Assembly (NCBI GenBank): GCA_015686845.1
Contig: JADPRS010000006.1
Span: 66,327-90,326 of the forward strand
Source: Lutibacter sp. B2
Lineage (GTDB): Bacteria > Bacillota > Clostridia > Peptostreptococcales > Thermotaleaceae
Direction of reading: 5' to 3'
DNA length: 24,000 bases
The notes beneath the pieces were generated by a model. The model saw nothing but the letters and a program-made list of their open reading frames with translations, had not been told where the DNA came from and searched no databases. Shown here in pieces: positions 1 to 24,000 of the stretch (positions are counted from its first letter, which is position 1; the number at the start of each line of letters is the position of its first letter). The position numbers and the translations under genes are program-made.

Positions 1-1
1 G

Positions 2-373
2 GTTACTGCTATAGCATTTAAACTTAACTATCAGAGCAGTGAATCTCAAAATTTAAGCAAAATAAGTTTTGAACATGCTGCTAACTTACAAGTATTGGAC
101 ACGAAGGGTAACAAAATTGGTGGATTAAGTGTAGCTGTAGATATACAGAAAATAAAAAATACGGATGAGTTTACGATAACATACGATCAACCTTTAAAGA
201 AAGGGGCATACACTATTTCATTTTCTATTGATGCGAATTATGAGAATCAACAGCCTACATCTTTTAATGTGAATATTACAGACTTTAAAGTGAATGATTT
301 TTCAGAGTATATTCAATTTAATCCTCCTAAAACTTTAAAGATGAATGTTGTAGAATTACCTAAACTATTGTAG
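2..373 (+). CDS. C-terminal part of a hypothetical protein whose 5' end lies outside the window, possibly pilus-associated
   Basis: The reading frame is open from base 2 to the TAG at 371-373. The TTG at 95 listed in the ORF track is probably internal. There are no recognisable motifs. A hairpin terminator follows, and two pilin-like genes lie downstream. Confidence 0.5.
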   Translation, partial: VTAIAFKLNYQSSESQNLSKISFEHAANLQVLDTKGNKIGGLSVAVDIQKIKNTDEFTITYDQPLKKGAYTISFSIDANYENQQPTSFNVNITDFKVNDFSEYIQFNPPKTLKMNVVELPKLL

Positions 374-397
374 ATGATATTTAATTAGTTTTGACAT

Positions 398-445
398 AAA
401 AAAGGCACCTAATTTCTTGAATTTAAGAAGTTAAGTGCTTTTTTA
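398..445 (+). terminator. Rho-independent terminator
   Basis: Stem 405-418 (gcacctaatttctt) pairs with 425-438 (aagaagttaagtgc), with one mismatch and one G-U pair. The loop is gaattt and the T-run is at 439-444. An A-run at 398-403 gives it a bidirectional appearance. Confidence 0.7.
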
Positions 446-605
446 TTGTTTTAACGAGAAAAATTAGACTACCAGCTTACGGGGAGATATTTTGGATAAT
501 AGTAGATTAATATTATTATTATGTATAACTTAACAAAATATTGTAAAATATAATCTTAATTTAAAGAAGAAAATATGTCTAAAGGTAGGTGAGTGATATT
601 AGAAT

Positions 606-1226
606 ATGAATTATATAAAAAAAAATAATCAAGGTTTTACACTAATAGAGTTGTTAGTTGCATTAGGCATTATGGGGATTGTTATAAGTGCTATTTTTTC
701 ATTCTTTATATTTAATTATAAAACATTCCTTCGAGCGGATAAACAAGTTGAAGTTCAATACGAAGCACAAATAGCTATGAATGAATTGATCGATCGTGTT
801 ATAGATGTACAAAAGATTGTTAAAATCGAACCTGAAATTGAAGATGAACAATGGCATAACATTAATAAAATAATTTTTAAAACAGAGTATATAGATGATC
901 ATAACAAAGAATGGGTTCGATTAATTCAATTTGACTATAATGATAATAGTATTGATAATAAGTTGAATCGTGGACAAAGTAAACGACTTAAAGAATCTAA
1001 TGAAAATGCTATTATTAGTAGAATGCTTAACAAAATTACTACAAATGAATATGCTTTAAATATTATAAAGTTTCAAGTAAAATTAATTGGTTCTCCATCT
1101 TATAGTGGTGAGAATTATAATGAATGCAAAGGGATTTGTGTGAGAATTATTAGTACGGTAAAAAATACTGAAGTTAAACTTGAAAATGAGATTTACTTTA
1201 GAAATTGGAAAAAACCTCAAATTTAA
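606..1226 (+). CDS. Type IV pilin-like / pseudopilin protein with a prepilin N-terminal cleavage-methylation motif
   Basis: The N-terminus reads MNYIKKNNQG|FTLIELLVALGIMGIV. This is a short basic leader ending in Gly, then Phe at +1, Glu at +5 and a hydrophobic helix, which is the class III (PilD-processed) signal. Confidence 0.8.
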   Translation: MNYIKKNNQGFTLIELLVALGIMGIVISAIFSFFIFNYKTFLRADKQVEVQYEAQIAMNELIDRVIDVQKIVKIEPEIEDEQWHNINKIIFKTEYIDDHNKEWVRLIQFDYNDNSIDNKLNRGQSKRLKESNENAIISRMLNKITTNEYALNIIKFQVKLIGSPSYSGENYNECKGICVRIISTVKNTEVKLENEIYFRNWKKPQI

Positions 1227-1242
1227 AAAAATAGGTGATCAC

Positions 1243-1686
1243 ATGTTTAAGCAAAATAACAAAAAAGGATTTACGATAATAGAACTATTAATAACAGTAG
1301 CAATACTAGGAATTATAGCTTCTTTATCCATTCCTAAAATAGATCATACAAATCTTCACCTAAAAACCCAAGGAAGATTACTATGTTCAGATTTAAGAGC
1401 AATGAGACTTGCAAGTATGACTGAAGGGGAAGGCTATATGCTATATTTAAGAAAAAATTATTATGTCATAAATAATGGACTGAGAAGAATAAAAAAAGTA
1501 ACATTCGTTCCTAACTACGAAGTATTGCCTGGTAAACAAAGAATCATGTTTAACTACAATGGTTCACCGTCTTATGGTGGAATGACTATTAAGATTATAA
1601 ATAGGAAAACTAAAAAGTATATAGAAATTACGATTGTACCAGCCAGTGGACGAATTTTACTAAAGGATGAAATACATGAATTTTAA
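1243..1686 (+). CDS. Type IV minor pilin / GspH-FimT-like pseudopilin
   Basis: From the ATG at 1243 the protein starts MFKQNNKKG|FTIIELLITVAILGIIASL, a prepilin motif. The SD aggtga at 1233-1238 precedes it. The track ORF start at 1180 overlaps the upstream gene and would bury the leader peptide. Confidence 0.75.
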   Translation: MFKQNNKKGFTIIELLITVAILGIIASLSIPKIDHTNLHLKTQGRLLCSDLRAMRLASMTEGEGYMLYLRKNYYVINNGLRRIKKVTFVPNYEVLPGKQRIMFNYNGSPSYGGMTIKIINRKTKKYIEITIVPASGRILLKDEIHEF

Positions 1687-1851
1687 TATACTTTTAAATT
1701 TTTATGCAGAAATGTGCTATTCGTTGTGTATAATACTAAAGAAAGAATAAATAATTATATTCAAATCAGTAAAATTATGTTATTATATTATATAGTTATG
1801 CACAAAAAAATGTCATTTTTTTAGAAAGTGAACGAATAATTTATTATTGGA

Positions 1852-2922
1852 GTGATTAGATTGTATCGTAGAATTTCTAAATTCAAAGAAATATTGAAAG
1901 AAAAAAAATTAGATGGTGGAATTATTTACAAACCTGAAAACAGAAGATATATGAGTGGATTTACTGGAAGTTCAGGATATGTTTTGATTACAGCAGATAA
2001 AACATTCTTTATTACAGATTTTCGATATATTGAACAATCTAAAAGTGAATGTAAAGAATATGAAATTATTGAGCATAACGACAAGCATACCATTTATTCT
2101 ATCTTAAATGATTTAAATCTAAATAGTTTAGGATTTGAAGAAGATTTTGTTACATATAATCAGTATAAGGAATTCAAAGAAAAATTAAATAAAACAAAAT
2201 TGATACCTCTTGATGGAGCTATAAGTTCTCTAAGAATAATCAAATATGAAGACGAAGTTGCTTCTATAGAAAAAGCTGCATCTATAGCAGATGATGCATT
2301 TAAACATATTTGCGGGTATATTAAACCTGGCATCACTGAGAAAGAAGTAGCAATAGAATTAGAATTTTATATGAAAAGAAAAGGGGCATCTGCTACATCC
2401 TTTGATACAATCGTAGCTTCTGGTGTACGTTCATCTCTACCTCATGGAATCGCTTCTGATAAAGTTATTCAAAATGGCGATTTTATTACTATGGATTTTG
2501 GATGTATCTACAATGGTTATTGTTCTGATATGACTAGAACTGTAGTTTTAGGAAAAGCCAGTGACAAGCAAAAAGAAATTTATAATATTGTATTAGAAGC
2601 TCAAACGAAAGCTTTAGAAGCAATTAAACCTGAAAGAGATTGTGTAGAGATTGATAAGGTAGCTAGAGATATTATTAAATCTAAAGGATTTGGAGAATAT
2701 TTTGGTCATGGACTAGGTCATGGAGTAGGACTTGAAGTACATGAAAACCCAAGATTGTCACCTACTAGTAAGGATTTACTAAAACCAGGCATGGTTGTTA
2801 CGGATGAACCAGGTATTTATATTCCTGATTTTGGAGGAGTGCGAATTGAAGATTTAGTTTTAGTAACACAAACGAATCATAAAGTACTTTCAAAATCACC
2901 TAAAGAATTAATTGAACTATAA
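1852..2922 (+). CDS. Xaa-Pro aminopeptidase/dipeptidase, M24 family (YqhT/PapA-like)
   Basis: It has the M24 pita-bread metal-ligand motifs DFGCIYNGYCSDMTRT, HGLGHGVGLEVHE and GVRIEDLV. Its position immediately upstream of efp is conserved in Firmicutes. The start is uncertain: GTG at 1852 or TTG at 1861, with a ggag SD at 1849-1852. Confidence 0.9.
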   Translation: MIRLYRRISKFKEILKEKKLDGGIIYKPENRRYMSGFTGSSGYVLITADKTFFITDFRYIEQSKSECKEYEIIEHNDKHTIYSILNDLNLNSLGFEEDFVTYNQYKEFKEKLNKTKLIPLDGAISSLRIIKYEDEVASIEKAASIADDAFKHICGYIKPGITEKEVAIELEFYMKRKGASATSFDTIVASGVRSSLPHGIASDKVIQNGDFITMDFGCIYNGYCSDMTRTVVLGKASDKQKEIYNIVLEAQTKALEAIKPERDCVEIDKVARDIIKSKGFGEYFGHGLGHGVGLEVHENPRLSPTSKDLLKPGMVVTDEPGIYIPDFGGVRIEDLVLVTQTNHKVLSKSPKELIEL

Positions 2923-2987
2923 AAAACAATATTAATAGATATAATTATCTAATACTAATATAATTATTTTAACATGGAGGGATACAA

Positions 2988-3545
2988 ATGATTTCAGCAG
3001 GAGATTTTAGAAAAGGTATTACATTTGAAATAAATGGACATCCATTTGTTATTTTGGATTTTCAACACGTAAAGCCTGGTAAAGGAGCTGCATTTGTTAG
3101 AACAAAATACAAAAGTGTATTAACTGGATCTACTCGTGAAGAGGCTTTTAATCCAAATGAAAAATTTAAAAAAGCACTTATTGAAACGAAAGAGATGCAA
3201 TATCTATATTGTGATGGAGATTTATATTATTTCATGGATAATGAAACATTTGAGCAAATTCCATTAACACTTGAAAACGTAGAAGAAGCAATTAAATATA
3301 TAAAAGAAAATGATCCAGCTACAGTAAAATTCTTCAATGGAAAAGCTTACCAAGTTGATCCGCCAAATTTTGTAGAATTAGTAATTACATATACTGAACC
3401 AGCTATCAAAGGAGCTACTGCTACCAATGTAACAAAACCTGCAACAATTGAAACTGGAGCAACAGTTAATGTGCCAGTTTTCATCAACGAAGGTGATAAA
3501 ATAAAAATTGATACTAGAACTGGTGATTATTTATCAAGAGCTTAG
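2988..3545 (+). CDS. efp: Elongation factor P
   Basis: The protein begins [26 protein letters not shown], which includes the conserved KPGKG loop. It is 185 aa long. The SD is ggaggg. Confidence 0.97.
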
Positions 3546-3588
3546 GCAATACTAACATCGTAGATTAACTAGAAGGAGGGCATACACC

Positions 3589-3996
3589 ATGAATTATCTT
3601 TATGAAAAAGTATCCTATTTAAGAGGAATGGCTGAAGGAATGGAAGTAAGTGAATCATCAAAAGAAGGAAAATTAATGCTAAATATTTTAGATCTTCTTG
3701 AAGAGTTTGCAGATGTACTAGGTGAAGTACGTGAAGAGGTAAAAGAGTTAGATGAATATGTGGAGAGTATTGACGAAGATTTAGCAGAAGTAGAAGATGA
3801 ATTATTTGAAGATGATGATGAAGATGATGTTATTGAAGTTGAATGTCCAAATTGCGGTGAAGTTATGTTTGTGGATGATGAAGTATTAGATGATACAGAT
3901 GATGCCACTGAATTAGTTTGTCCAAGTTGTCATGAAAAAATATATATTGAAGAATCATGTTGTGATTCTGATTGTTGTTCAGATCATCATGAGTAA
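3589..3996 (+). CDS. Highly acidic zinc-ribbon protein of unknown function, conserved in clostridia between efp and spoIIIA
   Basis: It has a strong SD (aaggaggg) and two CxxC pairs, CPNCGE and CPSCHE. A long D/E-rich run lies in the middle and a Cys/His-rich tail (CCDSDCCSDHHE) at the end. A perfect terminator follows. Confidence 0.7.
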   Translation: MNYLYEKVSYLRGMAEGMEVSESSKEGKLMLNILDLLEEFADVLGEVREEVKELDEYVESIDEDLAEVEDELFEDDDEDDVIEVECPNCGEVMFVDDEVLDDTDDATELVCPSCHEKIYIEESCCDSDCCSDHHE

Positions 3997-4008
3997 GATC
4001 ATAAGAGA

Positions 4009-4042
4009 AGAACTTAGTATTTAATACTAAGTTCTTTTTTTT
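4009..4042 (+). terminator. Rho-independent terminator
   Basis: A perfect 12-bp stem pairs agaacttagtat (4009-4020) with atactaagttct (4024-4035). The loop is tta and a run of seven T follows at 4036-4042. Confidence 0.85.
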
Positions 4043-4070
4043 ATATTATTTTAAATTTTAAGCATAATTT
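4041..4070 (+). promoter_or_regulatory. Candidate sigma-E-type promoter for spoIIIA (weak call)
   Basis: The sequence is ttATAtt (4041-4047), a 15-nt spacer, then CATAATTT (4063-4070). The remembered sigma-E consensus is xxATAxx-N14-CATACAHT. Such matches arise easily by chance in DNA this AT-rich. Confidence 0.2.
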
Positions 4071-4113
4071 GTCCATTATGAAAATATTAATATTATAAAG
4101 GAGGGACAAGGTC

Positions 4114-5115
4114 ATGGATAGTAGTTCATATTTCTTTAATAAAGAAATTCTTGAAGCTTTACCTTTAAATATAAGAGAATTTTTTATAAAAATTCCTTTT
4201 AATGAATGTACAGATATTGAAGAAATAAGATTAAGAATATCAAAACCATTAATGATTTATAAGAAAAATAAAGACTATTTTATTAACAAAAATGGAACTA
4301 TTACCACAGATATAGGGAAAGGTTATATTGTTTCTCAGGACGATATACGAAAATCATATCAATTAATTACAAATTATTCAGTCTATGCTCTTGAAGAAGA
4401 GATTAAAAATGGATTTATTACTTTAAAAGGTGGTCATCGTGTAGGTATATGTGGCAAAACTATTTTGGATAAAGACGGAATAAAGAGTATTCAAGATATA
4501 TCAGGACTAAATATAAGGATAGCAAAACAAAAAGTTGGTATTTCGGATCATCTCATGAAATATTTAATACATGGTTCAGATCAATTTTACAATTCACTTA
4601 TTGTATCTTCACCTCAATGTGGGAAAACCACATTGTTAAGAGATATCATAAGAAACTTGAGTAATGGTATGACAAATTTGAATTTTAAAGGTGTAAAAGT
4701 AGGTGTTGTAGATGAACGTTCAGAAATATGTGGCGTTTGTCATGGAATTGCTCAGAATGATGTGGGTATACGAACAGACGTTCTTGATTCTTGTCCTAAA
4801 GCAGATGGTGTTATGATGCTTCTAAGATCAATGTCTCCTCAGGTAATCGCTACAGATGAAATCGGTAAAAAAGAAGATGCCAATGCAATTGAGGAAGCCC
4901 TTAATGCTGGCGTAAAATTAATAACAACCGTTCATGGAAATGATATTGAAGACTTAGATAAGAGGCCTTACATAAAACCGTTATTAGCTCAAAAGATATT
5001 TGAAAGAATTATCGTGTTATCTAATGATCCAAAGGTAGGAACGATTAAAGAAATTATAGATGGTAAGACCAACAAGGTAATTGTATCCTACCCCAACAAA
5101 AATAAGGGGGCATAA
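4114..5115 (+). CDS. spoIIIAA: Stage III sporulation protein AA (secretion-type ATPase)
   Basis: It has Walker A SSPQCGKTTLLRD and Walker B VIATDEIG. Its length and its position as the first gene of the AA-AH series fit. The SD is aaggaggg. Confidence 0.93.
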   Translation: MDSSSYFFNKEILEALPLNIREFFIKIPFNECTDIEEIRLRISKPLMIYKKNKDYFINKNGTITTDIGKGYIVSQDDIRKSYQLITNYSVYALEEEIKNGFITLKGGHRVGICGKTILDKDGIKSIQDISGLNIRIAKQKVGISDHLMKYLIHGSDQFYNSLIVSSPQCGKTTLLRDIIRNLSNGMTNLNFKGVKVGVVDERSEICGVCHGIAQNDVGIRTDVLDSCPKADGVMMLLRSMSPQVIATDEIGKKEDANAIEEALNAGVKLITTVHGNDIEDLDKRPYIKPLLAQKIFERIIVLSNDPKVGTIKEIIDGKTNKVIVSYPNKNKGA

Positions 5116-5119
5116 GAAA

Positions 5120-5641
5120 TTGATAATAAAAATAGTTCTTTCTATCCTAATTATTATTGCGAGTACCTCTATAGGATATCTTTATTCATATAAACACAAT
5201 CAGCATTCAAGGCAGTTAAAAAAACTGTATACATCCTTTCAATTATTAGAAACTGAAATGATGTATTCGTCTAGTTCATTGCCTTATGCCCTTAATAAGA
5301 TCGGTATGAAAAATAAATATGCACTTAAGAATTTATTTGTAGATACGGCAGAATTACTTTCTAATAAGTGTGGATATAGTTTAGAAGAAGCATGGATTTA
5401 TTCTATAAATAAAAATTTTCATAAAACTTGCTTGAGTGAGAAAGACAAAGAAATATTAATTAGTTTTATTAGAAATTTAGGTTATACAGATAAAGAGCAT
5501 CAGAAAAAATTTTTCCAATCCTTATATTTGGAACTAGAGCAACAACAAAAATTTGCTGATGATTTTTACCAAAAAAATGGGAGATTATATAAAAATCTAG
5601 GTTTATTAACAGGACTTACAATTGTTATTGTATTTATATAG
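5120..5641 (+). CDS. spoIIIAB: Stage III sporulation protein AB
   Basis: It has an N-terminal and a C-terminal TM segment and is 173 aa long when started at the TTG at 5120. The SD aaggggg at 5104-5110 precedes that start. The track ATG at 5081 would overlap spoIIIAA by 35 nt and has no SD. Confidence 0.8.
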   Translation: MIIKIVLSILIIIASTSIGYLYSYKHNQHSRQLKKLYTSFQLLETEMMYSSSSLPYALNKIGMKNKYALKNLFVDTAELLSNKCGYSLEEAWIYSINKNFHKTCLSEKDKEILISFIRNLGYTDKEHQKKFFQSLYLELEQQQKFADDFYQKNGRLYKNLGLLTGLTIVIVFI

Positions 5642-5672
5642 ATATTTACTTAAAAAATAATGAGGAGGGTCT

Positions 5673-5879
5673 ATGATGAATGTTAATGTCGATTTAATTT
5701 TTAAAATTGCTGCAATTGGAATCTTAGTCGCTGTATTAAATCAGGTACTTATAAGAGCTGGAAGAGAAGAACAAGCAATGATGACTACACTAGCAGGAAT
5801 TGTGGTTGTATTATTTATGGTTATACAATTGATTAATGAATTATTTACAACAGTGAAAACCATGTTTCAACTATATTAA
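5673..5879 (+). CDS. spoIIIAC: Stage III sporulation protein AC
   Basis: It is a 68-aa two-TM protein containing IFKIAAIGILVAVLNQVL..AGREEQA, which is typical of SpoIIIAC. The SD is gaggagg. The ATG at 5676 is an equally good start. Confidence 0.9.
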   Translation: MMNVNVDLIFKIAAIGILVAVLNQVLIRAGREEQAMMTTLAGIVVVLFMVIQLINELFTTVKTMFQLY

Positions 5880-5898
5880 ATAACAAAGGGTGACTGTC

Positions 5899-6285
5899 AT
5901 GGAAATTTTTAAAATAGTGGGTATAGGCTTGATTGCTACTGTACTTTCGGTTGTACTTAAAAATCAAAAACCAGAAATATCTTTGCAGATTAGTGTAGTA
6001 ACAGGGTTAGTAATTTTTATTATGATTATTAGCAAATTAGCTTCTGTAGTTGAACTTTTAAATATGGTTGCAAGAAAAATAGATATGGATTTAATGTATC
6101 TAACAACTATTTTGAAAATTGTGGGTATTGCATACATCGCAGAATTTGGCGCACAAGTTTGTAGAGATGCTGGAGAAGGTGCAATTGCTTCTAAAATTGA
6201 ATTGTCAGGAAAAATATTGATTATGGTACTTGCAATTCCAATTCTAATTGCATTATTAAATATTATTTTGCAACTAATGCCATAG
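5899..6285 (+). CDS. spoIIIAD: Stage III sporulation protein AD
   Basis: It contains the conserved SpoIIIAD core IVGIAYIAEFGAQVCRDAGEGAIASKIELSGKILI. The ATG at 5899 follows the SD aaaggg. The GTG at 5890 in the track is less likely. Confidence 0.9.
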   Translation: MEIFKIVGIGLIATVLSVVLKNQKPEISLQISVVTGLVIFIMIISKLASVVELLNMVARKIDMDLMYLTTILKIVGIAYIAEFGAQVCRDAGEGAIASKIELSGKILIMVLAIPILIALLNIILQLMP

Positions 6286-6296
6286 GATGTGAAAAG

Positions 6297-7478
6297 ATGA
6301 AACGATTATATATCATACTATTATTAATAATCTTAAGTACAAGTATTTCTTATTCTTCTGAATTAAATAATAAAGAACCTCTAAGTGATAATACAATTAT
6401 TATGGATCAGCTAAATAATATAGATATGAACGATTTAGAAAAGGTTATTGATAATATGAATAACCAAACACAGGATTATTTTCCTAAATTAGATATTAAA
6501 TCAATGATTGGTAGTTTGATCAAAGGGGAAGGAAATTATTCTGTAAAAGATTTGCTAAATGGCGTTTTAAAGGTCATTTTTAAAGAAACGGTAGCCAATT
6601 CTACAATCTTAATCAAACTAATCATATTATCTATTATTTGTACATTGCTTAGTAATTTATCTAGTGCTTTTGAAAGTGATACTGTATCAAAGTTAGCCTA
6701 TGCAGTATGCTACCTTGTCATTATTGCATTATCCATAAAAAGTTTTTCCACTGCTATAGCTATTGGAACTGAAGCAATAGATGAAATGGTTTCATTTATA
6801 CAAGCATTATTACCCATATTGATTACTTTTTTAATGAGTATGGGCGCCATTACTACTGCAGCAATATTTCAACCAATCATTTTTACATCTATAGGAATAA
6901 TAAGTACATTAATGAAAGATATGATTATGCCAATGGTGTTTTTTTCTGGAATTCTTGCAATCGTAAATAATCTATCTTCTAAAATACAAGTTTCAAAACT
7001 ATCTTCATTATTGAAACAAAGTGCTGTAGTTCTTATGAGTTTTATTTTAACTATATTTAGCGGCGTAATAACAATTCAAGGAATTGCTGCCTCTACCAGT
7101 GATGGTGTTACATTAAGAACAGCTAAATTTGCTACTGAAAATTTCATTCCAATTGTAGGTGGATTTATTTCAGAGGCATTCGATACCATTATAGGATGTT
7201 CATTATTACTAAAAAACACCATAGGTATTATTGGTTTAATTACTTTATTTGTGATCGTGATTATGCCACTACTGAAAATATTATCACTAATTATTATATA
7301 TAAAATTACTGCAGCTGTAATAGAGCCTATCACAGACAGTAAATTGACAAATTGTTTGAATGAGATTAGCAATGCTATGGTTTTAGTTTTTGCAAGCGTA
7401 ACTTGTGTAGCTATTATGTTCTTTGTAGCAGTCACGATCATAGTAGCAGCAGGAAATGTTACTTTGATGATGAGGTAG
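6297..7478 (+). CDS. spoIIIAE: Stage III sporulation protein AE (polytopic membrane protein)
   Basis: It is 393 aa long, with an N-terminal signal sequence followed by multiple TM segments. Its position in the operon fits. Confidence 0.9.
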   Translation: MKRLYIILLLIILSTSISYSSELNNKEPLSDNTIIMDQLNNIDMNDLEKVIDNMNNQTQDYFPKLDIKSMIGSLIKGEGNYSVKDLLNGVLKVIFKETVANSTILIKLIILSIICTLLSNLSSAFESDTVSKLAYAVCYLVIIALSIKSFSTAIAIGTEAIDEMVSFIQALLPILITFLMSMGAITTAAIFQPIIFTSIGIISTLMKDMIMPMVFFSGILAIVNNLSSKIQVSKLSSLLKQSAVVLMSFILTIFSGVITIQGIAASTSDGVTLRTAKFATENFIPIVGGFISEAFDTIIGCSLLLKNTIGIIGLITLFVIVIMPLLKILSLIIIYKITAAVIEPITDSKLTNCLNEISNAMVLVFASVTCVAIMFFVAVTIIVAAGNVTLMMR

Positions 7479-7486
7479 GTGGAAAA

Positions 7487-8110
7487 ATGTTTGATTTCTT
7501 AAAAGATTGGATAAAAAATATAGTGATTCTAATTATCTTCATAACCATGTTAGAATTATTATTGCCAAACAGTTCTATGAAAAAATATGTAAATATGGTT
7601 GTAGGACTACTACTTATTATTGTTATTCTAAATCCTTTGGTACTAATCGTAAACAAAAACATAGATATTGAGAATGAAGTTTTTAAAACATCTGTTGAAA
7701 TTGATAAAAATGCTGTAGTTCTGACTCATAGTAATCTTGAAAAGACACAAGAAAATCAAATGATTCAAGTATATAAAAGAAAAATAGAACAACATATAAA
7801 AGAAAGAGTTTTACATAACAATCCAGTAGATGTAAAAAACGTTTATATGGAAATAGATGAAGATCAAACAAGTGATAATTTTGGAAATATCCAAAATTTA
7901 AAAATAGAATTATCACCAAATGTAGAAAAAAAATCAGATAATGAAAACTTACAACCCGTATCTCAAATCCTGGTTGATATTAAAAGTAATAAAGAGAATG
8001 ATACAGAACATGAACAAATAGATGAACAGATTGTTAATCAAATAAGAGAAGATATGGCTGAATTTTATAGCATAAATTCTAAAAATGTAGTGATTAATGT
8101 TAAACAATAG
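7487..8110 (+). CDS. spoIIIAF: Stage III sporulation protein AF
   Basis: The ATG at 7487 follows the SD gaggtaggtgg. The N-terminus is MFDFLKDWIKNIVILIIFITMLELLLP, and two TM segments precede a soluble domain. It is 207 aa long. The track start at 7403 lies inside spoIIIAE. Confidence 0.85.
   Translation: MFDFLKDWIKNIVILIIFITMLELLLPNSSMKKYVNMVVGLLLIIVILNPLVLIVNKNIDIENEVFKTSVEIDKNAVVLTHSNLEKTQENQMIQVYKRKIEQHIKERVLHNNPVDVKNVYMEIDEDQTSDNFGNIQNLKIELSPNVEKKSDNENLQPVSQILVDIKSNKENDTEHEQIDEQIVNQIREDMAEFYSINSKNVVINVKQ
8050..8078 (+). promoter_or_regulatory. Candidate internal sigma-E-type promoter ahead of spoIIIAG (weak call)
   Basis: The sequence is agATAtg (8050-8056), a 14-nt spacer, then CATAAATT (8071-8078). 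It lies inside the 3' end of spoIIIAF. B. subtilis has an internal promoter upstream of spoIIIAG. Confidence 0.25.
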
Positions 8111-8120
8111 GAGGTCTATT

Positions 8121-8708
8121 ATGAATATCTTTGAAAAATTAAAAGAAATATTGAGTAATAAAGAAGAAAAAAAACTCATTAATAATTTGATGATTATAGT
8201 ATTAATATGTACAATCGGATTAATAACATGGGATACTTTTTCTTCTCAAAAGAAAATTTCCAATGTGGGTACATCTGATAAAGCACAAGAAGATAGTAAT
8301 GAATATAATAATGGATATCAATCGCAAACTGAAGCACAACTCAAAAAAATCCTTAGCCAAATTAAAGGGGTTGGCGAAGTCGATGTAATGATCACTTATG
8401 AAACAAGTGCTGAAGTGGTTCCAGCAATTAATGTAACAAAATCTAGTCAGTTAACAGAAGAAAAAGATGCACAAGGAGGTGTAAGAACAACAACTCAAGA
8501 AGATTCTAGTCAAAATATTGTAACAACAAATCAAAAGAATGATTTAATTGTTATAAAGGAAATTAAACCAGATATAAAAGGGGTAGTAATAGTTGCGAAA
8601 GGTGCAAGTGATATAGGGGTTAAAAATGAATTGATAGAAGCAGTTCGTACTATTTTTCAAATACCATCTTTTAAAGTTATGGTCTACGAAAAAGATGAAA
8701 CAAATTAA
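8121..8708 (+). CDS. spoIIIAG: Stage III sporulation protein AG
   Basis: The ATG at 8121 follows the SD aggagg. A single N-terminal TM segment is present. The C-terminal ring-building-type domain ends IKGVVIVAKGASD..FKVMVYE. Confidence 0.88.
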   Translation: MNIFEKLKEILSNKEEKKLINNLMIIVLICTIGLITWDTFSSQKKISNVGTSDKAQEDSNEYNNGYQSQTEAQLKKILSQIKGVGEVDVMITYETSAEVVPAINVTKSSQLTEEKDAQGGVRTTTQEDSSQNIVTTNQKNDLIVIKEIKPDIKGVVIVAKGASDIGVKNELIEAVRTIFQIPSFKVMVYEKDETN

Positions 8709-8729
8709 TCTGTTTAGGGGGAGATTACT

Positions 8730-9407
8730 ATGTTTAATTTAAAAATGAAAAGAAAGAATATTTTTATCATCTCTTTAATTTGTATACTTTGTTGTATTAG
8801 TTATTTAAATTATGCAGTTAACAAATATTCATCATTAGATACTTCTAGTGGTTTTAAAGAATATGAGGAGAATGCACTTACTGAAAAAATGAAAGAAGAT
8901 CAAAACATCACTAAAGATCAAGATAATGAAACACAATCTATAAATTCTGATGAAGATAAAAAAGATTTGGTTGTTGTAGATAGTAATGAAAGTCAAATTG
9001 ATGGACTTGTTGCTCAAACAAGTAAAAATATAGAAAATACAATGACGAATACAAAGAGCAGTAGTTTTTTTATAGAAGCAAGACTTAATATGAATATGGA
9101 ACGAGAAAAGATGATTGTGTTACTGAATGAAATTATCAATAATAGTAATACAGACCAAAAAAATATCGTATCAGCAAATGATGAAAAAATGAAATTAATT
9201 GATATAATGAATAAGGAAAAAATTGTAGAGAATTTAATAAAATCCAAAGGTTTCGAAGATACAGTTGTATTTATAACGGATTATTCAGTAAATGTCATTG
9301 TTGAAACAGAACAATTTACGGATCCAGATATGGCAAAAATTTTTGACATTGTTATGAGAGAAACGAAAGTGCCTGTTGATAATATAAAAATATCAAACAA
9401 ATTTTAG
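8730..9407 (+). CDS. spoIIIAH: Stage III sporulation protein AH
   Basis: It has an N-terminal TM segment and a polar, low-complexity linker. The C-terminal domain reads VVFITDYSVNVIVETE. It is the last gene of the AA-AH series. The SD is ggggga. Confidence 0.85.
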   Translation: MFNLKMKRKNIFIISLICILCCISYLNYAVNKYSSLDTSSGFKEYEENALTEKMKEDQNITKDQDNETQSINSDEDKKDLVVVDSNESQIDGLVAQTSKNIENTMTNTKSSSFFIEARLNMNMEREKMIVLLNEIINNSNTDQKNIVSANDEKMKLIDIMNKEKIVENLIKSKGFEDTVVFITDYSVNVIVETEQFTDPDMAKIFDIVMRETKVPVDNIKISNKF

Positions 9408-9413
9408 TTATAT

Positions 9414-9442
9414 TTGTAAAGAGACTCGTATTTTGATATAAT
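9414..9442 (+). promoter_or_regulatory. Sigma-A-type promoter for the asp23 cluster
   Basis: The -35 is TTGTAA (9414-9419), the spacer is 17 nt, and the -10 is TATAAT (9437-9442). The -10 is extended by TG at 9434-9435 (TGaTATAAT). Confidence 0.45.
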
Positions 9443-9483
9443 GAACGTTAGATATAATTACATAAGGGTAGGAGGTTAATTAA

Positions 9484-9873
9484 GTGGATACTAATTTCGA
9501 GAATATGGAATATGGACAAATAAAAATTGCAGACGAAGTGGTAGGCACTATAGCTGGTTTAGCAGCTACTGAGGTTGCAGGTGTGGCTGGAATGAGTGGT
9601 GGTATTGCAGGTGGCATAGCAGAAATGCTAGGTAGAAAAAATTTGTCTACGGGTGTTAAAGTAGAAGTTGGGGAGCAGGAGACTGCAATTGATCTATTTG
9701 TAGTCGTAGAATATGGTGTGAAAATACCTGATGTAGCTTGGCAAATACAAGAAAGTGTAAAAAAAGCAATAGAAACAATGACGGGTCTTAATGTAATAGA
9801 AGTTAATATACATGTTCAGGGTGTAAATATAGAAAAAAATAATCAAGAAGAACCACAGTTAAGATTAAAATAA
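9484..9873 (+). CDS. asp23: Asp23/Gls24-family alkaline shock protein
   Basis: It contains KIADEVVGTIAGLAATEVAGVAGM, the signature of the DUF322/Asp23 family. The GTG start lies 7-8 nt after the SD aggagg. Confidence 0.9.
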   Translation: MDTNFENMEYGQIKIADEVVGTIAGLAATEVAGVAGMSGGIAGGIAEMLGRKNLSTGVKVEVGEQETAIDLFVVVEYGVKIPDVAWQIQESVKKAIETMTGLNVIEVNIHVQGVNIEKNNQEEPQLRLK

Positions 9874-9883
9874 TGGCGCATTA

Positions 9884-9927
9884 AATTAACCCTCTGGATT
9901 TTCAGGGGGTTAATTCAAATGTTTTTA
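9884..9927 (+). terminator. Strong intercistronic hairpin, either a partial terminator or an mRNA stabiliser
   Basis: A 13-bp stem pairs 9884-9896 with 9903-9915, with one G-U pair and a loop of gatttt. The only T-run (gttttta, 9921-9927) is displaced, so termination is probably incomplete. Confidence 0.45.
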
Positions 9928-9943
9928 CAGGAGGTTTAGTAAG

Positions 9944-10480
9944 ATGAAATTTATAGATAGAATACTATTATGCATATATAGCGGTTTCATTTTAATGGTC
10001 TCTTTAATACTTATTTTCAATACTTTTAATGATCAAACATATATTTTAATAAATAATTTTTTGAAACAGTATGGACAAGCACCTGAATATCTTGTTATCC
10101 TAGTAATGTTGTTCTTTATAAGTATTCGTTTTTTAATATCTGGCGTAAAATTAAAGAAAGTTAAAACAGTAGGTATTATAAAATATACTTCTCATGGAGA
10201 AATAAACATTTCTATAAGTACGATTGAAGGAATGACAATCAAAGCGATAAAATCAATAATTGGTTTGAAAGAAATAAAAGCAATTGTACACCCATTAGAA
10301 GATGGATTACTTATAAAAATTCATACTTCAGTAGCAGGTGATACTAATATTCCAGAAACAGCGAATTTAGTACAACAAAATGTTAAAGATTATATTGAAA
10401 AATATACAGAAATTGAAGTGAAAGAAGTGAAGATTTATATAAATAATATTGTTAATAGTACTAAAAAAAGAGTAGAATAA
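9944..10480 (+). CDS. amaP: Alkaline shock response membrane anchor protein AmaP-like
   Basis: It has two N-terminal TM segments followed by a soluble Asp23-like domain. It lies immediately downstream of asp23, as in other Firmicutes. Confidence 0.75.
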   Translation: MKFIDRILLCIYSGFILMVSLILIFNTFNDQTYILINNFLKQYGQAPEYLVILVMLFFISIRFLISGVKLKKVKTVGIIKYTSHGEINISISTIEGMTIKAIKSIIGLKEIKAIVHPLEDGLLIKIHTSVAGDTNIPETANLVQQNVKDYIEKYTEIEVKEVKIYINNIVNSTKKRVE

Positions 10481-10498
10481 AGATTGAGGGGTATAATT

Positions 10499-10726
10499 AT
10501 GAATAAACAAAAACTACTTACCTTTATTTATAAACATCCTGCTAAACTATCAGGAATGTTTATAGGACTTATTTTAAGTATTCTATTTATTTGTATAGGT
10601 ATGATCAAAACAGTATTTATAATCTTTTGTATATATTTAGGCTTCTTTTTTGGAAATAAAATAGACAATAATGAAAATATAATTGAATTATTAGATAAAA
10701 TTTTGCCATTTGGAAATAATAAATAA
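10499..10726 (+). CDS. Small integral membrane protein, DUF2273 family
   Basis: It is a 75-aa two-TM protein starting at the ATG at 10499, with SD gagggg. It is the third member of the usual asp23-amaP-DUF2273 triad. Confidence 0.7.
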   Translation: MNKQKLLTFIYKHPAKLSGMFIGLILSILFICIGMIKTVFIIFCIYLGFFFGNKIDNNENIIELLDKILPFGNNK

Positions 10727-10794
10727 ATCATATATAACAAATTGTGGAAGAATAACTATCTAAAATTAATTTCAATAATAATTAGGAGGATTTT

Positions 10795-11193
10795 ATGCTT
10801 AGAAAAATGGCACGTGAAATAGCAATGCAATTAATTTTTCAAATGGAGGTTCACAAGGACTTTTCGAATGATATAATAAATAAATTTATTAATAACATTC
10901 CTGAAGGTGATAAACAAATTACATATATTAGAGAAGTAGCAACAACTTTTATTGAAAATAAAGATAATGTTGATAGGATGATAGAAGATAAATCTAGAGG
11001 TTGGAAAATAGATAGAATAGCAAAGGTAGACTTGAGTATATTAAGAGTATCTATTACAGAAATTTTTCATATGACAGAAATACCTACTAATGTTTCGGTT
11101 AACGAGGCTATTGAGTTAGCAAAATTATTTAGTACTGCAGATTCAAGTAGTTTTATAAATGGTATTTTAGGAAGTATTTTAGAAAAAAATTGA
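10795..11193 (+). CDS. nusB: Transcription antitermination factor NusB
   Basis: It begins MLRKMAREIAMQLIFQMEV and ends SSSFINGILGSI. It is 132 aa long. The SD is aggagg. Confidence 0.93.
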   Translation: MLRKMAREIAMQLIFQMEVHKDFSNDIINKFINNIPEGDKQITYIREVATTFIENKDNVDRMIEDKSRGWKIDRIAKVDLSILRVSITEIFHMTEIPTNVSVNEAIELAKLFSTADSSSFINGILGSILEKN

Positions 11194-11224
11194 TTACAAT
11201 GAAAAGAAGTGATTACAATGAAAA
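11191..11224 (+). repeat. Tandem direct repeat of the 15-mer tgattacaatgaaaa, period 19 nt
   Basis: The copies at 11191-11205 and 11210-11224 are identical, as read directly from the sequence. Copy 1 carries the nusB stop codon. Copy 2 carries the ATG of the next gene. Confidence 0.9.
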
Positions 11225-12192
11225 AATGTATTTTAGGTATAGATACAAGTAATTATACCACTTCAATTGCCGTAGTAGATCAAATAGGTAATATTCTAAT
11301 AGACAACAGAAGAATATTAAATGTAGTAAAAGGAAAGAGGGGATTGAGACAATCAGATGCCCTCTTTCAGCATGTTGTTAATATTCCTGATTTATTTAAA
11401 GAATGTTCTAATTTATCCATAGACTATGACATTAAAGCTGTTTGTGCAAGTAGTAAACCTCGGCCAGTAGAAAATTCGTATATGCCTGTTTTTAAAGTAT
11501 CTCAATCTTTTGGTAAAAGTATAGCTACTATATTAGGTTGTGAGTATATAGAATGTTCTCATCAAGAAAATCATATAGAGGGTGCACTTTATGCAATAGA
11601 TCATAATTTTAAAGATGAGTTTATTGCTGTACACATTTCGGGAGGAACAACTGAGATTCTTCATGTTAAAAAGAATACTATGATTGGATATGGTATTCAA
11701 ATAATAGGTGGAACATCTGATATAAGTATTGGACAATTTATTGATCGCATTGGTGTGAAATTAGGATTTAATTTTCCAGCTGGTAAGTATATGGACGAAC
11801 TAGTTATAGATACGGGAAATAAACATGACTTTGAAAGATTAAAAGTTTCTGTTAAAGATACATATATGAGTTTTTCTGGACCAGAAACAATGACCAATAA
11901 CCTAATTGATCAAGGAATAGATAAAAAGAATATATCACTTTTAACTTTTGAATGTATTGTTTATGCTTTGAAAAAAGCAATCATAAATAGTTGTAAGGCT
12001 ACAGGAATAAAAGAAGTACTCTTAATGGGCGGAGTTGCATCTAGTAAATATCTGAGAGCACATTTGGTTCGTGCGCTCGATAAAAAAAATATAGAAGTTC
12101 ATTTTGGAAATCCAAGCTACTGTACAGATAATGCAGTCGGAACTGCATTATTAGGAAGGAAAAATATTTTTAAAAAGGAGACTCAAACATGA
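11218..12192 (+). CDS. Kae1/TsaD-like (peptidase M22 / glycoprotease family, ASKHA fold) protein
   Basis: The N-terminal ILGIDTSNYTTSIAVVD is an ASKHA phosphate-1 motif. SHQENHIEGA is an HxxxH metal site like that of TsaD. GGVASSKYLR lies near the C-terminus. The ATG at 11218 is preferred over the GTG at 11209. Confidence 0.8.
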   Translation: MKKCILGIDTSNYTTSIAVVDQIGNILIDNRRILNVVKGKRGLRQSDALFQHVVNIPDLFKECSNLSIDYDIKAVCASSKPRPVENSYMPVFKVSQSFGKSIATILGCEYIECSHQENHIEGALYAIDHNFKDEFIAVHISGGTTEILHVKKNTMIGYGIQIIGGTSDISIGQFIDRIGVKLGFNFPAGKYMDELVIDTGNKHDFERLKVSVKDTYMSFSGPETMTNNLIDQGIDKKNISLLTFECIVYALKKAIINSCKATGIKEVLLMGGVASSKYLRAHLVRALDKKNIEVHFGNPSYCTDNAVGTALLGRKNIFKKETQT

Positions 12193-13049
12193 CTGCAAAA
12201 ATATTAGATGGAAGAAAAATTTCTAAAGAAATAAAACAAAACATTATAACTGAAACTGAAAATCTTGAAAAAGAATATGGAATCAAACCAGGATTAGCGG
12301 TTGTAATTGTAGGCGAAGACGAAGCCTCTTCTGTATATGTTTCAATGAAAGCTAAAGCATGTAAGAATGTAGGTTTTCATTCAGAAACATATAATTTACC
12401 CCAAGATACTTCTCAAAAAGAATTAATTCAACTTATAGGTAAGCTAAATAATGATGCAAAAATACATGGAATTTTAGTACAACTACCACTTCCAAAGGGA
12501 TTTGATGAAAACCTTGTTAACTCACATATATTACCTAGTAAAGATATTGATGGATTTCATGCAATTAATGCCGGAAATTTAATGTTAGGTGAAGATGGAT
12601 ATATTCCTTGTACACCAAAAGGAATTATTGAATTAATAAAAAGAACGGGAACAGATATTTCTGGAAAACACGCTGTCGTTATTGGAAGAAGTAATATTGT
12701 TGGAAAGCCTGTAGGGATTTTATTATTAAGAGAAAATGCTACTGTTACAATATGTCATTCAAGAACAAACAACTTAGCAGAGCATACAAAAAATGCTGAT
12801 ATTATTGTTGCAGCAGTAGGAATCCCTAAATTAATTAAAGGAGATATGATTAAAGAAGGGGCTATTATTATAGATGCAGGAACAAGAAAAGTGGATGAAA
12901 AATTAGTTGGAGATGTAGATTATGATGAAGCTGTAAATAAAGCATCTTGGATTACACCTGTTCCAGGAGGCGTAGGACCAATGACTATAACCATGTTATT
13001 ATTAAACACTTTAGAATCAGCTAAAAAGTCATGCGCATCCGTACGTTAA
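12189..13049 (+). CDS. folD: Bifunctional methylenetetrahydrofolate dehydrogenase/cyclohydrolase
   Basis: It contains ILDGRKISKEI, VYVSMKAKAC, GILVQLPLP, VVIGRSNIVGKP and PVPGGVGPMT. An ATGA overlap joins it to the upstream gene. Confidence 0.95.
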   Translation: MTAKILDGRKISKEIKQNIITETENLEKEYGIKPGLAVVIVGEDEASSVYVSMKAKACKNVGFHSETYNLPQDTSQKELIQLIGKLNNDAKIHGILVQLPLPKGFDENLVNSHILPSKDIDGFHAINAGNLMLGEDGYIPCTPKGIIELIKRTGTDISGKHAVVIGRSNIVGKPVGILLLRENATVTICHSRTNNLAEHTKNADIIVAAVGIPKLIKGDMIKEGAIIIDAGTRKVDEKLVGDVDYDEAVNKASWITPVPGGVGPMTITMLLLNTLESAKKSCASVR

Positions 13050-14272
13050 CTGTATCTGAACTTAATAAATATATTAATAAAATACTTACCATTGATCCTA
13101 TATTGAATCATATAGCATTAAAAGGTGAAATTTCAAATTTTAAATGTCATACAAGTGGTCATTTATATTTTTCATTAAAAGATGAAAAAAGTAAGATTAA
13201 TTGCGTTATGTTTAAAGGGAATACAAAAAATCTTACTTTTAAACCTACAGACGGCATGAATATAATGATCTATGGATCTGTTTCTACATTTGAAAGAGAT
13301 GGTCAATATCAACTGTATGTAAATAGTATGCAACCCGTAGGTTTAGGTGATATGTATGTAGCTTTTGAAAAACTTAAATTAACCCTTGAAAAGGAAGGTC
13401 TTTTTTCTAAAGAAAGAAAAAAAGCAATTCCTAAATTCCCTAAGAAAATTGCAGTTGTTACTTCACCAACGGGAGCCGCAATACGTGATATTATATCGGT
13501 GATAGAAAGAAGAAATAATTGTGTTGATATTTTTATTTTTCCTGTATTGGTTCAAGGGAAAGAAGCTAGCTTACAGATTTCAAATACCATAGATAAAGTA
13601 AATAATACTTATGATGATATTGATGTTATAATTATAAGTAGGGGCGGAGGTTCCATTGAGGAATTATGGGCATTTAATGAAGAAATTGTTGCTAGAAGTA
13701 TTGTAAGGTCTAAAATTCCTATTATCTCCGCTGTAGGACATGAAACTGATTATACTATTTCTGATTTTGTTTCTGATTTAAGAGCTCCTACGCCTTCAGC
13801 TGCTGCTGAACTATCAGTTGCAAATATGTCTAATATAAAAAACAGAATAGACAATTTTTATGAAAAATTAAACATTGTTGTTCAAAATAGTCTACAAAAT
13901 AAAAAAAATAAGGTTCTAAATTTTACTGATAAAAGATTTTTAGCATACATAGAAAATAAGATACAACAAGACAAGCAAGAACTTGATGCTTTACAAGAAA
14001 AGGTTTTACTCTATAGTAATTATAGTTTAGAAAAATGTAAAACAAATTTAATAAAAAATGCATCTAAACTGGAATCACTCAATCCTTTAGCTACTGTTTC
14101 TAGAGGATATTCTATAGTGTTAGATTCAAAAAAAGAACAAATATTAACGAGTGTGAAAAATATTAAAATGAAAGATCGTTTAGAAATTATTCTTAAAGAT
14201 GGAAAATTATCTTGTACTGTAAATAGCAAAAGAGAGGAGGAGCTTAATATTGGACAATCCTTCAAGTATTAA
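13031..14272 (+). CDS. xseA: Exodeoxyribonuclease VII large subunit
   Basis: It has an N-terminal OB fold (LTVSELNKYI, GEISNFK, SGHLYFSLKD) and a catalytic region (ISRGGGSIEELWAFNEE, GHETDYTISDFV, RAPTPSAAAE). It overlaps folD by 19 nt. Confidence 0.93.
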   Translation: MRIRTLTVSELNKYINKILTIDPILNHIALKGEISNFKCHTSGHLYFSLKDEKSKINCVMFKGNTKNLTFKPTDGMNIMIYGSVSTFERDGQYQLYVNSMQPVGLGDMYVAFEKLKLTLEKEGLFSKERKKAIPKFPKKIAVVTSPTGAAIRDIISVIERRNNCVDIFIFPVLVQGKEASLQISNTIDKVNNTYDDIDVIIISRGGGSIEELWAFNEEIVARSIVRSKIPIISAVGHETDYTISDFVSDLRAPTPSAAAELSVANMSNIKNRIDNFYEKLNIVVQNSLQNKKNKVLNFTDKRFLAYIENKIQQDKQELDALQEKVLLYSNYSLEKCKTNLIKNASKLESLNPLATVSRGYSIVLDSKKEQILTSVKNIKMKDRLEIILKDGKLSCTVNSKREEELNIGQSFKY

Positions 14273-14492
14273 GTTTGAAGAAAATGACTCTTTTGAAATT
14301 TCACTAGATAAACTTGAAAAAATAGTATCTATATTAGAAGAAGGAAAACAAACATTAGATGAAATGTTATTCCTTTATGAAGAAGGCATTAAACTTTATA
14401 GGTATTGTAATAATATAATAGATAAATCAGAACAAAAAATAAAAATCCTAACAGATAACGAAACTTTTAGATCTTTTAGTATAGAAAAATAG
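14250..14492 (+). CDS. xseB: Exodeoxyribonuclease VII small subunit
   Basis: It is 80 aa long and contains FEISLDKLEKIVSILEEGKQTLDEMLFLYEEG. The TTG start lies 9 nt after the SD gaggagg. It overlaps the 3' end of xseA. Confidence 0.85.
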   Translation: MDNPSSIKFEENDSFEISLDKLEKIVSILEEGKQTLDEMLFLYEEGIKLYRYCNNIIDKSEQKIKILTDNETFRSFSIEK

Positions 14493-14515
14493 AAATTCAA
14501 AGGGGGGACAATCAT

Positions 14516-15403
14516 ATGGATATTGAAAAAATATTAAAAGAAAAACTTGAAATTATTGAAAAAGCAATGGATCATTATTTGCCTAAAGAAAAAAACTATC
14601 AAGATATTATTTTTGAATCCATGAGATATAGTATCTTTGCTGGTGGGAAAAGATTAAGACCGATACTTATGATGGCTGCTTGTGAATTTGTAAATGGAGA
14701 TATAGATGATGTAATCCCATTTGCGTGTGCAATGGAAATGATTCATTGTTATTCATTAATTCATGATGACTTGCCAGCTATGGATGATGATGATTATAGA
14801 AGAGGAAAATTAACAAATCATAAAGTTTATGGAGATGCAATTGCAATTCTTGCAGGAGATGGTTTATTAAACTATGCATATGAATTAATGATTAAATCAT
14901 CATTAGATAAGAATGAAAATAATAAAAAAATAATAGCGATGAATGAAATAGCATCTTCTGCTGGAATACATGGAATGATAGGTGGTCAAGTAGCTGATCT
15001 AATTAGTGAGAATAAAAGCATTGATGAAAAAACATTAGATTTTATTCACAAAAATAAAACAGGCGCTTTAATTATTTCATCTATCAGGACCGGTGCAATA
15101 CTTGGTGGAGCTACAGAAAAGGAACTGAATGCTTTAAGTGAATATGCTACTAATATAGGGTTAGGTTTTCAAATTACAGATGATATTTTAGATATTATTG
15201 GAGATGAAGAAAAAATAGGCAAAAAGGTCGGTAGTGATATACAAAACAATAAAGCCACTTATCCAGTGCTATATGGTTTAGATGAATCTATGAAAAAAGT
15301 TCAAGATTTATTTAATCAAAGTGTTGAATCACTTAAATCATTTGGTCAAAAATCAGACTTTTTTATCAACTTAGCAGATTATTTAGTAAAAAGGGATTAT
15401 TAA
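14516..15403 (+). CDS. ispA: (2E,6E)-farnesyl diphosphate synthase / polyprenyl synthetase
   Basis: The first Asp-rich motif is LIHDDLPAMDDDDYRRG and the second is FQITDDILD. The SD is aggggggа-like (aaagggggga). Confidence 0.9.
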   Translation: MDIEKILKEKLEIIEKAMDHYLPKEKNYQDIIFESMRYSIFAGGKRLRPILMMAACEFVNGDIDDVIPFACAMEMIHCYSLIHDDLPAMDDDDYRRGKLTNHKVYGDAIAILAGDGLLNYAYELMIKSSLDKNENNKKIIAMNEIASSAGIHGMIGGQVADLISENKSIDEKTLDFIHKNKTGALIISSIRTGAILGGATEKELNALSEYATNIGLGFQITDDILDIIGDEEKIGKKVGSDIQNNKATYPVLYGLDESMKKVQDLFNQSVESLKSFGQKSDFFINLADYLVKRDY

Positions 15404-15419
15404 TTAGGGAGGAACTAAT

Positions 15420-15863
15420 TTGTTCTTTTATCAGCAAATTTTAAAAAATAATATATTATGTGCAGCATTTTTATCTTGGCTAATGGCACAAATTCTAAAA
15501 GTAGTTATTACCCTAATTTTGGATAAACGACTTGATTTCTATAGATTTGTTGGTGCTGGTGGAATGCCTAGTTCTCATTCTTCTCTTGTTATGTGTTTAT
15601 CCACATCAATCGGTTTAAAATGTGGCTGGGACTCAACACAATATGCCATTGCCCTATCTTTTGCAATCATTATTATGTATGATGCTTCAGGTGTTAGAAG
15701 ATCCGTTGGAAAACAAGCAATGATACTCAATCAGATCATTGAAGATAGACAAAATCATAGACCTATTGGTGAAGAAAAATTAAAAGAATTAATTGGACAT
15801 ACACCTGTGGAAGTTATTGCAGGAGCAATATTAGGTATTCTTGTAGCCAACATTATAATTTGA
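15420..15863 (+). CDS. Divergent PAP2-family membrane protein (DUF212, acid phosphatase/vanadium haloperoxidase-related)
   Basis: It is 147 aa long with four predicted TM segments. It contains GGMPSSHSS and DASGVRR, motifs characteristic of DUF212. The TTG start lies 8 nt after the SD gggagg. Confidence 0.85.
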   Translation: MFFYQQILKNNILCAAFLSWLMAQILKVVITLILDKRLDFYRFVGAGGMPSSHSSLVMCLSTSIGLKCGWDSTQYAIALSFAIIIMYDASGVRRSVGKQAMILNQIIEDRQNHRPIGEEKLKELIGHTPVEVIAGAILGILVANIII

Positions 15864-15888
15864 TATTACAATAATGATATGATATAAT
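15860..15888 (+). promoter_or_regulatory. Near-consensus sigma-A promoter directly upstream of the structured RNA
   Basis: The -35 is TTGATA (15860-15865) and overlaps the TGA stop of the DUF212 gene. The spacer is 17 nt and the -10 is TATAAT (15883-15888). A TG extension lies at 15880-15881. The predicted transcription start is near 15895. Confidence 0.5.
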
Positions 15889-15904
15889 ACAGTTTACAAA
15901 AATT

Positions 15905-16470
15905 TATAGGTGGTGCAGTATTCTAGTCAGATCTGTCATTTCTGAAGGCGGGGCTAAAAATTCGTCAAAGGGCACATCGATGAAGTTCCTGGTATTTGCT
16001 GCTGACGCCCAGTCGGGGGTTCATGCTGGGAGTAAGAAGAAGGGGGCGATCCACAATGGCATGTGGGCGATGACCCTCTCTTCGCGGAGACCTCATAGAG
16101 GAATTCTATCTATCTGTGAGGATAAACCTACAATTGTGGTACAATTTGTGCTACGTGTAGCGTAGCCTGCCTTGAGTGGGGTAAGGTGGATAATATGTTC
16201 AGGTATTATATTATAATACTCTTGCAATTCGAAACCTATTCTGCAAAAGAGGCTAGGAAATGATTTGACTGTAGAGGAAAACTCCTAGACTGTTTGAAAG
16301 AAGCATATTGAGGATTACAGTGTAGATTAAGTGGTAATCTAGTCATATTTATGGCAACAGAATATAAAAAGATTTGAAGGGGAACTGCTGATTTGGCGAC
16401 AAACCAGTATCTTTTTGGGAAATCCTACTAGACCTAAACTACAAAATTTACTTAATATGTTACCACTTTA
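15905..16470 (+). ncRNA. ole: OLE (ornate, large, extremophilic) RNA; boundaries approximate
   Basis: The 630-nt gap has no credible ORF. G+C is 37/60 in 16001-16060 and 30/60 in 16061-16120, against 14/60 and 15/60 in flanking coding lines. There are many local hairpins and two nested long-range 5'/3' pairings. The synteny is diagnostic: ispA, then the RNA, then a small four-TM protein gene, then dxs-tlyA-argR-recN. No covariance-model search could be run. Confidence 0.8.
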
Positions 16471-16501
16471 TGAATTATATATAAGATTTTAGGTGATTAA
16501 T

Positions 16502-17098
16502 ATGTCAAAAGTATCAAATGAAGCTACAAATAAAAAAATAAAAAGAATATTCAGATTAAAGAATAAAAAATGGGTAATACTCATTTCTATATGGACCTTT
16601 TTTTTTGCTATTATTATGACTTTCATATCTAATATGTTATTAAAAAATGTAAATCTTATTATTGCATTTTTAATTCTTATGATAATTATTTTAATTGGAA
16701 TAATATCTGATTTAATAGGTATTGCTGTAACAGCAGCTAGAGAAAAGCCTTTTCATTCTATGGCAGCGAAAAAAATTGAAGGGGCTCGTTTTGCTGTAAA
16801 ATTAGTACGCAACGCTGGAGAAGTATCTAATTTTTGTAGTGATGTAATAGGAGATATATGTGGAATAGTAAGTGGTGCCACCGGCGCAATTCTAGTGGTT
16901 AAATTTAGTAAAATCTCCTCTATTCCTACTAGTATATTAAGTATATTTTTAGGAGGATTCATAGCATCAATTACTGTAGGCGGAAAAGCCATAGGTAAAG
17001 AAATAGCGCTTAAAAATTCAAAAGAGATTGTATTTTATGTAGGTAAATCACTATATCATATTCATAAAAAATTAGGTATTAATTTTTTGTCTAAATAA
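16502..17098 (+). CDS. oapA: OLE-associated membrane protein OapA
   Basis: It is a 198-aa, roughly four-TM protein lying immediately 3' of the OLE-like RNA and 5' of dxs. It carries paired motifs ISDLIGIAVTAA and CSDVIGDICGIVSGA. The ATG at 16502 follows the SD aggtga. The GTG at 16493 in the track lies within that SD. Confidence 0.8.
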   Translation: MSKVSNEATNKKIKRIFRLKNKKWVILISIWTFFFAIIMTFISNMLLKNVNLIIAFLILMIIILIGIISDLIGIAVTAAREKPFHSMAAKKIEGARFAVKLVRNAGEVSNFCSDVIGDICGIVSGATGAILVVKFSKISSIPTSILSIFLGGFIASITVGGKAIGKEIALKNSKEIVFYVGKSLYHIHKKLGINFLSK

Positions 17099-17149
17099 AA
17101 AATATTTCCTGTCGATATAGAGAAATACTAGACACTACGAGAAAGAGAG

Positions 17150-19036
17150 ATGGATGAGGTGAATAAATTGCTAACAGATATAAAATCTCCAGATATATGT
17201 AAAAATATAAATGATAAAGAATTGAAGTTATTAGGGGAGGATATTAGGACTTTTCTTCTAGAGAATGTTTCTAAAACAGGAGGACATCTTGCATCGAATT
17301 TGGGCGTTGTTGAATTAAGCTTAGCAATACATAGTATTTTCGATAGTTCAAAGGATCGTATTATATGGGATGTAGGACATCAAACATATGTACATAAAAT
17401 ATTAACAGGAAGAGCGAATCGTTTTGAATCTTTAAGAAAATATAAAGGATTAAGCGGTTTTCCAAAGAGATCTGAAAGTGAACATGATCACTTTGATACA
17501 GGCCACAGTAGTACATCTATATCTGCAGGTTTAGGAATGGCAAAAGCACGAGATTTAAAAAAAGAAAACCATTCTGTTATATCTGTCATTGGTGATGGTG
17601 CACTTACAGGAGGAATGGCTTTTGAAGCATTAAATCATGCAGGACATACAAATACAGAGTTAATTGTTATACTAAATGATAATGAAATGTCTATATCTCA
17701 AAATGTTGGTGCATTATCTAAATATTTAAATAGATTAAGAACCGATCCAAAATATTTTAAAGTTAAAGATGATGTAGAACATTTACTTGCTAAGATTCCA
17801 GCTTTAGGAAAAGCTGTATACAAAACTGCTGAGAAAGCAAAAGATAGTTTGAAATATCTGCTTGTCCCTGGAGCTCTTTTTCATGAATTAGGATTTACTT
17901 ATCTAGGACCTGTAGATGGACATGATATTAAAGAATTAAAACTTGTACTTAAAAGAGCTAAAAATATTAAAGGGCCAACTTTAATACATGTTATTACTCG
18001 AAAAGGTAAGGGTTATAAATATGCAGAAAAAAATCCGGATAAGTTTCATGGAATTGCTCCTTTTGACTTAGAAACTGGAAAAGTAATAACAACTGGAAAG
18101 AAAACCACTGGATATTCTTCTGTATTTGGCGAATCTATAATGGATTTAGCTAAAAAAGATGATAAGGTACTTGCTATTACTGCTGCAATGCCTGATGGAA
18201 CAGGTTTAATGGAATTTGCAAATACCTATCCTAAACGTTTTTTTGATGTTGGAATAGCAGAACAACATGCAGTTACCTTTGCTGCTGGATTAGCAGCTAA
18301 TGGATTCAAACCTTATTTTGCTGTATACTCAACGTTCTTACAAAGAGCATATGATCAAATAATCCATGATGTATGCTTACAAAATTTACCAGTCGTTTTT
18401 TGTATTGATCGTAGCGGATTAGTAGGTAATGATGGTGAAACACATCACGGAGTGTTTGATTTATCATTTTTAATGCATATGCCTAATATGACAATTATGG
18501 CTCCAAAGGATGGAAAAGAACTACAATCCATGTTGAATTTTGCGAATACGTTAGATACGCCTGTGGCAATTAGATATCCTAGAGGTAGTAGTGATGATTT
18601 TACTTCTATAAGCAATGATTATGATGTAGCAAGCAAGACAGCGGAAGTTCTTACTAAAGGAAAGGATGTTTGTATTATTGCATTAGGTAAAATGGTAAGA
18701 ATTGCTTATGAAGTAAGAATGAAATTATTAGATAAAAATATTCATTGTACTATAATTAATGCTAGATTTGCTAAACCGGTAGATGAGAAGACGATTGTTT
18801 CAGAATGTAATAATATAAAAAATATTATAACCTTAGAAGATAACGTTATAAAAGGCGGATTTGGATATGAAATCTTAAATTTATTAAATAAGTATAAACT
18901 GAATTGTAAAAATGTAAAATTATTAGGATTGCCAGATGATTTTATAGAACATGGAAACACAGATGTACTTATGAAAGCTTATGGTTTAGATGTTGAAGGT
19001 GTAACAAAATCTATAGAAGAAATGTTGAATCAATAG
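17150..19036 (+). CDS. dxs: 1-deoxy-D-xylulose-5-phosphate synthase
   Basis: It contains GGHLASNLGVVELSLAIH, DVGHQTYVHKILTGR, GHSSTSISAGLGMA and GDGALTGGMAFEALN (the TPP motif). An alternative start is the TTG at 17168, preceded by the SD gaggtg at 17156-17161. Confidence 0.95.
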   Translation: MDEVNKLLTDIKSPDICKNINDKELKLLGEDIRTFLLENVSKTGGHLASNLGVVELSLAIHSIFDSSKDRIIWDVGHQTYVHKILTGRANRFESLRKYKGLSGFPKRSESEHDHFDTGHSSTSISAGLGMAKARDLKKENHSVISVIGDGALTGGMAFEALNHAGHTNTELIVILNDNEMSISQNVGALSKYLNRLRTDPKYFKVKDDVEHLLAKIPALGKAVYKTAEKAKDSLKYLLVPGALFHELGFTYLGPVDGHDIKELKLVLKRAKNIKGPTLIHVITRKGKGYKYAEKNPDKFHGIAPFDLETGKVITTGKKTTGYSSVFGESIMDLAKKDDKVLAITAAMPDGTGLMEFANTYPKRFFDVGIAEQHAVTFAAGLAANGFKPYFAVYSTFLQRAYDQIIHDVCLQNLPVVFCIDRSGLVGNDGETHHGVFDLSFLMHMPNMTIMAPKDGKELQSMLNFANTLDTPVAIRYPRGSSDDFTSISNDYDVASKTAEVLTKGKDVCIIALGKMVRIAYEVRMKLLDKNIHCTIINARFAKPVDEKTIVSECNNIKNIITLEDNVIKGGFGYEILNLLNKYKLNCKNVKLLGLPDDFIEHGNTDVLMKAYGLDVEGVTKSIEEMLNQ

Positions 19037-19046
19037 GAGAGATTAT

Positions 19047-19862
19047 ATGGGCGTAAAAAATAGATTAGATATAATGCTAACAGAAAAAGGATTTTTTTCA
19101 TCAAGAGAAAAAGCCAAGGGTGCGATCATGGCTGGAATTGTTTTTGTGGATGATCAAAGAATTGATAAAGCAGGTACACAAATTGATGAAGAGCAAAAAA
19201 TTGAAATCAAAGGGAAAACTATGCCTTATGTAAGTAGGGGTGGTCTAAAATTAGAAAAAGCAATGAAAACTTTTAATATAGATTTATCTAATAAAATAGC
19301 TATGGATATAGGTGCCTCTACCGGTGGGTTTACTGATTGTATGCTAAAAAATGGTGCTTCTAAGGTATATGCTGTAGATGTAGGGTATGGTCAATTGGCA
19401 TGGGAATTAAGACAAGATGAGCGTGTGGTAGTTATGGAGAGAACAAATATTAGATATATTGAAAAAGATAAAGTTACAGATATATTAGACTTTGCTTCAA
19501 TTGATGTGTCCTTTATTTCTTTAAAATTAGTATTACCTGTAGCAAAAGACTTAATTAAATTAGGTGGAGAAATTGTATGTTTAATTAAGCCACAATTTGA
19601 AGCAGGTAGAGAAAAGGTTGGAAAAAAAGGCGTAGTGCGAGATATTGAAGTACATAAAGAAGTAATTGAAAATATACTAGTATTTGCAATAGAAAATGAT
19701 TTTACTATAAAGGGAGTATCTTTTTCTCCAGTAAAAGGACCTGAGGGCAATATTGAATATTTAGCCTATTTAAAAAATATCAAATCAGAAGATCTGACGG
19801 ATATTAATGCTTTAATTGAAGATGTAGTTTTAGATTCTTATAATATTCTAAATAAAAGATAA
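19047..19862 (+). CDS. tlyA: TlyA-family rRNA (cytidine-2'-O)-methyltransferase
   Basis: It has an S4-like N-terminus (RLDIMLTEKGFFSSREKAKGAIMAG) and an FtsJ SAM-binding motif (DIGASTGGFTD). The SD is aggaga. Confidence 0.9.
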   Translation: MGVKNRLDIMLTEKGFFSSREKAKGAIMAGIVFVDDQRIDKAGTQIDEEQKIEIKGKTMPYVSRGGLKLEKAMKTFNIDLSNKIAMDIGASTGGFTDCMLKNGASKVYAVDVGYGQLAWELRQDERVVVMERTNIRYIEKDKVTDILDFASIDVSFISLKLVLPVAKDLIKLGGEIVCLIKPQFEAGREKVGKKGVVRDIEVHKEVIENILVFAIENDFTIKGVSFSPVKGPEGNIEYLAYLKNIKSEDLTDINALIEDVVLDSYNILNKR

Positions 19863-19886
19863 CCTAAAATGGTTATCTTTTATTTA
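19851..19886 (+). terminator. Perfect 15-bp hairpin terminator that includes the tlyA stop codon
   Basis: aaataaaagataacc (19851-19865) pairs perfectly with ggttatcttttattt (19872-19886), with a loop of taaaat. The stem is flanked by A- and T-rich sequence, so it looks bidirectional. Confidence 0.75.
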
Positions 19887-19978
19887 GAATATTATAAACC
19901 AATAAAAGTACGAAAGGAAAAAATTGAAAAAGTGTAGAATATGAATATATGAAATAAAGATATAATAGGAGGGTTAAA

Positions 19979-20428
19979 ATGAAATATTCCAGACATGCTA
20001 AAATTTTAGAAATTATAGAAAATAATGAAATTGAAACGCAAGAAGAACTTGCAGAAATGCTTAAGAAAAATAATATTAAAGTAACACAAGCAACCGTATC
20101 AAGAGATATTAAGGAGTTAAGATTAATAAAAGTATTATCAAAAAATGGGACATACAAATATGCAGCTATAAAGCAACAAGAAAACACTGCATCTGAAAGA
20201 TTGGTAAAAGTATTTAAAAATGCTATATTGTCCATTGATCATGCAGGAAATATTGTAGTATTAAGAACTTTAACTGGAGCTGGAAATGCAGCATGTGCAG
20301 CAATAGATGCATTAGGAATCAAAAATATAGTAGGTACAATTGCGGGAGATGATACAATTTTCATACTTGCGAGAACTGAAAATGATATAAATGAAATAGT
20401 TAATAAATTTGAAGAATTGATAAAGTAA
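19979..20428 (+). CDS. argR: Arginine repressor
   Basis: It begins [43 protein letters not shown], a winged-helix domain. The C-terminal [12 protein letters not shown] is part of the arginine-binding oligomerisation domain. The SD is aggaggg. Confidence 0.93.
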
Positions 20429-20443
20429 ATCGGAGGTATTAAT

Positions 20444-22159
20444 ATGCTCTTACAGCTAATCATAAATAATTTTGTATTGATAGATAAATTGGATATTCGG
20501 TTTTACCAAGGACTAAATATTCTTACAGGTGAAACGGGTGCTGGTAAATCCATTATTATAAATGCAGTAAACATGGCTCTTGGAGAACGAGCTGATAAAA
20601 ATTTGGTACGAGCTGATGCAGAAAAAGCAACGATTCAAATGGTTTTTAGTACGCAAAATTTAAACCTAATAGAACAATTACGTGAACAAGGAATAGAATT
20701 AATTGATAATGATGTATTAATTATTGTGAGGGAAATTTTTAGCAATGGCAGAAGTTTATGCAGAATTAATGATAGAATGGTTACCGCTTCTTTACTTAAA
20801 GACATTAGTAAATATTTAATTGATATACATGGCCAACATTCACATCAATCACTATTATATCCAGAAAATCATATTGAAATATTAGATTCCTTTAATGAGG
20901 TCAAGATAGATGACTTAAAAAAAGCAGTTAAAAATAACTATACAGAACTAAAAAATTTGAAAAAGAAAGTAAATTCTTTACATGGCGATGAAAATGAAAG
21001 AGAAAGAATAAAAGATTTATTAAAATTTCAAATTGATGAAATTAATAATGCCAATTTAAAACTAGGTGAAGATGAAAAATTATTATCAGAATATAACCTT
21101 TTATCTAATATGGAAAAAATATCAAATGTTATGATGCAGTCTTATGAACAATTATATAATGGAGATAATACTACAATGTCCATTATTGATAGCGTTTCAC
21201 ATATTTCAAATAAGTTAGACTCTATTAAAGAACTAGATTCACCTATTTTAAATATGTATAACACCTTACAAGATTGTTTATTTACAATAGAAGATGTAGC
21301 TAGAGACATTAGAGATTATAACGAAAGAATAGAATTTAGCCCCTCTAGATTAAAAGAAATTGAAAATCGTATAGATATGATAGATAATTTAAAAAGAAAG
21401 TATGGAAAAACCATAGAAGAAGTAACTTCTTATGGAGATAAAATTTGTATACAATTAGAGGAAATTAACAATAGCGAAACCATTATATGTGAATTGAAAG
21501 AAAATATAGATAAAAAGAGTAAAGAATTACTTGATTTATCTTTAGAACTAAGTAAAATCAGAAAATCTATCGCTGTAGAACTTGAGCAAAAAATGGAGAA
21601 TGAATTGAATAGCCTGAACATGAATAACACTAACTTTAAAGTGTATTTTACTGAAAATATTCATGATGAATCCTATGATTTCACAGAAAATGGTATAGAC
21701 AAGGTTGAATTTTTAGTTTCTACAAATAAAGGTGAAGTTCCTAAGCCAGTAGCTAAAACTGCTTCTGGTGGAGAACTATCAAGAATCATGTTAGCATTTA
21801 AAACTATTTTTGCAGATGCGGATAATGCACTAACATTAATATTTGATGAAATAGATACAGGGATCAGTGGTCGTACTGCTGATATTGTAGGTGAAAAATT
21901 AGCTGTTATTTCTAGAAATCATCAAATTTTATGTATCACACATCTTTCTCAAATCGCAAAAATGGCAGATCATCATTTCTATATTGAAAAAGTTTTACAG
22001 GATGACAAAACAATAACGAATATAAAAGAATTAGTTATTGAAGAAAAAATTGTAGAATTAGGAAGATTATTAGGAGGAAATTCACTGACGCAATTAACGT
22101 TAGAACATTCAAAGGAAATGATTTCCATAGGAAACAAATTTAAAAGAAGTTTAAAATAG
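20444..22159 (+). CDS. recN: DNA repair protein RecN
   Basis: It has Walker A GETGAGKSI, a long coiled-coil middle region, the signature SGGELSRIMLA and Walker B LIFDEIDTGISG. Confidence 0.95.
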   Translation: MLLQLIINNFVLIDKLDIRFYQGLNILTGETGAGKSIIINAVNMALGERADKNLVRADAEKATIQMVFSTQNLNLIEQLREQGIELIDNDVLIIVREIFSNGRSLCRINDRMVTASLLKDISKYLIDIHGQHSHQSLLYPENHIEILDSFNEVKIDDLKKAVKNNYTELKNLKKKVNSLHGDENERERIKDLLKFQIDEINNANLKLGEDEKLLSEYNLLSNMEKISNVMMQSYEQLYNGDNTTMSIIDSVSHISNKLDSIKELDSPILNMYNTLQDCLFTIEDVARDIRDYNERIEFSPSRLKEIENRIDMIDNLKRKYGKTIEEVTSYGDKICIQLEEINNSETIICELKENIDKKSKELLDLSLELSKIRKSIAVELEQKMENELNSLNMNNTNFKVYFTENIHDESYDFTENGIDKVEFLVSTNKGEVPKPVAKTASGGELSRIMLAFKTIFADADNALTLIFDEIDTGISGRTADIVGEKLAVISRNHQILCITHLSQIAKMADHHFYIEKVLQDDKTITNIKELVIEEKIVELGRLLGGNSLTQLTLEHSKEMISIGNKFKRSLK

Positions 22160-22167
22160 AAAATTAT

Positions 22168-22199
22168 AAAAAAATAGGTGATAAAAACCTATTTTTTTT
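22168..22199 (+). terminator. Weak AT-rich hairpin terminator after recN
   Basis: The core stem ataggt (22174-22179) pairs with acctat (22187-22192) and is extended by A/T pairs. The loop is gataaaa. The trailing T-run reaches 22199. Confidence 0.5.
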
Positions 22200-22230
22200 A
22201 TTTATAATTATATATTACAATTTTTATAAA

Positions 22231-22260
22231 GAATAATTGATCAACAAAAAGGCCACATTA
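22231..22260 (+). promoter_or_regulatory. Candidate forespore (sigma-G/F type) promoter for spoIVB
   Basis: The sequence is GAATA (22231-22235), an 18-nt spacer, then CACATTA (22254-22260). The remembered consensus is GHATR-N18-CATXHTA. There is one mismatch in the -10. Confidence 0.3.
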
Positions 22261-22330
22261 ATATATATATCACTAAACTATTTTGAACAATTGTATGAAT
22301 GACTTAAGGGGAAAATAGGAGTGATGTTAT

Positions 22331-23611
22331 TTGAGACGGAATAAAAATATTAATTTTTTGTTGCTGTTTTTTATTGTAGGTACATCGTTGTTACTATTTT
22401 CATCCAGTTTGTTTCAGATTTTTGCTTTTCCTAATAAAATCCACATCTTTAAGGATCAGAAACAAATAATAAATATAGGTTTTCCCTTCCAACTTGATTT
22501 AAATAACGAAAAAGATCATGTATTAAACTTATCAAAAAGTATAGAAAAAAACAAAAATAACGCAGTGTGTATTAATCCATTAAAATTAGGAAAAACAAAC
22601 ATCAATTTCAAATTACTAGGTTTATTGCCTATTCGTAGTATTAAAGTAGATGTTATTCCTAAAATCAAAGTTATTCCTGGAGGACAATCAGTAGGTGTTA
22701 AATTAAATACAAAAGGTGTTTTAGTTGTAGGATTAGAAGAGATTAAAGGGATAGATGGTAAGAAGTATAATCCTGCAATTGAAGCGGGATTAGCAATAGG
22801 AGATAGTATATTAGAAATGAATGGACTCAAAATTAAAGATGCTGAACACGTAATTTCTCTAATTAACCAAAATAAGCATCAAACAATGAAAGTTAAAGTT
22901 AAACGAAATGAAAAAATCTTTTACTGTAATATTATTCCTGCCAAATCTATGGATCAAGGAGAATATAAAATTGGATTATGGGTTAGAGATAAAACGGCAG
23001 GAATTGGAACTTTAACTTTTTATCACCCTGAGAGTAAGAAATTTGGAGCTTTAGGTCATGCAATTACAGATATTGATACAGGACTACTACTAACAGTAGA
23101 AAATGGAGAAGTTATAAAATCTAAAGTAGCTTCTGTAAAACAAGGAAAAAGAGGGCAACCTGGAGAAATTAAAGGTATATTCTACGAAACCAGTAAGCCG
23201 ATAGGAACTTTAGAAAAGAATACACATTTTGGTATATATGGACGTATGAATAAATGTATAAATAATGATGTTTATAATAAACCTATTGACATAGCATATC
23301 AAAATCAAATCAAAGTGGGAAAAGCAACTATTCTTACGACCATAGATAATAATAAAATTGAAGAATATGAAGTTTATATCGAAAAGATAAATAGACAACA
23401 TAATGCTAACACTAAAAGCATGATTATAAGAGTAACTGATAAAAGATTGTTGAAAAAAACTGGAGGAATTGTGCAAGGAATGAGCGGGAGTCCAATTATA
23501 CAAAATGGAAAACTAGTTGGTGCAGTAACTCATGTATTTGTAAATAATCCTTCAAAAGGATATGGATTATTTATTGAATGGATGATTAAAGAAGCTAAAA
23601 TTGATTTATAA
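22331..23611 (+). CDS. spoIVB: SpoIVB peptidase (S55 signalling serine protease with a PDZ domain)
   Basis: It has an N-terminal TM segment and a PDZ region (GLAIGDSILEMNG). The S55 motifs are GTLTFYHPESKKFGALGHAI and GMSGSPII. The TTG start at 22331 follows the SD aggagtga. The nearby ATG and GTG are out of frame. Confidence 0.93.
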   Translation: MRRNKNINFLLLFFIVGTSLLLFSSSLFQIFAFPNKIHIFKDQKQIINIGFPFQLDLNNEKDHVLNLSKSIEKNKNNAVCINPLKLGKTNINFKLLGLLPIRSIKVDVIPKIKVIPGGQSVGVKLNTKGVLVVGLEEIKGIDGKKYNPAIEAGLAIGDSILEMNGLKIKDAEHVISLINQNKHQTMKVKVKRNEKIFYCNIIPAKSMDQGEYKIGLWVRDKTAGIGTLTFYHPESKKFGALGHAITDIDTGLLLTVENGEVIKSKVASVKQGKRGQPGEIKGIFYETSKPIGTLEKNTHFGIYGRMNKCINNDVYNKPIDIAYQNQIKVGKATILTTIDNNKIEEYEVYIEKINRQHNANTKSMIIRVTDKRLLKKTGGIVQGMSGSPIIQNGKLVGAVTHVFVNNPSKGYGLFIEWMIKEAKIDL

Positions 23612-23645
23612 TACAAAATCAAAATTGTAAACAAATAAGGCTAAA

Positions 23646-23678
23646 AGAATGCTCAATTATACTTGAGCATTCTTTTTT
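23646..23678 (+). terminator. Rho-independent terminator after spoIVB
   Basis: An 11-bp perfect stem pairs agaatgctcaa (23646-23656) with ttgagcattct (23663-23673). The loop is ttatac and a T-run follows. Confidence 0.8.
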
Positions 23679-23721
23679 CGTATATAAAATAAAAATATAT
23701 ATGAATATTTACAATATAAGA

Positions 23722-23747
23722 AGGAAATGACTTATAATTGTCGAACT
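23722..23747 (+). promoter_or_regulatory. Candidate sigma-H-type spo0A promoter with an overlapping consensus 0A box
   Basis: The sequence is AGGAAAT (23722-23728), a 14-nt spacer, then GAACT (23743-23747). The remembered sigma-H consensus is AGGAWWT-N12-14-RGAAT. An exact TGTCGAA (0A box) lies at 23739-23745. Confidence 0.35.
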
Positions 23748-23805
23748 TATTTAGTAATGATTAATGTACTATATAATTTGTAATAATTTATGGGGGGATA
23801 ATTTC

Positions 23806-24000
23806 ATGGATAAAGTAAAAGTTCTAATTGCAGATGACAATAAAGATTTTTGTGACATTTTATGTGAATATTTAAGTAAACAAGAGGATTTGGATATAAT
23901 TGGTATTGCGAAGGATGGTTTAGAGGCACTTGATTTAGTAGCGGAAAAAATACCAGATGTACTAGTTTTAGATATAATAATGCCACATCTTGATGGACTT
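23806..24000 (+). CDS. spo0A: Sporulation master regulator Spo0A, N-terminal receiver domain; 3' end outside the window
   Basis: It reads MDKVKVLIADDNKDFCDILCEYLSKQEDLDIIGIAKDGLEALDLV..PDVLVLDIIMPHLDGL, which is typical of the Spo0A receiver domain. The SD is gggggga. spoIVB lies upstream, as in other spore formers. Confidence 0.93.
   Translation, partial: MDKVKVLIADDNKDFCDILCEYLSKQEDLDIIGIAKDGLEALDLVAEKIPDVLVLDIIMPHLDGL

Follow-up and report, generated by a model that had tools for sequence, protein, structure and literature searches.

The 24,000-nt stretch of DNA analysed here (the window) contains a 638-nt gap between two genes, at positions 15864–16501, which raises the question of what this gap encodes. 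The sequence-only reading, an earlier inspection of the DNA, had found no credible ORF in it and had proposed that it specifies an OLE (ornate, large, extremophilic) RNA, a class in which conservation exceeds 97% at about 25% of positions. We conclude, with a probability of about 95%, that 15894–16482 on the forward strand is a functional full-length OLE RNA gene and that 16502–17098 is its partner gene oapA. The assignment of the RNA to OLE was borne out by a full-length match to the family model, covariation, conserved nucleotides, oapA, synteny and the non-conservation of the one ORF in the gap.

Identification of a full-length OLE RNA

As the sequence-only reading had suggested, the OLE covariance model was searched against the region; the accession that it had given, RF01071, was the correct one. 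RF01071 matched 15894–16482 (+) with a score of 485.8 bits and an E value of 6.4e-140, far above the gathering score of 50, and the match ran end to end over model positions 1–616 of 616, with no truncation. OLE was the sole Rfam match anywhere in the window, and no riboswitch or leader family was matched. The Rfam extent, within which the P1 helix lies at 15907–16469, is slightly wider than the 15905–16470 originally given for the RNA. The score falls inside the range of 404–558 bits spanned by 40 OLE RNAs that adjoin OapA homologues in other genomes, in the lower-middle part of it.

Comparison with the near-invariant columns of the family (95% conservation or more in 39 other OLEs) revealed agreement at 175/178. 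One of the three deviating columns changes a G-C to a G-U pair in P4, and the other two lie within compensatory P12 pairs, in which GC-to-AU swaps give UGUAGAUU...AAACUACA in the window versus UGCGGACU...AAGCCGCA in the consensus; pairing is kept in the window at all three. The window OLE is an ordinary member of a known RNA class, and had rightly been described as such rather than as a new one.

A conserved two-domain fold supported by covariation

Canonical pairs are formed in the window by 137 of the 145 retained model pairs (94%), and ten model pairs are deleted, seven of them in P7. Covariation, another of the checks that had been proposed, was scored for 174 pairs in a structure-blind MAFFT alignment of 41 OLEs. 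Paired cells amounted to 88.8%, compared with 40–45% in slid-partner controls, and compensatory change on both sides was found for 131/174 pairs; none of 500 shuffles reached any of these measures.

Helices P1–P3.1 are absent from the Rfam structure line and were recovered by RNAalifold from the same alignment. Their 5' strands occupy 15907–15942 (+) (P1 15907–14, P2 15915–26, P3 15928–31 and P3.1 15935–42), and their 3' partners lie at 16462–69 for P1, 16285–93 for P2, 16268–71 for P3 and 16257–64 for P3.1. Compensatory changes occur in 7/8 pairs of P1, 4/4 of P3 and 8/8 of P3.1.

The remaining elements follow on the same strand. The P4 hairpin (15947–15966) carries an A-rich loop, GCUAAAAA (15953–60), with the consensus sequence. 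The segment 15967–16035 comprises J4a/5 (AAAGGGCACAUCGAUGAAG), P5/P5.1 with the loop GCCCA (16007–11), and GGGAGUAAG; its junctions match the consensus, and it includes the k-turn region and the L5.1 kissing loop. P6/P6.1 (16036–16083), with the loop AAUGGC (16056–61), is defined by model pairs and by covariation in helices 8 and 9. P7 (16091–16122), an arm whose length differs greatly between homologues, is present in a short form, where the seven model pairs are deleted. The P8 hairpin (16128–16160, helix 11) shows compensatory change in 11/13 pairs. The P9 arm (16169–16253) ends in a short, A/U-only tip (16201–16222) with the core GUAUUAUAUUAUAAUAC at 16203–19. In the P10 hairpin, GAGGAAAACUC (16274–16284, helix 17), 100% of cells are paired, and in Domain 2, which contains P12–P15 (16302–16461, helices 19–24), 89–100% are; the latter includes P13, with the putative OapB site, and the P14.1 GCGA loop (16396–99). 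The conserved two-domain fold P1–P15 is present in the window OLE.

Base composition, local hairpins and the 61-codon ORF

The G+C content of the OLE is 39.9%, compared with 28.8% for the whole window and 27–32% for the flanking genes. The counts reported earlier, 37/60 at 16001–16060 and 30/60 at 16061–16120, are exact, and the 23–25% given for neighbouring coding lines is slightly low. The 3' half of the OLE has 23–40% G+C per 60 nt. The minimum free energy of the region is −169.9 kcal/mol, versus −146.4 ± 6.5 kcal/mol for shuffled sequences (z = −3.6), and 0/100 shuffles were as good.

The hairpins read by hand from the letters fared unevenly. Seven arm pairs are exactly complementary as described, and 16203–16219 reads as a perfect inverted repeat centred on a U, but most of them lie outside the conserved fold, to which only 16051–55/16062–66 (P6.1) and 16203–16219 (P9 tip) belong. 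The other local hairpins were rejected as OLE helices and compete with covariation-supported pairings: 15927–31 and 15941–45 engage in long-range pairing in P3/P3.1 instead of with each other, and CCCAG at 16008–12 overlaps the conserved L5.1 loop.

The single ORF of at least 50 aa in the gap, of 61 codons at 15980–16165, could in principle be translated, with the conservation of the region reflecting a coding sequence. It starts at an ATG conserved in 40/41 homologues; this ATG, however, belongs to the RNA motif CGAUGAAG. Across 40 homologues, the ORF that begins there is closed by stops at many different positions, after 5 to 92 codons, and when the length of the corresponding region is divided by 3, the remainder is 0 in 16 sequences, 1 in 14 and 2 in 11. 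No Pfam or NCBIfam family matched the ORF, and substitutions track base-pair covariation, not codon structure. The coding hypothesis was rejected on the variable ORF length and a frame that is not kept across the 40 homologues, and we give it next to no probability. Conservation of this ORF as protein had been named beforehand as evidence that would count against an RNA; the ORF was found not to be conserved, and the original judgement that the gap holds no credible ORF stands.

oapA and its protein

The oapA gene (16502–17098, +) starts 20 nt past the end of the Rfam OLE match, preceded by the RBS AGGTGA (16491–96), and encodes a 198-aa membrane protein. Four hydrophobic segments lie at about residues 25–47, 52–77, 110–134 and 143–163, following a basic N-terminal tail with 9 K/R among the first 24 residues. 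We found 2912 OapA homologues, and a full-length OLE lies just upstream in 40/40 of the homologue loci scanned. The proposal that the small four-TM protein encoded downstream of the RNA is OapA is upheld by these segments and by the OLE genes upstream of its homologues.

An AlphaFold2 model of OapA (mean pLDDT 82.5) was compared with the PDB in a fold search. The top six matches were all CNNM/CorB/CorC membrane domains, with probabilities of 0.99–1.0 and modest similarity (TM-score 0.44–0.58, E values of 6e-3 to 0.36), the membrane domains of MpfA/CNNM/CorB-CorC transporters (PDB 7m1t, 7cfg) being the best solved-structure matches. The window OapA matched no Pfam or NCBIfam family, and Pfam CNNM was not reached at E ≤ 1, while PF01595 gave a weak match in 10/19 OapA relatives. 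A profile of the OapA family searched against PDB sequences returned nothing at E ≤ 1, and a sequence-level link from OapA to solved structures was rejected on the empty profile search and the lack of a family match. As judged from the fold search and the weak Pfam matches in relatives, which carry the link, the predicted membrane fold of OapA resembles the membrane domains of CNNM/CorB Mg2+ transporters. Unlike the MpfA/CNNM/CorB-CorC transporters, OapA consists of the membrane domain alone and lacks the CBS pair and the CorC domain.

Promoter-like site, neighbouring genes and host

The gene upstream of the RNA (15420–15863, +) encodes a 147-aa DUF212 (divergent PAP2) protein (PF02681, E 1.2e-51) and is found in the same position at 26/80 OLE-oapA loci; we treat it as genomic context rather than an established component of the system. 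The gene order described earlier, folD-xseA-xseB-ispA-RNA-four-TM protein-dxs-tlyA-argR-recN, was confirmed, except that this gene between ispA and the RNA had been missed. Because it intervenes after ispA, the RNA lies in a DUF212-oapA gap and not in an ispA-dxs gap. Among the 80 loci, OLE-oapA is neighboured by ispA in 59, dxs in 63, tlyA in 71 and xseB in 49.

A promoter-like site at 15860–15888 (+) consists of a TTGATA −35 element (15860–65), a 17-nt spacer, a TG (15880–81) and a TATAAT −10 element (15883–88). It agrees with the consensus at 11/12 positions, in addition to the TG extension, and its predicted start is at about 15894–15896. In 61/73 OLE loci, a similar box (at least 9/12, in most cases with TG) is located immediately 5' of P1, and in Marinisporobacter balticus (L002) the hexamers and their spacing are identical to those of the window. 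A proximal OLE promoter has been shown experimentally in B. halodurans (PMC3413148). The window OLE has an intact, predicted extended −10 promoter directly upstream, and it is this conserved site that supports its transcription.

No terminator-like site was found in 14400–17300, and hence none before oapA. This, together with an RBS located about 22 nt past P1, makes co-transcription of ole and oapA probable. The same two observations would also suit a long cis-acting leader (5' UTR), riboswitch- or attenuator-like, that controls oapA and dxs instead of forming a free-standing RNA. Rfam, however, gives OLE only, with no riboswitch or leader family, and the structure is self-closed, with P1 joining both ends, and lacks both an expression platform and a terminator. 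In B. halodurans, moreover, OLE occurs as one discrete, OapA-binding RNA species whose half-life is about 3 h, and deletions of ole and oapA share a phenotype (PMC3413148; PMC12265935). We consider a leader very unlikely and retain the reading of a free-standing OLE RNA.

The gene content of the window is of the spore-forming Clostridia type (spoIIIAA-AH, spoIVB). The closest relatives are Marinisporobacter, Anaerosolibacter and Thermotalea, and the proteins of neighbouring genes are 65–73% identical to those of Clostridia. The public record with an identical OapA is named Lutibacter sp. B2 and is placed by NCBI in Bacteroidota, outside the known host range of OLE, whose hosts are anaerobic or extremophilic Bacillota. 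Most likely, the assembly is mixed or carries the wrong label; a genuine Bacteroidota OLE is very unlikely in view of the sporulation genes and the identity of the neighbours to Clostridia.

Candidate protein-binding and dimer-contact features

OapB binding requires a GNRA loop and a single-nucleotide bulge (PMC7936274). The P13 stem of the window OLE (16345–65) has the GNRA loop GCAA (16354–57), closing pairs U-A and G-C, and a bulged A16351, so that UG[GCAA]CA at 16352–59 provides, as judged by its sequence, the GNRA tetraloop and the single-nucleotide bulge two pairs below it. In B. halodurans OLE, the bulged nucleotide of P13 is a U and the loop is GUGA, compared with the bulged A and GCAA loop of the window. 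The k-turn at P5 is the OapC site (PMC9723947; PMC12286853), and the k-turn junctions flanking P5, CGAUGAAG (15978–85) and GGGAGUAAG (16028–36), match the consensus in a sequence-level test. The window OLE carries the predicted RNA features for binding of both OapB and OapC.

In OLE dimers, an A-A bridge of L4 loops forms dimer bridge B1 (PMC12286853; PMC12265935), and a kissing interaction joins P5.1 and P6.1 of two OLE copies (PMC12265935). The loops of dimer bridges B1 and B2, namely the A-rich L4, L5.1 (GCCCA) and L6.1 (AAUGGC), are all present with the consensus sequence, and the GGC of L6.1 in one RNA copy can pair with GCC in the L5.1 loop of the second.

Comparison with known OLE RNAs and a shortened P9 tip

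The window RNA belongs, at full length, to the same RF01071 family as the OLE RNAs of C. acetobutylicum (577 nt, cryo-EM dimer) and Halalkalibacterium halodurans. It shares with full-length OLE the conserved nucleotides, P1–P15, the A-rich L4, L5.1/L6.1, the k-turn junctions, and the P13 GNRA loop and bulge, as well as the downstream oapA, the proximal promoter (a promoter-like site here) and the ispA...dxs-tlyA-argR-recN neighbourhood. It differs in the short P7 and in a P9 tip that is about 8 bp per strand shorter, A/U-only and without a GGCC/GAUC/AGCU palindrome.

The P9 segment between two conserved anchors measures 67 nt in the window, 75–86 nt in 70/75 genome loci and 39–45 nt in 4 loci. 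Nearly all of the 75–86-nt loci are tipped with a GGCC (or GATC/AGCT) palindrome, whereas the window tip GUAUUAUAUUAUAAUAC has no G/C palindrome and its arm is 8–19 nt shorter than in those 70/75 loci. In the nearest genome relative, Marinisporobacter balticus, the RNA is 82% identical and retains the long GGCC-tipped P9 arm. In the cryo-EM dimer, the palindromic P9 loop forms the kissing bridge B3 (PMC12286853); the window lacks this feature, a long P9 arm capped by a GGCC, GAUC or AGCU loop. The shortening and the A/U-only composition of the tip suggest that this fourth dimer contact is probably weakened or lost in the window lineage.

The same kind of A/U tip, 5 nt shorter, is found in a related metagenome contig (L081), whose OapA is 93% identical. 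In the window, the tip forms a perfect inverted repeat; in L081, which keeps the architecture of the window with further compensated changes, it is a UAUA tetraloop. L081 came from a protein-guided scan; when metagenomes were scanned for exact copies of the tip sequence, there was no match. An assembly artefact was rejected as the cause of the short tip since L081 has a short tip too, and its occurrence in both indicates that it is real.

Four other OLEs without a distal P9 arm (L034, L064, L077 and L079) lack the GGCC apical palindrome, as does the window. They have 39–45 nt between the anchors, compared with the 67 nt of the window, which include the perfect A/U inverted repeat, so the window P9 is an intermediate form. 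In OLE variant 1, which is common in the TANB77 clade, P7, P8 and P9 are shorter, the terminal OapB site of P13 is often missing and scores are 310–390 bits (Fernando and Breaker 2024). The window shares with variant 1 a P7 and a P9 shorter than the full-length consensus; it differs in its complete P8, its P13 GNRA loop and bulge, and its 485.8 bits, a score comparison that is approximate across different model builds. Membership in variant 1 was rejected on the score, P8 and the OapB site. As the B3 palindrome is absent in four other OLE loci and shortened in variant 1, it is not family-defining.

The short arms could instead mark the early loss of a decaying, non-functional OLE remnant, as could the ten deleted model pairs, the P9 tip without a dimerisation palindrome and the lower-middle position of 486 bits within 404–558. 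Such decay is hard to reconcile with agreement at 175/178 highly conserved positions, where the deviations are compensatory or wobble, with 94% canonical pairs among those retained, and with an intact promoter-like site, oapA, and putative OapB and OapC sites. The related L081 has the same architecture with further compensated changes, and the score is far above the limit of 390 bits that Fernando and Breaker set, with their own model, for 'full-length' OLE. We regard decay as extremely improbable and the window RNA as a functional OLE.

A tentative further reading, which we hold to be possible yet somewhat doubtful, is that in the lineage of the window and L081 the long G/C-palindrome P9 arm has been replaced by a shorter A/U tip, with the kissing contact lost or remodelled. 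Shortened P9 stems have already been reported in other OLE variants, which makes this reading a modest extension.

Discussion

The steps of the proposed mechanism are inferred from work on Halalkalibacterium halodurans and Clostridium OLE RNAs (PMC12265935, PMC12286853, PMC3413148, PMC7936274, PMC9723947, PMC11332333). By analogy, OLE would be made from its own promoter and also within a long nusB...recN transcript, and would accumulate as a stable RNA of about 570–590 nt. OapA, a predicted four-helix relative of the CNNM/CorB membrane domain, would bind OLE and keep the RNA at the membrane, and the particle would be completed by OapB, bound to the GNRA loop and bulge of P13, by OapC, bound to the P5 k-turn, and by ribosomal protein bS21. 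With such a particle, oapB (ybzG) and oapC (ybxF) would be expected elsewhere in the genome, and mpfA would be expected to be missing. Two OLE RNAs may pair via the A-rich L4 loops and the L5.1/L6.1 kissing loops, and the particle would help the cell to withstand alcohol, cold, excess Mg2+ and poor carbon sources. Following a published hypothesis, OLE would most likely serve a divalent-cation transporter formed by OapA as its regulatory part, and is proposed to stand in for the CBS and CorC domains, which MpfA/CNNM proteins have and OapA does not; MpfA/CNNM/CorB-CorC have been put forward in published work as all-protein functional counterparts of the OLE RNP. The transmembrane model of OLE is also a published hypothesis.

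Few bacterial ncRNAs without a known biochemical function are as large and as well conserved as OLE, and each confirmed copy provides comparative data. The window copy itself adds little, as it is found by a public Rfam model in a textbook neighbourhood and keeps nearly all conserved features. It also comes from what is likely a Clostridia genome under a Bacteroidota name, and such mislabels can yield false 'out-of-phylum' OLE matches. The short, A/U-only P9 tip in an otherwise full-length OLE of two related organisms could serve as a natural variant for the P9 dimer contact. If the contact has indeed been lost or remodelled, dimerisation in this lineage would proceed via the L4 and L5.1/L6.1 contacts alone, or not at all, and the lineage would offer a natural test of the need for the P9 arch in OLE function.

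Identification of the RNA

The 638-nt stretch 15864–16501 separates a 147-aa gene from a 198-aa gene and holds no ORF of at least 50 aa other than a 61-codon ORF at 15980–16165. The G+C content of the RNA is 39.9%, against 28.8% for the window, and the 100-nt profile tops out at 54–59% around 15950–16099. A Rfam 15 scan of the entire window returned a single match, to RF01071 (OLE) at 15894–16482 (+), with a score of 485.8 bits (gathering score 50, E = 6.4e-140), spanning model positions 1–616 of 616 without truncation. The sequence-only reading had called this gap an OLE RNA, a class already known, had given the correct accession and had suggested a search with the OLE model; the full-length match at 485.8 bits supports that reading.

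For a family test independent of the Rfam alignment, loci were gathered via the neighbouring 198-aa protein (2912 homologues) and scanned at one genome per species, giving 80 loci. A full-length OLE (404–558 bits) was found in 40 of the 40 loci scanned, out of the 80, ending 12–419 nt (mostly 50–170 nt) upstream of the protein match. In one Anaerosolibacter sp. MAG (L001:2312-2420), the first ~105 nt of OLE (P1–P4, J4a/5) are replaced by sequence resembling the 3' end of a DUF212 gene, and the Rfam score is down to 404 bits; this loss is either a real truncation or a MAG mis-assembly.

The 61-codon ORF was ruled out as a conserved coding sequence by its variable length and frame and by scattered stops. 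Its ATG falls within the conserved RNA motif CGAUGAAG, ORFs from the same ATG in 40 homologues run from 5 to 92 codons, and the length of the equivalent region modulo 3 is 0, 1 and 2 in 16, 14 and 11 sequences, respectively. A family search matched it to no protein family.

Structure and covariation

Folded alone, 15907–16469 reaches −169.9 kcal/mol, compared with −146.4 ± 6.5 kcal/mol for dinucleotide shuffles (z = −3.6; 0/100 shuffles as good). Seven of the arm pairs proposed from sequence alone were checked and all are perfectly complementary, and 16203–16219 is a perfect inverted repeat with U at its centre. The earlier observation of a structured gap therefore stands on its G+C counts, which were exact (37/60 at 16001–16060 and 30/60 at 16061–16120), on its complementary arms and on the fold relative to shuffles. 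Projection of the Rfam structure onto the window kept 145 of 155 model pairs, 137 of them canonical, the 10 absent pairs being deletions at the P7 and P9 tips.

The window RNA was aligned with 40 other OLEs by MAFFT, fitted to no structure, and RNAalifold on this alignment gave 147 pairs, 95 with compensatory changes, also recovering the long-range helices P1, P2, P3 and P3.1 that are missing from the Rfam structure line. Over the combined structure (174 pairs, 41 OLEs), standard pairs occupied 88.8% of cells, versus 40–45% with the 3' partners slid by 1–3 columns; both sides changed in 131 pairs, and 0/500 column shuffles matched any observed covariation measure. GAUUAC (16313–16318) and GUAAUC (16334–16339) are complementary, near-invariant in OLEs and unpaired in the Rfam line; covariation cannot decide on their pairing because the sequences do not vary.

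Of 178 columns with conservation of 95% or more in the other OLEs, the window agrees at 175. At the three deviating columns, one P4 pair has gone from G-C to G-U, and the other two columns belong to compensatory pairs of P12. P12 (16321–16327 with 16438–16443) reads UGUAGAUU...AAACUACA in place of the consensus UGCGGACU...AAGCCGCA, three consensus G-C pairs being A-U in the window, and this A-U change is common to the OLE of a metagenome contig, L081. The P12 swaps are compensated drift towards A/T with the helix kept, and the deviation pattern shows selection on OLE structure in an A/T-rich lineage.

The P9 tip

The segment between the conserved P9-flanking blocks measures 75–86 nt in 70 of 75 genome loci, and its tip carries a GGCC palindrome in nearly all of these 70 long-arm loci (GATC in L057, AGCT in L050). 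According to PMC12286853, GGCC, GATC and AGCT are covarying variants of the kissing loop that makes up bridge B3 of the cryo-EM dimer. The window segment is 67 nt long, and its tip, GUAUUAUAUUAUAAUAC, consists of A and U alone and forms a perfect inverted repeat with a single U at the centre and no G/C palindrome. Marinisporobacter balticus, the nearest genome relative, differs in keeping the long GGCC-tipped P9 arm, with an RNA 82% identical. An exact-match metagenome scan with the P9 tip found nothing; a protein-guided metagenome scan led to L081, where OapA is 93% identical and the OLE has a like tip, 5 nt shorter, ending UCGUAU[UAUA]AUACGA. Recurrence of the tip type in L081 shows the P9 truncation to be a real trait of the window lineage.

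In four further, otherwise full-length OLE RNAs (L034, L064, L077 and L079), the P9 segment measures just 39–45 nt and the distal arm is missing along with the GGCC kissing loop; several lineages can therefore do without bridge B3. The two of these that were scanned score 463 and 505 bits. P9 shortening is not a new phenomenon, having been described in 'variant 1' OLE RNAs, which have shorter P7, P8 and P9 stems (PMC11332333). Assignment of the window OLE to variant 1 was rejected because it scores 485.8 bits, has a complete P8 and retains the OapB site; the window RNA is an ordinary full-length OLE with a lineage-specific short A/U P9 tip.

Gene neighbourhood and transcription signals

Pfam and NCBIfam searches gave the gene order pilin-like genes, pepP, efp, spoIIIAA-AH, two Asp23-family genes, DUF2273, nusB, a TsaD-like paralogue, folD, xseA, xseB, ispA (FPP synthase), DUF212, [OLE], oapA, dxs, tlyA, argR, recN and spoIVB. 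The order read earlier was right overall and omitted the DUF212 (divergent PAP2) gene at 15420–15863 (+; Pfam E = 1e-51) between ispA and OLE; OLE therefore does not directly follow ispA. Companions of OLE-oapA among the 80 loci are tlyA (71), dxs (63), ispA (59), xseB (49) and DUF212 (26), the DUF212-OLE arrangement (26/80) occurring mostly in closer relatives. That a lipid-phosphatase-like membrane gene neighbours both isoprenoid genes and a membrane RNP may have a meaning or may be coincidence. A yqhY-type Asp23-family gene (9484–9873) and argR (19979–20428), each no more than 6.5 kb away from OLE, appear in recent literature as OLE-associated genes or candidate partners. Between nusB and folD, 11209–12192 (+) encodes a 327-aa TsaD/Kae1-like protein that scores 127–136 bits versus TsaD model cut-offs of 208–296, and may be a divergent paralogue and not a true tRNA t6A enzyme.

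A promoter-like site, TTGATA-17 nt-TATAAT with a TG extension (15860–15888, +; 11/12 positions), predicts a start at ~15894–15896, some 12 nt ahead of P1. A like box is found a short way ahead of P1 in 61/73 OLE loci across many families, with hexamers and spacing in M. balticus identical to those of the window. The conserved form is TTGAnA, 17 nt, TGnTATAAT, and its conservation exceeds that of the box-to-P1 sequence. In B. halodurans, a proximal promoter lifts OLE expression >100-fold, the 5' ends map to the P1 start and the half-life is ~3 h (PMC3413148). No terminator-like site was found in 14400–17300, and the oapA ribosome-binding site lies ~22 nt past P1, which together make co-transcription of ole and oapA likely.

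OapA and partner-binding features

Four segments of the protein encoded by oapA (16502–17098, +) are hydrophobic, and 9 of its first 24 residues are K/R. Pfam and NCBIfam searches found no family of its own, while the CNNM membrane domain PF01595 was weakly matched by 10/19 OapA relatives. An AlphaFold2 model (mean pLDDT 82.5) had as its six best solved-structure matches CNNM/CorB/CorC membrane domains (7m1t, 7m1u, 7cfg, 7cff), with probability 0.99–1.0, E-values of 6e-3 to 0.36 and TM-scores of 0.44–0.58, beyond which the search falls sharply to noise. These matches of a predicted fold agree with the published view of OapA as a CNNM/MpfA-like membrane domain without CBS and CorC domains.

OapB needs a GNRA loop and a one-nucleotide bulge (PMC7936274), and the P13 hairpin, UG[GCAA]CA with one A bulged out two pairs beneath the loop, has this geometry. 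The P14.1 loop is GCGA, the junctions forming the OapC k-turn (PMC9723947) agree with consensus, and the dimer-contact loops are all present: A-rich L4, L5.1 (GCCCA) and L6.1 (AAUGGC).

Proposed function and host

What the window itself shows is the OLE gene with its fold, the gene for its partner OapA and the features of the binding sites. By analogy with work in H. halodurans and Clostridium, a stable OLE RNA of ~580 nt would be bound by OapA at the membrane, OapB, OapC and bS21 would join the particle, which would dimerise, and cells would require the particle when stressed by alcohol, cold, Mg2+ or carbon source. The favoured mechanism is a published hypothesis in which OapA would be a divalent-cation transporter and the RNA its regulatory module, replacing the MpfA/CNNM cytoplasmic domains; as the core mechanism, we place it somewhat below even odds (roughly 0.4). 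A model proposed in the literature has P3 spanning the membrane.

NCBI files a 100%-identical OapA as a hypothetical protein from 'Lutibacter sp. B2', which its taxonomy places in Flavobacteriaceae, Bacteroidota. The host is probably a spore former within Clostridia, where the closest relatives fall: spoIIIAA-AH and spoIVB are present in the window, and proteins encoded there are 65–73% identical to those of Marinisporobacter and Anaerosolibacter. Most likely, the Lutibacter label is wrong, or the assembly or culture was mixed. Such mislabelled records could explain some of the 'out-of-phylum' OLE matches dropped by published surveys.
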